A DNA stretch of 64,000 nucleotides from Sphagnum compactum (lineage: Eukaryota), in contig OZ234493.1 in assembly GCA_965153455.1 (NCBI GenBank), forward strand, positions 31,610,213 through 31,674,212, given 5' to 3'. A model generated the notes under the pieces. It did no database searches, had not been told where the DNA came from, and was given only the letters and a program-made list of their open reading frames with translations. Below, piece by piece: positions 1-64,000 of the stretch. Every line of letters begins with the position of its first letter. Within the stretch, counting starts at the first letter, position 1. A program made the position numbers and the translations under genes.

Positions 1-1354
1 GTCTTTGAGGGTCTCAAAAGAGTTTTTTTTTTTTCAATTGGGAAAGTGAGATATAAATTTCCTTGGACACCCAAAATTGTTTGTTCCCAACATTATTGGT
101 TGTTAGGGTTGCCAAAAGCTCGGATACAAAAATGAGGCAAACCAAAATGCCATGAAATCATAATAATCGGATGCAAAGTAGGCCAATACTTTGGAAAAAA
201 GCTTGGATGGTATGGTTGTTGTGGAATAGGGGTATTTTTTTTCTCTTATTACTATGCCCACCAATCATGTGTATGTATACATTTTGTTTCTACTATGTTC
301 ATCCTCCAAATCAAATTTGAACACATGATTATTTTCACGGTGAGACATCATCAAACCTACCATCCCAATGAAGGTGTGCAACCGTTAATCCTATATATAT
401 ATGGAGCCACTCCTTATGTTTTTTTTGCCTAGCAATTGTTTTTATGGAGGGAATCATCTCTTACATACAAGGAGTGTGAAAAACACAAGTATGCAAAACA
501 AAGGTAGATGGGAAGTGTGCATGGGGGCCAAGGTGCAAGTGACAACAAACAAACAACAATTCATTATTGTATGTGGCAATAGTGCACTCTTGGGCAAGAA
601 ACCAAAAAACAACACACACACACACAACCCCACAACCCCCTCCCCTACCCCGCTAAAAAAAAAGTTAAAAAAAAAAACTTGATGGGTCATGCTTAGCCCT
701 CTCATTGGTTGCATGAAAATCCTACTCTTAAAAGAATTTGTCACCATTTTTCACCTAGGTTAATAGGTACCCCAATTCATGATTGGGCTACCCTAAACCG
801 TAAACCCTAAACCCTTATTCAAAAACCCCACCAAGAAACTTGTGATGAAGATGTGAAGTGGGAAAGTCATGAAGAAAATGTTTTCAATATGACAATGGGA
901 ACTTCACGATCTCCCTAAAAGTCACATGACTCTTGAGGAATTTCAAACATCCACAAGATCCAAAAACTATTTAATTGAAAGAGGGAATAATTATGTTCAA
1001 ATACAAATAATCACAAAGTTGTTGCAATTTTTTTTGAAAGGGTTTAGTTATAAAATTATGGGTTAAATATCATATAAAATTTTTATCGTAATTATATAAC
1101 CCTTAAAGATTAATCATTAGAGATTCACCGACAATTTATAATAGTATATGCATATTATAAAACTATTATTACGCATTAAAAGTTATATTATTTGCATTAT
1201 TTATTATACTTAATGTTGTCAAAATCCCTTTTTTGGGGATGTCCTTGGGACCTTGAGGAGGTCCCTAATAAGATGTACCTGGTAACTTTTAGGTTCAAGA
1301 AGGGAGATATTGTGTTTGGGGGACATCCCTCTAGGGTCAAGGCATGCCTAAGAT

Positions 1355-1835
1355 GACGAGGAATAGCGAGCAATGGCAGACACATGTTGAGATTGATGGA
1401 ACCATGTCAAGGAATGACGGATTGATGACGGGGAATGGCGAGCAATGGCGGACACATGTGGAGAATGATGGAACCATGATGTTGAAGAATGATGGATGGA
1501 TGGATGACGGGGAATGGTGAGCAATGGTGGACACATGTTGAGAATGATGGAACCATGTCAAGGAGTGATGGATCGATGACGAAGAATGGCAAGCAATGGC
1601 GGACACATGTTGAGAATGATGGAACCATGTCAAGGAATGATGGATCGGATTACGGGGAATGGTGAGCAATGGCATACACATTGTTGAGAATGATGGAACC
1701 ATGTTGAGGAATGATGGATCGATGACGGAGAATGGCGAGCAATGGTAGACACATGTTGAGAATGATGGAACCATGTCAAGGAATGATGGATCCATGCCAA
1801 GGAGATGGTGGAAATATGTCGAGCAATGGCAAGAA
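1355..1835. repeat. ~72-bp minisatellite, about 6.5 degenerate copies
   Basis: Core GACACATGTTGAGAATGATGGAACCATGTCAAGGAATGATGGAT recurs at about 1379, 1451, 1530, 1602, 1675 and 1748. Confidence 0.9.
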
Positions 1836-2260
1836 TGCAAAGCAAAGTTGGGGGATGATGGGAGTTCAGAAGGGACGTCAAGGGACGGTGGGGGAATATA
1901 TCTTGTTTTTCCCCAACATGGGCCTCTTGTTCCTCGACATGTGTCTTCACAAACAATGGGTTGAATGGTGAACATGGTTCGCCTATGTATGTTGGCAAGG
2001 TTCAACCATGCTAGGATTGTGGTGTGCTGGGGTCTTTCTTTGCTCTTTCATTGGCATAATATATGTAAGTTCAAACCTAAAATCAAGGCAAAAATTATGT
2101 AACCAAAAATTGAAAATTTTGAGTTGATAAAAAAAAGAATTCAAAAAATCAACTCAAATGGAGGGCCACTAGGGACAAAAAAAACCCTAAACACTAAACT
2201 CTCCTTGCAACTCTAATTATAATTCAGTTATGTTCCTAATTTCATAACCCTTAAAAGATT

Positions 2261-2463
2261 AACCCATAAACCCTAAACCCTAAACCCTTAAAAAAAAATC
2301 CTTGAGGCTTGTCGATATGATATCCTTAAGATTTTGGACACAATTTTGGGTTGCAAAATTTTTTTTAACCCATAAACCCTAAACCCTTAAAAAAAAATCC
2401 TTGAGGCTTGTCGATATGATATCCTTAAGATTTTGGACACAATTTTTTTTGGGTTGCAAAAAA
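2261..2463. repeat. ~105-bp direct tandem duplication with telomere-like AAACCCT units
   Basis: AACCCATAAACCCTAAACCCTT...CTTGAGGCTTGTCGATATGATATCCTTAAGATTTTGGACACAATTTT occurs twice. Confidence 0.85.
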
Positions 2464-4333
2464 TTTAATCTTGATGTAGTGTCAACTTGGAATTCTAGTA
2501 TTTTAATCAAATTTTGATGAAAATAAGCTACAAAGATATACATACATGCATAAAGGAAAAAAGTGTCCCATACAAGGTCCATCTTTTGCAATGTATCCTA
2601 ACTACGAGTTAGTTGGGCTCAAAATGTGTTAAAATACATTTTTGCTCTATTTGTTTCTTGCAAGTTGAGGTTGAGGGGGTTGAAGTGCTACACCAATTAT
2701 GTTGTGCTTAAGAGTTTTTAATACATTGATTTAATTGTGAGAAGGTAAAAAGAGAAGAATACACCCAAAGTTTGTGAAACTAGTACCCATTTAATGCTCT
2801 TATTTTATAAAATTATTGTCATTACCCTAAACCCTAAACCCTAATGACATTACTCAATTCACACCAATGTTGTCTAGTTCTTGATTATTGAAACGAGCCT
2901 TTGATTTTGTGGGTTTTGGAGGTGGGGGTGTTTAGGGTTTTGAGAAAAAAAAATTGAGTTTATAGAACCACTAATTCCAAAAAAATTGGAATTAACCCCA
3001 ATGAGACCGGGGTTTGGTTTCATCAACCTTGCTCAAAATTCTTCACCAATTCGTAGTGTTCTTAATTCTCTTGAAGAGAGAAATGGGATACAAATTGATG
3101 AAAGTATTGAAAATCTTCTCATGAATACAACACAGTGTTGGAGAACAAAAACATAAACTTCACAATAACCACAAAAAAACCCGAAAAAAAAACACACATT
3201 TTCATACCTTTTTAAGAATGGGCTAAACAGATTCCAGTTTGGAACTGTTCAGGGCGACAGTCTACTACAACTTATGAAACCTAAAGTTGTCCTCCCTCAA
3301 CGAGCTCCCATGAAATTGATGAATCTTTGTCCCTGAAAATACTGCCAAAGACTTGAAAATGCACAAAAATGGGTTAGATCGTAACACAAATCATACTCTT
3401 CTTTTAGACAAAAAGTTAAGTGCGTTGATTGACTCGGTGACGACTAGGCTGCTGAGCTTGCTACATACAACAATCCATAGATGTCACTGAGTGTAGACAA
3501 TTTTGAATCCCTTAAGCACCGATCAATTGTTTGTGCCACTTTGCAGGAGCCAAGATTCAAGGGTGTGGTTGCTGGTGACAAATTCCATTAGTGTGGCAGA
3601 GAGATGGGTGACGATGACCCAGGCATCACCGGTTTGCAAGCATTGAGATTCCCAGACCACTTGAGGAGTGATCGAACAAGAGCTGAATTTGACTCTGTAC
3701 AGGAGTAGTGATAATTGAGAGCAAAGTTCATTTTCCTGACAGATCCCCAAACCCCCAAATTCAACTCAAATTCTGAAAGTTCATGCTAGATTCAACCCAA
3801 GCTCTAAAATTGCAGTCCTGTGGAACTCCTTAAATGATGGAACAGAAACTCAAATTTTCTTGACACCAGAGCAAAAGCTTGGATCTAAAGCATTATGCTG
3901 AACCTGATTTCTGAGCTAAAACGCTAAACACTCCCACAAGCAACGGAAGTACATCCTGCATGAGAAACTATAATGGAACATTCTATTGACTCCAATTAGA
4001 GCGGGAAGAGACCAAATTTACAGGAGCAAACAAAGCAAGCATTGAGACTCAACTGGTCAAAGATACTACCTAAAAACTCTCCTCCAAGCTTCCTTATGAC
4101 AGTCTTTGCTGGTGTGTAAAGGAGAGCGAACATCAATCCATCAGCATCCATCCTATAAGCATCCATTTCTGATGTCAGAGAGTTCCTCACAGAAATGGAG
4201 AAAATACTGTCCTTGCATAGCATGAGGAACACTGCTAGAATGAGTGTGCTAAAAGCCGAATCGTTTTTCACCTAAAAGTTGCACAAATCTGTTGAAGACT
4301 TGGTCAATAAACAAACAAAGATCAGCAAACTGG

Positions 4334-5929
4334 CTAATCCCGCTTATCCTCTTCAATGTCATCCTCCAGGCTGAAAACGTCCGTACTCATGGGTTTTCTT
4401 TCCTTGGCATCAGGTTTGGCAACACCAATTTTCTCAGTCTCAATGGCTGTGCTTGTTTTCCCTGCCACTCCTGATGTTAAAGCTACACCCTCCTCATCAA
4501 GATCCTCCTCCCCAATGTCTTCAGAGTATGCATACCGCATTGAGTTTTGTGAAGGTGCCCAGAGGACACAGATGACAATCAAGAGCATAAAGGCAAGCAT
4601 GTACCAGAATGCAGAAATGATCCAGGAGCTTTGCCAGTGCTCACCAAGTGTGGCCTTGAAGTAAAGCTCATAGCCTATCCAAAGCACAGCAATGATGACT
4701 GCCACAGCCAGAGAGTTTGTGAACCTCCTATAAAGTTCCAGCTTTGCAAAGCTCCTCCTTGCCTGTAGCCTCTCCAATGTCTTTGACAGAGAAGTGAAGA
4801 TCCAGAGGATGAAGATTGCATCAAGCATAGCTAAAGGAATCACAAGGAATACTCTTTCTTTTCCTGTAGGGTCATTGATGGTCCCCACATTTTCTACCAC
4901 ATCAAATGACTCTGCTGCCAAGAAATATGCACCTCCCAGTAATAACACCTTTGATGTCAGCCCTCCTAAAGTTGGACGCACAACACCATAGCCCATTGAA
5001 ACTATCAAAATCAGGATCCACGAAACCGTCTTCTTCACTGCACCAAGGGTCACTGCCCACACTGTAATGCCCATCGGCCGCCTACCCATTCGATTGAAGT
5101 TGAGGTACTCAAAGTACCAGACTGCCATCTCAGACATTCCAAGTGCAATCACCATACTGATACAGTTTTGCAGCTGCAAGATATCCTTCCAGTGGCGTAC
5201 ATATTGGAGGAACCAAAGAAAACCAAGCAGAACATATGCAAGTGACATGAATGCATAGAAAGTCATGTAAGGTGCCATTCTACCAGGCAAGTATCCCATC
5301 GGATTCTTCCATATCGTCATCCCATCAATGATAAGACCATCAAGGTCAGGCTCACAGGCAACAAATAAGAGTTCGTACATGCCAGTTTTTGTAATGTTGA
5401 AAACCTCAGACATTTTCATTGTTGTTTCATCTCCATTGAAGTGGACCTTGAAGGATTGTGGCTGGCCTGTTTCATGATCATGGTGGATGATAACCTCACC
5501 GGGACTGCAATCCATTTGTGTAGCCATATCCTTTGTGCAGCAGAGGTTGAAGTTCTCATTGTTTGGCCCCCAACTCCCAAGTTTTTCCTTATCGCCAACC
5601 TCTAAAAGAATAGCTTCCACGATAACATTCCTGTTGTGACTGGCTGCCTGTTCAGTCCTAGTGAATTCGACATTATCAATCTTGACGTACGTTCTGCCAT
5701 CTGCTGTGCCCTGGCCTCTCGTTTTTGTTGCTGAAGAGTAGTAGAGACCCTCCTTGCCACCAAAATAAACATATGTTCTGCTGCTGCTCTCTCTCGTGAA
5801 TTGATTGTGATTATACTCATGTATTGATGCTTCAAGTTGGAGTACTCCAGATACCCACCATAACAGTACCAATGCTGCTGCACACTTCATCCTCCACATT
5901 CCCGTCCACCTCATCCTCATCATCATCAT
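4334..5929 (-). CDS. Lung seven-transmembrane receptor / TMEM87 (GOST family) protein, 531 aa, single coding exon
   Basis: Signal peptide followed by ASIHEY, luminal domain with CCT...C, WKNPMGYLPG motif, 7 hydrophobic helices, SMGYGVVRPTLGG, LWAPSQNSMRYAYS and acidic EEDKRD tail. A probable 5'UTR intron lies at about 5946-6601. Confidence 0.95.
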   Translation of the reverse strand: MMMMRMRWTGMWRMKCAAALVLLWWVSGVLQLEASIHEYNHNQFTRESSSRTYVYFGGKEGLYYSSATKTRGQGTADGRTYVKIDNVEFTRTEQAASHNRNVIVEAILLEVGDKEKLGSWGPNNENFNLCCTKDMATQMDCSPGEVIIHHDHETGQPQSFKVHFNGDETTMKMSEVFNITKTGMYELLFVACEPDLDGLIIDGMTIWKNPMGYLPGRMAPYMTFYAFMSLAYVLLGFLWFLQYVRHWKDILQLQNCISMVIALGMSEMAVWYFEYLNFNRMGRRPMGITVWAVTLGAVKKTVSWILILIVSMGYGVVRPTLGGLTSKVLLLGGAYFLAAESFDVVENVGTINDPTGKERVFLVIPLAMLDAIFILWIFTSLSKTLERLQARRSFAKLELYRRFTNSLAVAVIIAVLWIGYELYFKATLGEHWQSSWIISAFWYMLAFMLLIVICVLWAPSQNSMRYAYSEDIGEEDLDEEGVALTSGVAGKTSTAIETEKIGVAKPDAKERKPMSTDVFSLEDDIEEDKRD

Positions 5930-7903
5930 GGATGATCTCCTTCTGCTAAATCAACACCAAAGGAAACCCTAATATAGAATGGGAAAACCTCAAGTTGACA
6001 ATGATGAGCAGTTTGCTTCTTCCATTGAGAGTTTTGTGAGCATTAATCTCTCCTGAAAAATCACATACACACAAAATCAATCCCTTTTTTCCTTGTAGTG
6101 ATCTTTGTTCGGTGTTGCCAGAATCTTCAACCCCCATATAACTGAGATGCTCCAAAGAGAGAGTTTGTGTCAAAATTCAAGACAGTATCTACCTACAATG
6201 GGAGCTTCTTGATGCGAAACAGAACCTGATGATAAATCGTTTGCACTAAACCCAAGTAACATGTGGACTATCTGACTATAACAGCTTCGAAGATTCCTAC
6301 TCACATCTCAAACATTCAGTCACTGCACAAAACGACAGTCTTCTAACAAACCCTAAGTTGATCACGCTCATCGAGTTCTCATATAGAAGTAGTAGTAGTA
6401 GTAGTAAGGGGGCAAGGAGGGGAAGATCATCAATAAAAGAATGAAAGAAAAAAAATTGAAACCTTTTCTTTCTCCACTCCTGATAAATCGCTACATTTCT
6501 AGACCAAAAAAGATTCTGAGATCTGAAATCCCCTAAAGCCGATGAATTTCGACGATTGTGAAATGAAAGAAAAAAGGAATTGCATCATCTCGTAACATTA
6601 CCTACTTCCTTACTCGTGTTTTTGCAGGTTTTCTAGCCTCTTCGAAGGAGGCTGGCTTTGGATATGGTGGCTACTTCGCTTCTGGAACGGAAAGGAAATT
6701 CGACATCTCTACCATGGCTTAGGGTCTGGAATAAATTTCGACACATCCACTTTGCTTGCCTTTAGAAAAATTCCAATTCTTGAAACAGCAAGAAAAAGCA
6801 CAGTTTAGTCACTATCTTTGCGACTGTATCTGCACCCCCCCCCCCCAGTCAGCGTTGAAGCAGCTGGGATGTCAAGAAAGAATCGAAAGTCCGAAAACGC
6901 AAACGAGGAACACGAACAAAACCAAACAAACAAACGAGAAACAAAACACAGCAGAGAAAAGCCATCGGAGAGTGAAGGAGCTCCAAACCCTAATTCTTTT
7001 ACCGCCCCCGATTTCTTTTACGTTGTGAGATCCATATGCCACCACCACGATCACGTCACCGCCTATCACCGGTCATCAGGAGATCCAAACAAAGCATGAA
7101 ATTATTATTTTTTAAATTTAGAAAACTAAAAATTGATTTTTTATAATTCGATATTTCATAACCCAACTTTTTTTTAAGTGCCCCTCTTTTCTTTTGCCCT
7201 CTTTTTTTTTTTTTTTCTTTCCCCCTCCCTTCATATTTTCTCTTTTAAAAAAAAAAATTCTGATTTTTTTCTGATTTTTTTCGTTTTTGCTTGTTATTTT
7301 TTTCAGCTTTGGTTTTTTTCTTTCAAAGAACATGTGTTTTGTTCTTCTTTCCTTCTATTTTTCAATTTTTCATTTAATTTTTTTAAAAATTCATAAATTT
7401 TTTATAAAAAAAAGAATTTCCATGGAAGATGTGGTCCCTCTCTTTAAACACATTTTCTTTCTCTTTTTTTTCTTTTTCTTTTTCTTTTTCCTGTTGTTAA
7501 TTTTATCTTTTTTGTTTTTTGTTTTTTTTGTTTTTGGCCAAAGTGGGGGTGATCAACTTCCTTTCATATTGTCAATTTAGTATTTTAACAATTGATTTAT
7601 TCTATTTGTGAATCATATTGTCCATTTAGTATTTAAAAAGTTGGTTTGTTCTTTTTGTGAATCGTATTGTCGGATTTAGTATTTTAAAAATTGGTTTGTT
7701 TCTTTTTGTGATTCACATTGTGTCCATTGTGAAGCTTTTGCTTCACATTATGGCAAAAACATTGGTTTACTTATTGAGCTTTGGCTTATCTTTCAAATGT
7801 TTTTCACATATGCTTTGTGTTCGTGAAGTTGCATCTTCATGTGAGCTTGTCTTCATCGTGAAGATTGTCTTTGTATATGTTAGCTCATGGAATGAAGTTG
7901 GAG

Positions 7904-8141
7904 TTGATGGTTAATCTTGATCTTAGAGCATCTCCATCGCACACCTACAAACACCCCTTTTCATTAAATCTTGCAGCACGATAATGTAAATCTTGTTGTG
8001 TTCTTGTATTGATGTCGATTTTGATGGTTAATCTTGATCTTAGAGCATCTTCATCGCACACCTACAAACACCCCTTTTCATTAAATCTTGCAACATGAGA
8101 ATGTAAATCTTGTTGTGCTCTTGTATTGATGTCGATTTTGA
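7904..8141. repeat. 117-bp tandem duplication (2 copies)
   Basis: TTGATGGTTAATCTTGATCTTAGAGCATCT... starts at 7904 and again at 8021. Confidence 0.85.
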
Positions 8142-11100
8142 AGTGATCATTTTAACCCTTTCAAAAAATTCTACTATGGATTTGGATAGTGACTATTGTT
8201 GGTCCAAATGTAAAGACATACGATGGTCTTTGAGTGTTTAAAGGGACTTTCATGATGTTTGGGGTTTAGGGTTTAGTGATCATTAAATACTATTCTAATT
8301 TAACATAAAGGAGTTGTTTACAATTTTGCAGTGGAAATGCTTTTAGTGTGACTTCTTGGTAAATTAGTGACAAAAGTTTTACAAGATTTATATTCATCTG
8401 CTTACAAAATAATGTTTGATAATTGTATTTCGAAATTTGATTGGCATTTAGCACGTTGCAATCGTCATTGATGGTATGCATGTTTCATTATTGTTTTAAC
8501 CATCCAAAAGGATTTTTAAGTGTCCATGGAGATTTTTACACTTATAAATATTTTTTCAATGTGGTTGTGTCGGGTGTTTGCAATGTAAATAAATTGTTTT
8601 TGAATGTATGTGCAAGGTAGCCTAATGGTATTCGCGATGGTGGACATTCAAATATGTCACCAAATTTGTCATTGCACAATCTGATAATGAAAATCGTACA
8701 AAAAATGTTTTTTCATGAACTCATGTTTTTTACAAATAGATGTCATGCATTTAAAACATGTATGATGCACATATAAGTAGGATGAAATATTTTCAATGGT
8801 ACTTATATGTGCGTCATACATGTTTTAAATTCACAACATTTGTGTGCAAAAGACATGAAGTTATAGAATAATAGATTTTGAGCGAATTTTGAACAAATCA
8901 ATGAAGTCGGTAAGTTTGTGATGTATTTTATTTTATACAAACAATTACGAACTTATGAATTTATAGGAATAAGTGGTACATTTGATGTTTGGAGGTTCAA
9001 CAATTCATCTTAAGCAATTCAATCTATCTTATTTAGCCATACTTCATTAAAAAATAACAAAATTCATAACCCTACAATAGTTGAAAAGATGTTTTAATGA
9101 GAATAAGCGAAATTTTGATCAAGGATGCAGTTGGAGCTTTAAAAAATTGATGGTAGATTTTGAAAAGTGTCGTGTGCTACCACATCGACAATAACAAATA
9201 TCACTATCATCACACATACAACACATAACACATAACAACATAAACACCATGTATCATGAAAAGTTATATAAACACAAAAGAAAACCTACAAAACATAAAC
9301 ATATTATGTTTGGGAATCTCAAATCATCAAAGAGGGATTTGAAATCACAAAACTTGGGTTTTATACCCAATGAACAATTTAATTTGAACATGTTCACACT
9401 AGAATTGATTCACACCTAAATTGCACACTAAACTAGATTAGCTTAACTAATTTACATTAAGCATAATTAATCTAAGTTTAATTATATAACTAATCATAAA
9501 CACCTAACAAAAGCATGTTAGTGCATGTGGACAAAACACCACATATCATCATGGCTTGTTGTGTTTTGCACAAGTTTTGTGAGCTACAGGAAATCCTTAA
9601 ATTTATTGTTTGTGATATTAAAAAGTGAGGTGACCAATCAATAGGTTTTGTTCTCAAGAAGGAAAGCAAGCAAAAGTAATGGGTGAATTATTAAAATATC
9701 AAAATATTTGTATCTTGGTTAGAATGTCATTCTACCATTTAACAAACATGAATTTTGAGAGTAAAATGTCAACATTCAAATAAAAAATGTGCATTTTATT
9801 AAAAAAATTGCAAATTTGAAAACATTAAAATATGTTTACACTCATTTTACAATATATCATTTAATTTTTAATCAATTTGAATTTCAACACATTTGCAAAA
9901 TTGTTACCATTTGAAGTTGAATTTGTAAAATATTTGAATCCAACATTTTTCCATCTCCAGTGTTTCAATTTTTATCTCAATTTTGTTGGAAGAATTCACG
10001 GAAAATGCAAAAACTAATGCAAAAAAAAATCTATGCTACTTCTTTTGCACTTCTTGTTTAGTTTCCTTTCAACTTCCATTTTCTTACAAGCAATAATGAA
10101 TAGAGTGTTATGGTCCTTGAAATTTTAAGAATTGGACCATCAAGATTTTGTTGATCACAAGGAGATATAGGAATTTCTTGTGTAACATCTTTATTAATGT
10201 TTAAACGGTTCAAAATAGTTGCACTTATAGTGCAACTTGATTCCCCATGGCCATATGCTCCAAGGCCTTGTTAGCTTTCATTATGATTGCAAAAACGTTA
10301 TGCATTTTTTTGGTACCAAATTCGTTTGTAAGTGCTTGTGTCTATTTCACTTTGTATTTATTGATACGTGTTATATATCTTTTGCATTAATTTGTCAACT
10401 TTATCTCGACATTGTTTGGATGTGCATTTCAAAATCATAGGTCAAAATTTGTCAAACTTGTCGAAAATCTCCACCCAATCACATTTTTGAAAACCTTTTT
10501 TTTTCATTGTTAATCAACTTTCTTTTTAAAGGTTGAGAAGCTAAATGATTAAATTAATTTAAAATTATCTCTTACTAAATGAATTTGCGTTTTCTAAAGT
10601 TTGGAATCAAACGTTCTCGTAAGGAATGACATTTGTGGTTGTAAATATTTGAGCCACAAGTTTAAAATCTTGACTTTCTTGTCTGAGTTTGAGAGTGAAG
10701 CTTTTATTTGTCTTGACTATGGTGATAAACGATGAGAATAAAACGAAAAAAAACATGAAAAATAAATAAAATATGATGAAAACGAGGATTAAAAGAAGTT
10801 AATTGAAAGTTCAAAAGTTAATTAATGTTTAAGAAGTTAATTTGAAATTAAAAAGTTAAAATGTCATTTAAATTTTTTTAATTAAAATATCATTAAATTT
10901 TTTTGAATTTGTTGATTTTTTTTCTTATTTGCTAAATAGGCAACAATTTTTTTTTTAAAAAAAGAAGAGGGGGAGGGGTATGAGGGAAAGGTAACAGATT
11001 AAAAGGGAGGACTTTAGGCAAGGTGAAGGAGTTGGGGGAGGATTTTGGGTAGGGCAAAGGAGGCATAGGAGGAGTGGCAAAGCTTGTTCGCTAGCAAAGG

Positions 11101-11261
11101 CAAAGTAAGATCTCGAGGTTTCTCAATTTGTTGGTGTAAAGGGCATCCATCCACCAACGATTTGCATTGTGGGTGTTGGTGAAGATGAAGGCATATGCCT
11201 TCATGTGCGCAAGCCTTTCTGTTTCTTTATGTTTTATACTTATGCCACCACCATGTTCACT

Positions 11262-11387
11262 TCAATCGTGTATCATTGATCATTCAAAACCTAATTCTTT
11301 CACATCAATCATGTATCATTGATAATTCAAAACCTAATTCTTTCACATCAATCGTGTATCATTGATCATTCAAAACCTAATTCTTTC
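11262..11387. repeat. ~42-bp tandem repeat, 3 copies
   Basis: TCAATCGTGTATCATTGATCATTCAAAACCTAATTCTTT x3. Confidence 0.85.
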
Positions 11388-12864
11388 GGAGCCCAATTTG
11401 ATACAAATTACAACACAACTCAGTAGAAAAAACTCTTAAAAGATTTGTTGATTGTAATGGACAAAAAGCATAATCGAAGAAAGAGGTGTGCGCTAAACCC
11501 TAAACCTTAAACCCTATCAATAAACAAATTGTGTAAGAAAGACATTCCAAGGTAGCTTGCTTGCTTGCTTGCTTGCATGCCATACACAAAGTGAACCAAA
11601 TCAAGCTTGAAAGAAAAAAGTATTATGTACAAAAGTTTCTTTTGGGTTATGTCCCAATGCGACCATGGCCAAAAAAACACACACATGATTGGTGGGGGCT
11701 TTTATGATTGGTGGGGGCTTTGGAACATGATTTGTTTTGATGCTCTGCATCTCTTTCTCTTTTTGATATACTTCTTGTGATGGGTGCGGGGCGCGGGTGC
11801 TTTGGAACATGATTTGTTTTGATGCCTCCATAGCGACCCACTTTGGGTTGTACTCTTTTGGCTTGGAATCGGGTCCTCTCTTTGTTCCTTCTTTTCCTCT
11901 TTCATTGAGTGCTTTGTTTCATGAAGTTTGTCAAGGTTTCATCAATTTTCCCTCCCCCCGTTATATGTAAAGAAGTTTCATATAGTATTTGCTTCCACAT
12001 AGCCTCTTAAGCATCTTACTATTCTATGAAGTCATGATATCCAAGTGTAAGGTTCCCTAAAGCCCGTAAGGTTTGATTGATCCGAGTTTTGTTTAGGGTT
12101 TTCCATTGGTCAAGGTTAGGTCATGAGAGGGGCTTCCATTCTTTGAGGACACTGTTTACTCTTTACTTCCATATAAACTAAAGGGATCCCAACGTATTCA
12201 TGCATAAATAAATATAGACAATGGTGAGAAATTGAACCAATTTGGAACCAATTTCCTTGTGCCAGAACAAAGACAACAATCAGACCAAGCAAAACACATT
12301 TTTATTGTGTAGTCTTAAGTTTTACCGACACCCATCCACAAAAAAAAAAAAAAAACAAAACAAAACAACAACATTTCTGTTATACATAATCATATAACTC
12401 TGCAGATTAGTTCAGTTGTCAAGTATTAAAGCTTTATCCACACCCAACCAAAAATAAACTAAAAAATCCAACATTCAACATACCTGCAGACTTCTTTGAC
12501 AAGCTCAAGTATGAAGTGTTGTTCCATCTTGTTTATAATTAGCAGTGGTTTTTTGTGCTGCAGCTATGGCGCAGAAGATGAGTACTACAGCTTGCATTCC
12601 GCTGCATACTGTCAAAATGTGTACCTTTCGTAGTTGTTTGCAAAACTTCTACATACTTTTGTCAAGTCATAAGTATTACTGGCTACTGAAGAAAAAAACA
12701 GCTCCCTGGAACATAAACCTAAAAGTGCTCAATGAGATCAACAAAGCAAACACTGTCCTCATGAATACTCTCAGTGCACGCCTTACAGTCTTTTCAGTGC
12801 AACAGAAAATTGAGCATGTCCACATTGTGTTACCGTCCAAGGTGTCTGTCTGTTTCAAGGTTGA

Positions 12865-15800
12865 TTAGCAATCCGCTGATTTGGCCATGTCCTGCTGCTT
12901 AAGATACTGAGCTAGGTCGGTTTCAGTCATGTATGTGTACTTGTATGTGAAGCCCTCAGGTTCCCAAGGAGGAGCTCCATCAGCTCCTGTACCTGTGACC
13001 TCAACTGGTTCTGCTTTTGGAATTTTCGGAAGATGTTCTGTTGTGGGTCTTACAGCAGCAAGACAAGTCATTTGAGGTTCACACTTCGGCACCTTCAGGG
13101 GGAGGACTTGTTTTCCTTCACTTGTTCCATTGGACATCAAAGGTCGTCTCTCTGAAGCCAAGCTTCGGGTTGAGCTTTTGGGATCTGGGGCACCGACATT
13201 ACCAGCATCCACTTGCAATCTCTGCTCCATCCTTCCCTGCTGAGATTTGGCTTTGCACTTCAACAGTGCTGAGTAAATTGCTTTTGTGGCTAGTTTTCTC
13301 AGTTGCTTTGTTGACACCTTTGAATCCAGCATCTGAGAACCACCGTTCTGCAGCTGGGAACCTGTTGCTGTAGCGCTGCCTGTTTCTTGGTTATGGTTTT
13401 CAAGGTTTGGCAGATTCATTTTTTCTGTTGCTCTTCTCAAGCCCATTGGCATTTCTGGTGTATATGGCTTTGGGTGCCTGTTGATTTGGTAATGTGTCCG
13501 CCAGTCATCAGGCCTGCAACTGGAGCCACCTTCGAGATCCACAACCCTGAAAATATGGACTCGGAAGACTGGGTTTTCTGGATTCCAGCTAAGGAACTCA
13601 AACACACAGACATCACCTTCCTCTAAGCAATGGGAGAGGGAAAAGCGCTTAAACGATTTCAAAAGCTTGGCCCGCTCGTTGACAGTCCATCGGGCCTTGA
13701 ATTTCTGGCCATGTACATCCAGAAGGGTAATTGTCACATGCTTTTGGGGGAGCAAGTCCTTGAAAGCGTTTGGCAATGTCTGCAAGAAACAGATACAAAC
13801 TGATACATATCAGCAGCATTTCACACAGTATCCATGCTAGGTGAATTAGCCAAACCTAGCAAACCCTAAATCCTAAACCCAAGACACCAACCCTGCATGC
13901 CCTTGTTTTGGAAACACCACTCTTAATCAAACCACACCCAAGAGGCCGTTCCTCCCTCTACACGACATGCCCTTCTCAAAGACATCACCTTCTTAATTGA
14001 CCTAGCCCTCTAGATGTTTCAGAACATGGTTAAGAAAAGAGAGCTTTCACTGAAATCTAGGAGTCATTCCTTTGTCCAAATTCAATGCAAATATCCAAGT
14101 AGAATAACCCTAAACTCACCACAATAAAATGGCGGTATACAGATGAGTTTGTCAGCACCACAACAGCACTTGGGTTTGCCGTCTTGAGAGCACGTGCAGC
14201 TGTTTCAGCCTGTCTCCTCTCCTTCTCTGTAACAGGGCGTCGAAGAGACAAAAATGATGTCTTCCCACCCTTTTGCAACATTGGGGACTTATAAGCTTCT
14301 GGCTGCCTTTCTCGAGGCATCTGCTCACTTCGGAAGCTTGCACACAGAGCATTCTTTTGAGTTGTCAGATTGTTAGCAAGTCCTCTGGATTTCAATGCTC
14401 TTGGAGGGCTATCTGGGTCATCCTCCATAACAATTGGGGAAATGTGAATGAGAAGAGTCAATTGTTTTGAATCAATCAACTCAAATACACACACATCGCC
14501 CTCTTCTAGTTTATGATCAGTCACGAACCTCTTCCATCCTGCACTGAACCGCTTTCCTCCAGCATTTACTAGCCACTTTGCTGGCCACTTCTGTCCAGCT
14601 GGGTCCTTCAGGATCGCATCTGTTGTTTTGTCTGGCATCTCCTTTAGTGATATAGGCTGAAGATACAATGGAATACCAATAATCTCAACTTCACCAGACA
14701 TTGATCCAGTACAGATGATGATCTCAAATGTTCCAGTACAAGTTTAGGGATTTGTATTGGATCAGCAGTTTCAGATGGTACCAACCAGATGCAGACCCAA
14801 CACAACCATGCAGCATCAGTACTCACTGCAAACCACAATGTAAAAAAGAAGGAAGAGTATATGGAGGAAATGATGAAATTTACCATTGAAAAGCCTGCAC
14901 AAACATGTGAAGGCTTCATAGTAACCAAGACACTGGGCTGTTTTGTCTGAATGGCATTTGCAGCCTCCCATGCCTTTTCCCTTTCCACTTCTGTGGGTGG
15001 TCGCCTTCGGGTTCGTGAAATTTTGCCAGATAGTCTTGTCTTACTACTAGGAAGTTTTTCTTGGTCTTGCACAGATGACCCACCCGCTTCTCCAAAACCT
15101 TCACCAAAATTAACATAACTGCTTTTCCGGAAAAAATGGACTTGAAGTGCAATCTCGTTGGGATTTTTGAGCTCAAAGACAAGAACATCGCCTTCTTCCA
15201 GGCCTTGCTCAATTGCAAATCTTTTCCACCCACCTGCAAGAGTTGTATTACTCATACATGGTTTCGATGTAACAGACCACCTATTGTCATCCGCATCCAC
15301 CAGCTGTATTTCAGCTTTCTGCTTCGGGAACCATTTTTTTGCAAAATCTTTGGGAAAGTACTACACCCCCACAAAAACATCCATACCCCAAAAAAGTCAC
15401 AACACACAAAAAATATCCAAAGCAGGAATTGAGCACAAAAGTTTTAGGGAAAGGGTCTTTCTGGGGTAAAGCAAAGACCTTTTCCATATGGCATTACAAG
15501 GACAGACATGCCACTCACCACACTGTTGTTCACAATGGCACTCCGGTTCACAACAAGAACTGTGCTTGGATTTTTGGACTTAAATGCATTAGCAGATTGT
15601 AAAGCTGCAAGTGTTGTTGTATCCATTTTCTGCAGGCTTCCTGAGAGTTTCTGGCTCCCTGTCACTGAAACTTCTTGTGGCAATCCATCACTGATACTGA
15701 AAGGACTATTTTCCATACATGCTTGAGAACCATTCATGCGAGAGTGTGGAGGAGTTGATGATTCATTTTCCTCAATTTTCTTCTTGTTTTCGGTATCAGA

Positions 15801-16830
15801 AACACCTCTGTTGCTACTACGAGGAGCCATACTTACTAGAGGTTCTTCCTCAACGTCCATCATACTCTTGGCATCCTCCTCTCGATCCTGACAATCTTTG
15901 AGTGTTTCTCCACTAGTTGTACAATGCTTCTTGGCATTTTGTAATAGGAATGGCTCCCCTTGACCTGCAGATTTTCTCTTCACACCACCTTTCATTTCTG
16001 TACGTGTAGGTGTCTTTACATGGGGAGATGGTTTTTTCTCCCCAGCAGATTGCATATGTGCAGGAGACACCCAATTCCCATCATCACCCACCTGGAGATT
16101 GTCCAATTTCTCACTTCCACCACCAGCAGTCATGGAAGGTGCAGAAAGCGGTTTTTCACACCCTGTTTTGTTGAAGATTTTGACAGTGAAGTAGGAATCA
16201 GCAATAAGAGTGCAAAGAATGTAGTCATCAACTTCAATGTTATGGTGGCGGAGAAATTGTCTCCATCCGGCACGTGCAAACCCAAAATGCTGATCATGTG
16301 AAAGACCCACGTCTATGGTATACCCCCCAGGCCCTTGCAGAACCACATTGTCTCCAACTCTGTAGCCATACTCTTCCATAAATATGATTGGAATCCGCTG
16401 CAGACCACAGCGTACATGAAGAAACATCAGCTGATTTTTCTTTGCAAAAACCCTCTTAACCAAATGAACAACAGACATGCCTACCTTAACAGTGTGGGTA
16501 GGAATGTCTGTCTGGCTCTAAATTTCTAGCACTATTGGCAGTGTATAGAGTGTGAGCATCATGGGGGGGTTGATGATTACAGGCATATCATAAACACGGG
16601 TTTAGGGTTACCATGAAGTTCTTCTTGATGTGGCTCATTCTAATGAGCTTCCAAAAGGAGGGTGTGCTCCTGGTTTGTTCCCCCACCTCCTCAGCTTTAC
16701 CATGAATTTCACGACATTTACAGGCGCAGATTCTGCATGCCCTGAACTCATCCCCATCAGCTGGGACGCCCTGCCCCTCCACCATTCTGTCTCCCAAGTT
16801 TTTGAAGCTTTTGTCTGATGATCGTATCAT
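12865..16830 (-). CDS. REM/VRN1-type B3-domain transcription factor with four B3 domains (~1008 aa). Predicted exons 16830-16612, 16397-15519, 15360-14884, 14656-14120, 13779-12865
   Basis: B3 signatures GWRQFLRHHNIEVDDYILCTL, GWKRFAIEQGLEEGDVLVFEL, GWKRFVTDHKLEEGDVCVFEL and FKRFSLSHCLEEGDVCVFEF. The GT-AG junctions I traced are all phase 0 and keep the frame open. Confidence 0.9.
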
Positions 16831-18348
16831 TCGGTTGGTAAACCAACGAAACCCAAGAGTTCTTCCACTATAGCAAGCACCTGCCAGTCACACCACACAC
16901 AGAAGATGATCCCAAACCCATTATGCACGTTATGATTCCAAATTTTTGAATCGAAAGCTCAACCAGACATTCCAAAAGACGGGTTGTTGCATCCCTGAAC
17001 AGATGCTGATCTACAACAACTCTGAACTTGTTGTAAAAGGGAAAATTCAAGATTTTGCAAAATTGTAATCCCAAAGGGGTTGGTTGTCTAGTGGGCTGTT
17101 CAAAGACAGAGCTTGCTCCAACCTCACAGGGTGGGTTGTGACAACAAAGAATGAATTGCATCCCAATTTGCATCCAGGACTCTACACTGTAACCCCGAAC
17201 CCTACGCTATATGTACTACAAAAACCACAAAATTTGTGATTCAGTACTACTGAGAACAGAAGACTAAACCAAAGGATTCAGATGCTACTGATATTGATTG
17301 ATATTGGTATCTGCTTGTTTCAATATCATAATTTGGCACTTGAGGGCAAAACTTTCATCAACTTCTTCTTCTGTTTCTGATTGGACTAGAGATGTGAGGT
17401 TGTCCTCCTGACCATCCTACTACTTCTTCCATGCTCAAGGTAGGTTTGTTCCTACAAAAACATTGTCAACAAGAAGAACTGAATTTTAGAACAACCCAAC
17501 TGTTTCAAACCATTCAGGGTTCAAAAATGGGCTTCCACTGTTGCTAAAACCCCAAGAAATCTCACCAGCTTTGCTTTGCTTTGCTTTGTCTTGAAGATGC
17601 TTATAATTCCCCCAAATCCCCCCCCCACCCACCCACCAAAATCTGTTTCAATACCTGCATCTGACAAGCACCCAAAACCTCTTCTTCACATCAGCAGCAG
17701 CAGCAGCAGCTGAGAGAGAGACTCACACATGCTGCTCACATCTTGAGAAGCCTTGGAAAAACCCATAGCCTCTACTAACTAACTAACTAACTAACAGACC
17801 AGTCCTGGAAGAAGCAGTAGTGGAAGAACGACGACTAACAGGGCTGAGAGTCTGAAGAAAACCCAATTGGGGGAGAACTTCCACGATATCAAACTCCAAG
17901 AGCAAAAATGAGGAACAAAGTTCACTTACAGTTGCAGCAATAATGCAGAAGAAGAAGAAGAAGAAGAAGAAAAAGAGAAAGAAGCTGAAAAACAATCCAA
18001 GAACGAGAGCTATGGTCGAAGACCACCATCTTCTTCGTCTGGAGCTACATTGACTCAAAGCTTCTTCAAGTGCAATAGGCAGCAAGCGAGCTTGGATTTG
18101 GTGGCAGGGAAGGGAGAGGGAGCGAGACCAGTGAACTCTGCAGTTGGCCCTGGAACCCTAATCTATGGATTTGTGTGTATGTGTGTGTGTGTTTTTATTT
18201 TCCCTTTCCTGGGGCTCTGCCCTTCATTCAGGGCAGAGACCAGACCCAGTTAATGAAGGTCAAGAACTCTCTCTAGAGACATTGCAATGCCCTCAAAAAT
18301 GGTCCAAAGTTTGGTATCCCTCGCCAGAGTGAACCAGCAGCCACCAAT

Positions 18349-18684
18349 GCACTAGTTGGCCGTTCTGTCCACTGGATGGGTTGCGTTTTTTCATTTGGCG
18401 TCAGATGGGGTTCATCGCAGTCCATTTCTTTTGCACTAGTTGGCCGTTCTGTCCACTGGATGGGCTGCGTTTTTTCATTTGGCGTCAGATGGGGTTCATC
18501 GCAGTCCATTTCTTTTGCACTAGTTGGCCGTTCTGTCCACTGGATGGGCTGCGTTTTTTCATTTGGCGTCAAATGGGGTTCATCGCAGTCCATTTCTTTT
18601 GCACTAGTTGGCCGTTCTGTCCATTGGATGGGCTGCGTTTTTTCATTTGGCGTCAGATGGGGTTCATCGCAGTCCATTTCTTTT
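18349..18684. repeat. 84-bp tandem repeat, 4 nearly identical copies
   Basis: GCACTAGTTGGCCGTTCTGTCCACTGGATGGG... at 18349, 18433, 18517 and 18601. Confidence 0.95.
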
Positions 18685-20821
18685 CGTTGCTTGCTGATCA
18701 TTGTACTTTTTTTTTTTTGGGTTTGTTTTTTGTTGTTTTTTACCTGGATCTGACCTCACACATAGCTACCCTGCTCACCTTGCTACCCTCATAAGTATTG
18801 TACCAACCTTTGGTACCTTACTAATTATCCCCTGTTGACATAGCTACCTTAATAACTAGTTATCCTAGTGACCTAACTACTATACTAATTATCTACCCTA
18901 CTAACCTAACTACCCTGTTAACTGCATACCCTACTGACTTAATTTCCTTACTAACCTAATCATTGTATTAACTACCTACCTTACTGACCTAATTATATTA
19001 TTGTTTAGTAACCCTATAAACGCAACCACCCTATTGACATAAATACTCTACAAACCTAGTCACCTTGATAAGGTATCTTGTTTCCTACGTACTAACTTGC
19101 CTATCTACCTAGCTACCTTGCTAGTGTAACTTTTTTTCTACCTATTCACATGCCTACCTACATGCTCACCTACTCTAATAACCTATTTACCTTGCTTTTT
19201 GAACTTCCTTTCTACTTACTAACCTACCTATTAACCCAACTACCTACCTATATACCTATTTACCTACCTACTCTAGCAACCTATCTACCTTGCTCCTTGA
19301 ACTTCCTTTCTACTTACTAACTTGCTTACTAACCCAACTACCTACTTATATACCTATTTACCTACCTATGCACCCAGCTTCCTACCTACCACTATGTTCA
19401 CCTACCTACCTATGTCTTTTACATAGTCAAATATCTAACTAATTACTTACTCGCTTTTCCCACCCCCCTAACCCCCAATCCTACTTATCAATTTATTAAA
19501 GTTCACCCTAGTTCATGGATGATGAACATAGGTCCCCATATGTAGGTATTACAGACATTTATAATGGAAACAATGTAATAATTGCAACCATTTTGGTTTA
19601 GTTAATGCATATTTTATTAAATTTTGTTTATCTAATTTATTTATGGAATGGACATTACAATACATTTTTTCATGTAATTATTATAAGTATGTATTATTGG
19701 ATTATGGTTTAGGTTTAAAGTTGGGACACGTAAATTAGTTAACAAGTTTTTCAGAAATCTATAGTAATTAACCTAAACTAGGCTAAATTGGGCGGGGGGG
19801 GGGGGGGATTTTAGGGTTTAAACATATGTGAAGTAATACAATTTCATTTTATATCTTTTTCAAAGAGAGTGGAAGAAATTAGTTTGGAGAGATCACACAA
19901 AGGTAAAAGACATTTTATTTTTTTGGCTTTTTACAAAATTTATTTGATTGTTTTTTAATATTAAGGTTTTTTTTTGGTGAGTAAATCTTTGCAGTTTAAC
20001 AGTTTTAAAATTTGGTTTCTAAATTTTTTCCTATGTTTTTTTAAATTTTTTTGTCTTGCATTATATAATTTGTATACTTTGTATAGTTTTTTGGATTTAG
20101 GGCATGTATCATTAGGAATTTTTTTTGTTAGGGTTGTAATAGGGCTTATAGCAAAATATCATTTGAATTTTTAGAGTTATGCCTTATGATTTAATGTTTA
20201 AGAATTTGGTTCATATATATCAAAGTTTAAGGTTTATACTCTAGACTTTGCTCATTGTATTGATTTCTTAATATATCATTTGTTTAAATCTATAACATAA
20301 TTATGAATCTCCTTTGTTTCCATATGTTCCATACTTGTTAAAGTTCAATATTTCCTAACCCATTATTGTTTAAATGTAATACCCATATCATATTGTGATA
20401 ATTCATTAACCATGAAACATAAAAACATTTTTTTAATATTTGATTCCCCGCCAATACATCATGAAATTCATGTTTTCAACATTATTTATTCATTTTATAA
20501 TATGATTTAACATATATAAAAATGAACATAATGCAAAATTGGTCACATTGATGATATAAGGGGTTAAAGTTTAATGTAAAATTTACTATTTCATGTTAGA
20601 ATTATGGTTTAGGTTTAGAATTTAGGACATATAAATTAATTAACATTTTTTTTACAAGTCTATAATAATTAAAATAAATCTAGGGTACATTTTGGGCGGA
20701 ATTTTTAAGGCTTAAACATATGTAAAACAATGTAATGTCATTTTAAATTTTTTAAAGAAAGTGAAAGAACTTAACTTGGAAATATTACCAAATGGTAATA
20801 GATATATATATTTTTGTGTTT

Positions 20822-21110
20822 CCCTAAATGCAATACCCATATTCAAGTTCGTTTGATATAACCTTTAGGTGATTTAGGTAACTTGAAGTGTAGACCCAAC
20901 CCTAAATGCAATACCCACATATAAGGTCATTTCGAAATAACCAGTATGTAGTTTGGGTGGCATTTAATGAAAACCAAAACTTATATACAATACCTGCATG
21001 CAAGTTCATTTTGAAATAATCCATAAATGATTTAGACAAACCTTAAATGAATAATCAACCCTAAATGCAATACCCACATGTAAGGTCACTTCAAAATAAG
21101 TGGTTTGGGT
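20822..21110. repeat. Degenerate repeat with CCCTAAATGCAATACCCA core (3-4 copies) inside the Mutator-like element
   Basis: Core seen at about 20822, 20900 and 21059, with a degenerate copy near 20985. Confidence 0.6.
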
Positions 21111-24100
21111 ACCCAAAATATGTGTTTTCACAAACGTAAATTAATTTTATGACAATTAATTATCATGAATAATAATGATTTGAATAACTTATCAACATAA
21201 AAATATATAATTAAAATAATAAATTCAATAATAAATTATTAATTTGATAGCAAGCTGTCGTGGCCTTCTTCGTTGCAATAGTAGCACAAAAAAAGATAAG
21301 AAAGGGAGGTAGGTAAGAGGGAGGTAGGAGGGGGGGGGAGGTAGGTAGGAAATAAAAACGTGAAAGAAGAAGACGATGGCATCTTCTTCTTCTCAAGCAG
21401 AAAAAAAAGAAAAACAAACATTGAGACAAAAAAATGCAAAGAAAGGAGGGAGCTTACCTTTCTTTCTCACTTTTGCGTTTGGGATGAAGTGCTCCTCTTG
21501 CCTTTTTCTCTTCACGTTCTTGCAATGTTGAGTTCTCCACGTTCCTACAATGTTGAGCTCTCCACCTTCCTCAAGCCTTGTGTCGTGAAGCTTTGTGCGG
21601 CTCAAGCTCAGGAGCTCTACTGAGCTTTCAAGATGGAATGAGTGGGAAATGAGGTGAGGGAGGTAGGAGGGTGAGGGGTAGGTAGGAGGGGGGGAAGCTA
21701 GGTAAAAGGGGAAAATTTTGGGGCAGAGAAGGGGGCTGAAAAATCCCTGGGCAAGGGAAGAGGATGGGTTTTTGGTTCATCCACAAAATGGGTTGAACGG
21801 CCTCATCCTCGACTGATGCATTGGTGGCTGCTGGTTAGCCGGTATCCCTGCTTTGCTTTCTAAGGTCATGATGTGGGATCCACTTGGGCTTGACCATGCT
21901 AACCACCATGTATTTCTAGTCGAGTAGAGTTATCCGAGTAAAGTCACCCTGTCTTCACCCTCTCTTTGAGCCTCCTTTCATCCCCTATCCCTTCTTTCAG
22001 TGGTAGCCGCAAAGTAAGGAAATTTTATTAAATCTCAATATGAAATGCTGAAACTCAGCATTTAATTCACGAGGTTCGAGACTAATTATAGCAGTTGTAC
22101 AGGTAGGAGCAGTGAAATATATATAGCAGCAGCTGAGGCGATCAGGAAGAAGGAAAGTCAGGATGAAACTCAGTTTATCACAAAAGATGTTGGTTTTTTG
22201 GGGTTTACCCCTTTGTATGCTAATGTACTTTTTTGCAGGGTCTTTTTTTTTTAAATCTCACCCCGTGTATAAAACCAAACTCAGGGTTCTGGTGCTGTGT
22301 TTTCCTTACTTTATGGATAACTCTAGTATGTTGAATATTTCTCATCCTTATTATCGATGTCTTTGAAAGGGCATTGAAAGCCATTATTATTATTATGTGA
22401 CGATCCGATTGGTTTTCTTCTTCAAACTTGTGAGGTAGGTGGGTTGGTGAGCATCGACAAGAGCACTCAAACCAAATTTTCTGGCTGCATGTTGTTGGAA
22501 CCTAGTGTCCAAAAGATGATGACTTCGGGAAAAGAAAATTCTTGCATAATGGGCCCAAAAAAAGGCCTTTGTATCATCATCACCTCTACTTTTATTTTGG
22601 GACCAGAGAGTCCATTAGACGAAAGGAAGATCATGGAGGACAGATTGTCCTCTGGTACTGGCAGGGTTTAGGGTTTAGGGTTTAAGTGCTCAAGGCAGGC
22701 CGGATCCAAGGGGAGGGTCCGATGGTTTTTGGTGTCCAAACAAAACTTGAATCTCTCCTCTTGGCACATCCGATACACTAACAATTGTCAAAATCGGATT
22801 AGAAATGAGAAAGTTACAGCCCCTAAAGTAAAAAGGGGTCAAAAACTCAAAAAAAAAAAACAAACCACCAAACATTACAAAGGCTGGTTCCTGAAAAACA
22901 TCATCAAAAAAAAATAAATTCTTGCATATTGCTGTTGGGATTCAAAGATGATTTGTAGAACTTCAGGTGGCTCTCTCTTAGGGAACTTTAGGGGAACTTT
23001 AAAAATCGTTTAAAATGAATAAGAAATAAGAAAGTTATGAGATAATATGTATTATGAGAATTATGATGATGAGAATCAAAGCTCTTGTTGTACTGAAATC
23101 CATATAAGCACAATATTTTGTTGTGCACTCTGATGGGATTTTGCTAGATTGCTCGACAGCGCAAGGGAAAGATCGTTCATGATGATTTTTGCAAAGCAGT
23201 TTTAAGCTAGAACACTTTTGACACAGCTGACCGTAAGCAATTTGTAGCTGCAAATGGAAAAAAATGCTACATCTGGGTGGGTTCATGAGCAAAATTTACT
23301 TTCCAGTCTCTGTGCCAAGCACTGATTTTGGTTCACAAGATGTGTTGCAAGGTTTGACAAACTCTGTGCCTGAGTCATGCAGTGAAGTCGAGAGACATCA
23401 AGATAGATCTCAGTAAAGACTTGCCCAATGACACTCGGTAAGACATTCGGGAATCTGAGCACAACGAGTACCAGGGGAAAAGACACACTCTTGTGTGTAA
23501 ATTGTCCCTGCTTTCTCAATTGCTTAGACAAAGTCTCTCTATTCTACTTGTGCAGTTGTTCTGAATTAACAATTGTTGCAAAGATACAACAAGAGAGGAC
23601 AATTGCAGAATTCATACCTGTCTGAGAAAGCAGAAACCAAAATGCATGTGACATTTTACCTGGCTGCAGCTGCGGTGTTAAAAGTCCCCTCTTATCATCT
23701 AAAGACAACCAAGACTCTGCTGGTTCTTTGCAGACAATCACAGGATGCAAGAAGACAATAGGCACTGCTACTACTACTACTACTGTGGCCAGAACAATGC
23801 CAGACAAAACACCAAAGTTGGGAAAAAAGTTTAGAGAGACGGTTTGAGAGTATCACAGCTCTTCTTGCTGATACCTCTTACAACCTTTCTTTTCACAGGT
23901 GCAGAAGAATAGGTAAATGATTCTTCTTCTTCTTCTTCTTCTTCTTCTTGTTACAGATTTTGTAACAATTTCTCCGTGTAACGATTTTGTACAGCGCTAC
24001 AAAATAGTTGGCCAAGCAAGGATTTTGATAAATTTGTGTGCCTAAAGTTGGTAAATCTAGGACTTGGGTAGTATTACAAAGTGAGGAGACTTGAACATGG

Positions 24101-24166
24101 TGACCCAGTTCTTGTATCCCGACAGTTTCTGAGGATCGACCTACCCAGTTTTCCTTCATTTCTTTC

Positions 24167-27100
24167 TTATTGTTCATCCTCAGAATCTGACAAGTAGATG
24201 AGACTGGCAGGCATGGCTGGGTGCATCTCAGTCCCAACCAAGCTGTTGCCTCCCCTTTCACTGCTAGAATTGAGCCCTCCTGCTAATTGAGTACTGCTGT
24301 TATCTGGCATATGATGAGTCTGTTCTCTCAACCTGCTGCTCATCATCACTGCCACTGTTGGAACATGAGTTACTGCTACTTGCAGCATGTTCTTGGATGG
24401 TCGTGTTATCACTGCCACTCCAGCATGACATGAAGGAAGGTTTTCCATTGAACTTGGTGGTGTGTTTGCTTCTGGAGCTGGGTGACTTGAGGTTGTTGCA
24501 CCTGCCACACAAGGAGGTGTTCTGGAGTTGGTGGTGGTGGCTAAGTGTGAAGTTCCCCCAACAAATTGAACTCTGGATGAGCTTCCTGTCGTTTGGAAAA
24601 CAGGAAGTGTGCCAGCAGCTGGTTGTTGTTGTTGAGCCAGTGATCGCATTTTGGCTGCACTTGCACTTGCACGTGCAGCCACACTTCTGGTTTGTTGAGG
24701 CATTGGAGCAACTGTATAAGTCCCTCCTGCTCAGCAAAGACAAAAGAAATTAGCTGCAATATGCAGTAAATCATCCTCTCAACAAAGATACCAAGTCGCA
24801 ATAAAGGATTGGGACCAAAAAAGGTAACGTGGGGGTGGCAATGGACAAAGCATCTTTGACAACAAATGCCATAAGATAGGTGGGTACCTTGAACAACCTC
24901 ATATATATCTCTCTGCACAGAACTAAACCTTTAAGGTACAGAAATTGTGTGTACCTTGAGATGGAGTAGTTGAAGAACCATGCATCGATTGCAAATATAA
25001 GTCCATTTTTGCTATGTCATGCTGCAGCTTCTTCTGCTTCTCAGAAAACAAGTGATGCTCCTCTGTTAACAAGGCCTCGTATCTACGGTGAAGTTGCTCT
25101 GCCTCCTTGTCATATTGTGCTTTGATCCTTTTTGTCTGCAACAATAAAGCACAACTGAATAAGGCAATCAAACTTGCAAAACAGAACACTCGAAGCTGAC
25201 AGCTGGGGGTGTTTACATCCACACTTGGTGAAAAAGTCTAATCTATAGCCAGAAGGCTATGTCAAGCATTGATGTATGGAGAACATCACATATGTCTCCC
25301 TAAACAATAATGGGTTTTCAGACTCTGTGGCAATTGTCAGTAAGCAAATTATGTTTGGAATCAAAGGAGTTTTGAGAAATCATTGGAAAGCCTTTTACCT
25401 CTTCCTGCAAAAGGCCTTTGAGTTTGTTTGCCACTGAGCTTAGCTTTTCTTGCTCTCTAACTAATATTGCTGAGGATGGATGTGATGATGCAGATGCTGC
25501 CACGACCTGCAAACATGGGGACCACAAGAATGTGAGCTTGAAGAATTATTGACACCTGAGTGAGTACAAGAATGAAGGAATGCTTCGATCTTCTGAAGCA
25601 TCTCTAAGACTCTGAGAGGAAGTTGAAAGAACAAACCTTTCAGAGTCTTGGAGACCTTGGATAGAGTCAAAAAGACACAGCACTATCTTGATCAATTTAG
25701 ATACATTGACAGGGACTGTAAAAAAGAGGCGCAAAAATTCACTCCTACCATTGCAATTGATGAAGGGATCAGAGTGCTTGATTCATGAACATGTGTTGGT
25801 GCTGAAATTCCTGGTTCCAGAACTTGACGAGCACTTTCAGATTGGCCAGTTGCAGTGGATGCAGAGGATCGACCCCTTGATACAGGAACAGGTATTGGCA
25901 CTGCAATCCTAGCTTCCAAAACTGGACGAGCATTTTCATAGTGGGTGTTGTTTGCAGCAGATGCAGAGGTTAGACCCCTTGATACGGGAACAGATGCTTC
26001 TGTCACTGCAATCCGGGTGGATTCTGAAGCCAGATGAGAACTTTCATATTGGACTGCTGAAGCTGATACAAGTGTTGGAGCCCTTGGTATGGAAATGGGT
26101 GCTGGAGCTGCAATCCTGGTGGATTCTGAAACCAGATGAGCACTTGCATTTTGGCCAGCTGCAGCTGATACAGGGGTTGGACCCCTGGATACAGGAATGG
26201 GTAATGACAGTGCAATCCTTGATTCTAAACACTGATAAGCTTTTTCATATTGGCCAGAAGGCAGTGAACTGGATGACAAACCTCCTGAAGGTTTGTCACC
26301 ACTCACACCCAGTAGTGTTGGAGGGCAGCTTGATTGTTGCTGCATCTGTTGCTGCCTTTCATTTTGTTCAATTGCCTCATGTGGCAGTGTTACCAGTGAT
26401 GAGGTTGCTGACTGCACTGACAACATTCCCAAAGAGACAGGAGTAGTAGAGAGTAGTGGTGATGGTGTGTTTGTGTCCTGAGAAGAGGCCAAAAGCCGAC
26501 TATAGTAATCACATATAGTCTTAACTTCAGACTCAAGAGCAAAAACATCTGCTGCTGGTACTGCACTCCTGTTGTCCTTTCGGCTTCTCTGCACTGCATG
26601 TAGTTCCTTCAGTTTGCCAAGCTCCATACCATGCCGAAACTCCATCAAATTCCTCTCTTCTGCAAGTCGCTGATTCAATATTCTGACATCAAAATCAGAG
26701 AACTTTTGTAGCTGTTCCAGAATGGGTCCTGGGTCTGCATGCTTCATGACACTTGCAGAGGCCACCTCAAGCTTTCTTCTCATCACCTCCTTCTCCTTTT
26801 CCATTCGTTGGGCAAACCGCTCGGTTTCCTTTGTTTGTCCCTTGACAAGAGCTCTCATGTGTTGCATTTCCACAGTCTGTGCTCTTGGCCACATTCCACT
26901 GATTTGTTCCTCAGGTCTTTCAGACAAGAGAAGCTCAGTTGAGAACATCTGTTTTGGAATCACCAGATTGTAAGTAGTCATTCAATTTCCATGCTTCATA
27001 TTGTTCAAAGGCTAAACCCTAAACCCTAACTGCTTCATTTTCAAGCTCTGGAACAGAAGTTGATGTGAAGACAATGAACTAACTTCAGAGATTTTTTTAT

Positions 27101-30100
27101 TAAATCCCTGAGAAGAAAGCTGTGTATGGGTATTGGTTGCACCTGCTGCTGTGACTCTGGTAATAAGAAAGGGGTAGTTTGCAGTGGCGATGAAGAAGGC
27201 AATGCAACCTCCTGCACTTGAACTTGTGAAGGTACCCCCGACCAGGCTTGAGGTTGTTGCAAGCCTGTGAAGGCTGCAAAACCCAAATTTGGTAATAACT
27301 GCGGTTCATCTGGTTGCTGTAGTTGAAATGACTGTTCAAATGAAGTATCAGAGGTAGCATCTTTAGCACATTGTGCTGACCCTGTCTGAGGTTGAGAGGT
27401 TTGTGTTGTTTCTGCTACTGCTCCTGGAGATCTAAGCAGTTGCATAGAAGCCAAAGACTGCCATGCTTGAAGTTTTGAAGGAAAGGAACTTCCCCCTGAC
27501 TGAGTTTTAGGTTGCAAGCTTTGTGAAGCTCCAGAACCTATATTTGGTACAGACAAACTGGGCTCCTGTGCTTGTGGTTCAGAACCTCCTGATGGAGCTT
27601 GAGGTTGCAAACATGGTGAAGCCTCAGAACCCACACTCGGTGAGGACGACAATTCCTTGACTGTGGTCTCCAAAGCAGCAGCATCTTTGGAGCTGCACAG
27701 CAGCATTTCAGGGTGTACAGAAGAAGTAACCACAGGAGAGCCTTCTTGTAAAGAAGGCACCACAAGTTCAACTGGAACAGAAGCCGAAGGTTGAGATGCA
27801 GGAGCATGGTAATTAGCACACATTCCCTTCAACTTCTGATACAATGTTTCTTCCAGTTGGTCAACATACTTGTACTTGATTCCCATTTCAGCTTCTGCAC
27901 TTTTGATTGTCGCTCTTTTGTTGAGAGGGTGATGTAAATTATGAGCTGCTACCCAACACTGAATAGAAAGACACCAACAAACTCAAAACTTTTCAGTCAG
28001 TCGTAGTCCTGCATTGTGTGGAACCAGTAATAGCATATGACAAATTATAGCAGAGAAGAATCAAACTACTTTCTGATGAAGCTAGGAAACTGATTCCTTG
28101 CAAAATTCTTCTCATAAAGAGAGAGAGAGAGAGATCCATACCAGAGCAAGGTCAAGGGCAACAATCTCATAATGTGACCTCTTGTCCTTCAGCAAGCTCG
28201 ACATCTTGCTGACATGCATGACTAAGTCCTGAGCATGGTTGGCAACATTCTCCTGCACAAAAGGTAGAAAGAAAGAAATAAACCACCCACTCATCATACA
28301 TCAATAGAAAAAGCATCCGGGAGAAAAAGCATCTGGTCCACTGTGAAAATAGAAATAAATATCTACGAAATTGCAGAGAAAGAAAGTGTCCACAACAACA
28401 ATTTGAAGTCAACATGACCATTAACGCCCAATGAGCACAGTTGGCAACATTCTTGGCCTGCAAATATAGAAAGAAGAAACCCACTTCATCTAGGCATCCA
28501 TCAAAAGAAAAGGCTCCCAGTTCACTCTGGACTTTAAAAAAGCATTTCGATGTCTATGAAATGGCATAGAAATACAATCTCCACAACAACAGTGTGAACA
28601 ATAACATGACAATGAGTGGCAGTCATAGCCTCATGAGAGTCTCTCACAAAGTGTCAGACCCTAAAAGCCCTAAACCCCAACACCTGAAACCCATCATCTT
28701 CCTCACGAATGACAGTGACAAGCTGCCATGAATACCCACCCACTGACTTCAATCAGCTCCTGACAGTGGGTGTGGACAAGTATGTAGTAATCAGCCCAAC
28801 ATGTGGTCAAACCATGAATACCATATTCACGTCTCCAAGTTTCTGTCTCGTTTCCAGAAGCAACAGAAAGACTACTTGGTCATGACATTTGGCTACCACT
28901 CAAGAGACATAGCTCAAGGTGAGAAGCAGTAAAACAAAAGAGAAAAATAAGGACAGAGAAAAAAAGAGTATTCAAATCCAAGGTAGAGAGCTTGGAGTGC
29001 CAGTAGACCATCTCAGAATTCTGAAACCACTGCTAAAGAGACTGAATACATCCTAAACAGAACAGCCCCAGAAGCAGGAGGAAATGAGGTTCTTTGGTCC
29101 TCATGGCCACCAAACAGACTTAAAACAATAATATACCCAATCTCCACAGATCTGAGAAACCCACAGCCCAAAAGACACACAGTCGCACTGCACAAAATCC
29201 TTGGAAACTCACAAAAACCCAAAGAAAGGGTTTTATGACTATTTACTGGAAGCTTCAGTGCTTGGCAAAGCCGTGTGAGTGTTGTCATCATTGCGTCTAT
29301 GAGCTGAATACATTTTGCTGTCACTGTTGTCGACCCTTCCTGTTGTCTTCCAAACAGACTTACCCCTGCATCAGTCACTGTTGTCCTTGGGCTTGTTCCT
29401 GCTGTATCAGTAGTGGGTAGGACAGCAGGAGTGCTCCCTCCTGAAGTAGACACAGAAAGTTCCTTGTCATGAGAAGAACTTCCATCATTGAGACAAGAAT
29501 GGTCTTCTTCTTCCCTGTCGAAATCATTGGCGTCCATAACTTCATGTGGTTCATCAGTACATGGTTGAGCGGAATTGAAAAACTCTGTATCCTGGTTCTC
29601 AGGACTTTCTCCTGAGCTCCAGTCTGGATCACCATTGTCACTGCCACCAGTCCGTTGCAATCTCTGCAGTCTTCCTTCTCGTTCTTCGGTCACTTGGGCT
29701 TTCGTGTATGCTGCCGATGCCAATGCCTCTTCACTGTAAGCTACCTTTCTTCTTTCTCGCTGTCCTTTGCCTAGATTGTTCACCTAATGTACACCAACAG
29801 GCAAGAAAAAATGCACACACAAAGGCTGAAGGTCTCAGTGCACAAAAATACTAAAATCTCACAGGAACCCACCACAAGGATCTTGGGCAATCCTTTGATC
29901 CAGGTTTGTGGGTGTGCAACATTTTTGCAAACCCACAAAGTGATTCTTTGCTTGAAATGGAGACCTACAGTAACTAATGGAGGTCAGCATACAAACAGAT
30001 ATCATCAAAGGAATATGCGATGACTTTCCAGTTATGAACATCTACAGAAAGACTACCCTGAGAATGCAAATGACAGATGTGTACAGTCATATCAAGAAAA

Positions 30101-33100
30101 AGGAAAGTAAGCGTACCTCTTGGGCTTGCCACTCTTCATGCCTCCTTTTCAAAAGTGATGTCCAAAAGCCTTCCACTGACTTCCTAGTGTCTAGAACTAC
30201 ATGACTTTCTGTGAAAACAGGCGCCATATCTTCTCTTGACGAAAAAATAGAACCCAACAATTCATCCCTGACTGACCACCCATCACAAACTTCTGGGGTC
30301 AACACCCCATACACAAGCTTCCGAGCCCTTTCTGCATCATACCAAACTCTTTGCAACTCACGTCTTGAACTAAGATCTTGTAGGTTGTTTCCCTTGAACC
30401 CACCCAAAGAACCTGCACTTTGTGCCCTCAAGTGAGTTGTTGTTTCGGCATTATCATACAAGTCAAATATCTCTTTCACACCTCTCATGAGAACTCGGTG
30501 GCAAACTTTTGCACTGACCATAGAGTTTGAAGAGATCACGGGTATTTTCTTGTCATGGGAAAGAGCAAGAATGTTTTCCTCCACACTCAGTTCAGTGTAA
30601 AGCCTGAACACAGCTAGAGGTTTTTTGCCTCCAATTCCTTCAAAATGAACTTTTTTCAAAGCCCTGGTGTCATTTTCTGGGTTCCAGTCACTGTCGTAAA
30701 TGATGACGAGCTGCACATTCCTTAACGAAATGTGGATGCCAGACTTGAGGAGGAACACAAACTGCTTTGAGGAATCAGAATTGAATCGTTGGGTTGCAAG
30801 TTGCTTGTGATTAACTGCCATATCAGAATCCACTTGCTCAAATGAATCTGCCCCAAATAACTGAAGCATATACTTGTCGAGAATGTTCAGCTGTTTTGTT
30901 TCCTGGAAATGCAGGAGATTTAACAGATCAGAAGAGGGCAACATTGAAGGGGGAAAATATAACAAAGGGCAAAAAAAATAACAGCTTGAGATTACGGGAA
31001 CTGTCTAACAAATCCAACCATACCTGAGCAAAAATAACAACACGCCAGCCAGCTGACTGAAGAATGGGAAGGATTAAATGCAAGAGTCGCATTTTTCCAC
31101 TCATTTGAATGTGGGCTTCTAGAATCTCCCTCGGTGTAAGACCAGGCCCAATTTGTGCTTCCAATGTTGCATCTGCCAAAAATGGATGGTTGCATGACTG
31201 CCCAAATGCACACATATATACACCATCAGAAAACTTTGTAGCGACTCTCCAGAGTCCAGAATAATGCCTAGATAAGCTTAAGACCACCCTGATGACAGGA
31301 GCAAGTCCTGAACATAGCTCCTGAGAACTCTGGCTATCCTATGCTCTCTTAAAGTCCACAGCAGCTCAGAGTGCAGTCATAGGGCTTGGGGCATCCTCTC
31401 TAGAGAGAGGTTCAAACCTGGCGAAGCTTTGCAACTACTGTTTGAATCTGGGTAGAGCACTGGTCACGACGGTTCCGAGAAAGAGCAGGAAAATTTTTCA
31501 CTAGGATGTCACAGTACTGGTGAAGGTGCACATGCGTCAGCTCAACAGGTACCCAATATTCTGCCAGAGGTGTAGTCGGAGTGTACTCCCGGAGGCGTCC
31601 TCTCAGTTGCTGCTGTAAGTCTGCAATAAGAGCACCTTCCTGTCCGTACATGACATCACTCTTTTCTGGCTCAAGAAAAGCGATGCATTGTGAAAGCTCC
31701 TCCACATTCATCTGCATGGCAAATTATGTGGTACAAGAACATCAATTTTTTCATCAACAGCATGTTGTACCCTGAAATAAAACTGTTACAAATGAGACTG
31801 GTTCACAGAGCCCAAAAACCTGAATGCAATCAACATACATACAAAGGGTTTAGGGTTTTAGGTTTTGGGCAAAAATCCCACCTTCAAAGTTTCACTCAAG
31901 AGCAAGAGGCGGAACACGGAACTGAGTTGACAGAAGGCACGAAATGCCTTTTGCGGACGAGGTCGTCGTGCCTCATCAACAATCAAAACCTCCCAATCAA
32001 CCTTCTCCAAGACCTCCATGTCCTGGACAGTTGACATTCATGATGATGTAAGTCCAACAACATATCAGCTTAAAGCCACAGAAAGTCTGCTTGATTCAAA
32101 CAGAGCTGAGACTCATACTAAAGATATCAAAGACACATACCAGCTTACCCATCATGTAATCTACAGTCTATTCCCCAGAAATCCACAAGGTTATATACAG
32201 CTTATTTGTTTGATAACTTGCAAGCCCTAATCAAGGGTGCCTTGGGTTTTGATAGTAGGGCAACATGGATGGAAAGTTTCATAAAGGAGGCATATATCCT
32301 CACAGCATTGAGGACTTCAAACGTAGTCAAAACAATGTCTGGTTTAAATGGTCCACCAGGAAGGTTGAATTCAACTCTACGGATCACTTCTCTAGCTTCC
32401 TCGTTTTTTGTAGCATAGGAGACAAGATTCAGTTTCGGGGCCCAAAGTCGAAGCTCTTGTTCCCAGCTTGAAAGCAACCCGACATGAACAACAATCAGGG
32501 TCGGCCGCACCACTTGCAAGTCTTCCACCAACGATAAGATGAAAAGGATTGTTGTCACCATCTTCTCCTGCATCCAGCATCAGTCATAGTATTGGGAGAT
32601 CAGTACTCACAACCTTGGGTTCTCTGGAAAAAGGGTTCCATATGTGTCATCAACTAAAACTGTAAAAACAGCTGTGACCATAAAAGACCATAATCTCCAG
32701 AACTCCACAGACATATCAACTTGAAACCCTAGAATTCAGATATCCAAGACAGGGTTGAAATGTTAGATTTCTCACCTGACTGCCCTCATCCACCAAGATT
32801 CCATTCATGCGATTATGCCACCATTCCCGTAACTGGTTCAGTGCATCTAACTGGGTTGATGTAATGTGCCCTGACAAAATCCAATCAGGCTGCTTGTCCA
32901 GATTGAGCAATGGCTTGTTATGTAACCTATCAGCCTGCAACCGACCCCTTCAACAACATCTCATCACTTCAGGAGAATCTCTTGAAACCCCAGGAATCAG
33001 AACTAGACTGTTGAGAGAGGACAGTCCTTTTCCAGCCCACAAGACCCAAATGCCAAAATCTGCCACTACGCTAGATATTTTCTTTCCCTGACAAGAAAAC

Positions 33101-36100
33101 CTTGTTCTAGAAATTGATCCAATCTCATAGCTGCTGGTTTATGACATATATAATGATCAGAAGCACTCTCTCCATGGGCCTTGGTTTATCGGACGCCATA
33201 AACTCACAAAAGCACCAATTCAAGCAAGTATGGATTTTTTTTCACATAACACAGTTCTGCATGTAAAAAGAGCCAGCACACCTATCCCTAACTGTGTTTC
33301 AGCTGCAGGTCATGCACCAGAATAAAATCTGATTCATGTTTCAAATCATTTCTTGGGTGCATACTTTGCTCCTAGTCTCAACAAAACAAACTTCCTTAAA
33401 ACAAAGCACACACCCTCAACCCTAAACAGTTGGTCCAAGAAATCATGCAAAAGGACAAACTGCTGATCACTCAATGGTAATTAGCAAATCACACACCTCT
33501 TCAATTCGTTTACAACTAATCCGGTCACTTGCTGCTTTCGTCCACTGTTCATAAGCTAAAAAAAGCTTGCTCATTTCTGGAGATGCAAGAATGCCAGTAT
33601 CTGCTGGTTCCCAAGTGCACTGCTCATAGCCTAATCCTGTCCACTTTACAAGCCACTCAACCCTACATATACCACTGTCTGTCACCTGCCTTCTCTTTAT
33701 CACACGCTCTGGCTGAGCCCATCCAGGATTCCACTTGTCAACCTGCAAAAAAAATGGTATATCAGTTGAACATTATCTCGGCTACTCAAACATGCAAAGT
33801 CTCCCCGCCCACATGCTCAATTCCTTGATTTACAGTTGCAACAGCTTGATCTTCAAGCTGGGTCACAAGACAAGAATGGAAGGTGGCATGTAATCTAGCA
33901 GTACAACTGTTTAGGACACCACACAGTTGACTAGCAAGTTTGAGATGTGGGCTAATGTAGAGGAACTTACTTGTCCTTGAGCCAATGATTTCCTGAAACG
34001 GGCGAGCTCTTTCGGTCCTAATTTGATGAGTTCTGCCTCTGGAAGCCACTTATTGTGTGCATGAGAACGTGATTTCCACTGCACGAGATACTCCCATTCA
34101 CCTTCTAGTTCCAGTTTTGAACCATGGTATCTCTCCCTAAGCTCAGAGTTGTTGACCTTGTCATCTATCTCTTCCAGTGAGTGTTGTTTCCAAGCTTGTT
34201 GGGATGAGGAAATCACAGTTGCATAATTGACACCCACCACTTGATCACTACAATCTCTATCCCCCCTAAAAGGCTCTTTATTGGTCAAATCTATGTTCTT
34301 GTCAGGCCCCATGGTCTTCTCATGGACCCTGTGAGTTGCAGTTGCATTGCATGGTACAGCAGCTGTGCCAACTTTTCGTGCAGCCCAGATCCGTTCAATT
34401 GTGCCTCCTTTACGCTTAAATTCACATTGGGGGCAGTACCATTCACCTGCTGGAACTGCCTCTAATGGAGGGTCTAAACAATCCTTGTGATACACAGCCC
34501 GACACCCTCTTCCATCACATAAACTGTCACAAAAAATATACCATTTGAGCCCCCCAGACACACCCATCCACCCAAATAAAACCATTAAGGAATTTACTAC
34601 TTTTAGATCTCTCCTGGTTTCGGGGTAATGCAAAAAAATTGTGTACATCAAAAAGAATGTTCAAGCATCATCATCAGCACAGTCAAAGTTCAGTAGAAAG
34701 AGCAGCCTTACATAAGCTCTCCTCCAGTATCACATTCCTCACAAAGACTGTTATGATCATCGCTGCTAGGAAACTCTTCCATGTGCATTTGTTCATCATC
34801 ATCACACAATTGTCTACAAGAGTCTAGTATGGATGATGACTTTGCTGTTGTTACATTTCTTCCTGGTGAAGAAGAAGTCTCGACCAGAGGCTTCCCCATC
34901 GTACTGTAATGTGTCCAACCTACAGTATCACAATCATTGCCCATGAATTTTTCATCAGCAGTTTGTACAGCATTTGCAACTTCAATCCCAACCCGAGTGC
35001 CAAGTTCCCTTCCTTCATGGTGATTGCCCAAGATTTCAATCTGCATAAACGGTGCAATTTGCCCCTCATGTGAATGGGAACAATGACTTTTCTCTGAAGA
35101 AAAAGCATGAACCATAGATTTACTTGCAACAGGAGCTTGCAAGAGACTTGTTTCACAGTGACTGCTGTGTTGCTCATCTTCATTCACAAGTTGCATGTGA
35201 CTTGTTGGAGCCCCAACAGTCCTCGGAGGCAACATTTCAATTTGCTCAATAAAATGGGTTTCAGTCCCTTGGTACCCTTCATTGTGGCATTTTCCAGGTG
35301 TAGAATCTGTGGTACAATTGATAACAGTAATGTTTGTGATTTGAGATTCTTCCCCAATGGGTTGGCCTTCTTCAGTGTTACTACCTATATGCATTTTCCT
35401 TGTGGACCTTGTAACTTGTTCTGGGAGCTGGGTATCGTTAGGCTCAATTTCCTGCTGCAGGAGCTTTACCCTTGGAACACCAATGATCTGCAACAATGCT
35501 CCATTTGATCCACGATTACTGCCATTTTTCTCATCTTGATTTGCCAGCTCCACAGCACCAGAAGGTTCACCACCTCTGTCAACAGAACAGAAGACAGTAC
35601 CAATGAAAACAAAGTCAGGAGCATTTGTAGAATTTGCATTAGACACTGCCAAACAGCCACCAATCAAGGCTATCCGCCACCCACTCACATGTCAGATGGT
35701 CTTATTGGCCATCCCTAAGAGGGCCTGCTTGCACAGTACATAGGACATAGAGAAAACAAGTGACAGTACAAGTGTCATGACCTAGAGAGCAACAAGCATG
35801 TACCTCAGAATGTGATTCTGGTGCTCTGTGCTGTGTGTGGTCCGCTCATTGTGCTTTTCACCTTGAGCTTTCACCACTGACCTCTTCTGACTGCAACTTG
35901 GGCAAAAGAACTTGGAGGTAGGTACTTCCAGTAAGGGAGGGTCCAAACACCCCAAGTGGAATGTATTTCTGCACCTTTTCCCATCACAACACCTGCAAGT
36001 ATATCAGCATGTAAAGTTTAAGACCCACCGGCCCAAACTGATGATTTTTCTAATGAGTCCAATTCCCACTCTTGTGCTCATCCTCTAAAAGGCTATATAT

Positions 36101-38997
36101 ATACATATATATATACTCTTGCTCCTGATTGTAGCAGGAAAAGATCAAGAAAGACACATGTGCAGTACTTTCATTCATTCACCATGAATCATTGAACACT
36201 ATTGCTCAAAGAAACACAAGAGTCTGAAATCCGAATGTGCTAACATACAAATTGCAAAAGTGTCAGCGGCAGAAGAACTCACAGAAGCTTGCCACCGAAA
36301 TTGCATTTTTGACAAAGGTGGTTGTACTCCATCCAATCCATTGCTGATTCCTCACCTGATGACTCCACATGTTCCCTTGCTGCTTCACCACGAGCTGCAG
36401 AAGATTGGTGTCCCTCTTCTTCCTGTGTACTTTCCAAAATCTTGAGGAGCACCCGATGATCAAAAGCACTTAATCCAAGACTCTTCCCAGAAGAAATATC
36501 CCGTATTTTCCCCCCGAGTTCACGAGAAAGATCCGCTGCCCAATTCACTGGGTTTCCAGATTCTTCCATCAGACAGGCAGCAACAAATCTCATCCGCAAC
36601 ATGATGACAAAGCTTTCTTCATCATACTCCCGAATCCATGTATCCTTCAACCGCTTTGCAAACTCACAGTTTTGATCAAGTGTTGTGAAATCCAATCCCT
36701 TGGAGCTCCGCCCACGCCGCGGAAACCGACTCCTCACTTTCTCAGTTCCAAGTTTCTGTATGCATTCTCGTGGCATGGGGCCTATGGAGCTTTTCTTGAA
36801 GATTTTTCCAAGTGACTCAGGATCAATTCGAAGCACACCCCCATCCGAGAGTTCAAGCTCCTTCTTCAGGGTATCATACACAACAATCCTCTTCTGGGGC
36901 AAAATTTCAATATCCACAGGTAATCTCTCATGTACATGCTGAGCTGCATCACACTCTTTGGCAAACTTTGTCTTCTCTCTTACGTTCCTTTCTTGCACAT
37001 GACCTCTGCTTTCTCGCATCCTCTTCATCCCAACCTGAAATTCAGTACAAGATGAGGATAATCGTGCAAAAGAAGAGTGTTACCCCATGGACCCAAATTT
37101 GCAAAGCTAATAGATAGTGAGCACAAATGCATGGCCCGTTCGAATCAGCACAACAAATCCCAAAAACCCAGCACCTTGTTCAGGGAAGCCACCATGTATG
37201 TTCCATGTCCTAAAGCAAACCCAATACCCTACTGAACCACAACATTATGCCCTATTGAGAAATTCCAAAGCAGAAGCTATCTCTCACCTTACCTCCAAAC
37301 TCCTATAAGAAAGAAAACATAAAAAGAAAATTGTTTTCCAGAGCCCATTTAAGATTAAAAAATTTCTGCCACCCTTTCTCTCAAAGACTAAGTGCATATA
37401 GCAGATGAGAAACTAGCAACACAGACCTGATTTTCAAATGCAGCATCTCCTTTACTTTGCACCTCCAAATTTCTACCACCTTCTGCACATTGGATGCAGT
37501 GTAATAAGATTGACGTGTCTTGAAGGGATTCAGGATTAGGTGTAAAGTTTCATGTCTGGAATTCCGGGATTAGGGTTTAAGGATTTGAGGATAAGCTTGC
37601 AAATTTTTACACAAGAGATAGATGTATGAGAATGTAGACACACATTTGTGTGAGTTGTACTATCATGGAAAAATCAGGAGTTTCCTTAAGACATATACTC
37701 AGATATTGGCATAATATAGCCATGGAATCCAATAGAGTTTTTAACTGACCAGCTCCCGATTGATGTTGTTCATTCTGGCGAGATTGCTTGCTTTTGTGTT
37801 CAAACTCCATTTGCTTCTTTCCCCTATCATCATCCTGTTCAGACTCTCCTAAACCAGGAAAATCTCCTCCTTCATGTACATCATTGAGAAGCTGATGCTC
37901 TGTTATTAGAACCTTGTTCACCACCCGACATGGGGTTCTAGCAGATGGGGTTCCATCTTTAACATGATCATCATGATCAAGTTGCTGTCTTCCAGATTCT
38001 GTTGCTGCTACAAGCAATTCCTCACTAGTGTTTCCCCTCACTACCCAAGATTTACTACTTCCCCTCTGTTCCTGGTTTTCACCACCCAATTGTTGCAGGT
38101 GATCACTTTTGGCATCCAAGACTTCACATTTGTTTCCACCGCATTTCTTGATCCATTCTTCCCCTGCTGCAAGTATCTTGGTATGTGGTGTCATTGTGCT
38201 TAATCTCTCCCTCTTGTTTTGAATTGGAGACGATGGTTCCATCTCCATACACATCCGCTTCCCACCAACCTATGAACAATCATAGATAGATCACATTGCT
38301 TTCACACACCTAAGACCAACATGATAAAGAATACTAGAGCATGCAACTCTGAAACTGGGCTGTCATAAGAAGGGGCTTTGCTCCACACACACAATGATGC
38401 ACTGACCTCGGTTCCATTTCTGCTAGGGTTGTCTTTTTCAGTTGATGCTGCTTCACAGTGTCCATGGGAATGGCATTGGCTTTGGCTTCTTAACTCACTA
38501 GATGTAACCACATGATGAGCTTGAAAAAGTGCTCCCTCATTCCATGGTTCCAAAGAAACATTATCCTCCTTTCTATTCCCAAACGTCAAAATGCTTGCAA
38601 GCTCCAACCCGCCATTCTCAGTAGTGTGACCAGCATCTTGTCTGCGTAGCCCTATGGACTCGCCATATTCTGTCACCACCAAACCTAAGACAATCACATA
38701 TCTTTTTTGAGCTAATACCCAAAAACAAATCACTTTACGCTGTTCTAGAATTTTTCGTCAGTTGACTACTACTGCCATCTTATAATGATCAAATTTCTTG
38801 CTGCTCACAAACACAACCTAACATCTGTGGATAACTTCGTGTTGAGAAATTCACCAAGATCCAGCATTGCACAAAACATTGAAACAGCCATTACCTCCAA
38901 GTCCACCATCCTCATCATCAATGTTCACAACTTCATCTTCATCCCCCTTCCAACCAGCAATTATCTCCCCTCTCCACTTGGGCACATCCACATCCAT
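24167..38997 (-). CDS. MOM1: MOM1-like (CHD3-derived) silencing factor: PHD-PHD-chromo-chromo-degenerate SNF2-CMM2-like coil-SIM; about 22 exons
   Basis: ATG at 38997 (MDVDVPKW), with exons 38997-38895, 38669-38407, 38269-37750 and 37482-37427 in frame. PHD1: CQKCNFGGKLL/CCDGKRC..FHLGCLDPPL..CPSC. PHD2: CEECDTGGEL/LCDGRGC..YHKDCLDPPL..WYCPQC. Chromodomains: EYLVQWKSRSHAHNKW and EWLVKWTGLGYEQCTWE. SNF2 remnants: ILVDEGSQ, LIVDEAR, CNHPFL, SGKMRLL, IYDSDWNP. CMM2-like helix (25507-24955) and C-terminal LIYLSDSEDEQ. Some internal junctions were not traced. Confidence 0.82.
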
Positions 38998-39219
38998 CTA
39001 GAAAAATGTGATGTGATCTCACTCTTCAGTCCAAACAGACCTGCAGCGGCACATAATTGGTTGTCAGTTACTTCAACAAATAGGACAAGGGTTGTCAAGC
39101 TTTCTTGCTGTTACCAATGAAGCATTTTTCTCAATCATTTATCCTCAAATGATTGCCACCTTATCAAGATAAATGCACATCAGAAACTTTCAATGTTCTT
39201 TTGCAATGAATGATCCTCC

Positions 39220-40190
39220 AACTACTACTTACCTATTGACCAGTATACCTTTCCTCTTCCTAGTGAAAATGTTTTGGAAACTTGGAAACTCCTCCAACTA
39301 CTACTTACCTATTGGCCAGTATACCTTTCCTGTTTCCTAGTGACAATGTTTCAGAAACTTGGAAACTTGTTTTTCCCTTGAATGAGGAGGAGACCCTAAT
39401 TCTCAAGAACTTTCTCCAGAACCCTAATTTCTGAAAAAGACATTTTTCTCCTTGACAAAATGCAAAAGCCAAAGAATGTGGAGAAAATCACAATTGGGAA
39501 TCATCATAATTGGAAACTTGGAAACTTGTCTTTCCCTTGAATGAGGAGGAGGCGCTAACTCTCAAGAACTTTCTCCAGAACCCTAACTTCCGAGAAAGAC
39601 ATTTTTTTTCCCTTGTTTTTTCTCCTTGACAGAATGCAAAAGCCAAAGAGTGTGGAGAAAATCACAACTGGGAATAGTGCAGGTCAGAAGTAGATGGCTG
39701 GGAACTTTCTCCAGATCCCTAATTTCCGAGAAAGACATTTTTTTCCCTTGACAATATGCAAAGGCCAAAGAGTGCAGAGAAAATCACAATTGAGGATAAT
39801 TCAGGTCCGAAGTAGATGGCAGGGAACTTTCTCCAGAACCCTAATTTCTGAGAAAGACATTATTTTTCCTTGACAAAATGCAATGGTCTAAGAGTGCAGA
39901 GAAAATCACAATTGGGAATAATGCAGGTCAGAAGTAGATGGCAGGGAACTTTCTCCAGAACCCTAATTTCTGAGAAAGACATTATTTTTCCTTGACAAAA
40001 TGCAATGGTCTAAGAGTGCAGAGAAAATCACAATTGGGAATAATGCAGGTCAGAAGTAGATGACAGGGAACTTTCTCCAGAACCCTAATTTCTGAGAAAG
40101 ACATTTTTCTTCCTTGACAAAATGCAAAAGCCAACGAGTGTGGAGAAAACCACAATTGGGAATAATGCAGGTCAGCAGTACATGGCAGGG
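39220..40190. repeat. Tandem repeat array, mainly 122-bp units, plus an adjacent ~70-bp duplication, upstream of the MOM1-like ATG
   Basis: GGAACTTTCTCCAGA(A/T)CCCTAATTT... at 39701, 39823, 39945 and 40067. Diverged copies at about 39407, 39566, 40445 and 40840. Confidence 0.9.
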
Positions 40191-41067
40191 AAGCACAAAA
40201 AAAGACAAAGCCTTGACTTACATAGTTTGAGCATGCAAGCTCAACAACAACACCCCTTGCATTCGCATATGTGCAAGCCCATTGATGCTCCTTCCTCTTT
40301 CAAAGTTCTCCTTGTGAAATCTATTGTTGTAAACCCCAGAAACAAAAGATTAGAAACAGAAAACACAAAGGGATTCAGAAAACAGAGACAAGAAGGTCTA
40401 CAGCAATCTGAGCATCATCATCAACAACAAAAACAACACAAAAATCTCCAAAACCCTAATTTCCTAGAAGACACTTTTCGTCAACAAAATGCAAAGCCCA
40501 AAGAGAATCGAGAAAACATTAGAGTTTGGGTGGGGGGAAAAAAAGGGCAGAGAAGAAGAAGAAGAAGAAGAAGAAGAAGAAGAAGAAGATGCAACGAAGA
40601 ACTGCAAAAGACGAAGAAGCCTCGAACTCACATACCTATGTCTTGAGAGCAAGTTCCACAACAACAACACCCATTGCATTCATTCTCAGAAATGCACATC
40701 CAGACACTTGATGATCGTTTTTTCTTCAACTTCCTTGTGAAATGGATCTAACTGCACATTCCAGAAACAAAACAGGGGGATTCAAAAGAGACAATGTGAC
40801 AAGCAATGTGAGTGAGCATCATCATCCACAACACAAGATTCTCCAGAACCCTAATTTCCGAGAAGACATAATTCCTAGACCAAAAAAAAAAAAAAGTTGC
40901 AAATCCAAAGAGAGTCAAGAAAAAAGGGCAGGGAAGAAGAAGAAGATGATGATGCAAGGATGCTTAATGACTTCCCCCCAACCCTCCCCCCTCTTTGCAA
41001 ATTCCTTGTTGAGAAGGGTTTCTACTGCAAAAATTCCAGAAACAAAATCAGGTCAGGAAAAAACAAA

Positions 41068-41107
<40 letters not shown>

Positions 41108-43941
41108 AGACCCAACAAGATCGTCAACAATGTGAGCATCATCAACAACACAAGAATTTTCTTACTTACTCAAAAAAATTGTAGAAGATGATAAATCATC
41201 CCAGATCTTGCCAACACACAAAAGCTCAGGAAGAAGAAGAAGAAGAAATGAAGAACAAGATCTTCAAGGCACCAAAAATAAAAAGGAAAATTAAAAATAA
41301 AAATCAAACAAACAAACAAACAATGTACTTCATTGAAATAACCAACCCAGCCAAAAAAAAAAAAAAAAGAAAAAAAAACTGCTACTAACTAATAGCCCAA
41401 TTAGGTTAGGGTTATTTAGTGCTTAATTAAAAGGAAACAATTAGCACTAATTAGAGACCAAATAGGATAGGTGTCAATCCAATAGCCTGATTAGATTACC
41501 ACTAGTCTACTAATTTAGTATTGCACTAGGGGTACAATTAGCACTAATTGGGTATAACTGGATATGTGGCAATTAAGTAACTACACTAGGTTAGGCTATT
41601 TTAGTTACTTAATTTTAAGGTACAATTAAGCACTAAGCAGGCACTAATCCATTCATGAACAATTAGCACTAATTACCAAATGTACCAATTATTTTAAGTG
41701 TCAATCAGCAACTTTTATTTGGTAGGATATTAGTAATAATGTAATTATCAATAATTGTCCAAATAGATAAAATGCCCACTCACATAAATAAATTCTAGGT
41801 TAAAAGGTTTTCTAGAGCCTTAATTAGCATTTGGGTACCATGTTTTATATATAAGTCTTAATTAACAAGTCATTACTAATTAGGCCAATTAGTCATTTTA
41901 CTTTGCACTAATTACCAAATAGATAATAATAATTTTTTACTAATCAATGCCATTTCAATTAATTTTATTTTTTTTCTTTTCCTAAAAAACATTTGTGTAG
42001 CAATAATAGTGGACAGATTTCATAAGTCTAGACTAAAGAGTTCATCTATGCAATGATAATTTGCAATTTGTTAGGTAAAATGCATATAGTTGTTTCGATC
42101 TAATATATGTTTTTGTGTTAGTCATTGTTGAATAAATATGAATATTTTGAAAATGTGTAGATTTTATTAAATTATATTAAAATATGATTGTTTTTATTTT
42201 ATTTTATTTTTTGTATATCATAAGTTACAACTTTTTTATATATGTTATGTACATTACACCATATTTACATGTGATAAAAGATTTGTAAAAGTTTGAAACA
42301 TGTTTTGAAACTTTTTAAATTGAGAATTGTTTTGAGAAATGACAATAGTTTATTATCATTTTTACTTTTTATGATAAAATAATTATTAATTTTTAAATTA
42401 TTTTAGTCCTTGAAAATTTGACTAGTTAACACAATTATTATTCAAATTCAAATATATTTTACTAAAAATAAATTTTAGATTCAAATTTAATAATTTTTTT
42501 GAATTTTTTAACATTCATATTCAGAACAACTTTGAATACTTACCATAATTTAAAATATCAAAATATTTATTTATTTATTTATTATATTTTAAATTTTCAG
42601 GGATTTTAAACATTTTTTTGGTTTCTATTAACATGATTTGACCTTATTCAAAAAGTTACTAACATGTTGATATAAAAAATGAACTTGTATTCACCATTTG
42701 GAGATTTTAAGCTTGAGTTGTGAATAAAACAAAGTTAAATAATTAAAATCCCCAACACATGTGAATCTAAACACTTTTGATTGAAGAGTGCAATATGGTG
42801 TTAAAAAGGTGTTTGTAAGAGTTACAACTTTGTATGTAAGAATCTTTTAATTGGAGTTTCTATGCTAGAATTATGGGATCACAATGGTGGTTAGTTTAGT
42901 TTTTTTTATTACTTATTTATTTATAAATGACTTGTTACAAGGTAGGTAGTAAAAATAACCATTACATATCTATGAACCATTTATTAGCTCTACCCATAAG
43001 GAAAAGACCACACATCTATGCAAGATTTGGACTTGGGGATAAAATTTTAGCTCACTCATTAGCCAATGTGGAGATGAAAAGTGTTCACAGAATGAAAATT
43101 TTCACGCGGATGTAATTTTCCATGTTTGGGTGAATGTAACCCTATGTACATTAGGTTTTCAGGTAGTTGATTGAACGTTGTAGGTTTTGATAACCATTGT
43201 AGAAGCTAAAAGTATTTTCTTTTTCAACAAAACTTGTTTTAGCACGAAATAAAACTAAGGTTATCACAAGGAGTCTCAACCTTGCATGGAACGAGAAGGT
43301 GTAGCTATCGCTTTCCAAATCTTTTTCCCCTCCCTCCCCACATGAACATGTTTGGATGTCACGTTACATGTACCTAGTAGTAAGAACTCATGTTTGTCCC
43401 TTGGAATTTCAATAGGCGCATGTTAGGTTTTACCTGTGGGTCACATCTTATGAAACTTGTGAATGGACAAACTTAGGTTTTTTCTTGCAACTCCAACCCT
43501 TGCACGAGAAGGTGAAGGGGGTGTATGTGTATGGAGGTGGTGGTGGTGCATGTGGTGGTTTTGTTGTAGTTTGAGTTTCATTTAACATATCAAACTTTGC
43601 ATGGAAAGTTGGAAATCAATGTGTCTATTGAACATTCAATTTTAACTTTTTCACGATTAAGTTGCTACACTCCTTCTTGGAGAGCAGGAAAAAAGTCTTA
43701 CTTCAGATGCTCTTTTTATGCATGAAAGTACGATTGTGGAATTGTTTACTCAATGAAGAAGCTAGCGGATGTGGAAGATGTAGAACTTCCCCCCAAGGAT
43801 ACGACATTCCCAGCTGCACTAGGGATCTATGTAATGTATGATAAAGAAGGGGACCTTCAATATGTGGGTCTTATGCGTCAAGTTTCCACTAGCCTTGACA
43901 TCCATTTGAAAGAAAATTCTATGCTTTGTGGCTTTGTGAAG

Positions 43942-43996
<55 letters not shown>

Positions 43997-44827
43997 TTGG
44001 TCTTGTCCTTTGAGCTCAACTTTGTGTTTGAGGAGACACTACTACATATTGTGCCCTTTTGCGAAGGGCCAAACAAAAAATCTGAAGGTTTTGCGAAAGA
44101 AAAACAAAAAACCTGAAGGGTTTGCGAAGGAAAAAAAATTTGCCAAATTTGCGATGCGTTCCGCATCGCAACTTGTGGCGCACCATTCATCGCAAATTTA
44201 GAATGAACCTTTAATCATCGCAACACTTTTGCGAGATACACAACAAACAAAACTTTGCGATCCGCTCAGTCTCTGTCCACTGTAGCGAAATTCCACCCTT
44301 CGCAACATTTAATCATACTCAAAACATCGCAACCTTTACAATATACAGAGTATCGCTACAGACTTTGAGATCCACAACACATCGCAACGTGCGATATGTG
44401 GCGCCTCGCAGTTTGCGTTTCAATATGTATTGCAAACCTCGTCACAAATTTTTACAAAACTTTCCGGTGGTGGACGTATCGCAAGGTGCGATGTGAGTTA
44501 GCTCGCAAAGTAGTGAAAGGGTTACTGGAGAAGGAAGTTTCGCGAAAGGGTTTCGCAATGTCATCTGATTCTCAAAACACCATAAAAAAATAAAAAATCT
44601 TTTAGACCAAATGGAAGCTATAAATCCACTTAACCATTATTATAATCTATGTTGCCTTAGTAGATTGAGTGAAAATATCAATAAAGTACGCATAGCAGTG
44701 CTCCTATTCTTGAAAATAAAATTACACAATGGAGTAGAATAGGCAGAAAATGACACAATGAACATTGTGCAGTAATATAGAATCACAAGCCTCAATGGCA
44801 ATTTGCATAAAATCAATGAGTAGTACA

Positions 44828-47800
44828 TTATACGTGGTCATCATCCACCTCAGAGGTTGTAAACACAACCTCTGGTTTCTCACCTAAAATAGAACGGGAC
44901 CGTGGCACATATGTGACAACAAGTGACCACTCCTCTGGGTTTGGGGGATAAGGAAGATAAAAACATTGTTCTACATGACTGGGAAAAGTAAATGGCTCTG
45001 AAGTTTGCCAATGAGATGGCTGATAACTGGTGGCAGATGTCTTTAACCGTGTGTGTCCGCACTCATCCTGAACTACAGTGCAATTTGCACCAGCAAGGTT
45101 CACTTTAAACCACTTGCACTTAAACACATACTCTTCAAACTTTGAATGTGCATCATAAGATACCACCAAGATCTCTTCCAGCTTTCCATAATGTGGCACA
45201 ATATCTCAAACAATATTCCTGTCATGCCGACTACTTCTAGAGTCCTGAATGAATTGCCCTTGAACTCCACAGTCAAAGGTGCGGCCCCTTTTTTCATCCA
45301 AACTGGAAATCCTGAAATTAATATTGTGTTAGGCATTGTGAGTCCTAAACTTATATGATAATAGAAACTTCATGCCCATAAAAATCATCCTAGAACATTC
45401 TAAAAAACTTGTCTGGAATATGAAGATGAATTAATATGCCTAATGAAATAGAAAAAATGAATACCTGAAATGTCTTCCTTGTGTCCACATTGCTGAACGT
45501 GTTGTCACAACTCTCAGTGGTCCATGAACCATGGTGCGAACAGCATCTGTGATCTCTGGAAAACATGCTATACTTTCTCCTTATGCCAACAATTAATCCA
45601 CTTCAACCAACTTCTCTTTCATGTACTTATGAAACGTAGGAAAAATCCTTGATCTCCCACTCATACTTTTGGCATTCTCATAGAAGTTCCTCCACTCTTC
45701 CATGACATTGCTATTATTCAACATGAATGTGGTCAGCTGAATTAACTCTATAGGTAATAACATGCGTGTTTTGATGGCACCAGTCAAACGGTCTTCCTCC
45801 TCTTCTCTTTCCTCCATCCAGACATGAGGACATGATGGATCTATAGTGGCCAAGATGTTGGTGCAATAAAACATGCTCTCTGCTGCCAAGTGTCCTACTG
45901 CCATGCTTCCCTCCACTCGTGCATGGTTACGGACATAACGTTTTAATACTGCCATACATCTTTCAAGCCAATACATCCACCGATAATGCACAGGACCAGC
46001 AATGGCTATCTCATCCACAAGGTGAACTAGTAAATGCACTTGACAATCAAATAATGATGGAGGGAAGGCCTTTTCCAACTTGCATACCACCTCTGCTGCT
46101 ATTACCCTCATTCTTGGAATCTCCTCTACAAATAACTCCTTTGAGCATACCCATCTCAACAGATATCCCAATGACCAAATAGCATCTTGTACTTCTGCAC
46201 TAGCTAAGCCTATTATTGCCACAGGCAATATGTGTTGCAGTAAACGATGATAGTCATGTGTCTTGAGATACCTTGGCCACTTGTGGTCATCGTCCCTACC
46301 AAAAGCTTTTTGAAGATTAGCTCCATAACCTGCAACAAGGTACCATAAAATTATACAAAAGTATTCTAGACATCCAACAGATAACATTCTATACTTCAAA
46401 CTTTTTTTCCAGTATAAGGCATACAGATTTAAATATAAATAAAAGCAATAGAGTACTTTTAAATTCAACCCTTGCCATCAAAGTTCAAACCTGTAGGGAA
46501 TCGCATCTCTCCTATGCGATTTCGAAAGTCTCTTCTTTCTTGTGTAGTAAGTGTCCATGGAGCTGATGGTCGCTGCTCAATACCTGTGTTAGGATCAACA
46601 GTAATCCACACATCGGGATGCCTCTCAAAATCCTCACAGGCCTCCCTAAAGTTACTGTCCTTCTCTCCATAGAGCTGTTTTATGATAGCCTTTCCCACAT
46701 TTCCCTCAATGTGCATGGGGTCCAAGAGATGACGTATTTTCAGCTCACCCCAGTAAGGCAAGCTGTTGAGTATACCCCACCTTGTCAATCCACTACCCTC
46801 AAACACCATAGAATCATTTAGGTCAATAACTCTATTGGCCACATCCCTCCAATATGCAAAAGTGGTAGCTTCTGGAATATCACGCTCATCGCCATAAGGC
46901 ATGTCAAAAGATGAAAATAAAAGTGGGTCTGATTTCATATCATGTCCCAGTGGAAGAAACTTTGTATGGCCAAGGTAAACAATTTTGCGAAGATGGCTTG
47001 AGTATTTAGCCATGTCCTCGAAACTTGGGCCACATGTAGAGCAGGCCTTGTAGCCTTGAGTTTGCAGCCCACTTACAAAACCAAACCCTGATTGTAGAAG
47101 AACGGAATATTAGAACAACAAATAATCACAAAACAGAATAATAAAGAAATATATAGAGGCATGTGCATGATTTCTTACCAGGATAATCATGCATTGTCCA
47201 CATGCAGATTGCCCTCAACTTGAATACACGTGGTATTCCTCCAGTGGTCTTCCTCCCATCATATGCCCATACTCCATCCCACAATGTTTTGAGCTCATCG
47301 ACCACTAGTGCTAAGTAGGTGTCTAGGTTTTTCACCTTACTTGGCCCTGGGATAATAAGAGAAAGCAGCAAAAATCCTTTTTTCATAGACAACCACGGAG
47401 GAAGGTTGTAATTCATGACAACAACTGGCCAAACAGAGGTAGGTCGTCCCTTTCCTCCAAGTGAATGTGGACTAACACCATCTGATGCTAACCCCAACCT
47501 CACATGCCTAGGGTCACGTTCAAGCTCTGGCCATGTTGACTCCACATGCTTGTGAGCAGGAGAGTCAACTGGTAACCTCATAACACTAGGCTCTGATCGA
47601 TGTTCCTTATGCCAAACCATTAACTCGGCCAAGTCTGTACATCGATACATGTGCAGCAAGCGAGGAATAATGGGAAACCACCTTACTGATTTCCTGGGCA
47701 CCTTCTCTGTAAGCATCTGAGGATCATATCGAGCCTCTTCACATGTACTGCACTTCGTTAAATGGGCATTGTTCCCATGAAATAACATGCAGTCATTAAC

Positions 47801-48388
47801 ACATGCATGCACAATTTGATACTCCATGCCTATGGAGGATAAGATCTTTTTAGCCTCCTTCCAAGATCCTGGCAAAACATTTTCCTCAGGTAGCAAGAGG
47901 CTATGACAAAACTGGAAAATGTCTGACAACATAGTATTGCTTGCCTTGTGTTTTGCTTGGATGTTTAACAACCCCAGTATGGCTACTAAACGGCTTAACC
48001 TTGCACCTTGAAAAATAGGTGTTTGAGCATGTGCCTTCGCCTCTTGCCACTACCGTTGTGCCTGGGCAGTATGTTGATGACGTGGATCATCTGCATTGGC
48101 TCCTTCATCATGTGGGTTGCCAGACATATCATCAACTATGTCAAGTCCAAACCAGTCAACCATGAAGTCATCCATTGCTTGTTCTTGGTTTGCAGGCAGT
48201 GGTGCTTCCTGAACTGGTTGAGAGACACCTTCATCATGAGCAGACAAGTCATTTGATGAAGAATGAGTTGATGAAGAGTCTGATTTGTCTGGCATGCCCA
48301 TTTCCCGATATGTTGCTCTCAACCTCCGTGGCAGCATGTCTTCAGAAGGCCGAATATTCTATGCAATACCAAATCCAGAAGATCTTAA
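44828..48388 (-). pseudogene. CACTA TnpD-type transposase (Transposase_21/DUF4218/DUF4216-like) with nonsense mutations. Exons ~48388-47179, 47087-46491, 46329-45465, 45311-44828
   Basis: Motifs HACVNDCMLF, FPIIPRL, PRHVRLGLASDG, YNLPPWL, IIPGP, HDYPG..GYKAC..C, LDPMHIEGNV, LKTHDYH, HLLVHL, WMYWLER, FKCKWF and EPFTFPSHVEQCFY. In-frame stops at 48050, 45593, 45581 and 45206. Confidence 0.92.
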
Positions 48389-48504
48389 CTATATACCAAG
48401 CATAGTTGCATATTACATTATAAATAAAAAATGCCAAAATGCATGTATATAGATATGGTATGTTATGTCTTAAACAAAGTACATAGTTCATAAATGGTGG
48501 AATC

Positions 48505-49305
48505 CTAATTCCACTCATAGTGTGTAAACAACTCATCTCCTGATCTGATCGTCCTAGTAGCTAACACCAGGCAATGGTCTTCATGATAAGTCTCGCCATA
48601 TGGTGCTAGAGGAGGTCCCTCAACAAAAACCCACTCACAATTAGCCCTACGCTTAGGCCGACTCCCCACCGTACTGTTGATGAAACCAACAATGTTTCCA
48701 GAACGTATGGGGTCTCCATCTATCACCCTCACATCACTATGCCTCCTAGTGCTACCAGCAAAGGTGTCCATCTCAAGAGCAAAGGTCTTCCACTCAGGAT
48801 GTTGTCTGAGGATCATGTTCCAATGTCTTCTCTTATAGATAGGCCCACCATAAGGGAACAAAGTAGGACCCTCTCTACGATAACTAGTTGAATCCTCTAC
48901 AATGATGTCCTCACAAGCATATACTCCATAGCCATGCCTCTCTCCAAGTGTAGAGGTCTTAACAATCCATCGTCTACCCCAAACCACAACCTCCTCATCA
49001 TAGGGCAAACTATCAAGCAACCCAAGAACTGCAGGGTTCCATGACTGGATAATATTGGCACATTTGCCAGTGAACTCACACATACCCCATCTGCCCTCAA
49101 CAATAGTCCTAGCATGACCCTCACTTGGACGTTGTGCTTTGGATCGCTGTCTAACGGAGGGCAGACATGGCCTTGCCTCATGATGTGGATTACTGGCCTC
49201 ATGAGAGGCACCAATCCCTACAGCAAATGCATGCGAAAGTGCATTTCCTATGGCAGCTAAAACCCCTTGTGATAGAACATAGGGTGGTGGTGTCATACAG
49301 GAACC
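48505..49305 (-). CDS. SET-domain (lysine methyltransferase fold) exon carried inside the CACTA element, uninterrupted (266 codons)
   Basis: STLGERHGYGVYACEDI (SAM-binding GxG), LFPYGG, IDGDPIRSGNIVGFINS..ANC (NHS-equivalent), LVLATRTIRSGDELFTHY (ELxxxY with terminal Tyr). Acceptor TAG at 49306-49308. Confidence 0.85.
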   Translation of the reverse strand, partial: GSCMTPPPYVLSQGVLAAIGNALSHAFAVGIGASHEASNPHHEARPCLPSVRQRSKAQRPSEGHARTIVEGRWGMCEFTGKCANIIQSWNPAVLGLLDSLPYDEEVVVWGRRWIVKTSTLGERHGYGVYACEDIIVEDSTSYRREGPTLFPYGGPIYKRRHWNMILRQHPEWKTFALEMDTFAGSTRRHSDVRVIDGDPIRSGNIVGFINSTVGSRPKRRANCEWVFVEGPPLAPYGETYHEDHCLVLATRTIRSGDELFTHYEWN

Positions 49306-49421
49306 CTATTACATTCAAAAAACCACAACAAACCATGGAAGTGAAAATAGTTTCAAAGAGGATTTCATGAAAAATAACATGTATCAAAAAGGAAAAATGA
49401 CAATGGTAAAATGACACTTAC

Positions 49422-49652
49422 CACATGAGATGAAGAAGCTCCTGGGGTAAGACCACGATGACGCCCAAATCGCTAAATGTGTTGAGCACAAACATATGAC
49501 TTTTGTGAAATCTGACCAACACACTTGGTGCATTGGCAAAGCTGCCGAGGTGGACCATGAGGAGAATGAGACACCTCTGCTTGCGTATGAGCTGATGTGC
49601 CTTCATTTGAGGAGGATGAGTCACTAGTGGAGACAACGGAGGAGGAAGACAT
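49422..49652 (-). CDS. First coding exon with CxCxxC...H Zn-binding (transposase-associated-like) motif; one premature stop
   Basis: MSSSSVV...LCQCTKCVGQISQKSYVCAQHI*RFGRHRGLTPGASSSHV, followed by a phase-0 GTAAGT donor. TAG at 49473-49475. Confidence 0.65.
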
Positions 49653-50278
49653 ATCATCTGTCACATTCATAAGGCACAAATGTAAGGCAAAGACCAGATA
49701 GGACTTTCAAAAATCATGTGATACAACAATATAAACCATTGACAACTCATAAATTGAGACTACCTAAACCAAAAAGAAATGCATACCTGCATCCAATGTG
49801 GGCTCAACAATGCCTATAGGACTGGTTGCCCGAAACCCTTTGGCATATGCACAACAGGAGCTCTCTGACCTACAACTCTCGAGAAGAAACCCTAAACCTT
49901 AAAACTTTGCGAGCCCCTTGCAAACCCCCTACCATCGCATCCCTTTTCGCATCTGCATACGTTACTTAAACCAAAGCCCTAAAACCTTTAACTTCCTCCT
50001 ACGTTAGCGAAGCCCCCAACTTCGCATCCCTCATCCGTTGCGATACGAACAGCATTGCACGGCCGTTGCGAGCAATACCGTATCGCAGGTTGCGATGCGG
50101 GTTACATCGCAAGCCCTAAATTTTCGAAAGTCCTTAAGCTGGAACAAAATAAGGTGTCTGCCCAAGCTTTCTGGGGGTCTAGACTAGAGTACCACGGCAA
50201 GTGAATTTGAACTCATTCTCGGCATTCCTCGAGAATTGTAGAAGGAAAGCTTGGGCAGACAAGAGGGGGCGGATTGCA

Positions 50279-52052
50279 ATGGCTGGGACTGGTGGAGGGG
50301 GTTCTGGGTCTAGAGGAGGTGACAATAATGAGGAAAGGTTGAGGAAGATGGTTGCTGATCACTTGAGAGCTTCAGAGCTGTTTGCAATCGATACTAGGAC
50401 ACCTAAAGGGCTGGCATCTTTGACAGCCATCTTAGGTCAAGCATTGCAAGCAGGGCTGACTGCTGGGGAAGCACAAAGAGAGGAGGAGGCAAGGAAGGCT
50501 GCAGAAGCCAAGGCAGCAGAGAAGAAGAGAAAGAGAGATGAAAGAGCAACAACAAGAGCTCTCTCACCTAGAACGCTCGAGAAGAAAAGGAGGAAGGATG
50601 AGAGGGATGCCATCAGAAAGGAGAAGCTCGATCTGAAGAAGAGGAAGGAGGAGGAGAGGAAGAAGCTCCCTCTGATAACATTGGCAGAGGAGGGAATTCC
50701 AACCGAGTTAGCATACACTGGGGCCAAGAGCACCATTAGGCACATTGTCTCCACCAACTTTGCACGAGGAGTTGAGTGGGGCACTCTCTCAAAGGCAGAG
50801 CAGAGGAGAGTGATAAATCAGGTCAAGGGAGCATTTCGAAATGGAAGAGAGCTTGATTCACAGTGGATTGCAGACAAGATCTCCAATTCAATGTCTCAAG
50901 CAAGATACCATGACAGGATGAAGATTCGTGCTCACCTGAGAGACCTGAATGTGTACAGGAACTTGGAAAGGCCGCTTCAGTTCTCAGAAGACATCTGGAA
51001 TGCCTTCTACCAGTCTGAGGTGCAGCTGAAAGCAGCAAGGCAGCTGAAGGAGATCACAGAGCAGCTAGCCAAGGCCAAGAAGGCACGAGAGTCTGGGAGG
51101 TCGGACCGTGACCTGAAGGCACTAGAGCTGAAGCTTGCTGAATGCCAATCAGTGGTGGACGAGGTCGGTGATCCACCATTGAAGTTCCTCAAGGCAGCAG
51201 AGCGAGTGAAACTGGTTCCACCCACCACCCACAGGCTAGGGCAAGGTGGCATTCCCGGCCTCAAAGCAGCATTTGTAAGTACACTCCCTACCCTCCATTT
51301 TTTTTCTACAAAGATTCGTTTCTGTCGAGTCACATAGGACTGTTTGGGATACTGTTTAAGATGTGTCAAATGGCGTTTAGTTCGCAAAGTTACGATGCTA
51401 TTTGTTTCGCAAACTACTTCGCAAGATACAGTATGCGAAAGTCTGCGTTTCGCAAAAGAGTTCGTAGACTTGAACAAATCGCAAACTGCTTCGCAAGTTA
51501 AAATATGCGAAGTTCTACGCTTCGCAAATATGCGTTTTTTTTGACCTGTTGTTTTATGGGGACAGTACAAGAGGTACAAGAGGAAGATCACAGCTGCAGA
51601 AATGACAATGGGCCAGGAGCATGGCAAGGAACATCTTTTTGAACATGTTGATGCACTATTGGTGAATGGGTATTGGTTGGGATTGAATTTCTGTTTGTGT
51701 TGAGATTGTTTTCATTTGAATCAAGATTTTCATTGTTGACTAAACTTTGCATGTTGAAATGCAGGCATCTGAGGGTGAGAGTGAGAGCTCTCAGGGCAGC
51801 AGTGATGAGGAGGAGAGAGGCGCTAGCACTGCTCCCCCCAATGTAGCTACCACTAGCAGTGGACCCAATTCATTTGCTAGTCGAAATGCAGGTTTTGCAG
51901 GGGGCGTGGGTAGGGAGGAGGATGAGGACGAGGAGGAGGGGCAGGGGGACGATGAAGAGAGGGAGGAGGATGAGCAGCCTCCCCCTCCACCAGAGAACAC
52001 TAGGAAGAAAGATTCAAGGAAGAAATCCAAGAGGGGAAGGAGGTCTAGATAG
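50279..52052 (+). CDS. CACTA accessory (TnpA/ORF2-like) protein, ~459 aa. Exons 50279-51274, 51566-51661, 51765-52052
   Basis: Basic coiled coil and helical region, THRLGQGG motif resembling the HxLGxGG motif of En/Spm Transposase_24-type ORF2 proteins, and acidic/basic tail. Phase-0 GT-AG junctions with no stops. Confidence 0.7.
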
Positions 52053-54589
52053 ACAGCTAGTGTGTTAGATACCCGAGACTTGCAAACCCTTTTACATTGT
52101 AACTTTTGAAATTTTGATATAGATTTTTTTTTTCCGGCCCAAAGTGACTCCAAATGAATATAAACCCTGCGTACAAAATAAGAATACAGTGCCATGCTTT
52201 TGCGATACACAGTCAATCTCAAAATTATTTGCGAGTCATATTTCTTCGCAACACTACAAAAGCCAAAAGACCAAATATACCATCTCACAAACATCGCTAA
52301 ACTCTGACGGTTAAAATCATTCCAGAACAGGTTTGCGAAATCCTACATTTCGCAAACGTTTAGCGACATTTTGCAAATCGCAAACTCTTTGCGTTAGATA
52401 TTATATCGAAAACCGATAGAGTTTTGAGTCGATTCGCTAAGTTGTAGCGTTGATGAGTTTGTTTCAAAACGTTTCCGATGTTTGTTTTATCGCAAATTCG
52501 TAGCGGCATCGTAAACATCGCAAAACGTTTGCGTTAGACGTTATATCGAAAACCGATAGATTTTTGCGTCTATTCGCTAAGTCGTTGCGATGTTGGGTTT
52601 GTTGCAAATAATTTTCGATGTATTGTGAATCACAAATCATGTATAGAAGACATTATAATCGGAAATGTTTTGCGATTGTTTCAGTTTCGGGAGTTGCGAA
52701 GAGCTTGCGATTGTATGGGTGCGAAGGTGAGGGTTTCGCAAAGGCTTAAGAGTTTGCGAGGAATTGTTGTTCGGAACTGCGGGTTTTCAAAAACTGTTTT
52801 CTTTGTTGTTTGCGATGATATTAGGATCGCAATATGCCCCTCTTTTGTCGTAGTGAGACAAAGAAATGTCTTATTAGTAGTTGGCACTAAAGTTCCAATC
52901 CCTCCAAAAAATGAAGGGGTGCATTTTCATGGATATGTTCATCTTCATCACCATGTTTTGCATCCTCATCTGTGTTCATAGCAAAAGCTACCCATGTTGT
53001 TTTTGAAATGGCATTTATGGTGTGTCGCATGGAAAGGAGAGATACATTTGTGTTTCACAATTTTAATTGTTTGTTAAGGGGAATGATCCATGATAACTTG
53101 GATTGATCATGGTTTTGCACAATAGTTTACTTTTTTTTTGGGCAGATTGTTATACACTTATCTACACCCTATGTCAAGAGCTGATGAAGTTAGTGGGTAG
53201 TCATAGTAGCTAGTGGCTGCTACTATTCGTGACGAAGGTGATAGTCTGACAGTTTGTGAGTTTCATAAGCTTATGACTCCATTAATTGTTCTGTTATTTT
53301 AAAGTGTTGTTTTGAAAAGATTCCTTTGCAATATCATAAATATTTGAACATTTTTATTCCTTCCAATTTTAGGGTTTTGTGAGAGGTTTTGTTAACAAGA
53401 TTATGCATTACAAAATTGTTGTAGGAAGAGGGTTCATGTTGTCCACCTTCCTCAATGCTTTTTACATCTGTTTTTACATCTTCTACTTGTTTATAGCCTT
53501 GATATCTTCTCACCTAAAGTCTATGACCATTGAATTTTCACATTGTCTTTTGCACAATTTGAAATGATTGATGCTCCGGAATGTGCAACCCTTACAGATG
53601 CATGGAAGGCCTAGATGGAGGAGCATATCAACATAACTAGAAAAGTTCCACTAGGGAATGTGAGTGGTAACACCAATTGGACTGCAAAGAAACCAAGACG
53701 AGCAAAGTTTGGCCTCCTTCTCACTCCTGGAACTCATGTGAAGCTCAATGTGCCCATTGGAGACTTAATTGACAAAGTTGTGAAGGACTACAATGTTGTT
53801 GCTTTTATTATAGGCACATGGACAATGCCATAGTGTGGCTTTTCACATAGGGTCTTGACAATATTGAATGATCTTGGTATTGATTATGAAACTCTAAATC
53901 TGTTGGATGAGGACCATAACCCAAATGTCAGGGAGGCCATCAAAAAGTATAGTGAATGACCCACAATCCCACAAGTGAATCCTTTTTGACAAGCAATTTG
54001 GATCTTATTTTGACATATATGAAGTTTCCTAGGAAGAGTGGATATACCTATGAACATTATGTAGAACAAACCTATTGATATTCTGAAATGGTATCCGTTC
54101 ATGAAATGTGGGCTATTTTCAAACATCAAAAGAAACTTTGGGTAATACATGTGGGTTGGCATACAATTGTTTGCAAGATACAAGTGTGGCATGTGAAAGC
54201 AAAGATTAATATTGTCCCACACAACCTTAACCCATAGTGGAATCAAGTTTTTGTGGTTAAAAAGGACAAAGTTCAAGGTAGAACCCTTGAATTGACAATT
54301 TGGGATGTGGTACATGCCTTTCCTTCTCTTGCCTCCCTCTGACAATTCTCCCACCTGACCTAAAGTTTGAAACCTTCAGTAATGCCAATTACTTATGGAT
54401 TTTCTCTCAAAAGGAAAGTTCAATGTAAACATGGGAGGAAGCATGGGAATCCAAGGATGAGAAGCTTTGGGTCCATGACTTATTTGAAAAGCTTACCACA
54501 TGAGATGAAAGTTTTTCTGCAGAAGTAGGGTTTGCATTAAAGTTCTTTTGTTATTGATGTAAAATGCAATTTAAAATTTAAACAATTCA

Positions 54590-55110
54590 TATAGAGATTT
54601 CAATTTTCAATTTTCATTATTCAAACATTTCAGTTTTTAGTTTTCATTATTCAATTTTTAATTTTTAGTATTCAGACATTTCTGGTTTCAGTTTTCAATA
54701 TTCAAACATTTCAATTTTGAATTTTCATTATTTAGACATTTCAATTTTCAATATTTAAACATTTCCGTTTCCAATTTTCAGTATTCAAACATTTCAGTTT
54801 TCAAATTTTTAAATTCTTTCTAAACATTTCACAAAGAGATTTCAAATTTCAGTTTTTAGTTTTCAGCTTTTAGTATTCACACATCCAAATTCAGACATTT
54901 CAATTTTCAAATTTTCAAATTCCAAATGCTTCACATAGAGATTTCAAATTTCAATTTTTAGTTTTCAATTTTAAGTATTCACACATCCCAATTTAGACAT
55001 TATCAAATTTCAAACATTTTGCATACAATTTTCAATTTTCAGCTTTTAGTATTCACACATCGAAATTCAAACATTTCAGTTTTCAAAATTACATTCCAAA
55101 CATTCCATAT
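54590..55110. repeat. Degenerate AT-rich short tandem repeat (ACATTTCAATTTTCA-like)
   Basis: Many imperfect TATTCA(A/G)ACATTTCA(A/G)TTTT units. Confidence 0.75.
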
Positions 55111-58100
55111 ACTATAGTACCTTGGCAAGTTTGGCACATGCCTCCCAAACAATTAATTAATTTTGAATATTCAATTTCAGAAAATAAAATATTCCAAAAG
55201 ATTTTTTATTTTCCCTCCTAAGGAGTTAGTATTTGGAATAAAATATTGATCATGGTCATGTCACATTGGGCAAAGCCATTATGCGATGAACTGCTTGTTT
55301 GCCTAATAGGAGGCACCCATTTTTTACTTATCCATGTATATATATAAATTAATGGGTTACCAAGGTGGTGGGTCGAATGCTAGGATGAATGGTTCGAGGT
55401 CAAGAAACAATTTTTGTTGGGTTCTAGTTTTCTTAACTAACCATGGTGGTTTATTTATTTATTTATTTGTTACCTACTAACAACCCAATTGCAACATGTT
55501 TAAGCAAGTTGTTAATATGTAGGTAAGAAAAATAACCGTTCCCTATTTATAAACCACTTACTTACTTAGTAGTAGCCTATTTTCTTACTTATCTATCTAC
55601 ATAGGCCTTATTTCTTACAAATTGGATTACCATGGTGAAACCCATATGAACTGAGTTAACACCAAATATTAATTGAGTTAATGTTCATCCACAATCGAAT
55701 CATAACAGACATCCAATTAATGGTGCATTGGTGGGTGCTAATTCACTTTGGTTGTATATTTGATTTTATAATTTCACACAATTGATTATTGAACCCTTTT
55801 CTCATAGATTTTAAATGTGCATTAGTTTATTATGCCATTAAAATCACATTATTGTGCACATTATAATCACATTATCAAATTATGGTGATATTTGTTAGAT
55901 ACCCATTGGGCATCACAAGAAACAATTAAAAAACAAGGGGTGTGTCACATTGTGGCCTTACCATTTACATTAAAAAATATCTTAGGGCAAAAAAATAATT
56001 ATGGAAACTCAAATATTTCACCATGCAAAAATATAATCTTCCAAAAATACTTTTAAAAAAACCAAAATCCTTCAACATATTATAACTTTATAACGAATCT
56101 CAAGTTTCAACGCAAACCAAAATATCATCTTTCAAAAATCTTCATATAAAAATAAACCTATTACCTAGGGGCCAAAAACCCTTAAGCTACTATATTCCAT
56201 AATGAATCTAAACACAATATCCTTGCCTTGGTAGGCAAGCCCAACAAAGTGGGGCATTTTGGAAATATTATGAATTTGGACAAAGGTTTTTACAAAACAT
56301 GAAATGTTTATCTTAATAATTTTTTTTGTTGGTGCTTTACAAGTGGGAAAGGCCTTGGAGCTAGGCATTCCAAAAACATTGGTGCCCTTCAACTTTGCCT
56401 TGGGTGTGCACTTATTTTGGGAAACCTCGTTCCTTGGCCATTACCTTACAATATTTTAATATTGACAGGGTTAAAACTTAGAAAAAGTTCAAAAACTTAA
56501 GACAACTTAAATTCACTTGATTGGTGTGCCCACTAAATTTTTTCAACAAAATGTCACAAACGCGCAAGCCTTACCCATATATGGTTATGTCATTCGTATA
56601 TATGTGTACATGTGTATATATATATATAAATGTGTGTATGTGCATGTATATGTTTGTATGTGTATATACATTTCCATGTGAATGTATGTGGATTTGTTTG
56701 TGTTTTTTTATTGTTTATAGATATAGAATAAATTATTTATTAAATAATTAAGTATGTGTTCAAAAGAATATATAGAGTTGTCATAGTTTTATAACATAAT
56801 GAATGAATTTGTTGTAAGTTTATGACATGCACATCATAGATATTTTCATGTGGTCGATATGGAAATTGTGTGGATGTGAGTGTGTGTTTTTATTTGTGTG
56901 GGTGTGAGTATAAATGTTTATTTTTGTTTGTGTGGGTGTATATTTTTGTTTGTGTGAAAATGAGTGTGTTTTTTATGGTTTGTGTTTATGTGGAGTGTTT
57001 GTGTGTGTGTTTTTATATAAATTTTGTTATGTAGTTCATAAATGTATAATAAATTATTCATTAAGCACATACATATTTGTATAGGTATGTAGGTAGAGAT
57101 TTATATATATATATAAAATATGGTTTTTATGGAACTTTTGTTAATATGCAAATAAATGTTTAGAGAAATGTTTAAATAGGTATATAAATATATAATTATG
57201 TTTTCTTTGTTGTGTGTGTAAAAATGTAATTTGTTTGTATGTAAATGTGTAGATAAATATTTTAATTAGTTGATTGGTTTGTAATTTTAATGTTTTAATT
57301 TCCTGGTTTATTCATTTTATGATGGAAAATTTTGTGTTTCTTATTTTTGTGGAGCATTTTTTATTTGAAATACAAATGAATCATATGTTTGATAATGTAT
57401 GTGTTTATACAATTTGTTTTCATTATATTTTTATTGGAAATTTTTATTTTTTGATGAATTTCGATCATATCATTTGAAATGATATGAAATGATTTGAATA
57501 TTGCAAGGGAAATAATATAAATTATAGTTGTAGTTTTTTTCATTTAAGAATGTGAAGAAATTAGTTATCAAATATGTATGTTAATTCATTATTTTGTTTT
57601 CGGGGTAGTTTGAAAATTAGTATAGTTTGTCGCATTCGGAACAAATATTATTTATGGGCAATGTTTGGATTACAAAAATTGAAAGATAGATCTTGAACTA
57701 AATGAACAAAAAATGGAATCTTATACATGCATGAACAATTGCAAGACATGGGTCAAAATATTGCATTGGAAATTCCAATGAATCAATTATATGAAATCCA
57801 AAAAAATACAAATTTATTTTTGCAAATGAGTGAGGTTTTCAACATGTGTTGATTCAATCTTCTATTTTATTGGTTTTATGTCAAAATTCCAAATGAAACC
57901 ATAAGTTTTAATTTTAAAAAAATGTAATAAATATTTGTTCATTAAAACTTCACATTAAAATGGAATTGTTATTTTTATTCATGTTGACAATAATTTGTAT
58001 TTTTGTTTGATGTGATAGGTGGTGGAAAATTTAGAAGGCATCTACTTGAGAAGGTGTGAAGATTTGCTTCATTGTTTTAAATATATATCAAAGGGATTTC

Positions 58101-58299
58101 ACAACTTTAGGTTGCTTCACAAATAACAGAAGCCATACTAGTTATTGTGAATAATTTCATCCAAGGGCAAGATTTGAATAACCTTCGATGGACCTCTCTA
58201 AAAAAATGCATGATCCAAAAGTTATTGAGTAATTTGTTTTGTTGTTCTTAATTATGCATACTTGATTTAGTACAATGATATTATTTTGATCTAGCACAA

Positions 58300-58775
58300 T
58301 GTTTGCAAGAATTACAAAGTTACCACAAGTTAACACAATATTACCAAGAATTACCACTACATTTATTGACCAATGGAATGCAATCCAAGAGCTTGATTTG
58401 TCATGGTATTCCAGGTTGCAAAAATTATTTACATCTATTGCCAATTGAATTTGCTCCAAAAGCTTCATTTGAGGGAGTGTTTAAAATTGCAAGAATTATC
58501 TATATCTATTGGCCAATGGAATGTAGGTCAAGAGTTTGATTTGTTGAGGTGTTCAAAGTTGCAAACATATTCACATTTATTGGTCAATAGAATGCGGTTC
58601 AAAAGCTTGATTTGTTGAGGTGTTCAAGGTTGCAAGAATTACTTACATCTATTGACCAATCAAATGCACTCCAAAAGTTTCATTTGTCCATGTGTTTGAA
58701 CTTACTTGCATCAATTCACCAATTGAGTGCACTCAAAAACTTGATTTGTTGAGGTGTTCTAGGTTGCAGAGATGC
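58300..58775 (+). pseudogene. Decayed NLR-type leucine-rich-repeat fragment
   Basis: Frameshifted units resembling LQELPTSIGQLNALQ.LDL..CSKL (e.g. LQKLHLRECLKLQELSISIGQ, RCSRLQELLTSIDQSNALQK) with stops. Confidence 0.7.
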
Positions 58776-59819
58776 AAAATATTGCCATGGATGGAATGAA
58801 TGTACTATATGTGCACTCACAAATTTGTGTATCGAACTGCTACATCCACTTTGGTAGAAAAGTTCCATGGCTTCTTTTCTTTCAGAGAATCAAAGGGAGG
58901 GCATCCTATCATGTGTGCCTTAGAGTTAGTTTCCTGATCCTTGACCTTCTTTTTGTTCACCAAATCTTGTGTTATTGTTTATGGTCATGATTTATGAACC
59001 ACAACCCATACCTGGTCCATGGTGAATATTTACAAGGAGTCTGATAGAATCCAGTCACAAGTTGAATACACCACACTCTGGAAGAATTCACCACTTGATC
59101 ACATTCTTTGGCACCTTGGCACAATCATTGTCCTCATATTTGCAAGAGGGGAACTTCAGCATCTGAGTGCTTCCATGGCAATCAAGAAGTCTTACAGAAT
59201 TCAGTCACAAAGAAGCCTCATGTGCACGTGATGACAAAGTGGCACATGTGATGACAACAGATGCTGGCTTGAACAGACTGGATATTTCTATGTACTTTCC
59301 TTTCTGCGGGGTTACATTGTTGTACAGTTTTTGGTTAATTTCTCGTAACCCATGGTTTCGGGACTTTTTGAGGTTGTTGCAGATGGACATCTTAAAACCT
59401 AAACCCATGGGGGAATGTGGGAACATTGCTATAGACTGAAATGCACTAGAATCATGCAGTTCCAAGGGCCTTGCAGAGTTCTGCTTTTGAACAAGACAAT
59501 GACATGGGCTTTGCATAATGATTTGTGTTCCTCACAACAGATGACAGTTGGAAATAAGCTAGTAGCTTCTTCAATGCACAAGCATGGAAAACAGAGTGGA
59601 GTTCCAGCAACAGATGGCACTTGAAATATGCTAGCAGTTTCTTCTATGCATCATGCAGAGAAAACAGAATGATATATTATACAAAGTTTCAGAACAGTAT
59701 TCTCAATGCGGCGCTCAAGCAAGAGTTTACTGAAACTAAGCTTGCTAATGACTGACATGACAAGCTTTAGTTACACAATAATGTGTCATGGGACATAGAA
59801 AGAATTTGCTAGCATGTCA

Positions 59820-62239
59820 TCAAGCAACCTTGGCTGGTTGATCACTTGTGCTTGATGAAGCTGGTTTTGAAAAATCAATGTTGCTGACACCTAATGGTGG
59901 GCCAAGACTGCACCTGTCCGTGTTATGTTGGGCTATTGCATCCTTCAGTTTTTGAAGCTGCCATAGCGACCGGACAACTCACAAACATCAGAGACTCTGA
60001 AAATAACCCTCCCAATTAGTTATTTTCTCTACAGATCGACAACCATAGCATTCTCCAACATTAGGTATCAGGGTGTCAGTACTACATCAGAATCTACAGC
60101 TACTCAGAAGACCTCAACTTTCTTAATCTAATTCTGTTGTGAACCATTTTGGTATCTGAGTAATTCCCCAGGTTTCATGGGCAATTGGTTTAAGGTGCAG
60201 AATATGGCCTTGTTCTTTGCTGTCATTATGTGGAAGAAAACTTGAAATCCTTGTGTATCCAGAACCAGTTGACTTACCAGCACACACATGATTTTTACTG
60301 AATGAGAAGCAAAATTGAATAGATTGCAACAGGAAGGAAGAACACAAACAACCTCTAGCCATGATTTCTATCTTCCTTCAGAAGGTAGGGTGGGCAGTGA
60401 AAGAAAAGTACATCTTGAGAATATATATATACCTGGGCAAGTGAGCAAGAAAATCCCTCCAGGCAGCCAGCAGCACCCCGATAAAAATGGAAATATGGCA
60501 GAAACTTGATATTTAGGCTCTTGCACATGCGCTTGTTCTCATCAAAGTTCACTTTCAAGAATTCCACATCTGGATGCTCTGCTGCTAGTTTACACAACTG
60601 TACACAATACGGATAAAGAAAACCCATCACATTCAGCAGCAGGGGAAAGGAAAGGAAAGGAAAAAGCTAACAAGGCTCCAGTTGTTACTGCACCTCCTAT
60701 CTATCCTCTAAGAAATCCAGATGCAAAACTAACCAGCTTGCTGAAAAACCAACCCAAAATGTTTTTTAGGGTCTAGACCAATGTTTCTTGCCAAACTTAT
60801 TTTGCAGCAATTCTCCAGAATAAAATTGTTAATATTCCAAAAAGACAGAATTCTCAAGAAAGATCTAAACCTGGCACAATAAAAAAACTAACAGTTATGA
60901 GATTTGGTTGCAATGACAATGAAGTGTAGGTGAAGGCACAGCTGTATTTGGATAGTTTTGTTCTTACCTTTGGGTAGAGGGCACGACAGGAACCACACCA
61001 TGTGGCAAAAAAATCAACGACAACAAGCTTTTCACCAGCATTGAAGAGAGCATCTATGAGCTCTTGTGTTGAATGGATGTCATTCAAATTGGGGCTGCCT
61101 CCTTTCTCCCACCATCTCACTCCGTCACTGGGGCCAGCTGCTGCCCTCAACTGCACCACAGACCTCCTCTTTTGATGACTCACAATAAAAACACCATGCT
61201 AATGTCACACTTCACAGTACACAATTGAACACAAGGAGCCAGACTAATAGGTATCATTTGGCAACTATTGTGCAGATAAGCCTGACAGGGAGGACAAACA
61301 CAGGGCACCCATAAGTACCCACATTTCTGCTTGATCTTCTCACTGGTTTCAAGGCACCTGTAAGCACCCACATTTCTTTTTGTGGCTGGGGTTCACAAAT
61401 TGAACAGGTGAATTCAACAACCCACAAAACAATTGCAAAGGTGGCCACCATGAGTCCCAACTTTTTTTGTGCAAAACAGATTGAAATTTTCTCAAAGAAC
61501 AAAATTTGCAGCTTGGCAAGATCTCTCTCTCTCTCTCACACACACACACACGATCCCTGAGACACATCCCCATATACCCCAAAGCTTTTTAGCTTCTGAT
61601 TCTTGAAGCAAAAAAATTAGGGTTAGGAAAATTTCGGAAACAAAAAAAACTGAACAAGATTTCTGCTCAGTTTGGTGTTGCACAAAGGAACATTGTTGCT
61701 ACAGAGAGAGACAGAGAGACAGAGAGAGAGCCTAGAAACCAGTGAGGAGATCAAGCAGAAAATTTCTTCTTACGAACGAATCCTTCAGTCCATGAGTGTT
61801 TCCCTTTCTCTCTCTCATATCAGTACTTTTTTCCATGAGACTGGAAATACAAAGGGTCTTATAAAACAAAGAGGAGAGCAAGAGCGAGGAAGATGATGCT
61901 CTGCTTGCGCACCTGCAATGATGATGATGATGATGATGAGCTCCTTCGCGAAGAAACCAGCTGCCAAGTTTGTACCAATTGAGATTGCTGCCACCTCTTC
62001 TTGCTCCTCAATCCCGGAACCCTAATCCTGGCAGCAGCAGATTCCAAGCCCCATGCACTCTTTGCCTCCTCCCATGCTCCTTTCACTCCACAACTGGTCT
62101 GCAGGGACGAGATCAAGAGCGAAGTCGACGTAGTAGTAGAACAAGAACAAGAACAAGAGGAAGAAGAAGACGACGAAGAAATAGGAGGAGGAGGAAGAAG
62201 AAGGGAAGAGGATGGTGATGAGAAAACTAGTGCAGGCAT
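59820..62239 (-). CDS. Chloroplast atypical thioredoxin, Lilium-type/ACHT (WCGSC). Exons 62239-61913, 61150-60968, 60597-60433, 59957-59820
   Basis: Ser-rich transit peptide, RWWEKG...[81 protein letters not shown]. All junctions are phase 0. Confidence 0.92.
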
Positions 62240-62530
62240 TGTTATTACAAAAGGCTACCGTAAACCCACAAGTACCACAAAACAGCTACGGCACCCAAGC
62301 TTGATATGCGCTTCTTCTTCTGCCAAGCTGCTGCTGTTGCTTTCTGGAGAGAGAACAAGAAACAGACAGAGAGACAGCCAGACAGAAGAGACGAGGGTTT
62401 CTACTTTAGGGTTTGCGGATTCGAGCTTTCCTCGACACGGCCCCGAATCCAACGCCGACAAGAGTGCGAGAAAGGCACAACAGTGTCGGAAAAAGCGACA
62501 AAAGCCACCAGAAGCTTGTGAGACAGACCC

Positions 62531-62561
<31 letters not shown>

Positions 62562-63889
62562 CCTCCCTAGGGCTTAGAGTTTAGGGTCTGTGTCTCTGTG
62601 TCTCTTCTTGAGCACCTTCTTCATGTGATGAACTTAAGATCTTATTGCAAATAAATTGCATTCTCGAATAATCTAAGTTCTATTTTGGGATGAAACACCT
62701 AAGTTTCTGTACCAAGTTTCTCATAATGAAAGGTGAGGCAATTGTCAGGTCCCTTGACACCAGCAGCCAGAAGAATTGTTGATCACTGAAAAAATAATTC
62801 AGTTTTGTAAGCTTCTGCTAGACAGGAACAAACAATCAATCAGACAATGAAATCCAAAGCCCAGAACCAAAGACTTCAGATTTCAGCAAGAACACAATTT
62901 AGGGTTGTCAGAAAAGGAAACATTTATATTACAAGTAGAAGTCTTCTCCACACTGCTTGAGAACCCTTTGCTGGTAATGGGATTCTTAACCTTGCAACAG
63001 GAAACCCACTGGTTGTCTCTGTAAACAATTCCGAAAGGCAGACAAGCTGCCAAATAAGATACAAACTAAAACTAAAACCAGTGTCTGCGTGGTACACTAC
63101 TGTTACAGAATCTCAAGAGCAACTTGTGAAGCTGTCATCACTCGAGAGCCCCTGGGAATAGCTGATGTAACTTTCCACCACAGTTACAAAAAAAAAGCGC
63201 ACCCCAAAACCCATAACAGCCCATGAACAATTTCTGTTCCTCTGGGACCAATGGTAGAATTTGAAGCTTGTTGAGCCAAAACGAATCCTCTGTTGCACTT
63301 CAACAATGTAAAGGGTGGTGCTAGAAAATGGAGTCAGGAATGTTCATACTCTCTGCAAAGCATTTGAAACAGAATTTGTTCAAAGCTGATTACTAAAGAC
63401 CCACAGCAGCAGCCACATGAGAAGTTTTAACACAAGATGCTGAAAACATCCAGGGTTTGTAGCTAAGATCTCTTTGACTGAGGATTGCCAAAAATGTCAT
63501 CATGTGGATATAATGATATAGCCGTAGCATATTGGCAGACAGGCAATCCCAAATAGAAGCCCATATAAACCTGTGCCTTCTTTGATTACAAAAGCCTTTC
63601 TTGACCTTAAATTTCATGCCTGCAGAAAAGCTGTGCTCAGTTCTCCATACAAATTCAGGCAAGCATCAAATGACCTGCTTGCCTGTACTAATTCCTTGCC
63701 CTAGAATGAATCCTTCACACTGACTACAGAAACCATAGGGGAGGAAAGATAGGTAGGTGGCAGCATTCTTTTCGTGACAAGAGGTCGGTCAGTCAGTAAG
63801 TTGGTCTCATGCCTCTAACCTAGGTGGAAGGTGTCCCAGGGAGTTGATGAGCTCCATATCCATCAATACATATGAACAAAGTGGATATT

Positions 63890-64000
63890 AACTGTCACCA
63901 AATATAGTTGAGAGCACCAGCTGTTGCATAAATTTGGCACGGAGCGCTGCATCTTTTGACTTCTGTTCCCGCTCCTCTGCTGTTAATGAGGCATCCTCCA
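63890..64000 (-). CDS. Probable coding exon near the 3' end of a gene extending beyond the window; product unknown
   Basis: Open frame EDASLTAEEREQKSKDAALRAKFMQQL with coding-like composition, and possible splice sites downstream. Confidence 0.4.

Follow-up and report, generated by a model that had tools for sequence, protein, structure and literature searches.

The 64,000-nt stretch of Sphagnum compactum DNA that we analysed (the window) contains a whole CACTA element on its minus strand, with a SET-domain gene inside the first intron of the transposase (TnpD) gene. The features, in coordinates of the window, are the following.

44037..52855, minus strand: whole CACTA (En/Spm-type) element, 8,819 bp, termini CACTAC...GTAGTG
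50183..51337, plus strand: ORF-X, a 384-codon stop-to-stop frame, Lys/Glu-rich and divergent from exon 1
49907..50112, no strand assigned: internal TCGCAA/TTGCGA repeat cluster between ORF-X and the 5'UTR exon
49787..49829, minus strand: 3' part of the non-coding 5'UTR exon, donor CAG/GTATGC, last base 49787
49422..49657, minus strand: coding exon 1 (zinc-motif exon), 236 nt, ATG 49652-49650, 77 codons, CxCxxC...H...G(R)H
48359..49421, minus strand: transposase intron 1, 1,063 nt, GT..AG, with the whole SET gene inside
49306..49421, minus strand: U-rich segment from the exon 1 donor to the SET ORF, 116 nt, U 0.50, AU 0.72
48505..49305, minus strand: SET-domain ORF, 266 codons if read from the acceptor and 263 if begun at its own ATG (49296), stop 48507-48505
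48359..48504, minus strand: AU-rich segment from the SET stop to the transposase acceptor, 146 nt, AU 0.72
47179..48358, minus strand: transposase exon 2, acidic N-terminal region and start of Transposase_21
47087-46491, 46329-45465 and 45311-44828, minus strand: transposase exons 3-5, Transposase_21, DUF4218 and DUF4216

As expected of a CACTA/En-Spm element, it has terminal inverted repeats with a 3-bp duplication, subterminal arrays of short repeats, and a TnpD-type transposase recognized by Pfam and by a continuous spliced frame. The termini, read from the sequence, are CACTACTACA at 44037 and the inverse ...GTCGTAGTG ending at 52855. They are flanked on both sides by an AGA target-site duplication (44034-44036 and 52856-52858). 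The homology of other copies to the element ends at 44037 and 52856 (loci L024 and L055), and loose ends of contigs at 44038 match the element border. The window holds 46 TCGCAA/TTGCGA hexamers and 44 are inside the element, where they fill both subterminal regions (44059-44558 and 52200-52832) and are also found at 51382-51527. The segment 44149-44195 pairs as an inverted repeat with 50066-50112. ORF-X belongs to the element and is 88-92% conserved in other copies. It has no Pfam match, and an Atlas look-up gave a best score of 0.88 with low recognition and no usable lead. An Rfam scan of 43500-53500 returned no match, and no TnpA homologue was identified in the element.

RNA-seq places the start of coding exon 1 at 49657, downstream of the 5'UTR exon ending at 49787. 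The 5'UTR donor is joined to 49657, 49652, 49623 and 49541 in reads of the RNA data set X19 and in contigs X1 and X2; the break at 49829 in the 5'UTR exon is copy-specific. The zinc motif of exon 1 is LCQCTKCVGQISQKSYVCAQHI. Exon 1 closes with the codon GTG, whose final base is 49422, and the phase-0 donor GTAAGT occupies 49421-49416. An earlier note on this DNA had described an exon from 49652 to 49422 ending at a phase-0 GTAAGT donor, and its minus-strand coordinates all check out. A second open frame through the exon (49660-49418, ATG 49657) was treated as chance.

The zinc motif does not match Pfam Transpos_assoc (PF13963) at the gathering score, with exon 1 reaching 13.6 bits and the relatives P0130 and P0050 14.9 and 17.3 bits (cut-off 27.7). 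Aligned by hhalign with nine angiosperm TnpD N-termini, exon 1 nonetheless gave 85.8% (P 5.4e-6, 31 columns), and the aligned part is the CPCxxC...HL...G core of the angiosperm TnpD transposase-associated domain. PF13963 is carried by 13 of 23 long TnpD hits, and P0050 has the zinc motif and TnpD joined directly within one ORF. The moss motif is thus a PF13963-like CxCxxC...H...G core at the TnpD N-terminus, by RNA-seq placement as well as alignment, and the note's statement that TnpD has a Cys/His domain at its N-terminus holds for this element. It shares both position and core with the flowering-plant domain. It differs in being the core only, with about 30 preceding residues of the Pfam model absent, and in lying on an exon of its own upstream of an inserted gene.

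The RNA evidence comes from about 12% of the reads of one polyA-selected data set (X19, tissue unspecified). Most of these reads derive from sister copies, as 810 of 1,048 are 95-99% alike; junctions were listed from three reads upward and depth is known as bins. The junction 49422>48358 is supported by 18 (17+1) stranded reads with 15 different starts and GT..AG ends, and by seven short-overhang reads with loose ends at 48359. The other introns of the transposase gene have 21-29 reads each, and the joints of exons 3-5 (47086/47178, 46326/46488 and 45310/45464) were checked for splice ends and frame. The spliced TnpD frame of about 1,125 aa contains Transposase_21 (PF02992, E 5.9e-39), DUF4218 (PF13960, E 7e-33) and DUF4216 (PF13952, E 1.6e-7). 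Coding of the transposase therefore begins in the zinc exon.

Besides this donor, the note had listed three phase-0 acceptors: TAG/GGT TCC TGT ATG at the SET ORF (first exon base 49305), and TAG/TTA AGA at 48388 and TAG/AAT ATT at 48358 on the transposase side. All are present, but the 48388 site cannot be used. Phase 0 from 48388 runs for nine codons into a TAG at 48361-48359 and no joint to it is listed in the RNA-seq, leaving 48358 as the only usable transposase acceptor. At 49305 and 48358 phase 0 is automatic because both are the AG of an in-frame TAG that bounds the ORF upstream, so that phase compatibility by itself says little (about a 1 in 3 chance at each site). The note had also called for a comparison of the acceptors among copies. 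The donor GTAAGT is kept in 48 of 52, the SET acceptor AG in 38 of 43, and the AGs at 48388 and 48358 in 22 and 23 of 24, respectively, which is uninformative as the copies diverge by only 2-7%. Each of the 11 DNA copies that reach across both splice sites retains the intron 1 segment.

The window copy of the element is dead, its stop codons being C-to-T derived. Five stops interrupt the otherwise open TnpD frame: a TAG in exon 1 (49475-49473), where 49 of 54 other copies have a Gln codon, a TAG in exon 2 (48049-48047), where 17 of 20 copies have Gln, and three more in exons 3-5. Other copies were taken from metagenome contigs only. Among them, 5 of 17 have an unbroken SET ORF, 24 of 49 an unbroken zinc exon, and 3 of 19 an unbroken N-terminal part of TnpD exon 2. 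A selection test on the copies (synonymous versus non-synonymous, private versus shared changes) gave a neutral-looking picture for each of the three regions, where about 22-25% of the changes are synonymous, and so shows only decay after insertion. C>T and G>A changes dominate.

The SET ORF is intact in the window copy, is 95% identical to P0001, and has an exon-like base composition between two intron-like, AU-rich segments. It passes the Pfam SET gathering cut-off (22.4) marginally, with 22.8 bits for the window ORF and 22.9 for P0001. Among eight relatives with a SET core that were scanned, P0161 passes (24.1 bits), P0015, P0108, P0116 and P0120 fall below the cut-off (19.0-21.7 bits), and P0040, P0122 and P0130 gave no SET match. 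Compared by sequence with the structures already solved, P0001 gave only chance haemoglobin matches (E 0.6). The AlphaFold model has a mean pLDDT of 57.7 overall, and between residues 141 and 340 the averages over blocks of 10 residues range over 49-91, mostly 66-91. With Foldseek the model matches the SET domains of MLL1 and MLL3 (E 3.8e-5, 17-20% identity), and also those of G9a and SET8, among 93 PDB matches with E<=0.001. Across 15 relatives G202, G204 and N287 never vary, and E335, L336 and Y340 are kept in 90% or more of them. These would correspond to the GxG, NHxC and ELxxxY motifs for cofactor binding and catalysis, including the catalytic Tyr. The residue after N287 is Ser in the window SET and Asn in P0001, in place of the usual His of the NH motif. 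The protein lacks a post-SET Cys cluster, its C-terminus lying three residues past Y340. The predicted structure indicates that the intron gene encodes a real SET fold resembling that of lysine methyltransferases.

The earlier note had proposed that one promoter yields both a zinc-SET and a zinc-TnpD isoform. The zinc-TnpD splice is seen, whereas in the RNA sampled the zinc-SET junction, 49422>49305, is not: it does not reach the three-read threshold, unlike a 91-nt skip that is listed. Inside the 116-nt segment there are unspliced reads, with a depth of 7-8 (X19, at 49392 and 49408). This segment, which resembles the verified introns in composition, is proposed to be either a proximal intron or the leader of a SET RNA. 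Sense RNA over the SET ORF has a depth of 13-16, about half that of exon 2 (21-30). Downstream of the SET stop the depth is estimated at about 4, after subtraction of the exon 2 part of the bin 48280-48493; such a drop suggests a discrete RNA. The binned depth places a possible polyadenylation site before the transposase acceptor, and the 146-nt segment, where the unusable 48388 acceptor also lies, is a candidate for the 3'UTR and polyadenylation region of a SET RNA. In unspliced RNA that includes exon 1, 11 ATGs precede the SET ATG, so stand-alone translation of SET from it would need an internal start site. A zinc-SET mRNA may be under-represented because running on into the transposase exons would probably invite nonsense-mediated decay.

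No spliced cDNA was found among 80 metagenome loci, all of which are collinear, including at the transposase intron; they are therefore DNA and silent on splicing. We also rejected the metatranscriptome contigs X1, X2 and X4 as evidence of expression. Their depth is flat over introns and flanks, the 5'UTR splice is their only one, and they may hold DNA.

To determine how widespread the SET gene is, we searched 1.84 billion proteins with a profile. The family is small and distinct, comprising 135 clusters at 50% identity (E<=0.001), and at that threshold no ordinary cellular SET protein was recovered. The named members seen are models from Sphagnum, Calypogeia and Riccia. Near-identical predicted SET proteins number in the hundreds, with clusters of 360 and 112. 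Six gene models of Riccia sorocarpa have SET N-terminal to TnpD on one strand, and the order zinc motif, SET, TnpD is kept in Riccia models. The zinc motif is joined to SET in models of Calypogeia (P0015, P0040 and P0210) and Riccia (P0108, P0120, P0122 and P0130). The same gene order is found in three bryophyte lineages, with 35-64% protein identity for SET and TnpD in step at 44-48%. We saw no host SET paralogue outside copies of the element. Judged on these comparisons, SET is best regarded as an integral accessory gene and not a recent passenger, because the SET-TnpD order recurs in Riccia and the zinc-SET arrangement in both Calypogeia and Riccia. The earlier note's suggestion of an integrated component gains from the six Riccia models, the zinc-SET models of the two liverworts and one contig ORF.

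That ORF, P0116, is a single 423-aa frame with zinc motif and SET on a 2,141-nt Logan contig of uncertain origin. It has no Met between the two parts and is 31% identical over residues 36-342, and in its lineage, a distant relative, the zinc-SET fusion seems to be the encoded form. Models of 343 aa that join the zinc exon to SET are annotated in S. jensenii, S. troendelagicum, S. balticum, S. fallax and S. compactum, and with a zinc-exon model in S. tenellum the joined annotations span six Sphagnum species. All the Sphagnum zinc-exon-SET proteins are genome-annotation models, and none of the eight clusters with the zinc exon (188-601 aa) comes from a transcript-like contig. Contig-derived relatives lacking the zinc motif (P0013, P0039, P0042, P0106, P0110, P0113, P0117 and P0135) start at a Met just upstream of a conserved AIGxA motif.

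We favor, at a probability of about 0.5, a joint model in which the zinc exon is spliced to TnpD across the intron that bears SET, SET is expressed mostly from collinear RNA as a stand-alone protein, and a zinc-SET product is at most minor. One promoter region drives the 5'UTR exon and the 236-nt zinc-motif exon. The latter is spliced in phase 0 over the 1,063-nt intron to 48358 and, with three more introns removed, gives TnpD. The SET gene, complete and in sense orientation within this intron, is an old accessory gene of a CACTA lineage of mosses and liverworts. In Sphagnum its RNA would be mostly collinear with the DNA, through read-through from exon 1 or a start near the 116-nt segment, and would probably end in the 146-nt AU-rich segment upstream of the transposase acceptor. 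Translation from the ATG at 49296 would yield a 263-aa protein, probably a lysine methyltransferase acting on chromatin. In Sphagnum, joining through 49422>49305 would give no more than a minor or conditional isoform.

It is possible, though doubtful, that the acceptors are true alternatives, with the zinc exon spliced either to 49305, with intronic polyadenylation, or to 48358, and with a zinc-SET protein functional in unsampled tissues or conditions, the zinc module bringing SET to the element. The donor and 49305 are in phase, the 116-nt segment looks like an intron (GTAAGT, U 0.50, AG), zinc-SET models occur in the Sphagnum, Calypogeia and Riccia annotations, P0116 has the two in one contiguous ORF, and the 11 upstream ATGs make stand-alone translation from exon 1 RNA unlikely. 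Yet a SET depth of about 15 predicts about 10 reads for 49422>49305, and fewer than three were found as against 18 for 49422>48358. The unspliced reads within the 116-nt segment, the absence of a transcript-like contig among the eight zinc-exon clusters and the Met near the SET start in many lineages also argue against it, and a gene predictor would have chosen the 116-nt intron of the Sphagnum models anyway. An unlikely extension would make the one zinc exon a swappable N-terminal module throughout a bryophyte-wide CACTA lineage. Distal splicing would yield the transposase and proximal splicing with intronic polyadenylation zinc-SET, the module delivering the predicted enzyme to the TCGCAA arrays, including the cluster at the promoter, and so marking the element's own copies. 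If true, the transposon would deposit a histone mark on copies of itself, either to resist host silencing or to throttle itself.

The SET RNA could instead be no more than noise, arising by intron retention or read-through in hundreds of decayed copies, SET being a relic that makes no protein in Sphagnum today. We consider this quite unlikely. Most copies are indeed dead, and the neutral-looking variation in the three regions and the dominance of C>T and G>A changes would fit. The depth over SET, at about half that of the exons, far exceeds what would be expected of an ordinary spliced-out intron in polyA RNA, however, and by estimate it falls past the SET stop. Intact SET ORFs persist alongside hundreds of near-identical predicted proteins, and the junction-spliced TnpD mRNA shows a family still transcribed and processed. 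Very improbable is a passenger origin, in which the transposase intron would recently have picked up a piece of a host gene that has no role for the element. Capture of such pieces is common in the CACTA elements of flowering plants, and the exon-like composition of the SET ORF differs from that of its flanks. Against this stand the gene order shared by three bryophyte lineages at the identities given above, the lack of ordinary cellular SET proteins in the profile search and of any host paralogue seen, and the completeness of the ORF, which is not a fragment.

In maize En/Spm, TnpA and TnpD are produced from one transcription unit by alternative splicing, and the TnpD ORFs sit in the first intron of tnpA. 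Like En/Spm, the moss element has CACTA termini, a 3-bp target duplication, subterminal short repeats and a Transposase_21-type TnpD, and the coding sequence of a second product lies in a large 5' intron of the other mRNA, with the 5' exon shared. Unlike in En/Spm, the nested gene is SET and not the transposase, the moss element carries a conserved opposite-strand ORF-X and no identified TnpA homologue, and of the two junctions proposed for the shared exon, that to the transposase was seen in RNA and that to SET was not.

SET genes have been described in other transposons. The introduction of PMC12730594, citing Repbase Reports 2014, mentions HarbingerS and oomycete MuDR families with SET genes. 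Like the moss element, these have a SET-domain gene of the lysine methyltransferase type, presumably acting on chromatin marks, beside the transposase. They belong to other superfamilies (PIF/Harbinger and MuDR) and hosts, the likeness being one of description, and the passages concerned do not mention nesting in a transposase intron or a shared zinc exon. Closer in superfamily is Plavaka (EnSpm/CACTA) of the red alga Bostrychia moritziana, in which the conserved accessory gene PAG2 encodes a SET domain (PF00856; bioRxiv 10.1101/2025.02.11.637652). PAG2 differs in having an additional DNA methylase domain and in residing in giant elements of 17-19 kb. This likeness, too, is one of description, and the passages on Plavaka mention neither transposase-intron nesting nor an exon shared with the transposase. 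VANC of the VANDAL (MuDR) elements is described, in passages of PMC12730594 and the Bostrychia preprint (10.1101/2025.02.11.637652), as an anti-silencing protein causing sequence-specific loss of DNA methylation. VANC is no SET protein, and the moss SET may resemble it in concept only, as an accessory protein of a plant DNA transposon altering the epigenetic state of its own family.

According to PMC9946827, no classified repeat type makes up more of Sphagnum genomes than CACTA elements do (6.8%). The transposon SET genes on record in the parts of PMC12730594 and 10.1101/2025.02.11.637652 that treat them are from Harbinger, MuDR, Helitron and red-algal Plavaka elements. Our literature search, Repbase Reports being outside its coverage, found no description of a SET gene in bryophyte CACTA elements. 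Hundreds of Sphagnum entries named 'SET domain-containing protein' are transposon genes, a warning to annotators, and the predicted first intron of those models differs from the intron used in the RNA sampled. Now that the transposase splice is documented, the layout of the gene makes the zinc-SET question directly accessible to experiment. SET appears to have been in the transposase intron already when the moss and liverwort copies compared here diverged, which would make this a land-plant transposon with its own predicted chromatin-modifying enzyme.

The zinc exon (49657-49422, minus strand) joins the transposase by splicing at 48358 and forms the N-terminus of that protein. Two kinds of RNA data were aligned to 44000-50400 at a likeness of at least 90%: raw reads of X19, a polyA RNA-seq data set carrying the same species label, and contigs from three metatranscriptomes. 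The 1,048 reads placed, out of about 12% of X19, comprise 111 with a likeness of at least 99%, 810 with 95-99% and 127 with 90-95%; sister copies are thus the source of most. The first mate lay on the plus strand in nearly all reads, as expected if the minus-strand gene is transcribed.

Splice-like joints in the reads
48358/49422: 1,063 nt skipped, GT..AG; 17+1 reads, starting at 15 places; 7 more reads end as short loose ends at 48359
47086/47178: 91 nt skipped; 20+1 reads
46326/46488: 161 nt skipped; 29 reads
45310/45464: 153 nt skipped; 22+1 reads
49787 to 49657, 49652, 49623 and 49541: 5'UTR intron; 2 to 6 reads each
45304/45468: 163 nt, non-canonical GG..TG ends; 3 reads
50373/50307: backward step upstream of exon 1; 4 reads

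The exons joined at these junctions form a single frame of about 1,125 codons from ATG 49652 to the stop at 44830-44828, interrupted by five stops in the window copy. The 49422>48358 junction anticipated by the earlier note is therefore real. All 11 DNA copies spanning both splice sites retain the 1,063-nt segment, one with an 83-nt deletion, so the joint reflects splicing and not a deleted DNA form. The transposase carries these Pfam domains:
48049-47126, minus strand, Transposase_21 (E 5.9e-39)
47109-46465, minus strand, Transposase_21
46477-45593, minus strand, DUF4218
45205-44828, minus strand, DUF4216

On the minus strand 49652-49422 translates as MSSSSVV...GPPRQLCQCTKCVGQISQKSYVCAQHI*RFGRHRGLTPGASSSHV, the in-frame TAG lying at 49475-49473. 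GTAAGT follows directly after 49422, a phase 0 donor as had been claimed, and all three acceptors proposed for it are present in the sequence:
49305 (first exon base), minus strand, SET acceptor, TAG+GGTTCCTGTATG
48388, minus strand, acceptor, TAG+TTAAGA
48358, minus strand, transposase acceptor, TAG+AATATT
The acceptor at 48388 cannot serve the transposase, because in phase 0 it gives nine codons and then TAG at 48361-48359. The AGs at 49305 and 48358 are each part of an in-frame TAG closing the respective ORF upstream; phase 0 is thus built into how the ORFs were delimited and alone is weak evidence. For the zinc exon, the match to the transposase-associated domain PF13963 falls short of the Pfam threshold (13.6 bits, cut-off 27.7); this domain is present in 13 of 23 long TnpD matches. 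With hhalign, its motif aligned to the CPCxxC...HL...G core of nine angiosperm TnpD N-termini (85.8%, P 5.4e-6, 31 columns). The 5'UTR intron (49541-49787, minus strand) has several acceptors in the RNA-seq, at 49657, 49652 (with three extra letters), 49623 and 49541; use of the last two loses ATG 49652. Two bases at 49651 are missing in 3 of 22 reads, which would bring ATG 49657 into frame with the zinc ORF. Another open stretch, 80 codons long and in a different frame (49660-49418, minus strand), crosses exon 1 from its first ATG (49657) and is probably due to chance.

Maize En/Spm produces its proteins by alternative splicing, and the earlier note had the zinc exon also splice to SET (ORF 49305-48505). 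Among the 1,048 X19 reads, about 12% of the data set, no 49422>49305 joint was listed at the threshold of 3 reads at 2 places. As the 91-nt skip was listed, one of 116 nt would have appeared; if the SET reads were such mRNAs, a depth of 15 predicts about 10 junction reads.

X19 depth and AU fraction along the gene
Depth, four SET bins: 13.1-16.1
Depth, bin with most of exon 1: 28.7
Depth, exon 2 bins: 21-30
Depth, 49392 and 49408 within the 116-nt segment: 8 and 7
AU, 116-nt segment: 0.72
AU, 146-nt segment after the SET stop: 0.72
AU, four verified introns: 0.67-0.73
AU, SET ORF: 0.53
AU, exons: 0.52-0.55

From these depths SET is in sense polyA RNA at about half the exon level, and part of this RNA continues unspliced out of exon 1. 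Once the contribution of exon 2 is removed from bin 48280-48493, an estimated depth of about 4 remains at 48359-48493; SET-containing RNA thus seems to end ahead of the transposase acceptor. The base composition fits an intron in three parts, AU-rich, SET and AU-rich.

The host is an 8,819-bp CACTA element, with a CACTAC terminus at 44037, an inverse terminus ending at 52855 and AGA flanking both. Similarity to other copies is lost exactly at these ends, and loose ends in aligned contigs agree. Protein matches assign the element to Sphagnum, with 95% identity to an S. jensenii entry. The TCGCAA/TTGCGA hexamer has 44 of its 46 window occurrences inside the element:
44059-44558 and 52200-52832, hexamer repeats of both subterminal regions
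49907-50112 and 51382-51527, internal hexamer clusters
50183-51337, plus strand, ORF-X, a Lys/Glu-rich 384-codon stop-to-stop frame divergent from the zinc exon
The cluster at 49907-50112 lies between the promoter side of exon 1 and ORF-X, in the promoter region of the zinc-exon transcript. ORF-X, separated from exon 1 by 49830-50200, is 88-92% conserved in other copies and gave no Pfam match and no usable Atlas lead; RNA of both strands was found at 50206-50400. It could be the DNA-binding (TnpA-like) gene of the element, sharing a bidirectional promoter. Long (GA)n/(CT)n tracts occur at 41055-41118, 43926-44009 and 62520-62584, one adjoining the element end at 44037.

CACTA elements make up 6.8% of Sphagnum genomes, as stated in PMC9946827. 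The introduction of PMC12730594 refers to SET genes carried by HarbingerS and by oomycete MuDR families, and bioRxiv 10.1101/2025.02.11.637652 mentions that Helitrons have captured SET and that red-algal Plavaka elements have an accessory gene with SET and a DNA methylase. No report of a SET gene in CACTA elements of bryophytes turned up in our literature search, which did not extend to Repbase Reports or subscription journals.

Pfam SET matches the 49305-48505 ORF at 22.8 bits (cut-off 22.4). The AlphaFold model of P0001, a relative with zinc motif and SET, has a mean pLDDT of 57.7, low in the zinc part; in the SET core, 10-residue blocks over 141-340 average 49-91, mostly 66-91. This core matches the SET domains of MLL1, MLL3, LegAS4, G9a, SET8 and EZH2 (best E 3.8e-5, 17-20% identity). 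Across the 15 relatives compared, G202, G204 and N287 never vary, while E335, L336 and Y340 are kept in at least 90%. The residue after the conserved Asn is Ser or Asn instead of the usual His, and the post-SET cysteine cluster is absent from the protein sequence. The predicted enzyme activity is plausible.

We compared 80 metagenome loci, DNA copies 90-98% identical to the window.

State of sites among the copies
Exon 1 TAG position: Gln codon in 49 of 54, TAG in 5
Donor GTAAGT: 48 of 52
SET acceptor AG: 38 of 43
48388 AG: 22 of 24
48358 AG: 23 of 24
Stop at 48049: Gln in 17 of 20

With the window included, 24 of 49 copies have an open zinc exon, 5 of 17 (the window copy among them) an open SET ORF and 3 of 19 an open first part of exon 2. 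About a quarter of changes from the majority base are synonymous in each region, which indicates neutral decay after insertion. RNA reads differ from the window at 272 places across the element, mostly C>T (93) and G>A (66), and both stops checked in the window copy derive from CAG. This pattern is in keeping with methylated cytosines having been deaminated in silenced copies. Copies with internal deletions or truncations are L024 (46649 joined to 44101), L055 (without the ORF-X region), L023 (83-nt deletion in SET), L034-L036, L039 and L043; several truncated copies end inside SET.

The SET ORF matched 49 protein clusters. A profile of 15 diverse members matched only 135 clusters (50% identity) among 1.84 billion proteins, 53 at E<=1e-30. 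The family is small and stands well apart from ordinary SET proteins. Named members, among those checked, come from Sphagnum species and the liverworts Calypogeia fissa and Riccia sorocarpa. Zinc motif and SET are joined in models of 343 aa or close in S. jensenii, troendelagicum, balticum, fallax and compactum, and in models from Calypogeia (P0015, P0040, P0210) and Riccia (P0108, P0120, P0122, P0130); S. tenellum has a 242-aa model with the zinc exon. Sphagnum gene models combine RNA-seq evidence with ab initio prediction (PMC9946827). The zinc-SET proteins of the three genera are genome annotations throughout. P0116, from a 2,141-nt Logan contig, is an exception: its one continuous ORF of 423 aa aligns to P0001 residues 36-342 (31% identity, E 7e-49) and has no Met between zinc motif and SET core, so the fusion seems to be the encoded form in its lineage. 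Eight contig-derived SET ORFs (P0013, P0039, P0042, P0106, P0110, P0113, P0117, P0135) have their own Met just ahead of the conserved AIGxA and no zinc motif; they are not decisive, as unspliced DNA would look identical. SET is N-terminal to TnpD in six Riccia models (P0051, P0169, P0173, P0151, P0185, P0186), P0173 having the zinc motif also in front and none of the six a second one between SET and TnpD. P0050, a single 1,135-aa ORF on contigs of 3.9-4.6 kb, has the motif directly on TnpD.

We favor a stand-alone SET, with a probability of about 0.5: the Sphagnum SET would mainly be translated from its own ATG (49296), on RNA ending within the 146-nt segment. Unspliced exon-1 RNA has 11 ATGs ahead of this one, so such translation would call for a start site close to the 116-nt segment. 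Zn-SET made from the same zinc exon as TnpD is a tentative alternative; the joined models speak for it and the X19 joints do not. A silent relic is unlikely, with closed SET copies on one side and polyA RNA on the other, and a mere passenger highly improbable.

The Calypogeia copies are far nearer the window than those of Riccia (SET 64% versus 35-43%), which could be due to horizontal transfer among bryophytes or to differing evolutionary rates; the zinc exon is 64-78% identical to Calypogeia and TnpD 44-48% to Riccia. Within its transposase intron the element carries a SET gene that is complete, transcribed and deeply conserved, and these identities show that the order zinc exon, SET, TnpD is old and has been retained.
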